The translations under genes and the position numbers were made by a program. A stretch of DNA of 63,901 nucleotides, the filler included, from Choristocarpus tenellus KU-1152 (taxonomy: Eukaryota > Protista > Phaeophyceae), in assembly GCA_964200185.2 (NCBI GenBank). It is 14 parts of 14 records of this genome, joined end to end, with 100 filler letters (N's around TTAATTAATTAA, not from the genome) between each part and the next. Parts side by side here need not be neighbours in the genome. Positions count along the whole stretch, not along the records: positions 1 to 12,981 come from CAXNAD020001621.1; 13 more parts are not named here. The stretch is one strand, 5' to 3'. The notes below the pieces were generated by a model. That model saw nothing but the letters and a program-made list of their open reading frames with translations, was not told the DNA's origin and ran no database searches. Position 1 is the first letter of the stretch. Each line of letters starts with the position of its first letter. This document shows, piece by piece, positions 1-63,901 of the stretch.

Positions 1-103
1 GAAAAACCCCCCCCCCCCCCCCCCACAGTTTGAGAAGATTACACTTAATACATGCCCAGCATGCACCAGTAAGTCCCAATACATCAAAAGCATGTAACAT
101 TAC

Positions 104-3100
104 CGTTCAAGACGGTGCTCCCACAGGTTCGGACCAAGTTCCTCGAGCATGATTTGTACACTGAGCTGAATGACACGATCTGCCACTCCATCTGAACCCT
201 GTGTAGAAACAAAACAGAAACAATATTTTTTGTTTTATTTTACTGGAAGCAGTGAGAGAGCACGCAGACCCTACTCCACTACTCCCACTGGCTCTTTCTT
301 TCCTTGATATGAAACAGAATCATGAGTTATCTATTGGTACTGCCCTTACTCCAATAGTGTCATCAATGATCATTCTCATTATCAAGTCATGATTCCCATT
401 TTGCTTTGTTACTTTACTGAGGTGTACCCCCACTCTCTCATGTAAGCGACAAAGCTCACTGATCACATTAGATAGTACAATCAAGTTGATTCACTACATA
501 ATTAATGCAAACAAAAGTTTTGTATAACCAGCTATCATCATCAAGAAACAACAGCAAGCACAAGAGATAATAAAACTAAAGGTGAATACAGGTCATAAAC
601 ACTCTGAGAGGCAGCACCTGGAACTGTTCACGAACAAGGCGAGACCCATGAACCTCCAGGAGTTCAAACAGCTCCAAAGATCGCACCAATGCCAGCTTCA
701 TTATCTCGCCCAGACCATTTACAACATTACGCTCATCCTTTTGCCACAAGCAGGGGTTTTATATCAAGGTGGGAGTCAAAGGGGAGTAATGTGGAGGTGG
801 ACAGTGATTATCAGTCGTTATGATGAGCATTCTTGTATAGACACAGACACCTCTCACGCCTAAAAAACTTGACATGACTCTCATAAAACACTGTGACATT
901 TCCTCAGGAAGAAAAAAATATGTGCTACTTTTATTCCAAGAAGTAGGGATAAAAATACAATCCGTGGCATCCATGATATTTGGCAAGTTCTAGCGCTTTA
1001 TAACTTCCAGAATTTACTCCATCATTATCAGCAGCAATTATTATTCTCTCCTTTTTCTGATATGTAATTACCTATATTATTCACTCCCAATGAGCATAAT
1101 ATTTTAGCATCTATTCCGGCTTTCTTAATAGAAAGTGCAGTCCCTACACCTTCTGCAATTATAGTAATATCTGATTTATCTGCCTTAGATATTTCCACAA
1201 ATGAACCAGAGGTGTTAGGCAAGGGGTTTCCAATGACCTGTGAAGCGATGAAGGACTTATCCAGGAAGGCGCCGATGGGGGCATAGAAGGTTCCAACCCT
1301 GTTCTTTTGAGGACCCATGGAGCACGAGCAATAATCCACACCATTTTTCACTCCAACACTGGCATCCACCAGGGCAAGGAGGGTAGTGGGCACACGGATG
1401 AATGGGACACCTCGGCGATACAGTGATGCAGCCATCCCAACTATATCCAAGAGGACCCCTCCGCCAACAGCTAGGACAGGTTCCCTACGTCGAAGGCCAA
1501 AAATGCACAGCTCCTCCAGAATCTTATCCACTGCCTCCATGCGCTTATTTGCCTGTTACACAAAAATCGTGGGGGGGCAGGGGGGCCTTCAACCTGTAAG
1601 CTTCACACAAAAAGTGATGCACATATATAATATATATATACTCTAGCACAAAAAAGGATGAAATTATCTTGTTCTTCCCTGCTAACTTGTTACTATCGCC
1701 ACTGCTGGCCACAATGTTGACTATTGTGTCTGTTGTGGTTAAGAAATTATCAAATACATCCGATCATGCATGCATACGGAATTTCACCTCCTCGCCAGGC
1801 AGTACAACAAAGTGCGGCTCCACCCCATGCTGCCTGATATTTGCTACCATCTTGGGTCCGTAGAGCTTGTGCACCGCCTCATCTGTAAAAAAAAGAACAA
1901 TGTTATTGATAAAACGGGAATGGCATCAGTAGAGCAGGTTAATGACAACGGTAGGAGGTAAAGGTGGTCAAAAGGAATGGTATTAATTGGAGGTACAAGA
2001 GGGTTACACAAAATTTACATGCACAAATTTCCATCCAGATGTACTTGGCGGTAGGTGGGATAATTTATCCACACGGCAAGTTTCTGTCGTGTTTTACCCC
2101 CTTTATTTGCTGGCTCACCCGCCATCAAGGGTACTCCTTGAGAAGATCGCTCCTTCAGGAAGGAGCACCACAACAAACGATTCGCCTCATCCCATGCTTC
2201 CCACCTCTTGTCGAACAGATCAGGGTTAGCTTTTCATACAGAAAGAAATCGTGCTAAGATCAAGGGTGAATGGGATGTCGAAACACATATGAATCCCATC
2301 AATAAATGTGAGATCCTGGCCGTTTTATTGGTGCAGATTTGGTTCAAAAAGAAAAAAAGGGTAACCCAGTGTTCTCAATGTTTCTTTTTTATCATGTCCC
2401 CACCCCAATCAATCTCAATATCCAAGAGGACTACTGCAAATGACATACTCCATCGTAGGTTTTTGGGTTGGTCGGATTTGAATACCTTTCAAAATGAGGT
2501 AGCAAAGGTTAAGGTCACAATGAAGCCTTCCAATTTAGTGTCTGATGACCTTGAGATCAACCCTCCTCTACAGAAGTTCTACAGTACGTGCCACACCTTA
2601 CATGCCATACTTTCAACAAAGCGACTAAGATCCTACTGTGCAGGCCTTCCTGTGCACACTCACCTATGACGATGAAACGACGTTTAGGTCCATCCTTAGG
2701 AAGAAAGTGCGTGGACAGGACAGTTGAATTTGCTGAGAGCATATTGGGACAAAGCTCCACATCGTACTGTATTGGAAGGTCAAACACATTCCTCCAGCCC
2801 AACACCTCTCTATGCGGCCCTCTGAACACAAGAACATTGTCTGGAGCACGTGCCAACGGTTCGGCTTGCGAGGTATAACCGTTGGTCGACCGGAATGGGT
2901 TGAACGAGGTCTCTGTAGCATGCATTGCTGGAGCACTTTGGGTAGAGATGTGGTGTTCACAACACACAGTGGGGATGGGAAGATCGGAAGGTTAATGTTG
3001 CGAGTATTGTTCGGGTGAAGAGGTATTACCACAAAAGCATTCTGTAAAGCAACCAGCGAGTTGTGGCCTGATGAGAACAACAAAGCACGATTTCTGCACA

Positions 3101-3680
3101 ACCTCACCCTCTCGAATTTGTTTTATTACATGTCCAACATGATTAACCCATGAATCTCAACAAATACGTATGTTCTCTCGGAGGGTTCGACACGGAACAT
3201 CAACGATAAAACTTCTGTCCACTTGTAGAATAAGCCTATGCGATGATACCCAATCATGTTTTTCTCACTCTCTGCAAGTTATTTTGGCGTCTTTCCTCGA
3301 GGATCAGACACACCTGATAGAATCTGGGTGCTTGAGCATATCCTTCAGCTCAACTTTCGAAGATTCCGGCAGATCTCTCCACGCCTAAGATACAAGTGCA
3401 AACAGACAGTTTGAGGGTTTACAGTTGCTCCCGTCAGGTACATTTGAAAGAGGTAAGGTCATCACTCGTATATAGAATCAAAGTGAGGTAAAAGGATACT
3501 ACAAATACACACCCTGAGGATAGTTGTAACTGCCTCCTGAGTCGACTGGAGACTCTCCACTGCGGCCTTCTTCGGCTCGATATGATCCAGCGGGGCCCTA
3601 CGCGACGAGACCTTGCCCATACGCATCTCAGGCGTGGTGGCGCAAAGGGGGCGACCAGAATCAACCTTGCTAGAATTCAT
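104..3680 (-). CDS. Sedoheptulose-7-phosphate cyclase, 2-epi-5-epi-valiolone synthase (EEVS)-like, DHQS superfamily; multi-exon, 3' end runs off the window
   Basis: GT-AG exons: 3680-3513, 3384-3314, 3235-~3193, ~3067-2664 (internal splicing ambiguous), 1882-1788, 1552-1238, 737-618, 198-104. Phases are consistent for the cyclase exons. Motifs: AVGGGVLLDIVG, YRRGVPFIRVPTTLLALVDASVGVKNGVD, KNRVGTFYAP, NGLGEIMKLAL, MLEELGPNLWEHRLER. MLEELxPNLWE resembles ValA/EEVS rather than the DDG synthase form (MLELExPNLHE). Confidence 0.88.
979..1210 (-). pseudogene. Intronic fragment of a bacterial-type Toprim domain (Rickettsiales TraA/primase-like), frameshifted
   Basis: AT-rich stretch in the intron between exons 1552-1238 and 737-618. 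It translates SGSFVEISKADKSDITIIAEGVGTALSIKKAGIDAKILCSLGVNNIGNYISEKGE and, after a 1-nt shift, IIIAADNDGVNSGSYKALELAK. Both Toprim motifs are present (IIAEG and AADND). The source assignment is from recall of the family, not a search. Confidence 0.75.
2040..2260 (-). mobile_element. Possible decayed Copia gag fragment in an EEVS intron
   Basis: Minus frame reads KANPDLFDKRWEAWDEANRLLWCSFL, reminiscent of Retrotran_gag_2 N-termini. Short and broken. Confidence 0.25.
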
Positions 3681-6600
3681 GCCGCGATGTGTGGTGAAGC
3701 GTAGAGGAAGAATGCTTGGAGATCTTGCTCCAATACTACCCTCTGTCCACCTCTGTAAGGTTTGAAAATAACAGGGCTACTGATATTGAGATTTGGGGTG
3801 TAGTGTTATCTGTCTATCTCAGAGATTATGTTTGTGTGATGAAGGTTGCGAAGTCTCGAAAGGTCGAGAAGGTCGAGAAGAGGCTAAAATGGAAAAAAAT
3901 CTCAAGGCGGGTTATTTCATTTGCAGTTATAATGTTGCAATACGTCACACATCAAACACACCATAAATCACATTTTGTCACGTACGTTTGTAGTAGAATT
4001 ATGTCGTACTTTTAACAATCAACCATATCGACTAGAAGCTCAATCAAAACAAACGAAGTTCCGATGAGGAACTAATTTATTAGTATAGTGGTTTTGTAGA
4101 AGAAGAGTGGTATTTTGTTTTCTTTGAGGCGGTCTCTTTGTTCTCTCCTACGTACTTCGAAGTACTCGACTAAATCTCTTCAGTGAAGTTTGTTGAGTCA
4201 TTTCAGTCATTATTTTTTATAACTTCTCACAAAACGATATGCGTTTTTATATTTGTTTTATATATTGGATATTTATTGAATAATGGATTCTGTACTTTGG
4301 ATGTAAAACTTGAAAAACCACCCAATTTAGTACTTCTTTTAGAATAACCCTACCACCACCTCTCTTTAAAAAAATACATTCCAACATGCGAGATTCTACA
4401 AAAAAAGAGAAGCCTTCCTCCTATAGTTTTTACAAGACAAAGTTGGTAATTCTGAAAGGTGTGTCATATAATGTGTCAGACATTGTAGAGGGGGACCAAC
4501 ATATTTTGTAATAAGATAAATATATATGATAATGTAACAATATCACAGTTAAATATGACAATATGTAATAATAATTATGTATTTGGTCGGGCCGTTATGT
4601 TTATATTGACAATTGATATTACAGTGAAATAACTGACGTAAAACGACGTAACTACAACTAATATAGAATTTTTGTACACTCAGACAATAAAATATTCTCC
4701 TTGTTCGAACCGCTCTCATGCCTCCATCTATATTATTTATGTTATTGTGCTACTTGCTAAATATTACCTGATTTCAGATTATGTCCGACAAATCCTGTCT
4801 TTTCGTCTCTCACAATGTCAGCAACCTTACTATCATAATATCACTAACCCCATACTCACCCCTCCTCCTTATCCATTATTTTTACCCACCTGCTGTCTCA
4901 CCAAACATATCAAGTTCTCTTCTCCTTCATACGAACACCTAACAATTTCTTGTGACCCGACCAACTCTTTGATAGACCAGCTATAACTCGCCGCTCGCTC
5001 TCAGGACCGAGAGCGGTAAGATATCCAAGACGAGTACTGACGATTTGTGGTAGGCATACAGGTAACCCATAGCATGAAATTTGTCGAACCCGACAGAGAG
5101 TATTATAGTATTGTTATATAAAATAGATTATAATAGGTTCAAGTTTCTTCATTCATACATACTGCATACTTGTGTAGTGCAATACCACTAGTAGTAGTAA
5201 TAGTAGTAGTACAACTGGGATCCTATAATAATAATATTGGAAGACCACTCCAATTATTATTTGTTACCGTTACTTACCACACTCAAATGTGTGTAGTTAC
5301 TACTAAGAAAGATAACTCAGAATGCAAAAGAGTTCAAACCTACCTACAACTCAATTGGTTTGGCTCATTACTGCACTACTGTTGTTTGTTGTTGGTATGA
5401 GGGTGGCGGTGGTAACCACCTCATGTAACTTCAGAATTCTGCGTACACTCACCAAATACGTGTTACGTATTGGGAAGTATGAAGTAGCAGTGTTAGTGAA
5501 CTTTTTCCCACGAGCAATCAAGTAACCACTGCTACTGCTACTAGTAGTATGCATCATCAACCAACAGACCACACCTGGCACAATACATTCTCCAGAGTAG
5601 TTACTACTTTCCATATGAAAAATGAAATAAATTTACCTTGACCGATGATCATGACACATCGCTACCCTCACACAGTGCGAATTATCTCTTCCTGCCTCAC
5701 CAACATTGATATGGTAACTCCACCTGTGTCAGCGGGTAGTGATAGCTGAATCACTTACTCGGCACCCTAGTGAACATACCTTTGACTTGCTATCAGCCGG
5801 GATACCCTCTATGGCATATTCAATACTCAATAAACCCCAGGCACACTTAGGTAGTAGGTGCCTATATTGCTGCTCCTTACCTGCAGCTTTCCATCTTACA
5901 GAGGGAGAGAAAGGAACCCACTTGATAAATTTGGAGTACATGCTCAGAGCAGAATAATGTAGTTATTAAATTATCAAGAATAAGTAGTACCGTTATCCAT
6001 GAACAATGAAATTTGCAAAGAACAATTTTCGACAGACCTATTTCCTACATGGTATTGCCGTAGACACATTTAAGTAGTAGTTCAAAACACAGAAGAAGTC
6101 TAGAGTCCTTATCCTGAACACACTGCACAGAAGAAGTTGTTACGACTCAAGATCATGACATCTTTTGATGCGATACAGGCAATCTTTTTGGCACAATAAA
6201 GCTTTACAACTGAAGGAATACTCATGTTTAGTGTCATTCCTGGTTGGTTCGCAATGCTTGTTTGGCACCCTAGGTAGTAGGAGCAGAGCCATCGCAAGAG
6301 CTGGTATCAACTGACACATACATGAAATATGAAGCACGCAATAAATGTTCTTGTCATCACCTTTGCAACACACATATATAACACTTGGGAAGCATCAACC
6401 ATAGATGCATGTGAACCACAGAAAAAGGTGATAGGCGTATTCAACTCATCCAAAACTATACCCAAATGAACAGTATGGCCGCAATGAGTTCTTTAGTGTG
6501 CAAGGTCAAACAAATGTACACATGCATACATATAAGATACTTTTGTAAAATATCTTCCGGTCATGTTATCTCCACTACAAATAGCTTTCTGGGATCATCC

Positions 6601-7001
6601 CATCATCCAATCTGAGTTACATTACACCTCACCATTCTTTGCACTTTGGACAAAACAAAATTTTTAGCAAGGACCCTTTCCCACACATGATTTACATTGA
6701 AGTAGACAAGTCGACGTAGAATAATCATGATGATCAGACTTACACCAGGAGGCGGCGGCTGCATAACCTCCATCAAACCTGGGCGTAAGCAATTGCTTAT
6801 TACTACTGTTAGTTGTGCAAAAAAAGAGCATGACCTTACAACGGGATAGGTTGGACAAAAATAACAATCTGTGTGTGGTATTACTGACTACAATGTACCA
6901 CAGTGTGCCTCCATATATTCTTGTGAAAGCAGCCACAACACCAAAGACATCAATATTTGCGGGACTCCTGTCCATCTACTCAGATTAAGACTTATTACTA
7001 G

Positions 7002-8510
7002 CTACACTGCTGTTGATTCTTGTCCCGAATGGTGCTTCTGATTTGCATACCTCTTTGCCATTATCAATCGTTCTGTCTCGAAGTCCCCCGCATCATGGTA
7101 ACCCCTTGCCAATGGCCTATAGCTCTTCAAGTTCATTTTCAACCCTGCTGCAAGACCCTCATCCAGCAATGCATGTGCCTGCCTTAACTTCCCGGCCTTG
7201 GTGCAGGCCATGATTGCCGCATTGTAGCATTTGACATCAGGGTTCACACCAAGGGACTTGGCCTCCTCGAGGATTTGCAAGGCGTGCTCCCATGCCCCCT
7301 CCTTTCCACATGAGGTTATTACTGAACTGAACGTAACAATAGTAGGAAATAGGTCCTCCTTCTGCATCTCCTCAAGGAGGAGGAGAGCACGCCTCCATTG
7401 ACCCCCGAGGCTGCACGCATTGATCGCCTCAGTGTAACAGTGGACATCCAATGGAACGTCAGTAGATCGCATCTCCTCAAGCAGGGAAAGAGCTCGCTCA
7501 ACCTGTCCACCCCTACCGCAAGCACAAATTGCCGCAGAGTAGCCAAATCTATCAGGGGAAATTCCCTCTGCCTGCATGTCATCCAGCAAGGAAAGAGCAC
7601 TCTGCCACTCTCCTTCCTTGCTCAATGCTCTCATCGCCACAGTGTAATGGACAATGTTTGGGCTGATCCCTGCCGCACGCATCTCAGTCAACAGGGAAAG
7701 AATTGATGAGGAAGGGGCACGACCTTTACTGCACGCCGTGAGGGCAGCGCTGTAGCAGAAAACGTCGGGACACTCCCCTCGTTCCTTCATCTTCGTAAGG
7801 ATTTTCAAAGTTTCCATCCATTGCCCTTCCCTTGCAGTTGCGGTCATGACGCTGCTCCACATGAATATGTCCACCCGCTTGCCATTGTCCAAGAGGTTGT
7901 CCAATGTTTCAACAGCCTCTTGCCACTCTCCTTTCTTCCCAAGCACACCAACTTTTCGCACGAACGCCTTCGATTGCTCAATCCTTTGGCTCTTCTCGGC
8001 CCTGACGCCCTTGCGACCAGTAGTGGACCACTTTCCATCCCTCCCTTGAGTTCGCTCCCGCCTTCCGCCTTCACTCTTTCTTTTTTCATTCCGCCCACCA
8101 CTGCCTCCCCCACCACTTCTGCCCCATTCCCTACGTGCATCTTCCTTGTGGGTAAATGCCTGGCGTCGTCTTGGAGGAGTTCTCCTGGAGTGACTAACAC
8201 CTACCGGCTGCGACACCTCGCGAGTCTTCGACACTTGCACAATATTTCTGGATCCTTGGCCTTTCACCCTTCCCCTATTACCCGTATCACCTTCTGAATA
8301 TGTGAACGTCCTCTTGCCTTGTAGGACCTGAGCATTATGGTCGACTACCGAAGGATGTAGGGAATAGTCTTCGCGATGTTGATACTCAAGAGAAGCAGTC
8401 CGATGTCCTCGGCTGGATCCAGCATAGGAAATCCATTCTAGAAAATTGCCACTGGCTGATGCAAAGGCATGGCGGCACACGTTGACGCGCAAACGCGAGA
8501 GAGGAGTCAT
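7002..8510 (-). CDS. Pentatricopeptide repeat (P-class PPR) protein, 502 aa, intronless, probably organelle-targeted
   Basis: About 9 tandem 35-aa motifs (e.g. IVHYTVAMRALSKEGEWQSALSLLDDMQAEGISPD). The Arg/Ser-rich, acid-poor N-terminus MTPLSRLRVNVCRHAFASAS resembles a transit peptide. Confidence 0.92.
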   Translation of the reverse strand: MTPLSRLRVNVCRHAFASASGNFLEWISYAGSSRGHRTASLEYQHREDYSLHPSVVDHNAQVLQGKRTFTYSEGDTGNRGRVKGQGSRNIVQVSKTREVSQPVGVSHSRRTPPRRRQAFTHKEDARREWGRSGGGGSGGRNEKRKSEGGRRERTQGRDGKWSTTGRKGVRAEKSQRIEQSKAFVRKVGVLGKKGEWQEAVETLDNLLDNGKRVDIFMWSSVMTATAREGQWMETLKILTKMKERGECPDVFCYSAALTACSKGRAPSSSILSLLTEMRAAGISPNIVHYTVAMRALSKEGEWQSALSLLDDMQAEGISPDRFGYSAAICACGRGGQVERALSLLEEMRSTDVPLDVHCYTEAINACSLGGQWRRALLLLEEMQKEDLFPTIVTFSSVITSCGKEGAWEHALQILEEAKSLGVNPDVKCYNAAIMACTKAGKLRQAHALLDEGLAAGLKMNLKSYRPLARGYHDAGDFETERLIMAKRYANQKHHSGQESTAV

Positions 8511-9039
8511 TGGGTGTGGTTGTAGATGGTGAACTGGAATGGGAAATGGGGAAATGCCTCCTACTATAATATATATAATATAGTAGTAGTAATATTTCCA
8601 TAAAAATAATAATACGTTAAGAATAGTAGTACAAACTAAACGTACCTACAACAGATCGGAGTTCTTTGGTAGTGATGGATTTAGGTGCTTCAGTCATACC
8701 ACCACACCGATCTCTTCAGACTACAAAACGTGAGCCAGATAACGCACTTCTTTACGTTCAAATTGGATTTTTAACAGTTTCAAGTTTAAACCTGCTGCTT
8801 GCAAAGCTTTTTAAGTGCTGGTCTAGTAAGTGTAAATATCCTTCCTAGTATCTATGTGGGAGAACAAGCAATCAAATCATCCATGTAAATCAGCAAACCA
8901 CTAAGTGTCTAAACTTGGCAAAGGATAACTACATGATTATTTCAAATTGTGAGGGAGTATTTGATATCCCATACGTCATCCTATTACAAGCATATATAAC
9001 TCTGGAAGTGCCATAAGCAGTCCTATCAGTATCACCTTC

Positions 9040-9095
9040 ATTGGGTTTTGGCCCCCAAATGGACGCGGACTCTACCCTCTAAGATACTTTGACTC
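9040..9095. mobile_element. MITE family A, terminal fragment
   Basis: ...GGCCCCCAAATGGACGCGG..TACCCTCTAAGATACTTTGACTC end only. Confidence 0.8.
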
Positions 9096-9262
9096 ATTAA
9101 CAGCACATCAAATGTGAGCCCTCTTGTCGAGTCAGTCCTCCAAGTATACTTTGCATATGATACACACACACAAGCGGGTATGTAGTATATAAATCACTAC
9201 GTTAGGTTTTATGTTTATTATGGTTGTGTTGGGGGAGATGTCGCAGAACCTCTTTTTTTGTT

Positions 9263-11231
9263 CTCCCTCTGTTCCATAACTCTGGGCCGTTAATTTGTAG
9301 CTCTTCATTCAGGAGGACCTTCGATAACGAAACGGACTTTTGCATTGGGTTCCTTGGAATGTTTTACATTAAAAATCTATGTCTCGCCTTTATTCGACAT
9401 CGTCAACCCAACAATCCAGGACCGCCGTGAGGCCGCTGTCTACTTCGATCTAGCCAACCCACCCTCCCGCTGCCTTTTTTTGGTCCTAGTGTGCTCTACA
9501 TTGAAATCGTTCCCCCCCAGCGCCCTTTACACCTGATTTTACCTCTTGAATAGACCACATGCTCTCGATCGTGTCTGTGTTGTAAGTGCGGAACATACTT
9601 CAACCCCTCTACAAGTGAGTCAAAGTATCCTAGAGGGTAGAACGACGTCCGTTTGGGGGCCAAAATCCAATGTTGTGATTTTGATGTAATTTTGGCTATC
9701 ATGTTTGTTAGGAAGTGTCAATATCCTTGTTCCGGACACGTCTTTTCATAGTTACATACACATTATACCTACTCCAAAACATACACGTTTTACCTACTCT
9801 GAAACATTTCGGAGTTGGAAAATTTCATAAAAAACCCGTGGGAAGCTAAGCCCCAAACGGATAAACAGGGAAACACTCATACCCTCTAAGATACTTTCAC
9901 TCAGTTCATCAACAGTGCAGTAATGCTCTGCCCAAACCCTGCTCTTCAGAGATGCAACCCCCCCCAAATCATTGATGTCTAGATCCGGCAAACTGTGCTG
10001 GTTGTGACGCGAGCTTAATATCCCATCCCTCCTCCATCTCTGCTGTGTTCAGCTTCTGAACCATACCCTTGTCCGTATGCAGGGTTGTGCTGTCGTGCTG
10101 TGTGGAGCGCCCCCCAATTCCAGCCATGGCATTTTTTCCTTGATCACTGGCAACAGCTGCTCTGTGTACCACTCCAGGTACCACTCGGCGTTGACGGTGA
10201 CATTGACCCCATACTCCTCGCCCTTTGTGTGCCATGCTGTAGTCCATTGCGCTTCCTTTGTGATGCAGACCCACCAGCCTCTATTTTTGCTGTTGAAATC
10301 ACGGGAAGGATCCGGGTGCAGAATCGGAGATGAACATTACTTTGGGAATGTGACTCTTGTGCTGCACCTTCGTTGAGTCCACCTCTTCCTCCCCCGGAAA
10401 CATGCGCACCATCTCTCGTTTGCGGATGAGGTAGAACCACGCCTCGTTGATGTGAATGGTGTTGAGGCCAGTCCTGTAGATTTTGCTGTTGTGGGAGATC
10501 TGCTCGAGGATGAAGTCCACCCTGTTCTTGTGAGAAAACCAAATGCTAGAGGTGATGCGCTACTGAACCCTTGTTGCTCCCATGGCTTTGAGCTGCTGAC
10601 TGCAAGGTCCGCTTCGGTAAGCTTGGCAGAAAGTTGGTCAATATTCAGCGCATGAATACTGGCGTTGATTCCCGGATCTTCGCTTGTTTCATTGACGTAA
10701 AGTTCGATGGCCGTCCAGATCGTGCTTGTGATTGCAGGGAGATAATATTCCCCCTGTCTAACAGTTCTTTGACACGTGTACAAACCCATTTAAGGTGTCT
10801 CTCTCCTACTCCAAACTCTTTCACTAATTTAGATCCCGCACCCCTCTCGTGACCTGGAGGAAGAGCCAATGTGTAACACATAGCAAGTACAGTCCGACCT
10901 TCCTCGGTCAGCTCGCACTTCTTTCCCCAAGACGGTGGGCTTCGTGCCGGGGATGATGGGCTACGGGGGCTCGCCATGGGGGTTGTGGGAGTGTTGTGTG
11001 GCTCCATACCGCAGCAGAAACATTCAAAAATGGTAAGAACATGACCCATTCTGTTTTTCATTCTTTCGGAACTATTTCAGAGGAAAAAATGTTGTACTTC
11101 GTAGAATTCTTTGAAATTTAGGGATAGGACGTTAATTATTCCAAGGAATCCAACGCAAAAGTCTGTTTTGTAATCGGAGATCATCCCGAAGAGCTACAAA
11201 CGAACGACCCAGACTTATGGGACAGAGGGAG
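9263..11231 (-). mobile_element. Full-length but degenerate Tc1/mariner element of the plant/oomycete DD39D-like (Stowaway-related) type
   Basis: ~44-bp TIRs: CTCCCTCTGTTCCATAACTCTGGG at 9263 and ...CCCAGACTTATGGGACAGAGGGAG at 11231, followed by TA. Frameshifted transposase ~10980-9400 with IHI(N)EAWFY, QHDS, QPAQ-PDLDINDLG..SLKSRVW and GGNDFNVEHT. Interrupted by the MITE at 9617-9902. Confidence 0.9.
9617..9902. mobile_element. MITE family A, complete, 3-bp TSD AGT
   Basis: TIR GAGTCAAAGTATCCTAGAGGGTA / TACCCTCTAAGATACTTTCACTC. Removing the element plus one AGT restores the transposase frame (GAT GAA CTT GTA, DELV). Confidence 0.92.
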
Positions 11232-11691
11232 TACCACAAAAACAAAGTAAGTGCAGCAGGTTTGCCCATAATGAGTGCTCCTTGCATGAGGTGGAGTGAT
11301 GATGATCGGGAGGAGGTCAAGGCTTGAACAACAATGACAATAGGTTCAAGTGACCCTAACCTCAAACCAAAATATTCGTGGAATCATACGGTTTCCAACG
11401 CACCTGATCCACATTGTATTCACTACAAGTTTTCTATTATAATATAGGGTTGTTGACACCAGCCTGCCTTGTGCTGGACACATAATAGGTAAGGGAGGAT
11501 TATTATTATACATGATTAAAATATTTTGGCTTGAATCACAACTCTTAATTCAAAGCCCTTCTTCACACCATCACGAGTGCAAGCCCCTGAGCACATTCAA
11601 TCACGTAGTAATGGTCTAACCAGATCGAGAGATTTTGGGATACATAAGTGTGGTACGAAAAGGAACATTTGTACCAACCAATGAAAGAGTC

Positions 11692-11790
11692 TAGGGTTAG
11701 GGTTAGGGTCAAGCCATTTAACTACAAGCGACTCAGTGTGTTCAGGACGGAGTGCTTCGTGCATCAGACCCAAGCAACAGCGTTGGGGCA
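11692..11790 (+). repeat. Interstitial (TTAGGG)3 joined to a ~75-bp Copia fragment
   Basis: TAGGGTTAGGGTTAGGGT followed by ..TTTAACTACAAGCGACTCAGTGTGTTCAGGACGGAGTGCTTCGTGCATCAGACC, homologous to the Copia at ~43960-44030 (minus). Confidence 0.7.
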
Positions 11791-12981
11791 ATACTACCCT
11801 ACCTCATCCAAACACACCTTCACCTCATTGAACATTTGACATCCCAACTTTGACCAGTAGATACTGATCCTCTACCCAAGTCACATCAACGTAAGGGGAA
11901 GGTAGGGATGAACAACAAGAAGCCCTAAATTGCACATCAACAGTCAGGACAATTCATGTTCTGTTCAACCTCCTCTTCCATCACTTGGAAATAATCTCGT
12001 TTTGCCATTTGCAGGCAGGGCACAACAACCATTTAGCACAATAAAACACACATCCTCAAAACTATAATATTACCTTTTCATTCCCAGAGTAAGGAGCCTC
12101 TCCTTTTCCCATACATTTTTCTACACCTTCATCCACTTTATACATCCACCTACACCAGTAGCCTCAAGAGCACCATGTACTGTGATTTCCCTCTGACTTA
12201 TCCTGTCTGAGGTACAACAACTGACCGACTGCTTCCACCCGTGACACATAATGCTACAAAAACCCCACAAATCATCAGAGGGCATTTACTGTGACATTTG
12301 ACCAATATCTAGTTACACCATATATGGGACATAGTGTGGATGTAGACAATAGTACTTTAGCATAGATGTCCTAACACTATGGCCATGTGAAGTGGAACAA
12401 CCCAGCACATGGACCGCCAGTCTTCGAAATAAGTGCAAAACCACTTCTTAAACTCCCCACAGTTGTGGACCCAAACAACCTTTCGCTACTGCTTTCCCCA
12501 AACGGACATTGATAAACCTTTTTGAAACATACGCTCTACAGCTTCCTAGGCCCCAAGAAGGTGCAGTCCAACAACTAGAACATAAAAAACTCTCTTTTTG
12601 ACACACACATTTGTTGGCGTTAAAAAAATAGAAACAAAAATCAGGATTTTTCACCTTTTCTCATCATGTTTGGATCTCTTCACAGGGTCGATTATATCTT
12701 GTTCAACGTTTCAAAATCACATACTGTACATACACAAGCATATGAATACACTTACAGGATCTTGATGGGCACAGAGTGCACTGCATTGGCCCCTCCTTCC
12801 TGCCCCAAAACATTGGCAAGGTGTCCAGGGCCCTAACTACAGTGGGTGGTGAATCAATGCACAAGCAAGCGAGCCAATTGCATCGCCACATCAATCTTCA
12901 ATGTCCATACCCCCCCCACCGCCCCCGCGCCATCACCATCTACCCCCCCCCCCTTTGCCAACAGCGAAGCCCAAACCCGGA

Positions 12982-13081
12982 NNNNNNNNNNNNNNNNNNN
13001 NNNNNNNNNNNNNNNNNNNNNNNNNTTAATTAATTAANNNNNNNNNNNNNNNNNNNNNNNNNNNNNNNNNNNNNNNNNNNN
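12982..13081. other. Artificial contig linker N44-TTAATTAATTAA-N44 (first of 13; others start at 18551, 22267, 25503, 29041, 33045, 35805, 39821, 43192, 46206, 50750, 56159, 61159)
   Basis: Identical 100-nt spacers with a 12-mer giving stop codons in all six frames. Confidence 0.97.
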
Positions 13082-13122
13082 CCCAAATGGACGCGACTCT
13101 ACCCTCTAAGATACTTTGGCTC
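13082..13122. mobile_element. MITE family A end at contig start
   Basis: CCCAAATGGACGCGACTCTACCCTCTAAGATACTTTGGCTC. Confidence 0.85.
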
Positions 13123-14017
13123 ATCGTGGGTGTTGCATTGTGTGCGGACTAGAAGCTCTACGTATGTGTATTTTATCTGTCTCTACGTATATACCCGTGG
13201 TACCGAGCCGCATGACCATTTAGGGTGGTGTAGTTCGCTCATCCCAATCGTTTGTGGGCACCTTGATTACCCATTCCAAAGCATGTTCCTTGGCATCACC
13301 AAAAATTACAACACACTGGCTGAATCCTTAGTTGTTGACTTTGGAAAAAGTGAAATGATGATATTGACTCACGTTTAATGCTTTCCAACACCACTAAAGC
13401 TTGCTAGACGCTCACACCTCCCCACTGTGGACCATGTATATCGAAGCTCCCTGTAAAAAATGTGTATGTCAAACTCATAAATTGGACAACAAAGTCGTTT
13501 AAACAACCATTCCATATGGTTTTCTTGCGTTCTGCTCCGGAGTATCCCTTTGAGCGATTTATATATACTATTGGATGATAATACATTACTACAAGCTCGT
13601 ACTGACGTTCCCCACATGATCGACGAAAACAAACTAGAGGAACTTCAGTACGAACCCTGCTAAATTCTATCAATAAATACTTCGAAGTAGGGAGGAATAC
13701 CAAACTAATATCGATCGGGGTGGAAGATGCACTTGTTCTTGTATACTCGGGTACATAAAACCACAACAGTGAGAAATGTTTACTCCGCCTACTCTCAAAG
13801 CATATGGGTACTTCTGGATAACTTATCGATACATAGCAGTACAAAAAAAAAAAGTAGTGCTATTCCTTCACCGCCAATGCAGCATACTACTGAACCGCAT
13901 ATGTCACTATCCACCAATCAAATACACATACACACGACCTTCCCATCAAACAAGTTACTGCACAAAATTGTTTGTTTGTGCTCTTTGAGTAGTATTCTGA
14001 TATTCGCCTTAGCATAA

Positions 14018-17000
14018 CTATGGGTGGTCAGAATATCGGCACCGTCTCCCACAGCTAGGAACGACCTCCTCTTCAATGCCACCAACTAAGATTCGTACAG
14101 TCAGGCCCCACACCCACATCCAATGTACCCCTTCATCCGTAAATGGCGGTATACATGTGGTTTGGCAGGCATTAAGCCTCGGAACAATTTCCTCAACGCC
14201 ATCGACCACTCCTGTACAGACAGGCCCACATCCCTATCCACTGTTGTACCCTGTGCATGGATGTGTAGGTATAGCTGTTCGTGGCCTTGCCCCCCCTTTC
14301 CCCTTCCCTCGGTCTCCTATCCTTTCGTATCCTCGTAGTGTCCTAGGTGAAGCCTTCGCATTCAGTCCTCATCCAGCCGCAAAACAGGAAGGAGAGCATG
14401 CTTGATTTTTGTACCTGGAGGGATGCTAGGCAGCCAATCCTCCCAGGATGCTTTGTCCTGAAGGTGTTATTGAGTGCATGTACGACAATACAGGATGTAA
14501 GGGTGGGAACCAGGTTCGTTTAAGAGGTGGGGAGGGGGATTATCACTTTAACTTGTCTCTTGAACAGGTTGGAATGCTGAGAAGCACTATCCATTGTCCA
14601 TCATTTCTGCCTTGTATGTCTCGCGGAATGCAATGGACTCTCAATACGGTTATGTTGAACAAAACCTTTGACCCAAATACAGAAGAGATCAACCCTTTCT
14701 CCTGAGGACTTAGAAAAGAAGCTATCCATCCAAGGTCTTAGGCAAATATCGTCATAACAACATTTTCACGGCATTATACACTAAAAAAATCCTACTTTGC
14801 AATGCGCATCAACTTTGGTTGGAATGTGTACTGCCTTTCTATCAGGATAAATGCATATTTGGCATAGATGTCTAAGGATTTGGGAGGTAACAACAGGTGG
14901 ATGAGGTGGGAAGGCAGTTCCCTAGACACTGGCACACTTCCAAGTCTGACGTTGGCAGCATGCTAATTTGTTTCAGCGTCCTTACCTCTATATTGAAGGA
15001 GTCCTCGTGTTCATCATTGTAGGTGCGGACACCGTTGCAGGTGTAGCTGATAGTGAACGCAAAACGCCGATTGTAGCCAGGAGCGGAGTGTACCACCCAC
15101 CCGTCATGGAAGGTCACATCACCTGGGGAGATATATGGGGGAGAGTAAAGGACGGTATGAAATGGCCAATGGTCCACCTGAAAAACTTTGTCAGGATAGT
15201 TAACTTCACCTGACCATGAGGTGTTTAGGTCATGATACGAGAGTCTGGAAAACAGGGTGCGCTCTTCTTAATCTTTAGTAAAGGAGGAAATGTCTGTAAC
15301 ACTTTGTATGCATCAAGTAGATTCCTATGCAGCAACAGAGGAAGATAAATCATTGCATCTGCGGGATTGCCTGTACCCGTCCAGTGTGGTGAGCTTCACA
15401 TATTAAGTATTGGATTGTTCGACCCCTCACTACTGAATGACATCCAAAGTACATCTCAAGAATAGTTGATTCTACAGCATTTAACTCCGAGGAGTAGCTT
15501 GCACATCCCAGAGCAATTATATAATCATAAACATAACTGCCTTGTCGAAGCAGAAGATACATAACAAAACAAGGAACCTAGGCAGAGATGCAGCGAGCAG
15601 TCCTCATATCTGTGCTGACCTGGCTCCAAGGGGGCATGGTTGACAATAGGGTAACGCTCTCCACCGTAAGTTACGGGATCTGTCACCTCATCGACTGAAT
15701 CCATATCATACCAGTGAGCAAGGGCATGGTCCCTGGAAAAGGTAGGGGAGTGTCGTATCTCCAATGTAAGGTAATGATGATACAAGCAATACGTATTGCC
15801 ACACTGAACCCACCAGAAGGTAAACACTTAAGGGGTTGGGGATGCACAACAACACTCCCAGTTGCAAGATAGGGCAGGAAGTTTACACACACTCGGTCTC
15901 ATATCATGCAAAGATTCCTTAGAAGGACCAAAGCTGATCAATATCAAAGATTATATCAAACAGTACAAAATATTGAGTACTATGGGATGGTTATTTAATA
16001 TTACCTCATCATACAGTGAAGTAGAGAGACCAATGCGTAAGATGCAATATTATTTTTTGTGTATGATACAACAAAGATATTGCAAAATATACCTCGACTA
16101 TTTTAGATGTTAAATTTCGATTTGTGAAGACCTATGCAGAACTAACCATCCAGGGCGCCAACATGCTACCGTTCTCTTTTTGTGTGTTGTCGATTATATC
16201 CTTGTACAAACGATTGTTATATAAATTCAAAGTTTGGATATGTATATTTGTAGTATGTGCCTTACAGAGTGTAGTACATAATATCTGTGGCACCACTCAA
16301 AGTAATGTTAGATCCACGCGCAGTATAATAATTACCTGTGGGAGCCACTCATGAACTGGAGTGCAGATCCACCTTCCTCAGCAGAAGCAACGTGATGTAG
16401 GGGAATCCACACGGTCACCTACAACATAGTAAGGGCGTTTGTGTTATTCCTACGACACTGAAGGTATATAGTACTGCTTTGAAAGTAGTTGCTAGTTGAT
16501 GATAGGACTCCTGCTCTGGAAAACCCAGAAGAGTAGGTAGGGTCTATTTCCTATATCCGTCTTTTGTGCATCTCAATAGGTGCAGATACTATAAACCCTT
16601 TTGTTTTAAACCATGGCTATGCAAAAACACCAACCATATAACAACCGTCTAAACAAAGAAAATATATTGTGTGATATAGGTAGGATATGCTGAGAGGAGG
16701 ATCCACAAAGAGATGAGTAAAATACTCAGAATTGTTACAGGTAAACGTTTGGCTCACCAAACGGTTGGTGTCAAGTGGACACATGTTCAGATCTGCGTGC
16801 CAACCAGTCCTTTTTGTGCCGTCAGTTTTCAAGAAGCTCGAGTCCTTGATCGGACAGGAGGGAGCGGTGAGAAGAGAGAGAGTGAGGAAGTCGGGGAGAA
16901 ACGACATCGTAGGGGTATGGAATGCTTGTGAGAGGTTGGGGCTTGATATATTATAATTTCTGTTGTGAAGACGCACTTTCACCCAGCTCCTTCTGGAGTA

Positions 17001-18105
17001 CCATGATGAACAATGGATTGCAGTGTTCAGCATGCCAGGCAAAGGTGCTTAGCCGTACCAAATACGTACCTAACATTGTTTTTGAACATCGTTACTATTG
17101 CTCGTTTGCCACATAGGACAAGCAAAATACCAAGTACATTTCAAAGTGGTTTATGCAACTACTATGATATATGACTGGTTTGCTGCATAGGACAAACAAA
17201 TACCGATTGAATTCCACTATAGTTTACATTATTATCATAAGTAATACACCCAAATAACATGTACCCTGTACATCATTGTAGTTTCTCACATTGCCTTTAG
17301 TACCTGGTACAGGATGACCCCCTCAGGACACCCTAGAAGCTTCTTGGCAGCCAGACCAAGGCGACGGGAGAGGACCACCTTGCGAATACTCTCACTATAC
17401 TTGCCTACTGTACGCCAGAGGTTGAACACCTTATCGTCCATCAGGTAGAGTTGAAATGCGAGTAAAAGTGTTGACAGCACCAGTAGCGAGGACAGGACAT
17501 GAGAAAATATCAGGGTAGCAGCAGTAGGGGAGGTTGCGCAAATGAAAGACCACGGACAAAAGGTGCTGTAGTAGACAATCGGGAATAATGGATCAATAAC
17601 CTATTAAAGGGGTAGGACTTAACTAAGATATATCTCGACTTGGAAAATATAAAATGACTAAATGTAAAAATGATCTCTCAAGTAAGAGTGGAAATGAGTT
17701 CAAGGCACTCAACAAATGACAGAAACGCCCCCGATTGGGAGATACATACGCGCACACACACACATATATATATACATATATGTTTCACAACATTTCAGTG
17801 ATGCTGAAAACGCCAATGGTGGCAAAATAGAAGGGATCTGAGGTTATTGGCTATAGGGTCGGACCACACCAGTCACACACGGGGAATATAGTAAAACCTA
17901 GCAAGCTACAACCAAAGGTTCCCAACCTCATGGACAGATATAGTTTGTCCTCGCTTTACTCTCACCTGGAAGAATGGACCAGGCGGTCTCTTGTAATACT
18001 TGCGAAGCATAGTCTCATAATCATCCTCCTTACCATTCGCTGGCCAGCCAAACCAGTTGTTTGCCAGGGTGCGGATAGATTTTGTGCTCTCCTCTTCCAT
18101 GAAAG
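14018..18105 (-). CDS. Phytanoyl-CoA dioxygenase (PhyH) family 2OG-Fe(II) dioxygenase, multi-exon, 5'-partial
   Basis: Phase-consistent GT-AG exons: ~18105-17966, 17429-17304, 16844-16758, 16418-16336, 15732-15620, 15122-14986, 14457-14415, 14211-14018 (last exon less certain). Motifs: FFQVFNLWR, ILYQDSSFLK, TGWHADL (HxD), VTVWIPL, LQFMSGSHRD, LEPGDVTFHDGWVVHSAPG, RRFAFTISY. Confidence 0.88.
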
Positions 18106-18327
18106 CTAGTTCGTCACAAGGAGGGAGGAAGAGGGAGGATGGAAGAAGGGATGGTCGGTTGTTAGGGAGGGAGCATTTAAGGCATTGAATTATCATAGGT
18201 GAGGATTACAGATTCTTATGCTTTCTTCTGGGTAGAACCTACCAGGCACAATTTATGATGATCTCGACAAAACCAATAAATGTGGAGGTTATCAAAAATA
18301 GGTTAACAGAACTAAAAAACGAACTGA

Positions 18328-18550
18328 GAGCCAAAGTATCTTAGAGGGTAGAGCCGCGTCCATTTCGGGGTCAAATTCCAATGTTCCGATTTTGATGTAA
18401 TTTTGACTATCATGTTTTCGAGGAAGTGTCAATATCCTTGTTCCGGACACACCTTTTCATAACGTGCAAATTTTACCTACTCCGAAACATATCGGAGTAG
18501 GAAAATGTCATAAAACACCTGTGGGAAGCCAAGTCCCAAATGGACAAACA
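18328..18550. mobile_element. MITE family A, truncated by contig end
   Basis: GAGCCAAAGTATCTTAGAGGGTA start plus the internal CCTACTCC..GGAGTAGG hairpin. Confidence 0.9.
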
Positions 18551-18698
18551 NNNNNNNNNNNNNNNNNNNNNNNNNNNNNNNNNNNNNNNNNNNNTTAATT
18601 AATTAANNNNNNNNNNNNNNNNNNNNNNNNNNNNNNNNNNNNNNNNNNNNGATGTGTATCATATCAACAGGAAACAAATGAGTAGCCTATGTTTCAAC

Positions 18699-19202
18699 AG
18701 AGGGTAGAGTCGTGTCCATTTGGGAGCCAAATCCAATAATCCAATTTGATGTAATTTTGGCTATCATGTTTGTTTTAAGATTTCAATATCCTTGTTCCAG
18801 ACACTCCTTTTCATAACATGAACATTTTACCAGCTCCGAAACATTTTGGAGCTGGTAAAATGTCATTGAAGAGTGAAAGTATCTTAGAGGGTACGATTTT
18901 TGCTCTGTTTGTCAGTTTAGGGCTTGGCTTCCCATGTTTTTTTTTTCACGTTTTCCTACTCCAAAATGTTTAGGAGTAGGGAAAATGTGTACATTATGAA
19001 AAGGTGTGTCTGGAACAAGGATATTAACACTCCCTAACAAACACGATATCCAAAATTACATCAAAATCGCAAGATTGGATTTTGGCCCCCAAATCGACGC
19101 GGCTCTACCCTCTAAGATACTTTGGCTCTAAAAGCCCTTGGGAATTCAAGCCCTAAATTGACAAACAGGGAAAACCTCGTACCCTCTAAGATACTTTCAC
19201 CC
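18699..19202. mobile_element. Nested MITEs: family A copy (18871-19128) inserted in opposite orientation inside another family A copy
   Basis: The outer copy is interrupted just after its hairpin and resumes at 19129 to end TACTTTCACCC. The inner copy has both TIRs. Confidence 0.85.
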
Positions 19203-19511
19203 AATAGGGGGAGTGAGTCGTGGATATACACAAGTCATACCTTGATCTCCTGTGAGATCTTTCGTTGCAGGTCCCCCTCCACAACAGGGGTGTATGCGTA
19301 AACGAACTGATTCCGCGTAACCTTGGTACTGTGTGAGTTGAGGATACAAGGGCACTTCCAGATGGGATGAGATTTCCAGTGGCGCTTCTCACATATACCG
19401 TCCACACAAGAACGTTTGTAACCACCTTCTAAACCGCCTGTGGACTCTTCACCGAGGGACTCTAGTACATTCTTCTCGCACCTTTTGTGATTTGATTTTA
19501 TGGGCGGTTAT

Positions 19512-19776
19512 AAGTGAAAATATATGAGAGGGTACGAGTTTTTCCCTGTTTGTCCATTTAGGGCTTGGCTTCCCACGAGTTTTTACTGACATTTTACCAA
19601 TTCCAAAAGTTTTCGGAGTAGGTAAAATGTATACGTTCGTTATGAAAAGGTGTGTCCGGAACAAGGATATTGACATCTCCTAACTGACATGATAGTCAAA
19701 ATTACATCAAAATTGCAACATTGGATTTTGTCCCTCAAATGGACGCGGATCTGTACCCTCTAAGATACTTTGACTC
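19512..19776. mobile_element. MITE family A, complete, degenerate left TIR
   Basis: Collinear with other copies; flanks TTAT/TGAT. Confidence 0.88.
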
Positions 19777-20168
19777 TGATCTTTTGTCAGTGTCTGGGTT
19801 TGGGTATGAGATTGCGTGTTACTTAGGAACGCCAGGCACAATTGGCATATGTGTGTATGATGACAAGATCAATGTAAATCGAAAGCAGACACCTGGCGTG
19901 CGTGTTTGCATCGGGAGATCATGGTATCTACGGTACACGTCGTGGTGGTGAAATTGTTGAAGAGATTGTTGTAGCCTCAAACCATAACTTAAAGAAGGAT
20001 TTCCGTTATATTAGCAGCGCTCTAGAGTGCAGACTTGACTTCCTCGGAGCCGCATCCTTTGGCCCTGTTGGAGAAGTTGCAGCTGCCTGCACAACCTCGT
20101 TACCCATCATTGCCAATCATCACCCTCGGTTGTAGTTTGTTCCAGTGCTCCCTCAGGCACTGAACCAG

Positions 20169-20455
20169 AAGCGAAAAAATAATCTTAGAGGGTACGAGTT
20201 TTGCCCTGTTTGTCCGTTTGGGACTTGGCTTTCCATAGGGTTTTATTAACATTTTCCTATTCCGAAATGTTTCAGAATTGATACTATTTATACGTTTTGG
20301 AGTAGGTTTCATGTATAAAACTATGAGAAGGTATGTGTGAACAAGGGTATTGACACTTCCTGACAAAAACGATAACCAATATTACATCAAAATTGCAACA
20401 TTGGATTTTGGCCCCCCAACTGGACGCGGCCGTACCCTCTAAGCTAGTTTTACTC
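20169..20455. mobile_element. MITE family A with a small insertion in the hairpin
   Basis: Collinear with other copies; degenerate TIRs. Confidence 0.85.
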
Positions 20456-20519
20456 AGAAGGTCGCCGGCCACCATGTGGTGAATGCAAACGCATGTTCTG
20501 TATTGTGTGCAAGAGAGCA

Positions 20520-21990
20520 CGAAGAGAAATGGTGTGTGTGTTTTGTGGTGTGCGGTGTATGAGCCAGTATGGAATTCGACAGCTGAAATTAGTACGGAAC
20601 CATGGACTCCTTATGAAGTACTATTTTCTAGTTCCCTATATGTGAAACGATTTCTTCCAGCAAACACCTTGGTGTGGCCTTTGTAATGTAGAACGGCCTC
20701 AATTTCACGAATGGTGACAGAAAGGATACGGTCCGGACGTTGCCTCCATCTCAAATCTCTCCCTCAAGTTCGCGTAGACATCCTCATCCATCCCGATCGG
20801 TACCCTGTTGGTACATGGGTGCCAACATACGTCTAATTTCTTCAGTTTCATTAGATAATATTGAACATCGTGTGGCGATCCAGAAGTAAGTTATAAAGGA
20901 GGATGCACCACACTTCGAGCGATATGAGTGATTTATGTGCAATATCTCTGAGCGTGCCATTAAAACAGTGCATCTGGATGGCACACGTTCTTGTTGGTGT
21001 GTGGATTCAAGGAGTGCTGCCCTTTGTCGAATCATGGAACGTGATTGGGTCATGGGGCATGGCGGTGCTGTTACAGGCGATATGTCTTGATGGCGGTTTC
21101 ATAAACACCATTATGACCTTGAAGTCCTAGATTTGATATATTTGTACTTCTTGACTATATATTTATTATTTGGTCATTATGGTCCCCGATTATGATTAAG
21201 ACGTTGTTGATCAGTTCCTTTTTATACAATGATATTGATGATAAACCAAGCGAGAGATCCAGTATGCTTGACGACTTGTGCATCAGGAGTCCTATACGTG
21301 CATCAGTACCATCTATAGCCCTGTAGGTTGGAGCTATACATCCTGTGGAGGTATGCTTTTGGGGTGTGTCATAACAGAGAGATTCTACTGAGACTTCCAT
21401 CGTGTAACATGGAGGTCCTACCGCCTCTCTTCAAACTGGAGAGAGTTCTCAGTATTCACCTCAGCAATTAGGATTCTTGGTAGCTCCCTACAATAGCCTG
21501 GAATTTTTTTTCACCTGGTTCGGTGATCTCCTTGGGTGGCTCTGGATCACCTTCATCGTCTACGGGACTTCCTTCTGCTTGGCCTCGTCGTCTCCGTGGG
21601 TGTGTTGGCATCTGTGGCTCTGAGTGAACCATTATCCTTCTATAGCTGTACAATGAGCGGTCTCTGACTGCCACATCATCCACCTATAGTCTTAAACGAG
21701 TGGTTTCTGACCGCCATGGTAAAGACGTTGCCTAGGTAGTTCTTCCTCGCCATTCGCACACTCACATTCCTGATCTGTTTTTCAAGTGTCACGGTGTTCT
21801 TTTACTTCACAGGTTTCGCTGGGAATCAGTAATTCGGAGAGGTTCCAACCCAGGGCCAGACTTTGCCAGAATTCTTATAGCATTCGTGACGGCTCAATGC
21901 GTTTATGCATCGCGTCGACGCATCAATAACTTAACCCCTTTCCACATTCTCAAAAGAAACGAGGAGATATGTCGATCATTGTTGGAATCC
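20520..21990 (-). mobile_element. Heavily decayed Ty3/Gypsy pol (RNase H, integrase, possible chromodomain)
   Basis: Broken frames with KNYLGNVFT..NHS (RNase H-like) and LRPFY..LEEIVSH. The segment ~21210-21285 is homologous to ~61030-61120. Confidence 0.5.
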
Positions 21991-22002
21991 ACGAGTTTAG
22001 TT

Positions 22003-22250
22003 GGAACTGGAATCCCTATGTTGGAAACAGCCGGCAGAGTCGGAACAGAGTGGAACTGGAGTCCCTATGTTGGAAATAACTGGCAGAGTCGGAACAGAGT
22101 CGGAACTGGAGTATATATGTTGGAAACAACTGGCAGAGTGAGAACAGAGTCGGAACTGGAGTCCCTAGGTTGAAAAAAAATGGCAGAGTCGGAACTGGAG
22201 CCCCTATTTTGGAAACAACTGACAGAGTCGGAACTGGAACCCCTATGTCG
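22003..22250 (+). repeat. Minisatellite, ~6 units of 39 bp (GGAACTGGAGTCCCTATGTTGGAAACAACTGGCAGAGTC), three units lengthened to ~50 bp by a GGAACAGAGTC duplication
   Basis: Read directly from the sequence. Confidence 0.9.
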
Positions 22251-22366
22251 CCATGTGGCAATTAATNNNNNNNNNNNNNNNNNNNNNNNNNNNNNNNNNN
22301 NNNNNNNNNNTTAATTAATTAANNNNNNNNNNNNNNNNNNNNNNNNNNNNNNNNNNNNNNNNNNNN

Positions 22367-25300
22367 CAATTGTTAAAATTGGTTGCCTCCAAAACATAAA
22401 AAAAAATGGGGTTTCTTGAACAGTGGTATTGTAGGCTGTATTATGTGCTAGCTGGACAAAGGGCAATAATGAGGCCCAGACAGATTGGTCCATATTTGAA
22501 TACATGGCCAGCATACCATGCATTGTAGAATGAATTCGTTCACATATACTATTGCCTTGCGGTCGATATGCCATTGTCTTGGTTTCATGATATCATACAC
22601 TTTACGCAACTCAGCCAGGAGCTTATTCACAAATTCTTCGCCTTGGTCAGAGTGGAGTATTTCAGGAGGACCAAAGACGGAAATAATGCGGTCGACGAGA
22701 GCTTTAGCCACGGAGTCGAAGTATCTTAGAGGGTAGAGCCGTGTCCGTTTGGGGACCGAAATCCAATGTTGCAATTTTGATGTAATTTTGGCTATCATGT
22801 GTTTGTTAGGAAGTGTCAATATCCTTGTTCCAGACACACCTTTTCATGTATACATTTTACCTACTCCAAAATGTTTTTCGGAGTAGGTAAAATGTCATAA
22901 AAAACCCCGTGGCAAGCCAAGCCCCAAACAGACAAACAGGGTAAAACTCGTACCCTCTAAGATACTTTCACTCCACGGTTTTTTCTTGCTTATTTGCAAT
23001 GCCAACCAAGATTGCGAATCTTGTAAGATGGTCTACAGCGGATAGCACATATTTTGCACCGTCTGACGTGGTCTTATATTTAACTAGGTCAATAGCAAGT
23101 CGTTGAAATGGACGTGTGACAGGCATATGTCCCGTCGGTAGTGGGGTGAGAGCGTGCGAGGTCTTACGCCTTTGACAGGACTGGCAAGTTTCACACCACT
23201 CCCTAACGTCTTTATGTAAGGTTGGCCACCCAAATCTATCACGAACTCGGTCAAAGGTGTGCTTGAAAGCAAGATGGCCGGCAACTTTATGGTCATGTAG
23301 GCGTGTAAAATCAAACCCTGAAACTCTGTTGGGGCTACTAACTGATCTCGAAATTGTCCGTTTTTTCGAAAGTGACCCGGTTGATACGACGGGTAGAGTA
23401 AAAGTCTATTTTCTCGTTCTTGAGGTAAAAAATATGACATGGTTTAGGCCATTTCCTTAATAGGTAATGCTGTATTGGTGGGGTCTACCAGGTATTGAAA
23501 ATAAGCTTCATACTGCTCATGTTGGGCCTTGGCTAGAATATCCGTATCAATTACAGGAAACACATTGATGGAGCTTGCAAAGAGCTCAGAGTCATTTGCC
23601 ACTTTAGTAATTTCAGCTAGTCGATCCACAGACAATTCATAGGCAGGGTATACCTTACTTGCTTGCGAACTTGCATCAGTGGTTTTTGTACCCACATTTC
23701 GACATATAGGACTTAGGGGTGCTGGTTCAGATTCATGTTTACAAAATTCTTCCAGTTGAGGACGTGACAACATATCTGGGATGTAATGTAATCTGCCAGG
23801 CTTATGAAGGACGGTAAAATCAAAACGTTGCAAAGCTAAGGCCCATCGAGTTAACAGATTGGACGTATCTTGCATCGTATGCAGCCACCGTAAGGCTGAA
23901 TGATCAGTGATAACTGTGAAATGTTCACCCCAAATTTATGGTCTCCAATGTTGGATTGCCAGAATAACTGCAAGGCAATCTTTTTGTGTGGCAGAATATT
24001 TACGTTGGGAGGGGGAAAGTAAGGCACTATGGTATGCAATTATATCGAAATTGTCATCTTCATTTTTTTGTGCTAAAAACGCCCCTGTCCCAACATTACT
24101 GGCATCTACATGAATAGAAAAATCCTTAGAAAAATAAGGAACGTGTTGCACTGGAGCTGTTGATAACAGTCGTTTGCATTCGTCAAAAGCAGTCTGCTGT
24201 GGTCGATTCCATCTAGATGAGATATGCTTGTGGTCTTTCTTTGTTCGTTTTACTGAGGTCTCTTTGTGTTACTTTACTTTCTGTGTATGGCGAATCAATT
24301 CCACCAACGGTTCTGTTGCAGTTGCTAAGCGGGGAATGTACTTCCCAACAAAGTTCATTGAACCTAAAAACGATTGTAAGCCTTTCACAGTTTGAGGAGG
24401 ATGCATCTCTAATATAGCTTCAACTCGAGCTTGGGATACAGCAATTCCTTGTGGGCTAACACCATGTCCCAAATACTGGATTTGTTTTGAGCCAAATTGA
24501 GCCTTGGACGGCTTTAACGTAACCCCTACATCTTGTAACATTGACAAAACTGTAGTGATCAACTGTTTATGGTGTGTCCATGATGGGGAGGCTAAAACAA
24601 TATCGTCTAAATATATCAACAACCCTGAGCTAGGACCGATACTGGAAAAGATTTCAGACATAAAGCGTTGGAAGATCCACGGTGCATTTTGTAGTCCAAA
24701 TGGTAACCTCTGAAACTCATATTTCCCATCCAGCGTGATGAAGGCAGTTTTTTATCGTTCGCATTCATCAGTGATCGGTAGTTACCAGTAGGCTGATTGA
24801 ATATCTAAACAAGACAAATATTTTGAACCCCCAAACGTGGATAAGCACTCATCCATGGATCGCAAAGGCCATGAATTACGTATCAAATGTTTATATATGG
24901 TTCCTCTAAAATCCACACAGAATCGAGGTGATTCATCTGGTTTGGCAACAATGGTAACAGGGGATGCCCATGGGCTAGGCGAGGGTTTAATAATACCCTG
25001 ATTCTCCGTATCAGTTACGCATTGTCGAATAGTGTCGACTATTTTTGGTGCCACGCGATACGGTGGTCTACTAACAGGTTTAGTGCCTGGTTGTAGTGGA
25101 AATGTAACAGAAGTAGTGGTACAGCAACCTAATTCTTTTTCGGACGATGAAAAGACTGGTTTGAATTTAGCCACAATATCTAGTAATTCTTCTTGTTCAG
25201 ACAGTGTCAGTTGAGTATTTGTAAAAGCCTTCTTAGAAAAAACCTACTTCAATTCCTCCCTAACCTGTTTCAGTTCTTCAGGGGTAGATGGTGTGGCTGC

Positions 25301-25502
25301 AATTGCACTTACTGTGGTGTCTGACAAGGTATATGTTTTTGATACAGAGGAAATATGACCAACTACAAACTCAGTTGGTAACTTGATCCCTTTTTGTGAC
25401 AAATTGGCAATTTTGACTAGACATCCTCCATCTTCTTCCCAAACAGTGAGGGTTCGACTGACCATTATGTGTTGCCAGTGGGGATGTATGTCGTCCTCAT
25501 GC
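22367..25502 (-). mobile_element. Ty3/Gypsy pol (RT, RNase H, integrase) with stops and frameshifts
   Basis: RFCVDFR, LDIQSAYW, IYLDDIV, IHVDASNVGTGAFL, ILHSDQGEEF, YRPQGNSICER, in Gypsy domain order. Confidence 0.95.
22713..22973. mobile_element. MITE family A, complete, 4-bp TSD CACG
   Basis: Removing the element plus one CACG restores the integrase frame (AAA ACC GTG GCT AAA GCT, KTVAKA). Confidence 0.93.
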
Positions 25503-25602
25503 NNNNNNNNNNNNNNNNNNNNNNNNNNNNNNNNNNNNNNNNNNNNTTAATTAATTAANNNNNNNNNNNNNNNNNNNNNNNNNNNNNNNNNNNNNNNNNN
25601 NN

Positions 25603-25965
25603 TCCCCCCCCCCTCAGATGCTTTGGGTCAGAGGGTAGAGCCGCGTCCATTTGGGGGGCACTCCAATGCTCCAATGTTGCAATTTTTATGTAATTTTGGT
25701 TATCATATGAATTAAAAATTGTCAATATCCTTGTTCTGGACACATCTTTTCATAACATATACATTTACCTACTCCGAAACATTTTGGAGTAGGAAAATGT
25801 CATGAAAAAACCCAGGAAGCCAAGCCCCAAACGGATAAACAGGGCAAAACTCATACACTCTAAGATGCTTTCACTCATCTGATGTATGCAACCAAATCAC
25901 CCAAAAATTACGACATGAAAAAATTGACCCCAAATAGACAGCTCCTATCCCCCCCCAGATACTCT
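25603..25965. mobile_element. Cluster of nested MITEs: family B end (25603-25629) inside the TIR of a family A copy (25630-25876), then a reversed family B end (25880-25965)
   Basis: CCCCCTCAGATGCTTTGGGTC abuts AGAGGGTAGAG. 25880-25965 is the reverse complement of the start of 34508-34693. Confidence 0.8.
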
Positions 25966-25969
25966 TACC

Positions 25970-26675
25970 CTTTCTCGTCACCTAATATTCCACTGAGTGT
26001 CACAGAAGTACTTGTTTTTCCGGTCCCTCTCGATAGAGAAGGTGCCACGGGTAGATCCAGAGGGCAGAGTGGCCTCGGCGGCTCTTCTTGTCTCTCCGTC
26101 GCGGCTCATGTTGCTGTGTAAGTCACGTGTGTGTGTCCTCACAGAACGTCTGCAAAAAGCGTTAAAAAGATGTCTGGAAATCTTGAAAACAAATTCGGAG
26201 TGAAAGTATCTTAGAGGGTACCAGTTTTGCCCTGTTTGTCCATTTGGGGCTTGACTTCCCAGGGGCTTCTTATGACAATTTCCTACTCCAAAATGTTTTG
26301 GAGTAGGTAAAAAGTATACCTTATGAAAGGTGTGTCCGGATCGAGGATAATAGCACTAGCTAACAAACACGATAGTCAAAATTACGTCAAAATCGCAACA
26401 TTGGGTTTTGACCCCCATTTGGGCATGGCCGTACCCTCTAAGATACTTTGACTCTCGGGAACATCTCACCAGCCAAACTTGGACAGGGACCTACCCCGGA
26501 CCAATTTTCAGCAAGGAGTTCAGCTAACCACTTCATTTTTTTCCGTTTTGAAGGAGTGAACTTCAAAATTGGAGATATCCCCCGCTTTTTTCCCATTATT
26601 TGATGGGGACATAGCTCCCGTTCCCCCAAGCTTATACAAAATCCATTACAACCTTCAAAAGGTCTTGTCATACCC
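25970..26675 (-). mobile_element. 5' end of an unclassified repeated element (GGGTATGACA terminus plus a decayed ORF start); second copy at 61749-62200
   Basis: About 450 bp collinear with 61749-62200 once the MITE at 26198-26454 is removed. Confidence 0.65.
26198..26454. mobile_element. MITE family A, complete, 3-bp TSD TCG
   Basis: Both TIRs and the hairpin are present. Confidence 0.92.
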
Positions 26676-27010
26676 TTTCATTTGATATATACTGTTGTAT
26701 ATCTGTTGCGGCTACACGGTGAAAAACATCAAGATTGCCATAGAGGGCGAAGCTACTGGTACCACTTTACCACTTGGGGCTTGACACTTATACTTGTTCC
26801 CGAACGATGACAGAGTGACTCCCTTGCTATATGTGCTTACCATGTGCCTTCAAGAGTAGTTACATGTAGATAGGTATTGAATATTGCCCTCGGTGAGGCC
26901 ATTTGGATGAAGCTGTGATGGTGCAGCAAGCACCGCATCTACTCTACCCTTGCACAGTATACCATTGTCATATGTATAACATACTGTAACTTAAATAAAA
27001 TTATACTCAT

Positions 27011-27269
27011 GGGCCAAATTATCTTAGAGGGTAGGGCCATGTCCATTTGGGGGTCAAAATCCAATGTTGCAATTTTGATGTAATTTTGGCTATGATGTTT
27101 GATAGGGGATGCCAATACCCTTGTTCCGTACACTCCCTTTTCAAAACTTACACATTTTACCTACTCGGAAAGATTTTGGGGTAGTTAATATGTCATTAAA
27201 AACGCGTAGGAAGCCAGTCCGAAATGGACACACAGGGTAAAATTCGTACCCTCTCAGATACTTTTGCTC
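27011..27269. mobile_element. MITE family A, complete, 4-bp TSD TCAT
   Basis: Both TIRs present (GGGCCAAA.../...TTTTGCTC). Confidence 0.9.
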
Positions 27270-27599
27270 TCATTACGATGTATTCACTCACATGTATAGC
27301 ACACCTTCCCAAGAAAAGCATCTGCAAGCCGTTGGATGGCTGGACAGACAACTTGCATTTCAAACCAAATCAACGTTCAAAGCCAATCTCCCTCCAATGC
27401 CCAGTCCTACCTATTCAATTGCACTTTACAAGGATACTGTACAGTACAGTATCAAAACGACACCATGGATCAAATTTTAAATGATCGTTGTAAAATTTTG
27501 TCTGGCTCCACTGTCCCAAATCCAAACCTTAACCCATGACGGTCTCTTGAAGGGAAGTGATTTTATCTTACCAGCAAGATAACTCACTTGATTGATTAC

Positions 27600-29030
27600 C
27601 GGAAAAACTGCCAATCTTGGTTGTCCTTCGCCAGATCCATACAATTTTGGTCCTCTTAGAACCATCCTCCCCCCATCCGATTCTTCTTTTTCTAGATGTT
27701 CAAAGATTCCAGACCCCTTGACGATCCCGATTTTCTTTGCGGACATGCGAAGCTTTGATGTCCTATTTCCCCACATACAAAGCAAGTAATGCCCCCTTCA
27801 CTCGCCTTCTGTTTCTTGATTGTGGGCACTTGGATCAGAAGTGAGGTCCTCCACATTCCCGACAATTGGGTTGTCCGCCAGTGCGTCTGCATTGCCGTCC
27901 TGCCACCAGTGCGCCAGGTCTCACCCCAGCCGATTCCGTCCCTCTTTGGATGGTGTGCAATAGATATATTTTAAGGACTAATTTTTCCACTTTAATCCGC
28001 CCTTCTAACGACTCATCATCATCTATCTGGGACAAGATGTCCAGATACTCCTTGCCGAGTGAATTTTGTAGCCAACCCACCAGATCTGTTACAGGCGAAT
28101 AACGCAAGCATTTCTTTCTGCATGCCGAAATGCGCGAACAGTACACATACGTAAGAATTAATGCAAGAGGAACTTTGAATTGATAGAAGATGCAGAGTAA
28201 GTTTAGAAATATACATAATCTCACAGAATAAATGTCATTTCTTGAAAGTTGCAGAATGAAGATTTATGATTGAAGTATCTACATAGCAGTTTGAAGACTT
28301 CATTTAAATCTTTGGCTGTAGAAAAATGATGGATGAAAGCTAATAAAAGGCTGAAGGCTGACCACATCCTTCAGTTCCTTTTTTATATTATCTCTTTTGA
28401 TAAAGCCAAAAGCGAGACATTGACTGAGCTAAGCATCAAGCTGACACCATACGTGGTTATCATCTGTCGATCCCCCCCTCGTAGCGTCGTTATAACGTCG
28501 TTGGGTTTGAGTTGCATATCCTGTGGAGGTGAGTTCTGAGGGGCGCCTGTAACAGATCTTCCTCTGTCACGGAACCTCCCAAGCTCTTCAGTTGCACTAT
28601 AAGAGCCTCTTGCCGGTTGATGATGTCAGCAGGATCTCCCCCAGGTTCCAGCACCATGTCCATCAATTGCCGTTTCACGAGATTTCTCTCCGTTTGTCCA
28701 GAATAAGCATTCCTGCTGTCGCCTCCTGCAGTCCATTGATAGCATACATCGTCGCATGGTGCAGATATGGGTCCACACCCGCCGGGGAATACTTCAACGA
28801 CGGTACCCTCAGACGCCCCTTAGTTACTAGTGACTCCCTCCATCCCGATGAGAGAGCATGTGTAAGAAATATTTTGCTCCACTTCCTCCACATCCCTGGT
28901 TCCTCCTTGAACGCAGGTTGTATTGAGGAATATTTCTTCAGTTTCGGGGCAAATACAGGTCTAGCCCCCAGGGCCACTGTATCTCTAGCCCCAGCCCTAA
29001 CCTCGCCCCATTGCGAAGCTGATGTCCCAT
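27600..29030 (-). mobile_element. Decayed Copia-type gag with zinc knuckle
   Basis: LMDMVLEPGGDPADIINRQEALIVQLKSLGGSVTEEDL (Retrotran_gag_2-like) and CFVCGEIGHQSFACP (CX2CX4HX4C). Confidence 0.75.
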
Positions 29031-29644
29031 CATAACTCTCNNNNNNNNNNNNNNNNNNNNNNNNNNNNNNNNNNNNNNNNNNNNTTAATTAATTAANNNN
29101 NNNNNNNNNNNNNNNNNNNNNNNNNNNNNNNNNNNNNNNNCATTCATAAATTGTTTCTTCTACAGAATCTTCTTTTACACATGAGTAAAAAGCATATTCT
29201 TAACACCCGTGTATCATATATGATACTCATCTTGAGGATTAGACCTTTGTTCTTATTTGTTTAACACAGAGCGTGTCCAATCCAAGGTTCAGACTACTAA
29301 AATATAAAACATTTTTTAAACAACTCTTTTCCATATTTTCTACTAAGTTTCCAATCAATTCGCCAACGCCTGCGATAGATACGTTGTCTTTACCAGCTGC
29401 TAATTATTCCCTGAACCCTACTACTTAGCTCCCCCCTGATTCTCAATACTCTATGCACGTATCATGCTTGTCCAAGTGTCGACAGACGAGGGCCGATCCC
29501 ATCCTCCTTCAAATCTTGGAAGAACATATCCCGAAGTCAATATCCGATGCTCCTATGCACAACACCAACCCTCAGACTACCCCAAACACGTGCCATGAAC
29601 TCAACAAATGGCCTGGATCGACACCCCTGTACACTGACACTAAC

Positions 29645-29904
29645 GAGTGAAAGTATCTTAGAGGGTACGAGTTTTGCCCTGTTTGTCCATTTGGGGCTTG
29701 GCTTCCTATGGGATTTTTTGTTACATTTTCCTACTCCAAAATGTTTCGGAGTAGGTAAATTGTATACGTTATGAAAAGAACTGTCCGGAACAAGGATATT
29801 GACACTTCCTAACAAACACAATATCCAAAATTTAATCAAAATCGGAACATTGGATTTTGGCCCCCAAAATGGACGCGGCCCTACCCTTTAAGATACTTCG
29901 GCTC
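29645..29904. mobile_element. MITE family A, complete, 4-bp TSD TAAC
   Basis: Both TIRs and the hairpin are present. Confidence 0.93.
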
Positions 29905-30129
29905 TAACCGTAACCTTACCCTAAGCCCATCTGCATCCCGCGGCAACCTAAAATCGACAAGCGTCTTACCTTAATTACGGTACCGTCATCGTCCCTACTT
30001 ACGCCAAACCAACCCTAGCTCATCAGGATTTAATCAACCCACTAGCCCTAACCCCGAATCAAGGGAAGTATATCTTAAGATATTTCCAGCGAAACGTAGA
30101 CCTTGATCAACAACCCTTTGTGACACATC

Positions 30130-31060
30130 CAGAATCCGTCGAAATGTTATATCAAAGAAACACTACACTAACCCGAAAGCAAAACCTAACCCTTTTCCCT
30201 TCCTTCATGCCAACAACTTTAACCCTAACACCCTGACCGAAAACCTCATTTGTGCATACTAAATCCGACACATGCAAGCAAATAACGAAACACCAAATAT
30301 AAAACAGTCTATAAATTATTTTTTTATTCCTCGTGCACACACCGGGACAACAGGCCGTAACTGACAATCCTCTTTGTGTACATACCAGACACGACTCATG
30401 CAAGCAAATAAAGAGTGAAATTATCTTAGAGGGTATGGGTTTTGCCCTGTTTGTCCAGTTGGGGCTTGGCTTCCCACGAGTTTTTAATGACATTTTACCT
30501 AGTCCAATATGTTTCAGATTAGGTAATCGTATAAATTATGAGAAGTTGCGTCCGGAACAAGGACATTGACATTCCCTAACAAACATGATAGCCAAAATTA
30601 CATCAAAATTGCAGCATTGGATTTTGCCCCCAGATGGATGCAGCTCTACCCTCTAAGTTACTTTGGCTCAAACGAAAAGCTTAACTTCAAAACAGTCCAT
30701 GGTCTTTTTTTCAATTCCTCGTGCTAACACTGGGACAACACACCCTAACCGACAGCCCTCTTTATGTGCTAACTAAATCCCACTCATGCAACACCAAACA
30801 AACCAGTAACTAACCCTGGAACAACCATTGGCATATCTCTCATTCTTCATCCTAACTATACGACCAACATACACCAACCAATAAGCCTGTTTGAACACAT
30901 TCGAAATCCGACACCTGCAAGCGTCGAAACTCCTAACCAAGCCCAAATAAATGGTGGCATATATTCCCGTTTCCTCGTGCGTACGCAAGGACAAAAGGAA
31001 CCTAACCGGCAGCCCTCTTTTTCCCCCTCACATTGCAAATCCGACACGTGCAACCAAATC
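30130..31060 (+). repeat. Degenerate ~128-bp tandem repeat (5-6 units), interrupted by a MITE
   Basis: AAATCCGACACNTGCAA anchors at ~30261, 30387, 30775, 30904 and 31037 (spacing 126-133 bp after removing the MITE). TTCCTCGTGC..GGACAA..CCTAACCG..CCCTCTTT recurs. Confidence 0.75.
30413..30669. mobile_element. MITE family A, complete, 3-bp TSD AAA
   Basis: Both TIRs present. Confidence 0.9.
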
Positions 31061-31084
31061 ATACCAAAAAATGAAAATCGAAAA

Positions 31085-31136
31085 AAGGGTCAAAAACGGA
31101 TGCCGACACCCTCCCCCCCCCCAGATACTTTGACCC
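31085..31136. mobile_element. Family B-type end
   Basis: CCCCCCCCAGATACTTTGACCC. Confidence 0.7.
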
Positions 31137-32199
31137 GGGAAACACTATTGGAAGTTTGCATGACCCCAATACCTGCATTGGTGGAATATTGCACTCTGGG
31201 ATTTGCTGGAAGTAACGTACCTTTGCCTGCTTGATGAAGATGTGGTAAGCCATTGCCACACCCCCAAAGAGCAGTGCTGCGCCAAAAACAGAGATGAGGC
31301 GTAATTCTCCCCTCCTGCACCTGTGTGAAGGAGTACCTGGACAGGCATTCTCGAGTGAACTTGTGTGGATGCCATAGCAGAGCAGATATCCATACTTGAC
31401 TAGTACATTGGGCAGGTCTCTTGACGAGTATTATCGAGTTGGGAATCCAGTTAAACTCTCTGCCAACCCTGAACCAGTCTGGTTATATTACTACTTATGA
31501 TACTTCGAACTACTAATATTGAAGGGATCAAAGAGTGGAAATTCACTGTCCAAAGCGTTGTTGACACTGATTACTGATTTTCAATTAACTGCAGATATAG
31601 CAACAGAGGGGGCAGCAGTGGCAGCGACAGCAATGTTTGTGATATTTCAACTATTCTTGCATCCCCGCCACACCTGAGTTGACAGCTCATCCTTACGAAA
31701 GCCCTCAATAACTCAGTTTTTGGGAAGAGGGGTAAGTCTGAAGCACCTACCAATGGTGCAACTACCGTAGATATGAAGTCTGTCCCACGGAGGAATAAAT
31801 GTGTGCATGGTCGACAGGAATATGTGATGTTGATTGACGAAGCGACCAAACAGAAAGACGTCTCTCCTGTATTGAAGATACTCCAGGAACTTAGCTACAA
31901 AGAACAAATGACAAAAAGACGACCAATGCCATATGGTGATTCAGCCCAGAGGAAAGAAAAAAAGAAGCCTTGAAATGTATCCACTATCCATGGTCAGATG
32001 TTAACCCTATCTGAGGAAGGAAGGCAACAATAGAAACCTAACCAAGTAGGGTGGTCAAGTACCTTACTAGAAAACTGAACCACCGAAACGTGTGGCATGA
32101 TGATTTCTGTACAATCATGATTAACTTCCAGGAGAGTATGACTGGGGGAGCAAGTGTTTTGATATTGTGTATTGCTCCACAGAGAGTAGAGTTAAAAAT

Positions 32200-32978
32200 T
32201 CGGCACTACTGGCGTTGAACCGCGCATCATTCTGAAATGTCGTGCAACTCTTTAATGTCAATTTTAGCAGCAAAAAACATAGATCCTCTTTGCTGTTTAC
32301 AAAGAAAGTACATCAAAATAAAAATAGAAAACTTTCATCGTGTAACTCCACTTGGGCGATTACGAAATAGGTACATCACTCACTGTAGAATCGAAAAAGA
32401 TTCGTAATGTACATATTATTTTGGCAGTAAAAAAACACACACACACACACACACACCAGAAACGGACAACTCTCGTCATGCAGGCACTCTCCTTGAAGGT
32501 TACAAAATGGGTACATCACATCAGATATGCGCAACCTTCTCTCGAAATACATCTCCTTCTTCGCAATTAGAAAATAGGGACATTTCAGTAGAAATGGACA
32601 ACAGTCGAGATGTAGGTCATTTCAGGTGATTTGGAAATACATACATCATGGTATATAACTGGACAAGACTCTAAATGTACGTGTTCTTTTGCGAATTTGA
32701 GAATATATACCGAAAAGAATGACAAATATCGTAATGTAACTACTCTTTGGTTGCTACAAAATAGGTACATCACAGTAGAAGTATACAACCTCGTAGTGCA
32801 GGTTTTCTTGGGACTACTACAACGTAGGTAAATCAGAGTAGAAATGGACTGCTCTCGTAATGTAAATCCTCTGTGACGACGACAAAATAGATACATCAAA
32901 GTAGAAATAGACAACTCTCGCAATGTAGCTCCTCTTTCGTGGTTGCAAAATAGGCTGATAGAAGTGCAATGGACAACT
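32200..32978 (-). repeat. Degenerate 63-bp tandem repeat encoding a 21-aa LRR-like motif
   Basis: AAAATAG anchors at 32571, 32758, 32884 and 32947 (near-multiples of 63). Translation LFCNHERGATLRELSISTLMY / LFCRRHRGFTLREQSISTLIY / LFCSNQRVVTLRYLSF. Interrupted by a (CA)n run at ~32435. Confidence 0.7.
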
Positions 32979-33044
32979 GGGTCAAAGTATCTTGGGGGGG
33001 GGCTGGTTTGTGAGGGGGCGTCCGTTTCGGTCAAATAACTCTTT
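32979..33044. mobile_element. Family B-type end at contig end
   Basis: GGGTCAAAGTATCTTGGGGGGGGG. Confidence 0.75.
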
Positions 33045-34507
33045 NNNNNNNNNNNNNNNNNNNNNNNNNNNNNNNNNNNNNNNNNNNNTTAATTAATTAA
33101 NNNNNNNNNNNNNNNNNNNNNNNNNNNNNNNNNNNNNNNNNNNNGGTTGGGTGGTGGGTGTTTTTGTGGGTGGTTTTGTTGGGGTTGTGTTATGTGTGTT
33201 TTGGGTGTTTGAGGTGCAAGTGGTCTGATGACATGCATCACATGTCTTCTCACGTGTTGGAATGTGTCTTGAAGAGGTTATTATTGTTGCTTGGAACCTG
33301 CTTGCATAACAGTAAAATACTAAGGATGGTGAAGGATGTGACCTTGAGCTCTGCTGTTGTGGACAAGAATAAGGCACATAAAAGGTGTGCCTTATTTTCA
33401 TCCTGAGGAGTAGTGTCATATGTATTGTCATATGTTCTTATTTTCTTTGTGAGATACCTAACAGACCAGACTCAAACCTACTTAAAGCTGCTGGGGAGCA
33501 ACATACGGAGAGGGAGTAATTGCTTGATACTGAGGAGAAGGGGACAGGGAGCTTTTGTAGTCTTGTATCATGTTCATTGTTTCGTGTTAACACCCATGCA
33601 TACACTCCCTACAAATGCCCCCACATGCCCCAGGTTGACTTGCTCCCTCATGTCATGCCCATATAGGCATGTAGAACAGGGAAGTCCCTAACACTTGTTT
33701 TTTTTTTTTACTTGTGTATGATCGTTGTACACTTTGTGAGTACCTACCTTGTGCTTGTGACATGGTTTAAACATCTACCTTACATTGATAACCTCTTTTT
33801 ATATTTCAGGTGCCTGTCTGATTGGCTTACTGTGATAAAATGTATTTATATTGATACTACTAAGAATATTTTTTCAACACTTGGGTTTTTTGTTCACTCT
33901 GAGCAATACTGAGATCTAGCGCCATCATCATACTCTTGAGAGGAGATTATATTCCTGAAATATGTGTAACAAAATCCCCCCTTCTGATGAGCAATTTTTT
34001 CAACAGGTAGGTGTGGGGTTCTAATACATTGGAAAGGCATTTTTTATAGCTTTGCAATGAGTGGCGTTCATTAGGTAAAATAACTCGCATAGATTTGCTG
34101 AGATCTTAGGGTAAATTTGTATTTGCTAAAGCAACAAGAATAGTTAGTCCCTGATGCCATCTCCTGTATTATTATTTTGAACCTGCCCCTGCAAACTGTT
34201 TCAAATAAAATATTCGGAACAGAGGGAAGCATGCAAAGAATAATTAAAAATATTGATTATCAATTTTATTCTTGGAGTATGTGCAACTTGGTCAGCTCCA
34301 GTGAAGCCTGGAAGGATTGCAGAGGAGTCCACAAGGAAAGAGAGTATTATCTATACAGCCCATATTGTCACAGGCAAGCAAAAATCTCCATATGCTGCTG
34401 CTCAGAAACTGCTGTAATTTTCAGGAACTATTCATGAGATAGATGAATCATGTTTTATCTCTGTCAGGGTCGTAGTTCAGGTGTCAGAGGGAGAATACGA
34501 CCACACT

Positions 34508-34693
34508 GGCTCAAAGTATCTGGGGGGGAGTGGCGGTTGTCCATTTTGGGTCAATTTTTTCATGTCGCAATTTTTGGGTGATTTGGTTGTGCATCCATTG
34601 GATGGATAATGATGGAAATGCACTCTTTCTGGTCATGGCCCAAATGGACACCCCTGGTGTATACCCACCCCCCACCCCCAGATACTTTGGGTA
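34508..34693. mobile_element. MITE family B, complete (186 bp), 3-bp TSD ACT
   Basis: TIR GGCTCAAAGTATCTGGGGGGG / CCCCCAGATACTTTGGGTA. Further family B ends at 39793, 46306-46346, 50727 and 56078. Confidence 0.85.
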
Positions 34694-36199
34694 ACTTCTA
34701 GTAGGAACTAGCAGGAATGAGGTGTGTGTATGTCGTTTGTTGGTGTGGTGTATTGAACGGTACTTACCGTTACAGCTGGTGTTGCGTACGTACATTCATG
34801 ACGTGATCAGTACCGGAAAATTGCAATCGAAATAGCAATATACAAAGCGTATTACTGTTGTGAACAATTCTTCTTGTTGTATGTAGTAAAATCTAAACTT
34901 AACTACATCACACACTAAACTAACTACATGATACCCATAACCCTGAAAATAGAAATAAAAAAATATATATATACTGAGAAAGGAAGCTCTCCAAATGAAT
35001 GAAGCGAAGTGCATCACAACATGACAATTTACTATTACATGACAATTACTATTTCATACTAGGTGACATTTACTTCCTGCTGGAAAAGGGCTGGCTATCC
35101 ATGTACTTCTAATGATCCACAAAATCTTGGTTCAGCTCGGAGCGCTACCCCCTCTCCATAGATAGCAAGCTTCAAGAGCATCCCCTCTACCTGTGCTCCT
35201 CAATCACCCTCTTCAATCGCTACACTACTCCAACACTCTCTACACACTGACTTACCATTTTCTTTTTCAAGGAGGGCACAGGGTGGGCTACAAATTCCTC
35301 AAATGAAATTTATTTACCTCTTTTCGACACAAACAAATTTACCTCTTTTCGACACAAATGGCATCCCATCACCACCGCCACCGCCATCGCCATCACCACT
35401 ACCAAAGTAAGGTACAGTTTCTTCAACAACGATCTACATCCGTTATTTTATTATTTGAACAAAAAACAGGCGACAAGGGAAAAATGCCTGCTTCAAATTA
35501 ACTCTATACCCACTCCAGTGTGTCACAAGGGTGTCATTGCCCGTCAATAGATTCAAAAGGCCAACAGCACCCACTAAGAAGACCAAAATAGAACAATAAA
35601 CAATCCGACACTGACAGGATATCATCCAATGTATCATAGGCAGGTATGGTTGGGGCAGCAGACCATTCTTGTGAATCTCAACAAAAAAAGTCTGGGAAGT
35701 TTCCCTTCCTACACGACTCATCATATCCCATGCCTGGCTGGCTCAAATTGAGTAGAGGCGTATCTTATATGCCCCCCCCCCCCCCCCCCCCCCCCTTAAG
35801 TAATNNNNNNNNNNNNNNNNNNNNNNNNNNNNNNNNNNNNNNNNNNNNTTAATTAATTAANNNNNNNNNNNNNNNNNNNNNNNNNNNNNNNNNNNNNNNN
35901 NNNNGTGACAGGAAATCAGGGGCAAATGGGTCGCACTGATTGGTCATCAGATGGGGGGGGGGGATGACAGGAAATCAGTGACGAAGGGGTCACAATGGGC
36001 TGGTCAGAAGAGGGAATACATGGGGAAGGAAAGGAATGGAAAAATAGGGGAATGGCAAACAAGGAATAAGTCAATAATAATAATATCGAACTCGTGAGCA
36101 AAACCAAAAGGTAAATGTTTTCATTCAACTAGGAGTTCAGAACATTTTAAGAGTAAGAACATATTTGGTTGAAAGAAAATGACGAAATGTTTTGTATGA

Positions 36200-39100
36200 G
36201 ACAAACCTGGACATTTGGCAAAGATTCCAGAAGTAGAAGTAATCGAAAAAAGAGATTGGTGTAACTTTTACAACTCTGCACCACATTCAGATGCAGAATG
36301 TAGATCACAAAACAACAAAATGATGATGTCAAATAAAATTTTTCAATGGCAATTATTTGTAGAGACAGTGCATTACAGACTCTTGTATCAATTGATGGAC
36401 TGATTGATCTTTTTATAGTGGTAGCACTAAACACTTGGTGGATCATACCACTTTCGAGAATCCACATGTATATTTCAAAGAAGTTGAAGTACTTAAAAGA
36501 CCTTTACAAATCAGGACTGCAGGGAATTTCAAATTAAGTATGTCCAACACAAGCCACTATGATGGTCAAATTTGTTCTGATCAAGGATTGGAGATTGCCT
36601 CGAAGTTAAAAATGTTACTAATACCTGGTCAAGGCCAGAACCTTTTATCCCCTCTTGTACCAGGAAGTCTGGGATGGGGGATTGTTTTCTCAAAAACCCC
36701 GTACATGTTTTTCATCTTGATGTGGCGAAGATCATTATGTCTGGTACGTAAAGTGGTGTCCGTTCAATTCAGTTAAATTTACACAAGATGTCTGAGGAGG
36801 AGAGAGGGCTGACAATAATGTAGCTGGAATCTGCTGCTAACTCCCAAGGTGATTTAATCATGTTATGGCATATGAAACTTTGTCACCTTAACCTTGTAGA
36901 TATGAAACGATTACTGAAAGATCGAGTATCTGGTGTTTCTTTTAACTCAGCAATCTCCTCTCTTAACTGAAAGATCTGCAACACAGGAAAGAGTAAGGTA
37001 TCAACAAGAACTAAATCAATTACTGCTGACAAAATTCCCAGACGACTTGAACTGGTTTATGTTGGTCTTGATGGTTCAACTACACCATGTACATACCGAC
37101 AAGAGTCTTATGTCTGTAAATTTACCGACCATTTTTCAAGAGTAAAGACAGGTCTACTTTCTAACGAGAAAAAATGAAGCAGCAAACGTGTTAGAATACT
37201 TTATCACTGATGTTGCAAACCCATTCAGATTGAAGATGGGGCGACTGCGCAGCGACAATGGAGGTGAATTCACCAGATCTACGTCCCGAGATGTATGCTT
37301 AAGTCAACGATTCAAGCACAGGAGTTCACCTCTCCGTATTCTCTCCGTCAGAATGGAGTTGCGGAAAGAGAGTCACGTGTTTTTTATTCGACTTAGTAAG
37401 GTGTTTTTTGGCAGATAATACGTTGCTGAAGAGCTTGCGGTCAGAAGCTTTGAGTAGCTGTATATATATGTGAAGAATAGATCCCCTTCCACATCTGTGA
37501 AAGTCGGGCACCTTACTATGTTTGGAATGGCGTTGCTACAAAACTCCACAAACTGCGTAAGGTTGGCGCAGAAGCGTTTGTTCACACTTAAGTTTATACA
37601 TCTAAACTTGAATCCCTGACATGGACAGGAAGGCTAGCTGGATATGACAGGCCTATCTCTTACCAAATATGGAGGCCAAAGACTGGCACCATATTATCAT
37701 CCAGAAGTGTGACATTCAGTGAGTTTAAACAAAAAACAACATTACCTCAGTTTGACTGAAGTCGTATAGCCTTCATATCGGGGCATGAAGAAGATGAGAA
37801 GGATGACCATCCCAAATTTTCAGTTGACTTGTTGAGAGAACCAATAGATACTGAGGGTAATAATATGGGAAGAGAAAGTGCAACCAGTCCTCAAAACACT
37901 CAAAATGAACTCTCTTCTAGTGGAGATGAAAATGAATCATTTATCGACGATGATTCAAATGTTAATGCAACTGCTGGAAATAGTGCTGTCAAACCTAGGA
38001 TGCCTACAAGGTTGAAAGACTGAAATAAACCTGGACTAGGTTCAGCCTGGGCTGTTAGTGAGAATAGTCCAACCATAGATATGATGAAAACAAAACAGGT
38101 GGACCACTCCCTGGATCAAACAGGTAATGTCACTCTACTGACATGGGTTCTACAGCCCAATCGTCTCTATCGTCTCTATCTCATGATCATTCTACTGACT
38201 TAGATAATGGAAAGATAAATTTTGGTATCTCTAATTACCTTTCCACTTACAATGACGTGTTAATCTCTCCTCACAGAAAAAAATGATTGGAAGCAATGCA
38301 TAAAGAAATCAGTAATACGAAACAACACAATGTTTTTGATCTAGTTCAGGCACCCCAAATCAAAAGATTATTTCCTCTAGATGGATTTTTCGAAAGAAAC
38401 CTGATGGCAGTTACAAGGCTAGGTGGGTAGCTCAGGAGTATAGTCAAGTACCTGGAACTGATTACTCGTTGACTTGCAGTCCGGTCTGTAGAATTGAGAG
38501 CATCGGAATTACTGCTCATTATCGCAAACAACAGAAACTGGTCAGTCTTACATTTGGACGTGAACAGTGCGTTCTTGCAAGCCCCCCTGCTAGAAGGAGA
38601 AGAGATTTATGTAAGCCAAGCCCCAGGTTTCATTGAAAGAGATCTGTCTACTGAGATCCTGGTTTGCAAGCTAAAGAAAAGTCTTCATGGTTTAAAGCAG
38701 CCTCCCAGAAATTGGAACATAGCATTCACAGACGCACTTGTTAAATATGGTTTCAAATCACGAGTGAGCGATCCAAGTATATACCTTTCCAGAAACGAAA
38801 AGGGTATTATATAATTATCATTGTATGTTGATGACACATCAATCTATGGGAGTTTTACCTCACTGGTAGATCAAGTAAAGAAATATCTCAAGGATAAGTT
38901 TGTAATGAAAGATCTTGGTAGAGTCAAGTTGATATTGGGCACAGAAGTGATGTATGATGTTAAAAGAAAAATGCAACCTTCTCAAGAAAATTATGCCAAC
39001 ACCATCTTATCAAGATATGGCATGACTGAGTGTGTAATAGTACAAAAACACCCGGTGACAACCACCCTGTAGACAAAAATACTCAAAATAGTAGAAAGCT

Positions 39101-39792
39101 AGACAAAGCTGGAATAAAACGTTACGTTACCAGGAGATTACAGGGTCATTACAGTATCTACAAACTTGCAGTAGACCGGATTTGGGATTTACATGATTGC
39201 AATTATCTCAATTCATGGGTGAACCTACAAACCATGACGTTACTGCTGCAAAAAGAACCTTGTGATATCTTAAAAGGAACGACTGACTTGTCCCTAACAT
39301 ACAATAGAAGTGAGCTAAAAACATCGGATTTTCTGACTCAGCTTACGCTAATAACACTAACTTGAAAACTACAAGTGGTTACATGCTTTTACTTGGAAAT
39401 GCCGCTCTAGTCTGGAAGTTTAAGAAACAAAAAATGTAGACACTTCATCTACCGAAGCAGAAGTGATTGCACTATGTGTTGCAGTGCAAGAATCAGTTTA
39501 CTGGAGGACTTTCTTACATAAAATTGGCGACTCAATGAATAACCCTGCAACTATCATAGTAGATAACAAGAGTGCCATACAGTTGGCTAAGCATTGATGT
39601 TACGGTGCTAGAGCGATACACATTTGCATAAGACTTGCCTACATGGCAAACTTGGTTCAGAAGCAGGATATTGACATCCAACATGTTGCAAACGAAAATC
39701 AGTTTGCTGGCAGTCTAGCTAGGCACTTGCCCAAATCTGCTTTTGAAAGACACAGACGAGTGTTGATGAATGTTTCCAGTGCTAACGACACT
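36200..39792 (+). mobile_element. Decayed Ty1/Copia gag-pol (knuckle, protease, integrase, RT, RNase H)
   Basis: WCNFYNSAPHSDAEC, RLRSDNGGEF, VLHLDVNSAFL, KLKKSLHGLKQPPRNW, LYVDD, STEAE. Many frameshifts. Confidence 0.93.
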
Positions 39793-40189
39793 GACCCAAA
39801 GTATCTGGGGGGGGAGGGGGNNNNNNNNNNNNNNNNNNNNNNNNNNNNNNNNNNNNNNNNNNNNTTAATTAATTAANNNNNNNNNNNNNNNNNNNNNNNN
39901 NNNNNNNNNNNNNNNNNNNNCACCCGAGCCAAGCTAGGAGGGGGAGGTTTGAAGGGGGGGGGGGCGAGGGGTGAGGAGGACAGGCACCAGAACATCAGAG
40001 ATAGTTCAAATGTAGGGCCTGCCATGGTGGGAAGTATCCATTGTGCATTGAGTTGGTTTGTGTACAACACAAAATATACAATACTCCACACTAACATATC
40101 TTCACGTTTTTTTTTTAGGGGGGGGATTGAAACCAGTCCTGTGATGGGTAGTGAAGATATCATCCTCCAGTGAAGGAGTTTCAAAATTG

Positions 40190-42520
40190 TATACCTGATT
40201 TGCAAAATGCCCTTCCTATGGACAAACTCTGAGTCCCCCACCAAATTATTTTTTTTAAGAGGTCTTGCACGAGGGAGAAGAGGAAGAGGAAGAGCAGGGG
40301 GGGGGGGGACTGGTGGACGATGAGGGTGGACAAATAATGTAAGGAGGACACATCTTATGGAATGTGGCAGAAAATGACTACAGGGTTGGCTATAGGGTGC
40401 AGAGAAAATGAATTTCATACAGCACAACTTCTCGGTTACTGGAACACAAAACACATGCAAGGTTATTGCTCTGTAGCAATCTGGGAGCAGAGTGCACCCG
40501 CCGCGCAAGGTGACAGGAAAGACCAAGACCTACTACAATCCTCAACAGAGACGGCAAGAACAAAATAAAAATAAAAATGCACCAGCAAGGAAAAAAAAAC
40601 AAAAAAACAAACTGACCTCCTTGACTCTATTCACCGCCAGGGCCTCCAGCCTACGCTTGGACTGCAACACTGCCATTGAGGCCGCTCCTTTACCACGTAG
40701 ACCACTTAAGGTAGAACGTCCTACAGCAGACCCCTGCCTATACTCCACCAGAGTTTCCTCCGCCAATGCCACCGCTGTTTCCACCTGACAAGGTAATGTT
40801 CCCGACGGGGAGAGGTGGGGCAGGGGCAGGGGCAGGGGCAGGGAGAAGAGAGACGATTTCAGACAAAGGAATATGTTTCTTTTTCAAAGGAATTTGTAAC
40901 CTCACCCTAACCCTACCTTTGTTCCCGCCCCCCCCTCCCCCCAAGTCACAATGAACTCAGCTGTGAGGTAATCAACTGACTTGAAGTAGTGGCGATGGTG
41001 ACATACACCTTCATTGCAAACACCTCCAACCTCTAATGATGAACACACTTCTGTAAATATTAGCAATGATCTTGGTCGATCTTCAAGCAAAGAGTGTAGG
41101 TGTACTAGTAAGTAGAAACACAAGACCACCTATCTTGCAGACATATCTGTACTCCTTCCCATTAAAAATAAAAATAAAAATAAAACAAAAAACACAATTA
41201 CCATGCTAAGCAGTACATCTCACCGTTGCAGTTGTATGGTGCTAAAAAGAGACCATCGCGCGATCAACCACAGCACTACAATAAATAACTAAAATAAAAC
41301 AAGACTCTTGATGAGCAGCTGAGCCATTAGAAACCATCCACCTCTCACTGGTATTTTACCATCACATTAACCTTGACAACTTGTACTTCACAAATAATAA
41401 ATACATTCAAGTTTTTTTTTTTTCCCTTCCTAGTTTTGTGAGCGTCGACATACCTCTCTCGTACATACATGCGTTGTGCAATTTACTCGGGGTTTCCCTA
41501 CATTGCTTGGCATTTCCTTCCTTGCGACCTGACCTTCTTGCAGTGGCCCCACCCTGACACTTCCAAAAACCTTGCCTACCTTGTTGCACAGGCAATTAAT
41601 TCACTTGAATCAACCACGGCAAACATGATCGGGAAGATTGACCGAACTGATGTTTGTTGTGGACTGTCTTTTGTTTGAGTTGTGAAAACTAACTTTCATT
41701 GAACAGCAGTTTTGATGTGCAAGCACTATTGAACCGAACCCAGCTAGGCACCCCAACAACGGTGCTCTTCCTGTATACCTCATCCTTAGTTGCCTCAAGC
41801 TCAAGATGCTTCTCGTTTGCCACTGTTAGATCTTCTTCGGCTTTACGTAGCCCCTCTATGGCCTTGAGAAATCGCAACAGAAAGTGCATACAATGCCACA
41901 GGGGGAAATACAGGGGACGGGGGGGACGGGGGGCACCCTGAGAGGCCAACAAGACAAGTAGATCAAGATATTGGAAAGATTCAAGATATCGTTGACTATC
42001 AATCATGCTGTGCTTGGTTCTGGTGATGAGGGTTTTCATTTATATGTTGTCACACAAGTGCACCTTGGTTTGGAGTCTTGTGAGGACGATGGCCAACCAC
42101 ATGAAACCTTACTTACATTGCATGTAAACACTTGATGAAGCACCACTTCTCGAGATGCTTAGAGAGGTATCCATTAGTTTCTCAACGAACGCCGTTTTCT
42201 ACGTACGAAAACCAGCTGTTTATGGTTACCAGCATCTCCTAATACCATGTAAAAACAGCACAGTTCCTGTAATAATAGGCCTTCGGGTCACACATTCCGC
42301 ACAAGAAAGTCTGGAAGGAACCAATTCAAGTCAGCAACCCTCACCCACGCTCATTCTTAGTCCCACGCTAATTCTCAGTTGCATTCCTATTCTTAGGCAT
42401 ATAATTCCACTGCAGTAGCTGTCCCATCCCCAACCCCATTACCATTCACAGTCCCAGTCGCCTTCACCGACCAGATATGTACCTGTTGGAGGCATCTCTC
42501 TGCCTCGTTTACGGCTCTCT
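40190..42520 (-). CDS. Internal exons of an unidentified, probably coiled-coil protein gene
   Basis: AG/GT-bounded phase-0 exons 41862-41779 (AIEGLRKAEEDLTVANEKHLELEATKDE) and 40784-40617 (VETAVALAEETLVEY..LEALAVNRVKE). A likely further exon near 42520-42483 (RAVNEAERCLQQ). Confidence 0.5.
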
Positions 42521-42591
42521 CTAATGTAGACACTGAACGCACAGCAGTGCTGTGTACTGAGAAAAAAAAGAAGTTGCATCCGGTTTTTGTA

Positions 42592-42626
<35 letters not shown>

Positions 42627-43291
42627 GCAGTTGAAGGGTGTACCTCAATAGGAATGCATAGCATATTTGGGGGAAGGAGGGATTTCATGGGCAAAGAGGG
42701 TTGGCACATGTGGCAAAATGTAACTACAAAATTTCGAGTACACACTCCTGAGTAGAACTTTACTACTTTACTACTGAAAGATACATGCAGCTATTCGTAT
42801 GACTGCGAGTGAACGCGTGGATGGTTGTAACTGTGGTCAGGCACCCCCAGCTTGCGACGTTTTGTTCGTTGACAAGTCAGTATCTCTAGTATTACCTAAA
42901 TCCTTCAATGACGGCGACTCTACATTACAAGCTCTGCATGTGCATAGGAGTGACACACACACACACACACACACATCGAGTCTGCAAGTCTGTGGAATTT
43001 GAAAAAACTGAGAGTCCCTCTAAAGTCACTTGCACAGAACAACACACTGTAAAAAAAAAAACGCGAGCAGTGCACTCCACTTTGCCAAGCACGAAGATAA
43101 GCACTCCTCCTTCACATCACGGTTAAAGACAGAACAAGCTACAGGAGAGGCAAACAAAACAACCTATGTTGTGTAAGCAGGGGAGGGGGGTNNNNNNNNN
43201 NNNNNNNNNNNNNNNNNNNNNNNNNNNNNNNNNNNTTAATTAATTAANNNNNNNNNNNNNNNNNNNNNNNNNNNNNNNNNNNNNNNNNNNN

Positions 43292-46196
43292 GCCAAAGTC
43301 CTGCCATTTCCTTCTCCATGGCCTCCTGCCACTGATCTGAATCTGGCCTACTCAAGGCCTCCTTTGTTGTAGTTGGTTCGCCTGCACCTGTTGTTGTTAC
43401 TCCCCTCATGAGACCCATAAAACAGTACAAGTCGTCGTTGGTTTGCTGTATAAGGGTTGATACGAAGTGGTTCATTTCCATTTCTTCATCTTCAAGGTCA
43501 CATAGCTGTGGTGTGTAGGCCACCTGCTGGCGCTGCTCCAACCTAGCAGATCTCTATCGTCCAGAGTGTGGGGTTAAGCGCTTAGCCGCCGCCATTTGCG
43601 TTGCCATATCCATGCACTGTCGTTGTCCCCCCACCCTGGGAGAAATATCTTGGCTTTGATGGGGTCGCTTTGCATCTTGACCCCTATGTCCAATGTTTTG
43701 ACTCTCACTCCCAGTCTCGCTCCCTGTTGTGGAAGCCTCTTCTTCATCTATTGTATCCATGTCTTCATCAAGCTCAGACTCCCCCAGTATGTCCAGCTCT
43801 GGCTCCCCCACTAGCTCTAGCAGTTTAGCTTCAGGCTGGAAAGTCACCTGTGCTGAGGTCTCCAGCTTGCCTTCCTGCGGGACGTGCCAGCATAGTGATG
43901 CCCTATCGTGCCCTATGAGGATCCCCCTCTTCGCGTATGGATGGAACTTGGCATTGGTGCCACGCAGTTGCTTGGTCTGATGCACAAAACACTCCGTCCC
44001 GAACACACGGAGTCGCTCGTAGTTTAAATGTTTGTTGATCAGGCGCTCACATGGTGTCTCGCCTCCTAGGTACTCGTGCGGCATTCCTGTGGTCTTGAAT
44101 GTGGAGTCTGCCACTGCAAAATAACAGAACTCCTCCCCCAGTCCAGCATGTATCAGCTGGCTGCGCGCCCCTTGCATGACCTGTTTAATTGCCCGCTCAG
44201 CAATACTGTAGCTCTGGGGCGTGCGTGGGGGTGTCTTGCACCATTTCAAGCCCCGTTCTGTCAGCATGCGCTGGAACTTGACGCTCCTCCCGAACTCGCC
44301 AGCGCCATCCCCACTGATGCATCTCACTACCACCCCTTATCGAGCCATTTCGTCTATGTAGGCAGCAGTGGCCGCGGTAGCGGCGTCCTTGTTACGCAGA
44401 CCTATCTCGCGCTTTTCCCGGCTGACCTCGTCCACAAACACCTGAAAATATTTCATGCCCGTCACGTCCGGGTCAAAGGGTCCCTCCAGGTCTGTGTTCA
44501 CCACCTCCCCCACAGTCTTGGGACTGCGACCACCCCGTGCGTAACTGAGTGCCTCGGACTTTGCATTCCTTGCATACCTTGCAGAGGAGCTCTGAAGCGA
44601 CTGTAGTATCTGAGATGTCCAGGAGACCTCTTTTCTCCAGGTACTTTATCGCGAAGGGGTTGAGGTGACCCATGATTTTATGCCAGTCGGAGAGAGAGAG
44701 ACGGTGTTGCTTATTGGCAGAGCTAGCATTAATCTTTGCCTGGTCTTTCTTCCCATTTTTCGCCTGAAAATGGGCCCTCAGCATCAGGAAGACTCCCTTC
44801 TCCTCTAAATAGATCTTGACTGCCCCCTTGTTGGGCTGATTGCAGCTCCTCCTAATCCCTGAAGTCCACAAATTCACCTCCCTTGAGCCGCAGGCTGCCT
44901 GTGCTAAGAAGCCTGCATGGCAGACCCGGTACCCAAAGCACGTCCTGAAGTACAATCTTCGTCAGCGAGCCCGTCTCATTAGTTGCCTCTAGGGCCATCT
45001 CACTAATTGCTCACGCCTTCAATGTACCTTTGCTTCCAAATGTGCAGGTGCGTGTGATCTCTGTTGCTGCAGTGAGGTCCTGCAGTCGTGGGGTGAGGTG
45101 CACGTTTGCCCCAGATCGCATAGTAGGCTGATTGTCTCTTGGTCTTGTCTTGAGTTGAGGATAGGAGCGCTGCCTCGACCATCCTTTGGTACACGTCCTC
45201 CCCCACAGACACATTCATGGCTAGGAATACCCTTGATGATCCCTGCCGATCAGCCTTGCTTCCACCTCTGCCACCGCTATTCTGTTTCTTGGTTGGTGGT
45301 GTGGTGGAAATTTTGGTGTCGCCATCCCCTGGGGGCGCTTAGCAGGGGGTTTGCCAGCCAAGTACGAGCGACATTCTCGCCATCTGTGATTAATTTTTAA
45401 ACAGAACGCACATTGAATTCGAACCGAGGCCACTCCCGGACCCCTGTCTCCCTATCTGCGTTTCGGCCCCTGTGTGTAGCGCCATAGCCCCTGAGCTCTT
45501 CGTGGTTTCTCCTGTGACCTCCGTGGTCATATATGAAGATGATGAGATGATGGCGTTCTTCAGTTGTTCATAAGTAAGCTCCGGAGCTGTGGACAGCTGT
45601 GCAAATACCTGCGGCATGCTATCCCTGATGCCGATGATTAGAGCTCCTTTCTTTGCGTGATCTTCTTTGGCTACCTCCAGCTGCTCATACTCTATCCAGA
45701 CATGGTTGAGGCGAAATACGAAGTCGGCAGCATCCTCCACCGACGAGCAGTACATGTCGCACAATTGCATCTCTAGAGCTATGAGCTGTATGGGCCGCTG
45801 GACCGCAGCACGCCCCCCATAGATTTGCTCCAACTCGAGCCAGGCTGCCTTTCCGTCGGGGCTGCCGTTATTTTCGTATGTGCTGACCACCATGGCTGCA
45901 GCTCCCCTCGTGGCCTGTGTCAACAGGAACCACAAGACCTCGCGGTGCTTGATGTATTCCTCGTACGCGCTGCGTTCCCCAAACGATGTATCAGCTGTGG
46001 GAGGTGCAGGAATGCGGTATGCTGGTTGGAGTATCCGGTACAGTCCCTTGCCGCCCGCGTAGCTCACCAGCACCATCAGCCATTCTGCCCACTTCTCCCT
46101 TGTATGCCTGTATGCTCCACTCCATAGTGGCAGCCTACGGGGATCCGCTTCCATACCAATGAGGCTCATAACCTATGCAAAAGAGAGCTATTCCAA
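43292..46196 (-). mobile_element. Ty1/Copia element: LTR tail, PBS, gag, zinc knuckle, integrase, start of RT; frameshifted
   Basis: gag 46169-45390 (DGKAAWLELEQIY), CAFCLKINHRWREC, WHKIMGHLN..CKVCKEC, SGDGAGEF, TPQSYSIAER, EPTTTKEAL..WQEAMEKEM. Confidence 0.95.
46163..46173 (-). promoter_or_regulatory. Primer-binding site GGTTATGAGCC, complementary to the tRNA-iMet anticodon arm (half-tRNA priming)
   Basis: Directly follows the LTR end (TTTTGCATA). Same motif at 63309-63319. Resembles the Drosophila copia-type PBS GGTTATGGGCC. Confidence 0.75.
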
Positions 46197-47002
46197 GAGT
46201 GAAAGNNNNNNNNNNNNNNNNNNNNNNNNNNNNNNNNNNNNNNNNNNNNTTAATTAATTAANNNNNNNNNNNNNNNNNNNNNNNNNNNNNNNNNNNNNNN
46301 NNNNNCCAGATGGACAGCCGCCACCCCCTCCCAGATACTTTCAGCCTCATATTCTTTCCGTATTTGGTAAAAGTAGCAGAGTATTTTTCTGTACGATCCT
46401 GTCGGCGATTGGACCCGAATTTTCTCCAGCTATCTTACAGTTCAATAATTTTCCCCCATTCTACCTTCAAGGAGTAGTACAACCTCCTTCACTGAACTTC
46501 ACAATACTTCTTGTGGCATATTAGCATTTTAAGCAAGAAGTGCCATTCATATGCCACGTACTTAATATTCTTGCAATCAAAGTCATCTTGGATGAACCCT
46601 TGTGAACCTGCAACATACATATTGATGAATGACAGTACACATTTGTTACAACTCTAGAAAGTCCTAGCATCCTAAAGTATGCAATCAAAAAAGGCACCAG
46701 AACAACATTCCTGTAAATAGACACAATTTGAAAACAAGTCAAACTACCTAATACGGCTAGTTCCAAAAAGAAGAAGAAAATTCTAACCGACGTTTTTTCT
46801 TATTGCGTATCTTGTGTCACACATCCAAATTGATGGGTGGGGGACATCGTACCAGAGGAAGCATTTCCGTCAATATAAAAGTCTACATGACACTTCAAGC
46901 AAAAAGGCCACTCCTGGTCTGCAGCTTCCCATACCCACTCTCAACGTTGGCCCCACTCCTTATAAAGTGTAGAGACACAATATCATAACCCTGTTCCATT
47001 AA

Positions 47003-47260
47003 GAGTGAAAGTATCTTAGAGGGTACGAGTTTTGCCCTGTTTGTCCATTTGGGGCTTGGCTTCCCATTGCTTCTTTTATGACATTTTTCTAGTCCAGAAT
47101 GTTTAGGAGTAGGTAATATATATACGTCATGAAGAGGTGTGTCGGAAACATAGATATTGACAAATCCTAGCATACACGATAGCCAAAACTACATCAAAAT
47201 CGCAACATTGGATTTTAACCCCAAATGGACACGGCCCTACTCTCTAAGATACTTTGGCTC
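47003..47260. mobile_element. MITE family A, complete, 3-bp TSD TAA
   Basis: Both TIRs and the hairpin are present. Confidence 0.92.
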
Positions 47261-47395
47261 TAATGAATAACAAATAAGCTCTATTTCGGACATAGTTTCG
47301 CAATAGTACTGACTTACTTCGAACTAGGAAATATCTAACAAAGTCCCAGCCTACAAAACAATAAATAAACACCATAGCAATGATCTTATCCATGC

Positions 47396-47563
47396 CTGTA
47401 TGCGCCACAGTTCTGTCCCATTGGCATCCAGCTTGACGCCAGCAAAGTCACGAGCTCCCCCTCCTGTGTCTGTCCAAGTTCCTTTTGTGCTTCCAGCCAA
47501 GAACATTGTCCCCTCTTCTAGAGGGACAATCGCATAAAGAACATCTAGCGCTGCAGTACCATT
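47396..47563 (-). CDS. Single 168-nt phase 0-0 exon encoding one beta-propeller blade (SBBP-like repeat of brown algal type)
   Basis: CAG|NGTAALDVLYAIVPLEEGTMFLAGSTKGTWTDTGGGARDFAGVKLDANGTELWRIQ|GC. The apparent donor is GC, not GT. Confidence 0.75.
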
Positions 47564-48394
47564 CTGTGCACAAGCAGGTGGATAGATGGAATCAATCAAC
47601 CACAAGTCATAACCATTATCCACTTAGGAAAGAAGTATCTGCCTTTTGTAAGCACCGTTCTAACCCAACAATTGCCTAGGTCTCACAGTAAAGTTCAAAA
47701 TATATATCTATACTTGCTAATTATTCATGTCTGGAAAAAAAGGCATTTCTTCATCTCCTGAACATTTTGAAGTATTGTACAGGACTATATCCAGACTAGC
47801 TGATCAGATCGTAACCTTTGCCCTGGGGCCTCATCCAGGCAATGCTCTGATGGCTCCGGACCGGTCTATTACAACACCCTCTCTCATTTCATAGGGATCG
47901 ACTCTCGTGGCCCTGGACCAGTCCAGTTAATACATGTCTTTTGGGGGCATTATGCAAGTTGCCTTACTCAAATCTCTGAAAATCCTCGTTAATATGAAAC
48001 ATTAGCGACACCAGCCTGGTCAGTTTGGGTCAGATCTACCTAGTCAAAATATGTGAGTCAGACCTCCAGATTTTCCCAAATGCACTTAGAAATACAACTA
48101 AGAACCTCTCAATCTGCATATATTCCCGTCACCATTATAATAACAACTAAGAGCTGACTGGGCCAGCTCTGTACCAGCTACTCCGTTGTATCCTTCTTCT
48201 TGGCCATGGCCTGACCTACGGCTCAGTTAGAGTCTTGTCTGCCCTCAACCAACCATGCGCAAGCTTGTTTCATAGGGGTTGGCCTGAGACCAGTCGAGAA
48301 ACCTGATGACCTTGGACCGACCCTGTTTAGTATACTTCACTTTGGGTTGGCCTGCGACCCAGTACAGTTGAAGTTCTGACGGTCCTGGACCAGC

Positions 48395-48652
48395 GAGTCA
48401 AAGCACTTAAGAGGATAGGGTCGCGTCCGTTTGGGGCTATAAACCCAATGTGCAATTTTGATGTAATTTTGGGTAATGTGTTTGTTAGGAAGTGTCAATA
48501 TCCTTGCTCCGGACACACCTTTCATAGTCGTATATATTTTAGTTAACTGTGTTCACACAGAAAATCGAAAAAGGATAAAAAAAAAACGTGGGAAGCCAAG
48601 CCCCAAACGGATTAACAGGGCAGAACTCTTACCCTCTTAAATGCTTTGGGTC
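48395..48652. mobile_element. MITE family A, older copy lacking the internal hairpin
   Basis: Degenerate TIRs; the hairpin region is replaced. Confidence 0.8.
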
Positions 48653-50319
48653 AGTTCAGCGTATGTATGTTTAGCTGGGACCAGCCCATAGCCTTGTCCT
48701 GTCAAGTCTAACTACTCCGGTGAATAGTGCTGGAAATATTGATTTCGACACAATACATATTCATTGGGTGACAAGAACGAAGCGACCTGGAGAAAGGCTT
48801 CTGGTAAATTTGCCAACTGTACCAACATAAAATTTCCTACCCTTCCCTTTCATGATAGTTGAGTGGAACATTATTACATGGCTCTCCCATCACGATCTCT
48901 GCTCAGAGAACCCAAAATTATTTTCGTCCCATTACACCAATGTGCACGTTCGATTTTTCACACCTTGAGAGTATTGTCCCAGTCTACTGTCAAATTTTCG
49001 ATGTTTTGATTCCACTTCTCAAAAGTACATCTAGCCAAAATTTTCTGTGGAAGAATCAATTTCGGAAATATCACCAGCATATTTGCTGTAAAATATCTCT
49101 CATCACATGCCCCCGTAAGGACGACGACCTCTTTTTTAAACACAACCATCTTTTGAGCATTCCATCTGGAATCAGAGAAGACCTTCTCACAGTGCAACGA
49201 AACACTCACCTATGCAACAGGAACTCTAAGAAGTGGAGTCATCCATGCCCACATACTCTACAAACAAAACTGTTCTAAGAAAACATTGGTCCATATGAAG
49301 CGTGGATGTGAATGTGACCGTCTCCAGGTAGTAAAGAGTTCCTTGAATAATCCCAAAACCTTGCGGGGAAAATCGTTTTATCTCAGTAAGTCTCAACGGT
49401 AACACCCAACGGGTTATTCTGCCACGCAATTGACCCATATTTTCTCAAAAAGCTCTAGATACTCTTTGGCTGAGGTGGTGGAAGCTTATAATATTATCAA
49501 GTCTTCCTCGATTTTTCCAAACTCTATGCCCACTTAAGAACATCTCATCAAGATGAAGAAAGAATGTCCAGGAAAGAACACACACACAATATCATCTGTT
49601 TCTCAACTTAAACGTAATATCCAACAAAGATCTTAGTATCCAACATTTAGCAGATTTATTTTTCGTACATCAACAAAGAGTCAAAGTAAGCAAGAGGTAC
49701 CCAGGTTTTGATCGTCTTTCATTTTAATGCACATTTTAATTTTCTGCGATTCACCCATATATTACTATGGATGAAGTACAAGATTGACTTGACAGCATTG
49801 ATTTCTCTATTGTTCAAATAATTTCGACAGAAATGAGAAAATTCCCTCTACGGATTTATCCAAAATGTTGAAATTTGAAAAATTTTGTTGGCATCCTTGA
49901 AATGCAACTCTGGATACATCTCACTTACTTTGTCTAAAAAAATAAAAAAAAACAGGTGGATATTCTGTTTCTATGGTGCAGAGCTGTACCTCTAGACTAT
50001 TTACGCCATGAAACTTCACCCTGAGAAGAACATTTCTCACTATACACTGTTGCCCTGGCTGGACTCGAGCCTTCTGGTGGTATCCACGAATGGGCCACCT
50101 TTTGGCAGATTTCAATACATGTGCTTTCGAAGATAATTGCAAAACTTCACTCTAGCGATTCAGCTCATCAAGCCATTCCATCCTTTGGGAAGCATCAGAC
50201 TCCTCTGATCATGATAACTGCAGCATTTACTCCCTCACTCTGACGTCTGCCACTCCATCACCAGCGGCACCTAAACTCCCTCTATGAATTAATACACAAG
50301 TATTTAGAAAATATTTCTT

Positions 50320-50726
50320 TGGGTGCATGAGAAGGGGAGCTTACATGGAATGGGAGGGCAGACGCCTTGTGGAAAAGTGTTATTTCCAGCCATGGCCCTC
50401 AACAGTGGAAACTATGTACACCCAAAGTGCCTCAAGGAGCTCCACCGGGAGAACCGTGCACCTCTGTTCATGCCTTTATTAGACTACAGGAAGGATATGG
50501 CTATTTTGATAACAATCTCCTGTGGGCTGTACTTCCTAAATTTGGAAGAGCCCTAGAATATTATCCTAGTCATGCGCTAGCTCTCATGGTGTAATGTTGG
50601 CATACAGTCGAATTGACGATCGAGAGTGTATTGATTCGTTTGTTGATGGTCAGGTATGCGATCTTGCATCAATCCTCTTCAATGCCGTCTTAACTGCAGT
50701 GCAAAGCACATGGATTATGGAGTTCA
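50320..50726 (+). mobile_element. Decayed RTE-like LINE reverse transcriptase fragment
   Basis: Across frameshifts: LKELHRENRAPLFMPLLDY, LLWAVLPKFG, RIDDRECIDSF, GQVCDLASILFN. Confidence 0.7.
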
Positions 50727-50899
50727 GACCCAAAGCATCTGGAGGGGGGNNNNNNNNNNNNNNNNNNNNNNNNNNNNNNNNNNNNNNNNNNNNTTAATTA
50801 ATTAANNNNNNNNNNNNNNNNNNNNNNNNNNNNNNNNNNNNNNNNNNNNCTCCAAGTCTCCCTTACATGTCCCTGGGTATCATCTGGGAAAGGGGGTGG

Positions 50900-52700
50900 A
50901 ACAGTCATCTACAGTGTCCCCTGTACCGTACCCCTTGGTTACCTCAAAGCCGACCTGTGCCACCTGCTTGATCTGGACCCTCGGCGGGCTGCGGTGATCA
51001 GGGATGAACACATCATTGATCTTGATGTACGGCGTGGGGTGTCATCTGTGGTTGAACTTGATGATAGGTCTTCACTTGGGGCTTTGGGGATCTCTGATGG
51101 AGCCCGATTGAGTGTAGCTGTGGCTCCAGCCCTTGGGCATCCTCGAGGAGCCATGCCGTGCTTGCTGGTTGATGATGATGATGTTGCCAATTGGGAGTGG
51201 GATGAGGAAAGGTGAAGGAGGGGAAGGGAGGTTAGAGGGGAGGGGTAGTATGGCTGGAGGCAGGGTGGTTGCTGGTGATGGCTACTGGAGTAGGTTTGTG
51301 ATAAGTTTGAAAAATAGAGTGGGTCTCTGTAAAGTCCAGGGGTTTGCCCTGTAGGGTTAGGGTAGGAGAGATGCGGGGCAAATGCACCTCTTTGGTGATA
51401 GGATACCTAGGGAATTGATTCCGTTTTTTGTAAATGATATTGTACATGTGCCGTACCTTGCTCCTTACTTTGTTATTATTTGCTGTTTTGTTTGCTGAAG
51501 GAGGGGTGGGCAAGGGGGATGATCGCATGAGCAGTGAGACCATTACTGTTCTTTGTGAAGGCGATTGATTGTGGGATTGTGCTGAGCAACCCATGGCTGT
51601 TGTTTGTTGTTTGTCTTTGGGTTGATGTTGTTAGGGGCACTGACATTTTACCTTCAGTAAGGATTTTTTTACGATTGGGTTGGTTGTACAAGTATACTGA
51701 TGGAAGCAGAAGAGGTAGTACTCGTGCCCTGAGGGTTGGGAGCTGTAATAGAGGGTCGGGTTGGGAGTGGTGAGCAGTGGATCAGGTCTGGTGCTGATCT
51801 GCAAGGCATTGAAGTGCATCCAACATGAGTAACATGCTTAAGGGTATATGCTTACGGGTTTGGGGCCCTGGAAGTCACTATGTCTTGCATTTGCGTTTGT
51901 AGCTATCATTTGATATGACTGAGAGCTCTTGGGGGTGGGTGGGTGATGCTAGGGTTAATCTGTTGTGATATCGAGTTCCTTTTCTTGTATTTTTTTCTTT
52001 TTTTGTATTGTTCTCAATATCTATTGAAAAGTCAAGAGAGTTATATCGGTGCATGGATATTCAGTTTGATGAATAATAAAAAGCACATCAATGAATTATG
52101 AAGTAGTTACATTAAGCATGCAGTACCAGATGTCGAGCAACATTGTGTGCGAAATTTTGTTTTGCTGATGGAGAGAGGTCATTGGCGTTGAGGCATTGAT
52201 AGTTGATCAGAATTGTCTGGTGAAGGAGGGAGGAAAGAGGTGATTCTTCGTTAAACTCTGCCTTCACACTGAAGCGGTTGTGGCTGTACAATGCTTCAGG
52301 CTTTGCTCACCTTAGGGCTGTCTGTAGGAGAGCTAGTGGTGCATTGACAAAAGCACATTAATTGTTTTGTGTAGTACTTCACAAAGTGGAAATCACTTCA
52401 ATTCATATACATAGCGTTTTGCCAATTCTCTTGTTGCTATTGATGACCCACAACTGGGATGGTAATCTTCATCTTCTTCACGGTTTCCTGCAAGGTTTGG
52501 TTGTGTTTAGTCATGCACCAAACACCTTTGCATCTCTTCCGCTGTCCCAGGCCCTGTGGAAGCACACTGCAGGTATGATTTTATTTTCATTATTTGGTTG
52601 ACTGAATATGTGTGTGAGGCACCCGTGACTTGGGGGGTCTTGAAAGGGGAGTAAAACGTTGTGGACTTGTGGATGAAGGGCGAAGGATCAGTGAGAGATT
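50900..52700 (-). mobile_element. Possible very decayed non-LTR retrotransposon
   Basis: Only weak RT-like traces (GIL..ISPTL..PL, NIIII, LHSIGL) in broken frames. Confidence 0.25.
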
Positions 52701-54419
52701 GGAAGGCAAAATTGAACAGGTATCTCTCCTAATCCCAGGTTTGTCTCTACTACACTCCTTACTTTATTAGATACTGGCCCTTTATGTTCAGCTGATCCAC
52801 ACAAATTTGGGTGAAATTATTCACACAAGAGCATACATATATCCTACCACGTGAATATGGAGTAGGACACGAATTAGAGAATATGTGTGTTTATTTCCTT
52901 GTTGATGTATTCAATGTATACTGTTCCTCCTCATGTGCCCCAAATACTTTCCTGGTATTATACCAAAATTGACAGGCGACAGGTAGGAGTATACGTTTGA
53001 GAACTAAACCTTTACCTATATGTAGTTCACAAAAAAATATCATACCAAGCCTTCGACGTATTATTGAATGTACTACAAGCAATAATAGGTCTCGACCTAT
53101 GACCAACTACTTTGTATACAAAGTCCACATACTTTCTAACGCCCTTCACAACAACAGTCTGTAAGTGCACCAACCTTTCTCTATTTATTTCACCAGTCCA
53201 ATTCGCACAAGAAGACTAAGAAGTAGTGCTGGTCGGACAGGCAGAAATGACTGGTCTGCTTCCATGGATCCGAACCTAGGTTCTGTAGGCATAAAATTAT
53301 TATTGTATCTGTGCCCCATAAAAAAAAAATCGGTCCTCATCAGGACCCTTCACTTGCTACTATTACTATGCTGCGGCCACACACCTGGACTGTGACCCAA
53401 CTCTGTGGCATTGTTAGTAGGGTAAGCCCGCCAATCAATGATGATTCCGAGTATTAATAGCCAGTGAGTTAGTCCATGTACTAAAGCATTATAATTCCCA
53501 CTGGATGAAGTGCTGCTCACTCAGTGGAGAGCAAGGAGGGGCTTTCCTTCAAGTCGATGTTTTGAGAATTTCTTTGCTGTGATAATTGGTCCAGTGTTGC
53601 TTTAGGTCTGTAGATGATGAAAGCAACCATTCCACCCTTCAATGGTATACTTGTACGGGTTCGAACCTGGTTATCACCACACCTCTTTTCAACAAAGAAA
53701 TATGTTTCTTTGATGATCCATAGCCCACATCGCAAAAACTGTTGATTGTATCATCTATTGCATACTACTATTATTTTTATTGTCTGTGGCAACGCAATGA
53801 AAACGTAAGAAAACTGGGATAATGTGGCGAGACTTCTGTTGAAGAAATTGGTGTTCCCAAGACTTGTGTATGTAAATGACTCGATTAACTCCTTATTATG
53901 CAGAACAGGTTGTACATGAAGTAAGGAAGGTGTAAGGAAGGAGAGTGAGCTTCAAAGCTCAAAGGGGGCCATCACATTACGATTCACATATTCTAATAAC
54001 ACGTCACTCAGTCCATGATTAGTTGCTATGTTACTTGCTATGTTACTTGCTACAACATTCCTTTTCTAGGATTCTTCTTGTTGTACTATAATAACCCGGA
54101 CAATATTTTCGTTGTCACCTGACCTAAAAATTACTATCAATTATCCCGTTATCCAACAATACTTCAACAACTCAATGTTTCTACCACAGAATCATATTTT
54201 ACACATGAATAAAAAACATATTCTGAACAACTTCATTGCAGAGTGATGCCGAGGCGTATGCTGCAGAAAATTCAATGTAGGGAGGCGGAACTAGGAGGAG
54301 TGGGGTGGCCGAACCCAATGCGCAAGAAGTATGGCAAGAACAGAGAGAGGCAGTGCATTTGGTCATAGTGCAACACCTAGATGATTGAATACGTATGAGT
54401 ATTGTTATCGATGTAGTGA

Positions 54420-54681
54420 GAGTCAAAGCATCTTGGAGAGTAGAGCGTCCGTTTGGGGGTTAATTAATATCCAATGTCGAGATTTTGATGTAATTTTGAC
54501 TACCATGTTTGTTGGGAAGTGCCAATATCCTTGTTCTGGGCACACTTTTTCATAACGTACACATTTTACGTACTCCGAAACTTTTTGAAGTAGAAAAAAT
54601 GTAATTAAAGTCCGTGGGAAGCCAAGCCCCCAATAATAGACAAACAGGACAAAACTCGTACCCTCTAAGATACTTTCGCTT
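54420..54681. mobile_element. MITE family A, complete, 3-bp TSD TGA
   Basis: Both TIRs present. Confidence 0.9.
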
Positions 54682-55249
54682 TGAAGAGATACAACACAGG
54701 GTAGGCCTGAATTATTATTGGAATAAGAGTATATTACTGCATCGATAAATATCTCCTGCATTGCAGCAATGCCTCAAGAAGAGGGCACAGAAAAGCAGTA
54801 TTTCGATCGGGACCTTCTTTAGAGTCGTACTAACTGAGAGGTATACACGTTTGACTGCTTTAAAGCTTCTACCTTTCTTGACCCCTCTGCAATACATCCT
54901 ATTTTCATGCTTTTTGTGCACGACAGAATATTAAAGTAGCGCGTCTCACGTAGGAGTGGTAACACAGGGATGTTATGAAGTGTTGTAGATGAGTGATTAG
55001 TTTGCATGTAGGTGGGGAACACGAACACTCCATGAAAGCAGAAATATTTATCTTCATATGAGAAAGGCTTGGTTTACCAACCAAAAACTACTTACTCTGA
55101 CCACATTCACTATACCAGAACTCTCCCATAGAGTTAGAATTGTCTATTTTTACATGAAAGTGCCCTAAAACGAACGTGTCACTACTAAAGAGAGGCTGGA
55201 AGCATAATTCACCGCACGCAATTGAACAAAGCCCTGTTTTGTATTGTAC

Positions 55250-56077
55250 AACAAGACGTGCTTTTTGGGCATATTTATGGATCCTAATAATGCAACCAAT
55301 TGTACCTGGCATGGAAACGCCTGTCCCAGTTTGTTATCAGGCACACAGAGGACAGCTACTGATGCAGTGGTGGAACCTATGATTCATATTGGCACAGACT
55401 TTCAGGAAGAGGGTGACATGCACCCCTACTGGCAACATATTATGGTCAGTCGAACCCTCATGTTTGGGAAGAAGATGGAGAATGTTTATTCAAAATTGCC
55501 GGTTTATCTCAAAAAGGAGCCAAGCTACCAGCGAATTTTGTAGTGGTCGTATCTCCCCTGTGTCAACCATACAATCCCTTTCAAATGTTACCACAAGTTG
55601 AGTTGCAGCCACACCCTCTACTCCCCCGAAGATCTTAAAAAAGCTAGGGACGATTTGAAGATTTGTTTTTCTAAGAAGGCTTTTGCAAATACACAACGGA
55701 CGTGTTCTGAACAAGAGGAATTTCTAGATATTGTGCCTAAATTCAGACCAGTCTTTTCATTATCTGAAATGAATTAGGTTGTTGCACCACTACTTCTGTT
55801 GAATTTCCACTACAACCAGGTACTAAACCGGTTAGTAGAACACAGTATGGCGCGGCACCAAAAATACGTCATACTATTCGTTAATGTATAACTGGTATTG
55901 AAAAGCAGAGCATTGTTAATCCTCATCTAGTACATTGGGCATCCCCTGTTACCATTATTGCAAAACCTGATGGATCTCCCCGGTTCTGTGTGGATTTTAG
56001 AGGAACCATTAATATACATTTGATACGTAACTGATGGCCTGTGCCATCCATGGAGGAGTGTTTATCCACCTTGAGAT
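55250..56077 (+). mobile_element. Decayed Gypsy fragment, same family as 22367-25502
   Basis: HPYWQHIMVSRTL and WASPVTIIAKPDGSPRFCVDFRG match the other copy; cut by a family B MITE end at 56078. Confidence 0.85.
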
Positions 56078-56529
56078 GGCTCAAAGCATCTGGGAGGGGG
56101 TGGCGGCTGTCCATTATTTGGGGTCAATTTTTTTATGTCGCGATTTTTGGGTGATTTGNNNNNNNNNNNNNNNNNNNNNNNNNNNNNNNNNNNNNNNNNN
56201 NNTTAATTAATTAANNNNNNNNNNNNNNNNNNNNNNNNNNNNNNNNNNNNNNNNNNNNGCGAAAACAATTATGTACAGATGATGTTTCCCCCCCCCTCCA
56301 TGTGGGCCCGAGGAACCTCGATAGTGGCACACATGTGCCTCCTCCCATACTCGAAAGTAGCCAACACAACGAGTGGTGCAATCCTTTGAATGGTTGCAGA
56401 GGTCAAGCATCTATGAGCGTAGGAGTTTTGCCATGTTTGTCCGTTCAGATCTTGATTTCCCACGGGATTAATATGCCCTTTTTCTTTAGACAAAAAAATG
56501 TGAACATTGTTACCTATGACGTATAGGAT

Positions 56530-56661
56530 CATGAAAGGTATGTCCGAAGCAAGGATATTGGCACTTGCTCACAAACACGATAGCCAAAATACATAATAAT
56601 CGCAAAATTGGATTGGTGGTCCAAATCCGTCGGATCCCTACCCGCTCAAATGCTTTGGGTC
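56530..56661. mobile_element. MITE family A, old half copy
   Basis: CAAGGATATTG..GATAGCCAAAAT..TACCCGCTCAAATGCTTTGGGTC. Confidence 0.7.
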
Positions 56662-57016
56662 TGCACACCATGCGACTTGAATCTCACGCAGCAGCTGCTC
56701 CTATATCTGTACAATATCTATCCGCATGCTTGCTTCCCCTGGACGCCACACGACCCCATCACACTTGGGCGGACGTTCCTTTGGCTTTGTAGAAAACGCT
56801 TTCGGAGATGGACTCCGGCGTGGTGTGGGCCATAGCTGGGAATTAGAAGCAAGTTGTGGAGCGCATATTTTCCCCTCGCTAGGGAGGACTCTAGCCAGGA
56901 ACAGGAAGAACGCTAAGATTTTGCAGGGAGAGCATCGCAGTTAAGTTGTCACACACCAAGCTTCATGCACCAAGCTTCACTACGGTGACTTCATCCCTAA
57001 CGCAAGAACTTGTCAA

Positions 57017-57279
57017 GAGAGAAAGTATCTCAGAGGGTACGAGTTTTGCCCTGTTTGTCCATTTGGGGCTTGGCTTCCCTCGAGGTGTGTATGATATTTT
57101 ACCTACTCCAAAAGATTTTGGAGTTGGTAAAATGTAGACATTAAAAAAAGGAGTGTCCAGAACAAGGATATTTATTGACACTTCCTAACAAACATGATAG
57201 TTAAAATTACATCAAAATCGCAACATTGGATTTTGGCCCCCAAATGGACGCGGGTCTACCCTCTAAGATACTTTGGCTC
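57017..57279. mobile_element. MITE family A, complete, 4-bp TSD TCAA
   Basis: Both TIRs and the hairpin are present. Confidence 0.92.
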
Positions 57280-57321
57280 TCAACTTATCAGCCGATCGAT
57301 TTCTTCACTGGAGGGGATGCT

Positions 57322-60300
57322 TGTTGAGTAGCTCAGCACATGTAAGGCTCGTCGCTCAAAGCCGCTGGTTGAGTTACATGGTGAACATACAATGAATAAT
57401 TAGTTGCTCGCCAGGTGTCCAATATCACTAACATTCACCCATCATACCGTTACTCCTCATACCGTTTTTCAAGTTACTGCTTTGTATTGTACCTTCCCAA
57501 AGATAAACGTACATGAAAACTATGTTGTATACTTGTATCAGCACATACAACACAATGATAACACTAGGTTATTCGATATCCTCCCCTTGCTAAAAACAAG
57601 TATTGATTCTCAAACAATCACAACAACAAAAATGCTACACACAAGCCATCTCGCTCATGTTCATCAAATTTCACATGCTGTCTATAAATTCTTATTGTCA
57701 AATTCCTGGTCAACACATCTGCCGTTGGGTTTGCAGTTCCAACTAAAACGACACAAATCTCTCTTTTTCGACCTAAGTCGCTCAGAAATGGTGTCGGACA
57801 TATCAATGTGCCTTGCTCTAGTACAGCTTGAGACATTTCGTACTAGTTTGCACGCACCATCGTTATCCTCAAACATGTCAATGCAACTCCTAGAAACTGT
57901 GGCAGAATAAACTCAAAAACACATCTTTTAAGAAAAGCAATTCCTGTGCCACACTGCTAAGGGCTATATACTCACTCTCCGTTGAAGACAGAGCTACAAC
58001 CTTTTGTACCTTTGACATCCAAGATATTGCTCCTCCAGTCACTGATCTACGATCATTACAATCTCCAGCATAACTAGCATCAGCAAATGCACTCAACCCA
58101 CACTCAGTATCGTAACCACCAAAAGTCAATCCAACACTGGGACATGTACCAAATATGCTAAAGTACACTTAACTGCACGCCAATGTGTAACTTTAGGGTT
58201 ACTACTGTATTTGGCATCCTCATAAACTTCATTTGCAATGTCAAGTCTTGTCATAACAGCTGCCCACATCAAGCTACCAACTACCTCTCTGTACAGTGTA
58301 GTTTCATTAACATTTAGATGATTCTCACTCTTATCTAAAGTCCTTGAGAGATCATGGGTTACCGCCCTCTTCTTTGCCCCATCCATACCAATCTTTGAAA
58401 AATGCTTTTAACGTACTTATTGTGACTAATGCTGACTGCCTGTCCCATTCTGTCATATGGAACCTCACAGCCCATATAATATTCAAAGTCACTAAAAAAG
58501 GAGCTATTGAAAACTGTTCCTTGATCCTGGAATGAACCCAAATCAAAACATCACTAATGCCAGCTACCACAAGATCGTCAATGTAAGGGGCTATCACAGC
58601 ACAAACAACGCCATCTTTTACATAGCATAACACACAGGGATCTGCTCGCATTGCTCAAAACCACATTGTTCGAAAATATGCACCAACAAATTATTAAACT
58701 CCCTGCTAGCCTGTCTGATGCCATCAAGAGCTTTCACTAAACATAATCTTTCCTGGCCATGTACCACATCCATCACATAGACGAATACATATCTCTTCAC
58801 TATTGTCCGCCTGGATAAAAGCTTGGTTGACATCCCGATGTTTTAATTCCCAGTCTTTGTCTGCACAGCTAATACTGAAACCATTCTCAATGACGCAGGC
58901 GATGGTGTTGGAGCAAAGGAATCTTGATAATCTAAACCCTCAATCTGTCGAAAATATTTTGCTACCTCACCGAATTTGTTAGTCTTAAGCTTGTGAATCC
59001 AACTAGTGTCAATTGCCTTGCGTTCAGGGGGTAATACGGCCTCCACCCAAGCAATATTCAACAACAAACCAGTCATCTCTTCTGCTCTAGCTCAATCCCA
59101 TAAATCACATTCGGGAGAGCTATGTGCTGCTCTTACAGTCTTGGGTTCTGGAGCGAGTTCATCCGCTAACAATCTAATAGAATCATCACTCGGACACATC
59201 GCAAGAGTAGTCTCAATAATAACAGACAAACACGTTGAAACAAAATTGAAGGCATACCAAGAATTGCAACTTCTGCAGAATTATCTTGACAGTTACCAGA
59301 TCTGGTGCGATGAGCGAGCGTGTTGCTGCTGCCGCTCCCTGTACTGAGACGTCGAAGTTCCCTGTCATTGGCTAGCCTTAGTCTCATCCACCCAGCCATT
59401 ATTCCCATCATAGATGCCAGCATCCACAGTTTCACCAACATCAACCCATGTTGCTTCAGATTCACCACCATCACCCAACCCTCCTTCAATCCAAGAGATT
59501 CAATAATCAACATCATTATCACATTCACTCCCAATCTCCTGGTTATGGGTAGCCCTTCTTGCCATAGCTAGCCACAGCAGCTAGTGTGGTCCTGAATTTC
59601 CGTAAATCACCCGCCTTCCTAGGCGGCGTCGCTCTCTTCTGGCATCGTAATTGTTCAAACTGTTTGTTGCTGTCCGAAGATGAGTATCCTGTATGTAAAG
59701 CTTGCAGTCACGTTGTCCAGATACTCCACAAGCTTCTTGTGGAAGCTTGTGCTTTCCTCTACGGAGGAAATAACACGCTGTCGAACTTCATTGGTTGCAT
59801 GGCCCAACGTATTACCAACTTGATTCGACACTTGAGTTTCATGACGCAGTTGTATAACAAGTCCACGAACTTCCAGGTTTGCTCGGTGAGTCTCCTTTCT
59901 CAAAGTATTGATTGCCATCATGAGCTGTGCAGCATTTATCCCGCCACTTGTTTGCATCGATGTCGAAGAAGCTTCCTACACTAGGTCTCCACCCCATTCC
60001 ACGAGAGCTCCATCAGCCTCCGAACAATAGTCCTCACCAGTGTCTTCCAACAGGTTCTTCCAGTCCTTCTTGACCAGATTAACGCCTACTTTCAGGGCAA
60101 AAAACAGCATGAGCAATTATGATGCCAGACGAGAGTGAGACCGCCTAAGAAGGCAGACGATTTCAATTACTTTGGAGGTAAAAGATACCTTCAGCTGAGC
60201 TACCAGACGAGAACGACACCGTCTAAGAAGGCGGATGATTAACATACTTACAAGCGTGTTGGGTGGCTTAGCGCATGTAAGGCTCGTCGCCCAAAGCTTC

Positions 60301-60567
60301 CGATTGAGTTACATATCAACGTACATTGAATTAATAATTGCCTATCAAGTATGATCACTAGGACTCCCCCCTAACACATCAACAAAATATCAGAGGGGAT
60401 AATAATATAAATAGTAAAAACATTCACCAATCATACCGATACTCCTCGTACCATTTTGTATTATGCTGCCTTGAATTGTACCTTCTCAAAGGTAAAAGTA
60501 TATGACAACTATGCAACATACTTCTATCAATACCTAAAACACAAGGATAAAATTAGGATATTCGGCA
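57322..60567 (-). mobile_element. Old internally deleted Copia with paired LTRs (57322-57578, 60257-60567)
   Basis: Diverged direct repeats TGTTG..TTCG(A/G)(T/C)A, polypurine tract at 57579-57588, flanks ATGCT/ATGCA. RT-RNase H motifs PYIDDLVV, FADASYAGD..DRRSVTG, ALSSTESEY, EDNDGAC. No recognisable gag or integrase. Confidence 0.85.
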
Positions 60568-60989
60568 ATGCAAATAGAGGAATATGAACATGTCCTTGTT
60601 CAAATCAGGCAATCTACAAGATAAGCACATGATTGTGTGCGACTCAGTGCATCCAATTTGAACACCGATCATCATATGTACTATGTATCAGGTACCACAT
60701 ATCCTCACGTACTACGCAAAAGGAAAGAGGGCAACGCAAATTAATCAAATCCAAAGGCTAGAAACCAATGAGAAAATCAACATTCAACCTGCAGGAGTGA
60801 GGAGTGAGGGTGTATGTATAACCTTATCTGCTTGAGGTGCAGTTGGTGCTGCTTCGATGTGACGTGTGTCCCATGTATCACAAACTCGCCTGCATTCAAC
60901 TTGTATTTGAAGGTGTTTGTCCCACCAACCAAAGATGGGTACAACCTGCCTACCTTGCTGCCATTGTGCTCCACCTCTTCACTGCGGTC

Positions 60990-61158
60990 CAAACATTCTC
61001 AGAGTCGCCTCGCAGGCACATCCGCCACTGGTGCACAAGTCGTCAAGTATGCCGGATCTCTCGCTTGGATTGTTCCCTTCATAAGTATCAATATCATTGT
61101 ATAAAAATGAACTGGTCAGCGATATCTTGTCTCAATCGTGGAACATAATGATAAAATA
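60990..61158 (+). mobile_element. Gypsy integrase-like fragment
   Basis: PFISIN..CIKM..GQRYLVSIVEH across frameshifts; homologous to ~21210-21285. Confidence 0.5.
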
Positions 61159-61748
61159 NNNNNNNNNNNNNNNNNNNNNNNNNNNNNNNNNNNNNNNNNN
61201 NNTTAATTAATTAANNNNNNNNNNNNNNNNNNNNNNNNNNNNNNNNNNNNNNNNNNNNCCCTTCCCCATCATCCCAATCAATTGTGAGCAATCAATAGGG
61301 TGGGTGGGTGGGTGGGAAAGATTGCTTGGATGCTGCCTTGATTTTGCCCTGCTTGTCCTACACTACCAACCTCAGGTTTGCCTTTGGTTCTGCACTATCC
61401 CTTCCTACGTCATACCTCCACCTACCACCAATTTCAACTTCTCTCCAACCTCTTCTGCCACCCAATCTTCAACTGTTCGTCCACCTTCTAATTCTTTTCT
61501 TTTTACCGTTATCACCAATTCAACCACCTTACGTCCTCCCTCTACGAATTCTCCCATCCCCAAAAACCATTTACTTCAAAAACGTTCCCTTCAAATAACA
61601 CAAAAATCCATTATCCCCCTTACAATACATAAAGGACATAATAATTATATTAATAAGGTGGTACCAGTAGCTTCGCCCTCGGTGGAAATCGTATTTTTTT
61701 TCACCCGAACGCCACACAGTTATACAACAATGTATATATCAAATAAAA

Positions 61749-62200
61749 GGGTATGACAAAAGCGTTTGAAGGTTTTGTATCCACGAATGTCCAGGCTTCG
61801 GGGAAGGGAGCTATATCCCAATTAAATAATGGTAAAAACGCGGGGGAATATCTTCGGTGCAATTTTGAAGGTCACGACTTCAAAACGAACAAAAATGAAG
61901 TGGTTGGCTGAACTCCTTGGAGAAACGTGGTGCGGGATACGTTGCTGTCCAAGTTTGACTTGTCTGGCGACACTGAAGAAAAACTCAAGATTTCTGGACA
62001 TCTTTTTAGCGCCTTTTGCAGGCTTTATGTGAGCACACATATGCGTAACTTACACAGCAACATGAACCACGACGGTGGGACAAGGAGAGCCGCTGAGGCC
62101 ACTCTGCCACCTGGACTACCCTCGGCACGTTCTCTGTCGAGAGGCAACGGAAAAGCAAGTACCGTGTGAAAATCAGTGCGATGTTAGGTGACGAGAAAGT
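61749..62200 (+). mobile_element. Second copy of the unclassified GGGTATGACA-terminated element
   Basis: Collinear with 26675-25970 (minus). Confidence 0.65.
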
Positions 62201-62994
62201 TCGACTAGTGTAGCACAGCAGCATAATCAAATAACGAAATGGATCACGGGGCCGTGACACTGGCGCTGAGAGAAGATGCATGGAAAGCATTACCACACAA
62301 ACGTAGTACCTTGCTTGGATCTATTGGTACCATTTCAGCAGTCACTGCAGGACACTGACATGATGAGTTAGCGAATCACGTCCACCCCCCCCTCAGTCAA
62401 ACATGACCATTTCCGTTTCCCCAAAGATTTATTTGCAATGCTAAACTACTGTATTGGGTTGTAGCTCTGGCACCTGGTAACTTGCATCTAGCCACCAAAT
62501 TGACACGTATATATATGTTTATTCCTACATCTCTGGTTACAGGCAGTTCCTCCTCTCCCAAAGTCTAGTGAATTACTGGTTTGCTATGTTATAATTCACT
62601 GAGTGTTCTTTCTAGACTACGAGAGTGTCACTGAAAAAAAATGCAAGAGTTATATACAAAGAACCCTAGAACTCCAGATTTTATCTCACACATTACTTTG
62701 CTAGACAATCCTATTTACAGCCCCAATAAGTACCTAGTCATGAAAAAGATCCAAAACCCCTCCAACACATTGGACAATCCTTGCCCACATCAAAATGACA
62801 TTCCAAACTATCATTGCTTACTAGTGTTTCATCTACACACCACAGCAGTTATCCTCACGAAGCAAGTTTGCAGAGAAAAAGTCAGCGATGAGAGCACATG
62901 CTGACCATTTCCAAATATCTAATACTTCCAGTGCAATATAGTGGTAGTCAATAGGCTTCTTATGTGTTTGGTAACCCGTATCATAAGACAAAAA

Positions 62995-63845
62995 TGTTGA
63001 CTAGGTGGCTGGCTTAATTGTCAATGACTTGTTTCTGTAGGCCCATAGTAATAGGTTCAAATCTCGACGGGTTGATATGTTATTGCTTAATGTAAGTGGC
63101 TGATACAGGGCGACTGACGTAGTACTAGTGACGCAGAATGAGTGACGTAGTTCGACTGACACAGACACGTTCTGACCTCTCTGCTGACGTGCGCAATAGA
63201 GAACGAGGCAGAGCACCCCCCCACCTCGAGGGATGGTGCTCACTCCACTAATAAATTCATACCACACATATAAAGCAAAAACTCTATTCGAACAGCTCTT
63301 TTTGCACAGGTTATGAGCCTCACAGGTATGGATGGAAACAGCCCACTTAAGCTGCCACTATGGAGCGGCGCACGTGGGCATACAAGGGAGAAAGAAATGG
63401 GCAGAATGGTGGATGGCGCTGGTGAGCTATGCGGGCGACAAGGGATTGTACCGCATCCTACCACCAGCATACCACATCCCTGCACCTCCTACGGCTGATA
63501 CATCGTTTGGGGAACACAGCGCGTACGATGAGTACATCAAGCATCGCGAGGCCTTGTGGTTCCTGCTGGGTCAGGCCACGAGAGGGGCTGCAGCGATGGG
63601 GGTCAGCACCTACGAAAACAACTGCAGCCCCCATAGGAGGGCAGTCTGGCTCAAGTTGGAGCAGATCTGCGGGGGGCGCGCTGCGGTGCAATGGCCCATG
63701 CTAGCTCATAGCTCTCGAGATGAAGCTATGGGACATGTACTGCTCGTTGGGGGAGAACGCTGCCGACTTCGTCATTCGTCTCGATCACGTTTGGATAAAG
63801 TACGAGCAGCTGGAGGCGGCCAAGGAGGACCACACCAAGACGGGG
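62995..63845 (+). mobile_element. Copia 5' LTR (~62995-63308), PBS (63309-63319) and frameshifted gag; same family as 43292-46196
   Basis: TGTTG..TTTGCACA, then GGTTATGAGCC, then MSLTGMDG..LPLWSGA..HTREK. The LTR left boundary is inferred. Confidence 0.85.
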
Positions 63846-63901
63846 GGGGGGGGGGGGGGGCCCCCCCGGGGGGGCCTTTGGGACCAAAACAAGAAAAAGA
63901 G

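Follow-up and report, generated by a model that had tools for sequence, protein, structure and literature searches.

In the brown alga Choristocarpus tenellus, a 232-bp stretch within an intron is very probably dead DNA of a Rickettsiaceae-like intracellular bacterium that now resides in the nuclear genome, a reading that was tested within the assembly. The stretch occupies positions 979 to 1210 (minus strand) of the window, by which we mean the whole 63,901 nucleotides of DNA analysed, and is a piece of a bacterial traA gene comprising the end of a DUF7146 domain and two thirds of a Toprim_3 domain. The insert is most likely without function. Together with other Rickettsia-like fragments in the same genome, it suggests a symbiosis with a bacterium, either in the past or still existing today.

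A traA fragment within an intron of a cyclase gene

The gene that received the insert encodes an EEVS-like sugar-phosphate cyclase. A family search using the exon at 1238-1552 returned the DHQ synthase family only, and the best solved structure for this exon is ValA (4P53), residues 112-206. When the two flanking exons were compared separately, each with its own search, they were found to abut exactly between ValA residues 208 and 209, as expected from the earlier note, which had placed the bacterial stretch in a GT-AG intron between in-phase host exons. The first exon exhibits 94-95% identity to its orthologues in Discosporangium, Ectocarpus fasciculatus and Laminaria, and the downstream exon 82-85% identity to brown-alga orthologues. 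Within the assembly, both flanks of the insert consist of host exon and intron residing on the same contig (C1621). The features of this region are as follows.

1554-1553, minus strand: acceptor AG before the first exon, read off the sequence
1238-1552, minus strand: host exon of the EEVS-like cyclase (DHQ_synthase family; PF01761, E 3e-28), ending ...FLDKSFIASQ
738-1237, minus strand: phase-0 GT-AG intron of 500 nt containing the traA fragment (GT at 1237-1236, AG at 739-738)
1211-1237, minus strand: first 27 nt of the intron, of host origin, GTCATTGGAAACCCCTTGCCTAACACC; no donor similarity upstream of 1210
979-1210, minus strand: inserted traA fragment, 232 bp, from phmmer, blastn and the domain map of the intact relative P0001 (see below)
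1151-1153, minus strand: GAA, which still encodes the conserved glutamate of Toprim (IIAEG), positioned from the alignment
1142-1144, minus strand: GGG codon, a Glu-to-Gly change in ETALS by comparison with L082
1047-1048, minus strand: location of the 2-nt deletion that puts the AEG and DND halves of Toprim in different frames, from alignments to L082
1021-1029, minus strand: GAT AAT GAT, coding for the second acidic motif of Toprim (AADNDG), which no longer shares a frame with the first half (translation; compare KIIIAADNDG in Megaira TraA)
1028-1030, minus strand: TGA stop closing the exon read-through ORF 1028-1540, from the ORF listing
738-978, minus strand: last 241 nt of the intron, of host origin, with host-like G+C and no donor or TraA similarity
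618-737, minus strand: downstream host exon, DERNVVNGLGEIMKLALVRSLELFELLEVHGSRLVREQFQ (4P53 ValA residues 209-244, E 7e-7)
971-987, no strand: left copy of a proposed direct repeat, sharing its sequence with the final 9 nt of the insert; attributed to chance
1206-1223, no strand: right copy of the proposed repeat, across the 5′ junction; judged to be chance

Minus-strand translation of about 979-1210 yields SGSFVEISKADKSDITIIAEGVGTALSIKKAGIDAKILCSLGVNNIGNYISEKGE and, following a change of frame, IIIAADNDGVNSGSYKALELAK. These 78 codons are the window's entire share of traA, and the MobA/MobL relaxase and RecD-like helicase domains are absent from the window. The corresponding bacterial sequence is L082 11609-11842, or residues 1427-1504 of P0001. 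A phmmer search of 1.84 billion proteins gave a best match with 93% protein identity (E 3e-20), and blastn aligned the insert to a bacterial contig of run DRR496536 with 86% identity over 234 nt. The similarity lies far beyond chance. Exact-protein look-ups with two ORFs of the window produced no match. The description of this stretch as AT-rich, about 230 bp long and encoding Toprim wording with one frameshift proved accurate: its G+C is 33%, versus 41% for the remainder of the intron, and both blastn and a global alignment to L082 place the sole frame break at the 2-nt deletion at 1047/1048 relative to the nearest intact relative. Because this deletion divides the AEG and DND motifs between two reading frames, the insert cannot form a functional Toprim domain. 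The Glu-to-Gly change (GAG in L082) affects the ETALS motif adjoining the catalytic AEG; every other copy, whether bacterial or from this genome, has the glutamate or keeps the motif. The IIAEG glutamate occupies an invariant column of the TraA alignment.

Both acidic features of Toprim_3, the glutamate (..AEG..) and the DxD motif, were found as the earlier note had recognised them. The profile scan that it proposed gave a divided outcome, since the two pieces of the insert score 18.8 and 14.2 bits against Toprim_3 (PF13362), under the gathering threshold of 27.2 bits; they nevertheless align onto the Toprim_3 domain of the intact relative (residues 1443-1532), which itself scores 51.2 bits. 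On these alignments, the insert is a fragment of a Toprim_3 domain, the whole domain not being present.

The insert begins 27 nt inside an intron whose position is also occupied in E. fasciculatus (399 nt) and in the brown alga of run SRR23274480 (202 nt). Creation of the intron by the insertion was rejected because its position is common to other brown algae. The intron start GTCA is common to the Discosporangium orthologue, whose contig stops 100 nt into the intron. As anticipated for an empty orthologous site, the matching intron contains no traA sequence in either E. fasciculatus or the SRR23274480 alga, both of which are distant relatives. At the nucleotide level, CTAACACC rejoined to TATCAT matches the E. 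fasciculatus intron at 13 of 14 positions, the introns being otherwise too diverged to align. A match of this quality was reached anywhere by 5 of 300 shuffles and across the junction by none of 300; identified post hoc, it is suggestive of an empty site. No second allele or paralogue lacking the insert was detected at the DNA level in the assembly.

The earlier note had further proposed that the insert is bracketed by an imperfect direct repeat of 17-18 nt, a claim that did not survive analysis. The repeat was not detected by a repeat search, and the best local alignment of the two copies (TTTGGCAAG/TTAGGCAAG) has a score of 7, which is equalled by 17% of random pairs with the same spacing and by 14% of shuffles. 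Its interpretation as a target-site duplication was discarded, given that the left copy (971-987) overlaps donor-derived sequence ending at 979. Alignment and repeat tests revealed neither microhomology nor a target duplication at the junctions, and hence the repair pathway described below is one that we infer.

Nearest relatives and placement of the donor

The nearest relative of the insert is an intact TraA of 1825 amino acids (P0001), encoded on the DRR496536 contig and bearing MobA_MobL, AAA_30, DUF7146 (residues 1331-1432) and Toprim_3 (residues 1443-1532) domains, in the same order as in the TraA proteins of Rickettsiales amplified genetic elements (RAGEs) and plasmids. Against TIGR02768 (Ti-type TraA), P0001 scores 295.6 bits, under the 590-bit cut-off despite the presence of MobA_MobL and AAA_30; judged by its domain content, it is a TraA-like protein and represents the long form found in Rickettsiales, which carries DUF7146 and Toprim at its C-terminus. 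The TraA of Megaira polyxenophila plasmid pPCS148 (AP017966.1) carries the same C-terminal wording, including SGSFVEVS, ITIIAEGLETALSVKQA, ILGSLGISNIKNY and KGEKIIIAADNDG. The donor-like contig is 15.6 kb long with 33% G+C; its traA adjoins TraD-like and TraT genes, and its cargo includes a group II intron reverse transcriptase, ProQ and a methylase. A RAGE would comprise an integrase and F-type type IV secretion genes in addition to TraA and TraD; neither an integrase nor an F-type secretion gene occurs within the bounds of these 15.6 kb.

P0001 shares at most 51% identity with any copy from a representative GTDB species. The best GTDB hit was the Megaira of Cryptomonas SAG 25.80; a cryptophyte as host, considered on account of this hit, was rejected, since a phycobiliprotein gene is absent from the assembly. 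All 43 of the 43 confirmed GTDB loci belong to Rickettsiaceae, other Rickettsiales, Holosporales or unclassified MAGs (one labelled Saccharibacteria), in a scan whose pattern was derived from Rickettsiales and Holosporales sequences; the plasmid tblastn and phmmer searches are free of such bias. In the tblastn search, which covered 72,556 plasmids, the best matches were Paracaedimonas, the Megaira TraA and a Rickettsia endosymbiont. The named relatives are all Rickettsiaceae (Megaira, Tisiphia, Rickettsia) or Holosporales, and in trees the insert falls within a Rickettsiaceae-type clade that is divided from Holosporales by a 100/100 branch. These sequence relationships assign the donor a Rickettsiales/Rickettsiaceae origin, with the gene sitting on a mobile element, a taxonomy based mainly on mobile-element genes. 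The view in the earlier note that the stretch is bacterial and resembles the Rickettsiales-type TraA (relaxase/helicase/Toprim) is therefore borne out by tblastn, phmmer, the GTDB loci and the trees. In addition, an rpoB piece from the same algal genome, compared with 251 Alphaproteobacteria, placed Megaira first by a narrow margin; the rpoB pieces would weakly back the Rickettsiaceae placement.

Related fragments elsewhere in the genome

The assembly is derived from short reads only and has an N50 of 6.8 kb. Its nuclear G+C is 44%. A limited set of probes revealed Rickettsia-like fragments, 45-350 bp in length, on 30 contigs or more, the one bearing the traA insert among them. Nineteen DNA matches (45-330 bp, 71-96% identity) on 17 contigs cover all parts of the 15.6-kb bacterial contig, and at the protein level there are nine TraA and four TraD fragments, with at least two types of TraA represented among the fragments of this genome. 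Three fragments derive from rpoB of the Rickettsiales or alphaproteobacterial type, two of which contain stop codons. Such stop codons could not be borne by the single rpoB of a live bacterium. At least ten fragments other than the traA insert lie mid-contig with at least 1.5 kb of non-bacterial sequence on either side, and several others are located at contig ends. Where copies overlap, they diverge from each other by 7-13%. The past Rickettsiales association suggested in the earlier note is supported by these fragments, which occupy at least 29 contigs besides that of the insert and include the rpoB pieces with stops.

Differences from the bacterial relative are distributed over the three codon positions as 8/3/16 in the insert and 76/48/134 over all fragments. 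Given this bias towards third positions, a large part of the divergence could predate the transfer, and the same may hold for the frameshift. Copies of traA on mobile elements are often pseudogenes within bacteria, and for this reason a frameshift cannot on its own be taken as proof of nuclear decay. Damage to the insert, which the earlier note took as an argument for nuclear residence, is present, but it does not by itself carry that argument.

Two other candidates were set aside. A host repeat acting as the carrier of the fragments was rejected, as the similarity shared by flanking sequences corresponds to a common host MITE, a short transposon of the non-autonomous type. An apparent rickettsial 16S fragment on contig C13979 proved to be mitochondrial DNA, an insert of 369 bp that matches the mitochondrial rns gene at 97% identity. 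Limited probing of the genome for additional material, along the lines proposed earlier, recovered more Rickettsia-like fragments and no assembled 16S of a live symbiont, the full-length bacterial-type 16S sequences in the assembly being those of the plastid and mitochondrion only.

The matches recovered amount to approximately one fragment per kb of probe (19 for the 15.6-kb contig and three for the 4-kb rpoB). Extrapolation from this density raises the possibility, which we hold tentatively and at somewhat less than even confidence, that the genome contains hundreds to thousands of short fragments spanning the whole genome of a Rickettsiaceae-like endosymbiont.

Origin of the insert and its implications

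The insert derives from traA, which encodes the relaxase-helicase-Toprim protein of a conjugative element, and its landing site lies 27 nt inside a pre-existing intron of the cyclase gene. DNA leaking from bacteria alive or dying in the algal cytoplasm may have been ligated by end joining at a chromosomal double-strand break, the same route by which pieces of mitochondrial and plastid DNA reach nuclei. Given the intronic site and the intactness of both splice sites, the insert is presumably spliced out and drifting neutrally. As one among many scraps, it would form part of a joint record of an association with such a bacterium.

An origin in the assembly process, in which reads of a culture bacterium or of another library were misjoined into algal contigs, deserves consideration for a fragmented short-read assembly in which some fragments are found at contig ends. 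There are also signs of carry-over between samples of the project: along 2467 nt, the plastid rbcL region of C. tenellus shows 100% identity with a contig of the 'Ectocarpus sp. 12' assembly. Ectocarpus itself as the host, an idea prompted by this contig, was rejected on the nuclear G+C of 44%, among other properties of the assembly. We nonetheless regard such an artefact as improbable: it requires two exact false joins 232 bp apart, in the same intron and on the same strand, between consecutive exons, and it is at odds with the ten or more further fragments embedded mid-contig, with the stop codons in rpoB, with the divergence among overlapping copies and with the lack of any 16S-bearing bacterial contig in the assembly. 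A second alternative is conjugative delivery straight into the nucleus, in the style of Agrobacterium T-DNA, by a bacterium living free or on the algal surface; the insert would then record a mobile element and no intracellular symbiosis. Relaxases of the TraA type guide DNA through type IV secretion systems, and the fragments found so far are mostly genes of conjugative elements (TraA, TraD, TraT and cargo). Such a bias is to be expected, however, when most probes are element genes and the elements are multi-copy. The chromosomal housekeeping gene rpoB is also represented, the pieces, tiny as they are, derive from regions throughout the element and not from a single oriT-anchored strand, and the close relatives of the element all reside in obligate intracellular Rickettsiaceae or Holosporales, all of which makes the conjugation route very improbable.

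Use of the insert by the host, as an alternative exon, a C-terminal extension of the cyclase or a regulatory element, is suggested by its proximity to the 5′ splice site and by its orientation. It lies on the sense strand in frame with the upstream exon, creating an ORF of 170 amino acids, just as the earlier note had explained the tail of ORF 1028-1540. An arrangement that is both sense and in frame has a chance of about 1 in 6, and read-through would truncate the enzyme at ValA residue 208 of 420, leaving it without its C-terminal domain. With the Toprim fold disrupted by the frameshift, the insert absent from the orthologues and the other fragments scattered without a common context, we consider a host function scarcely credible.

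The reading that we favour, bacterial DNA captured by the nucleus, has parallels in other systems. Nuclear copies of mitochondrial and plastid DNA (NUMTs and NUPTs) are alike in fragment size and in their presumed entry by end joining, whereas the source here is a bacterium instead of an organelle. The insert and its companion fragments appear comparable in kind to the Wolbachia-type nuclear insertions (nuwts), which occur in arthropods and filarial nematodes, often in introns or intergenic regions, and persist as short degenerate pieces in Wolbachia-free filariae. Like nuwts, they represent non-functional DNA of a Rickettsiales endosymbiont scattered in a host nucleus and can be read as a fossil of symbiosis. 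They differ in that the donor is of the Rickettsiaceae type (on the Megaira/Tisiphia/Rickettsia side), the host is a brown alga, a stramenopile, and the pieces are all 45-350 bp in length, with no large block seen. In Volvox carteri strain EVE, the nuclear genome contains a rickettsial block of roughly 9 kb with four genes, which Kawafune et al. (2015; PMC4324946) interpreted as having been acquired from a former endosymbiont. Both cases involve Rickettsiaceae DNA in an algal nucleus, but the green alga carries a single block and the brown alga many scattered scraps.

For ochrophyte algae, a 2026 preprint lists only two clearly documented cases of specialised intracellular bacteria of this kind, together with sequences from a single Ectocarpus assembly, and the literature that we searched contains no report linking Choristocarpus with Rickettsiales or describing such a symbiosis in its lineage. 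The integrated fragments indicate that a bacterium of this kind lived intracellularly in this lineage and passed DNA into the germline genome. The bacterium may still be living in the culture, and the 'endosymbiont' sequences noted in another assembly of the same project may in fact have come from it; Rickettsiales-like sequences in sister assemblies may be carry-over. Gene predictions and horizontal-transfer screens performed on this assembly will pick up the fragments. A full catalogue of them could permit partial reconstruction of the donor, dating of the association and a test of how foreign DNA enters brown-alga chromosomes. If the peppering does extend to a whole bacterial genome, it would constitute a shotgun fossil record of a symbiosis in an early-branching brown alga.

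The intron and its insert

The features concerned, all on the minus strand of the window, are:

~1552-1238 (-), exon of the 3-dehydroquinate-synthase family (Pfam PF01761, E 3e-28)
1237-738 (-), GT-AG intron, phase 0, 500 nt, with the GT at 1237-1236
1210-979 (-), traA fragment, 232 bp
737-618 (-), downstream exon

The closest solved structure for the upstream exon is the 2-epi-5-epi-valiolone synthase ValA (4P53, residues 112-206), with DDGS (5TPR) ranking behind. Orthologues named Discosporangium mesarthrocarpum, Ectocarpus fasciculatus and Laminaria digitata share 94-95% identity with this exon. The host is a brown alga, which upholds the 'algal' label of the earlier note. When the two exons were compared with ValA one at a time, the downstream exon matched residues 209-244; the pair therefore abuts exactly at ValA 208/209, and the exons flanking the intron are contiguous on the enzyme, which needs nothing from the intron. 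The clean GT-AG intron described in the earlier note is thus borne out, as is the frame relationship reported there: the exon frame continues beyond the GT into an AT-rich stretch reading SGSFVEISKADKSDITIIAEGVGTALSIKKAGIDAKILCSLGVNNIGNYISEKGE and ends at a stop at 1030-1028, and another frame of the same stretch reads IIIAADNDGVNSGSYKALELAK. The odds of an in-frame, sense-strand arrangement are roughly 1 in 6. Read-through into the insert would yield a truncated enzyme. Elsewhere in the window, a 502-aa intron-free ORF (7002-8510, minus strand), whose translation shows by eye pentatricopeptide-like repeats in the C-terminal 300 residues, looks like an ordinary host gene, and the ~20 consecutive C residues with which the contig begins (1-26) probably arose as an end artefact of sequencing or assembly.

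At the identical codon boundary, introns of 399 nt and 202 nt are present in E. fasciculatus and in a brown alga from run SRR23274480, respectively, and neither contains traA-like sequence. The insertion consequently did not create the intron, which predates it. In this assembly, the host intron holds a piece of a bacterial gene that these relatives lack. Without the insert the intron would measure 268 nt, similar to the upstream intron of the same gene (~240 nt, read from the sequence). The relatives' introns are too diverged for an empty site to be recovered at the nucleotide level. The rejoined site, CTAACACC/TATCAT, shares 13 of 14 bases with the intron of E. fasciculatus, a level reached by 5/300 shuffles anywhere in the intron and by 0/300 spanning the junction, which is only suggestive of an empty site. 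The bracketing direct repeat that had been proposed must be abandoned: it was not among the repeats detected, the best local alignment of its two sites has a score (7) that 17% of randomly drawn window pairs and 14% of shuffled sequences also reach, and the left copy overlaps bases derived from the donor. The alignment to the bacterial contig L082 shows no microhomology at the 5′ junction.

A Rickettsiaceae-type donor element

Toprim_3, the profile put forward in the earlier note, was the sole Pfam match when the two frame pieces were searched alone, although its score lay under threshold. Broader comparisons identify the fragment as Rickettsiales-type traA. In a tblastn search of 72,556 plasmids, the top matches were Paracaedimonas acanthamoebae plasmids, the TraA of Megaira polyxenophila pPCS148 and a Rickettsia endosymbiont of Culicoides (E ~5e-6), with Legionella TraI a distant next; positions 1210-979 align motif by motif with Megaira TraA residues 1084-1184. 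Using one genome per GTDB species, a pattern scan confirmed 43 loci, all in Rickettsiaceae, other Rickettsiales, Holosporales or unclassified MAGs (one of them Saccharibacteria-labelled). A phmmer search of 1.84 billion proteins returned P0001, an intact 1825-aa TraA with MobA_MobL, AAA_30, DUF7146 (1331-1432) and Toprim_3 (1443-1532) domains, at 93% identity over residues 1427-1480 (E 3e-20). Its gene lies on L082, a 15.6-kb contig of run DRR496536 with 33% G+C, beside genes for TraD-like, TraT and ProQ proteins, a methylase and a group II intron reverse transcriptase. At the DNA level, 1210-979 corresponds to L082 11609-11842 with 86% identity; the single frameshift noted earlier is a 2-nt deletion at 1047/1048 relative to L082. 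The embedded fragment cannot encode a Toprim domain.

In a tree of the Toprim region, a 100/100 branch splits a Rickettsiaceae-type clade, which includes the fragment, from Holosporales; within that clade it joins Megaira, one Tisiphia copy and aquatic Rickettsiaceae MAGs in a subclade supported at 97/83. P0001, as an intact proxy, is placed likewise when 357 columns are used, and its identity to any GTDB representative is at most 51%. The donor element was therefore of Rickettsiaceae type, from a lineage unsampled among species representatives.

Further fragments in the nuclear genome

In the Phaeoexplorer tables (supplements to bioRxiv 10.1101/2024.02.19.579948), the C. tenellus assembly is short-read, with 163,990,365 bp in 27,308 contigs (0.4395 G+C), a plastid of 120,356 bp, a mitochondrion of 32,342 bp, and 27,310 contigs under accessions CAXNAD010000001-27310. 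The version searched here totals 164,143,064 bp in 27,310 contigs, of which C1 is a red-type plastid genome (120,357 bp) and C71 is mitochondrial. The tallies that follow are lower bounds, from few probes in a fragmented short-read assembly.

More Rickettsiales-like fragments, for which the earlier note had proposed a scan, do occur: all probes together located such pieces on at least 30 contigs. Short DNA-level copies of the window fragment occur on C7505 (93%) and C3999 (87%); on C7505, a MITE-related element (by eye) immediately adjoins the copy. The Megaira TraA probe found at least 9 fragments on at least 8 contigs, and the Megaira TraD probe at least 4 fragments. The entire 15.6-kb bacterial contig gave at least 19 matches (45-330 bp, 71-96% identity) on at least 17 contigs, derived from genes and spacers along its whole length. 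By extrapolation, hundreds or more fragments may be present genome-wide. Individual cases are as follows:

C2457:172-772 (L008), second-type TraA helicase segment
C3759:7536-7803 (L009), second copy of this segment, DNA 86% identical to the first
C23724:1949-2067 (L091), composite insert, non-adjacent donor segments joined directly
C4607:182-303 (L094), composite insert, likewise
C647:13413-13727 (L117), rpoB fragment matching Megaira RpoB, with stop codon(s)
C16841:1770-1910 (L119), rpoB fragment matching Megaira RpoB, with stop codon(s)
C7107:1166-1258 (L120), rpoB fragment, 90% identity to Megaira over 30 aa versus 56% to the plastid gene

The TraA fragments fall into two types, the first resembling P0001 and the second nearer Megaira pPCS148. 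The C2457 and C3759 copies share ~60% protein identity with the latter but only ~28% with P0001; they represent the second type, whose source was either another element or another donor. Besides the plastid gene and eukaryotic polymerase exons, the Megaira RpoB probe detected at least 3 fragments on nuclear contigs; those on C647 and C16841 (2/3) contain stop codons and do not match plastid rpoB. The nucleus therefore also holds housekeeping DNA of the bacterium. Among 16S genes of bacterial type, full-length copies in the assembly are confined to the organelles. The 16S-like sequence found on C13979 was ruled out as bacterial; it is a 369-bp NUMT of the mitochondrial small-subunit rRNA (~640-1010, L022; 97.3% identity), showing that organelle DNA, too, enters this genome as similarly sized pieces. 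Eukaryotic small-subunit rRNA is matched by C9714 at 863 bits and, much more weakly, by C5273:1-1291 (L025) at 312 bits; the C5273 stretch may represent either contamination or an rDNA copy that has decayed.

One host MITE, a non-autonomous short transposon about 180 bp long whose inverted ends read CAAAGTATCTGGGGGG...CCCCCCAGATACTTTG, is abundant and was seen on 7 of ~38 nuclear contigs examined:

L015:2866-3045, MITE copy
L003:707-870, MITE copy
L081:2003-2148, MITE copy
L008:1-69, MITE copy
L006:3050-3158, MITE copy
L090:1-51, MITE copy
L089:2206-2247, MITE copy
L002:~1240-1520, MITE-related element, by eye, absent from the MITE search matches

The plastid rbcL region on C1 (L105:1855-4321) and CAXNAL020000915.1 (L107), a 29.5-kb contig of the 'Ectocarpus sp. 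12 AP-2014' assembly (GCA_964200275.2), show 100% identity across 2467 nt that take in the spacers, which looks like carry-over from one sample of the project to another. A 2026 preprint describes Rickettsiales-endosymbiont-like sequences in that assembly, which may likewise stem from C. tenellus material.

Decay and probable mode of capture

Differences from the bacterial relative at codon positions 1/2/3 number 8/3/16 for the window fragment and 76/48/134 for all fragments. It follows that much of the divergence accumulated in bacteria, while the gene was under selection, and that L082 was not identical to the copy actually donated. For neutral decay since the insertion, the rate at second positions (~7%) sets an approximate upper limit. 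Because much divergence arose in bacteria, the traA frameshift is not itself proof of nuclear decay, for which the rpoB stop codons are better evidence.

Organelle DNA is captured at chromosome breaks by end joining, and DNA of cytoplasmic bacteria was most likely captured in the same way here. The composites, whose donor segments are 190 bp apart in the bacterium or changed in order, fit end joining of several fragments at one break. The intron would still be spliced, the insert presumably having no function. With the exception of the direct repeat, the initial observation and its main interpretation hold. Comparable cases are the Wolbachia nuclear insertions and a rickettsial block in Volvox carteri (PMC4324946). 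The aspect most deserving follow-up is the genome-wide scale of the fragments; the traA insert itself extends a known phenomenon, nuclear insertion of Rickettsiales endosymbiont DNA, by a new example and to a new host group.
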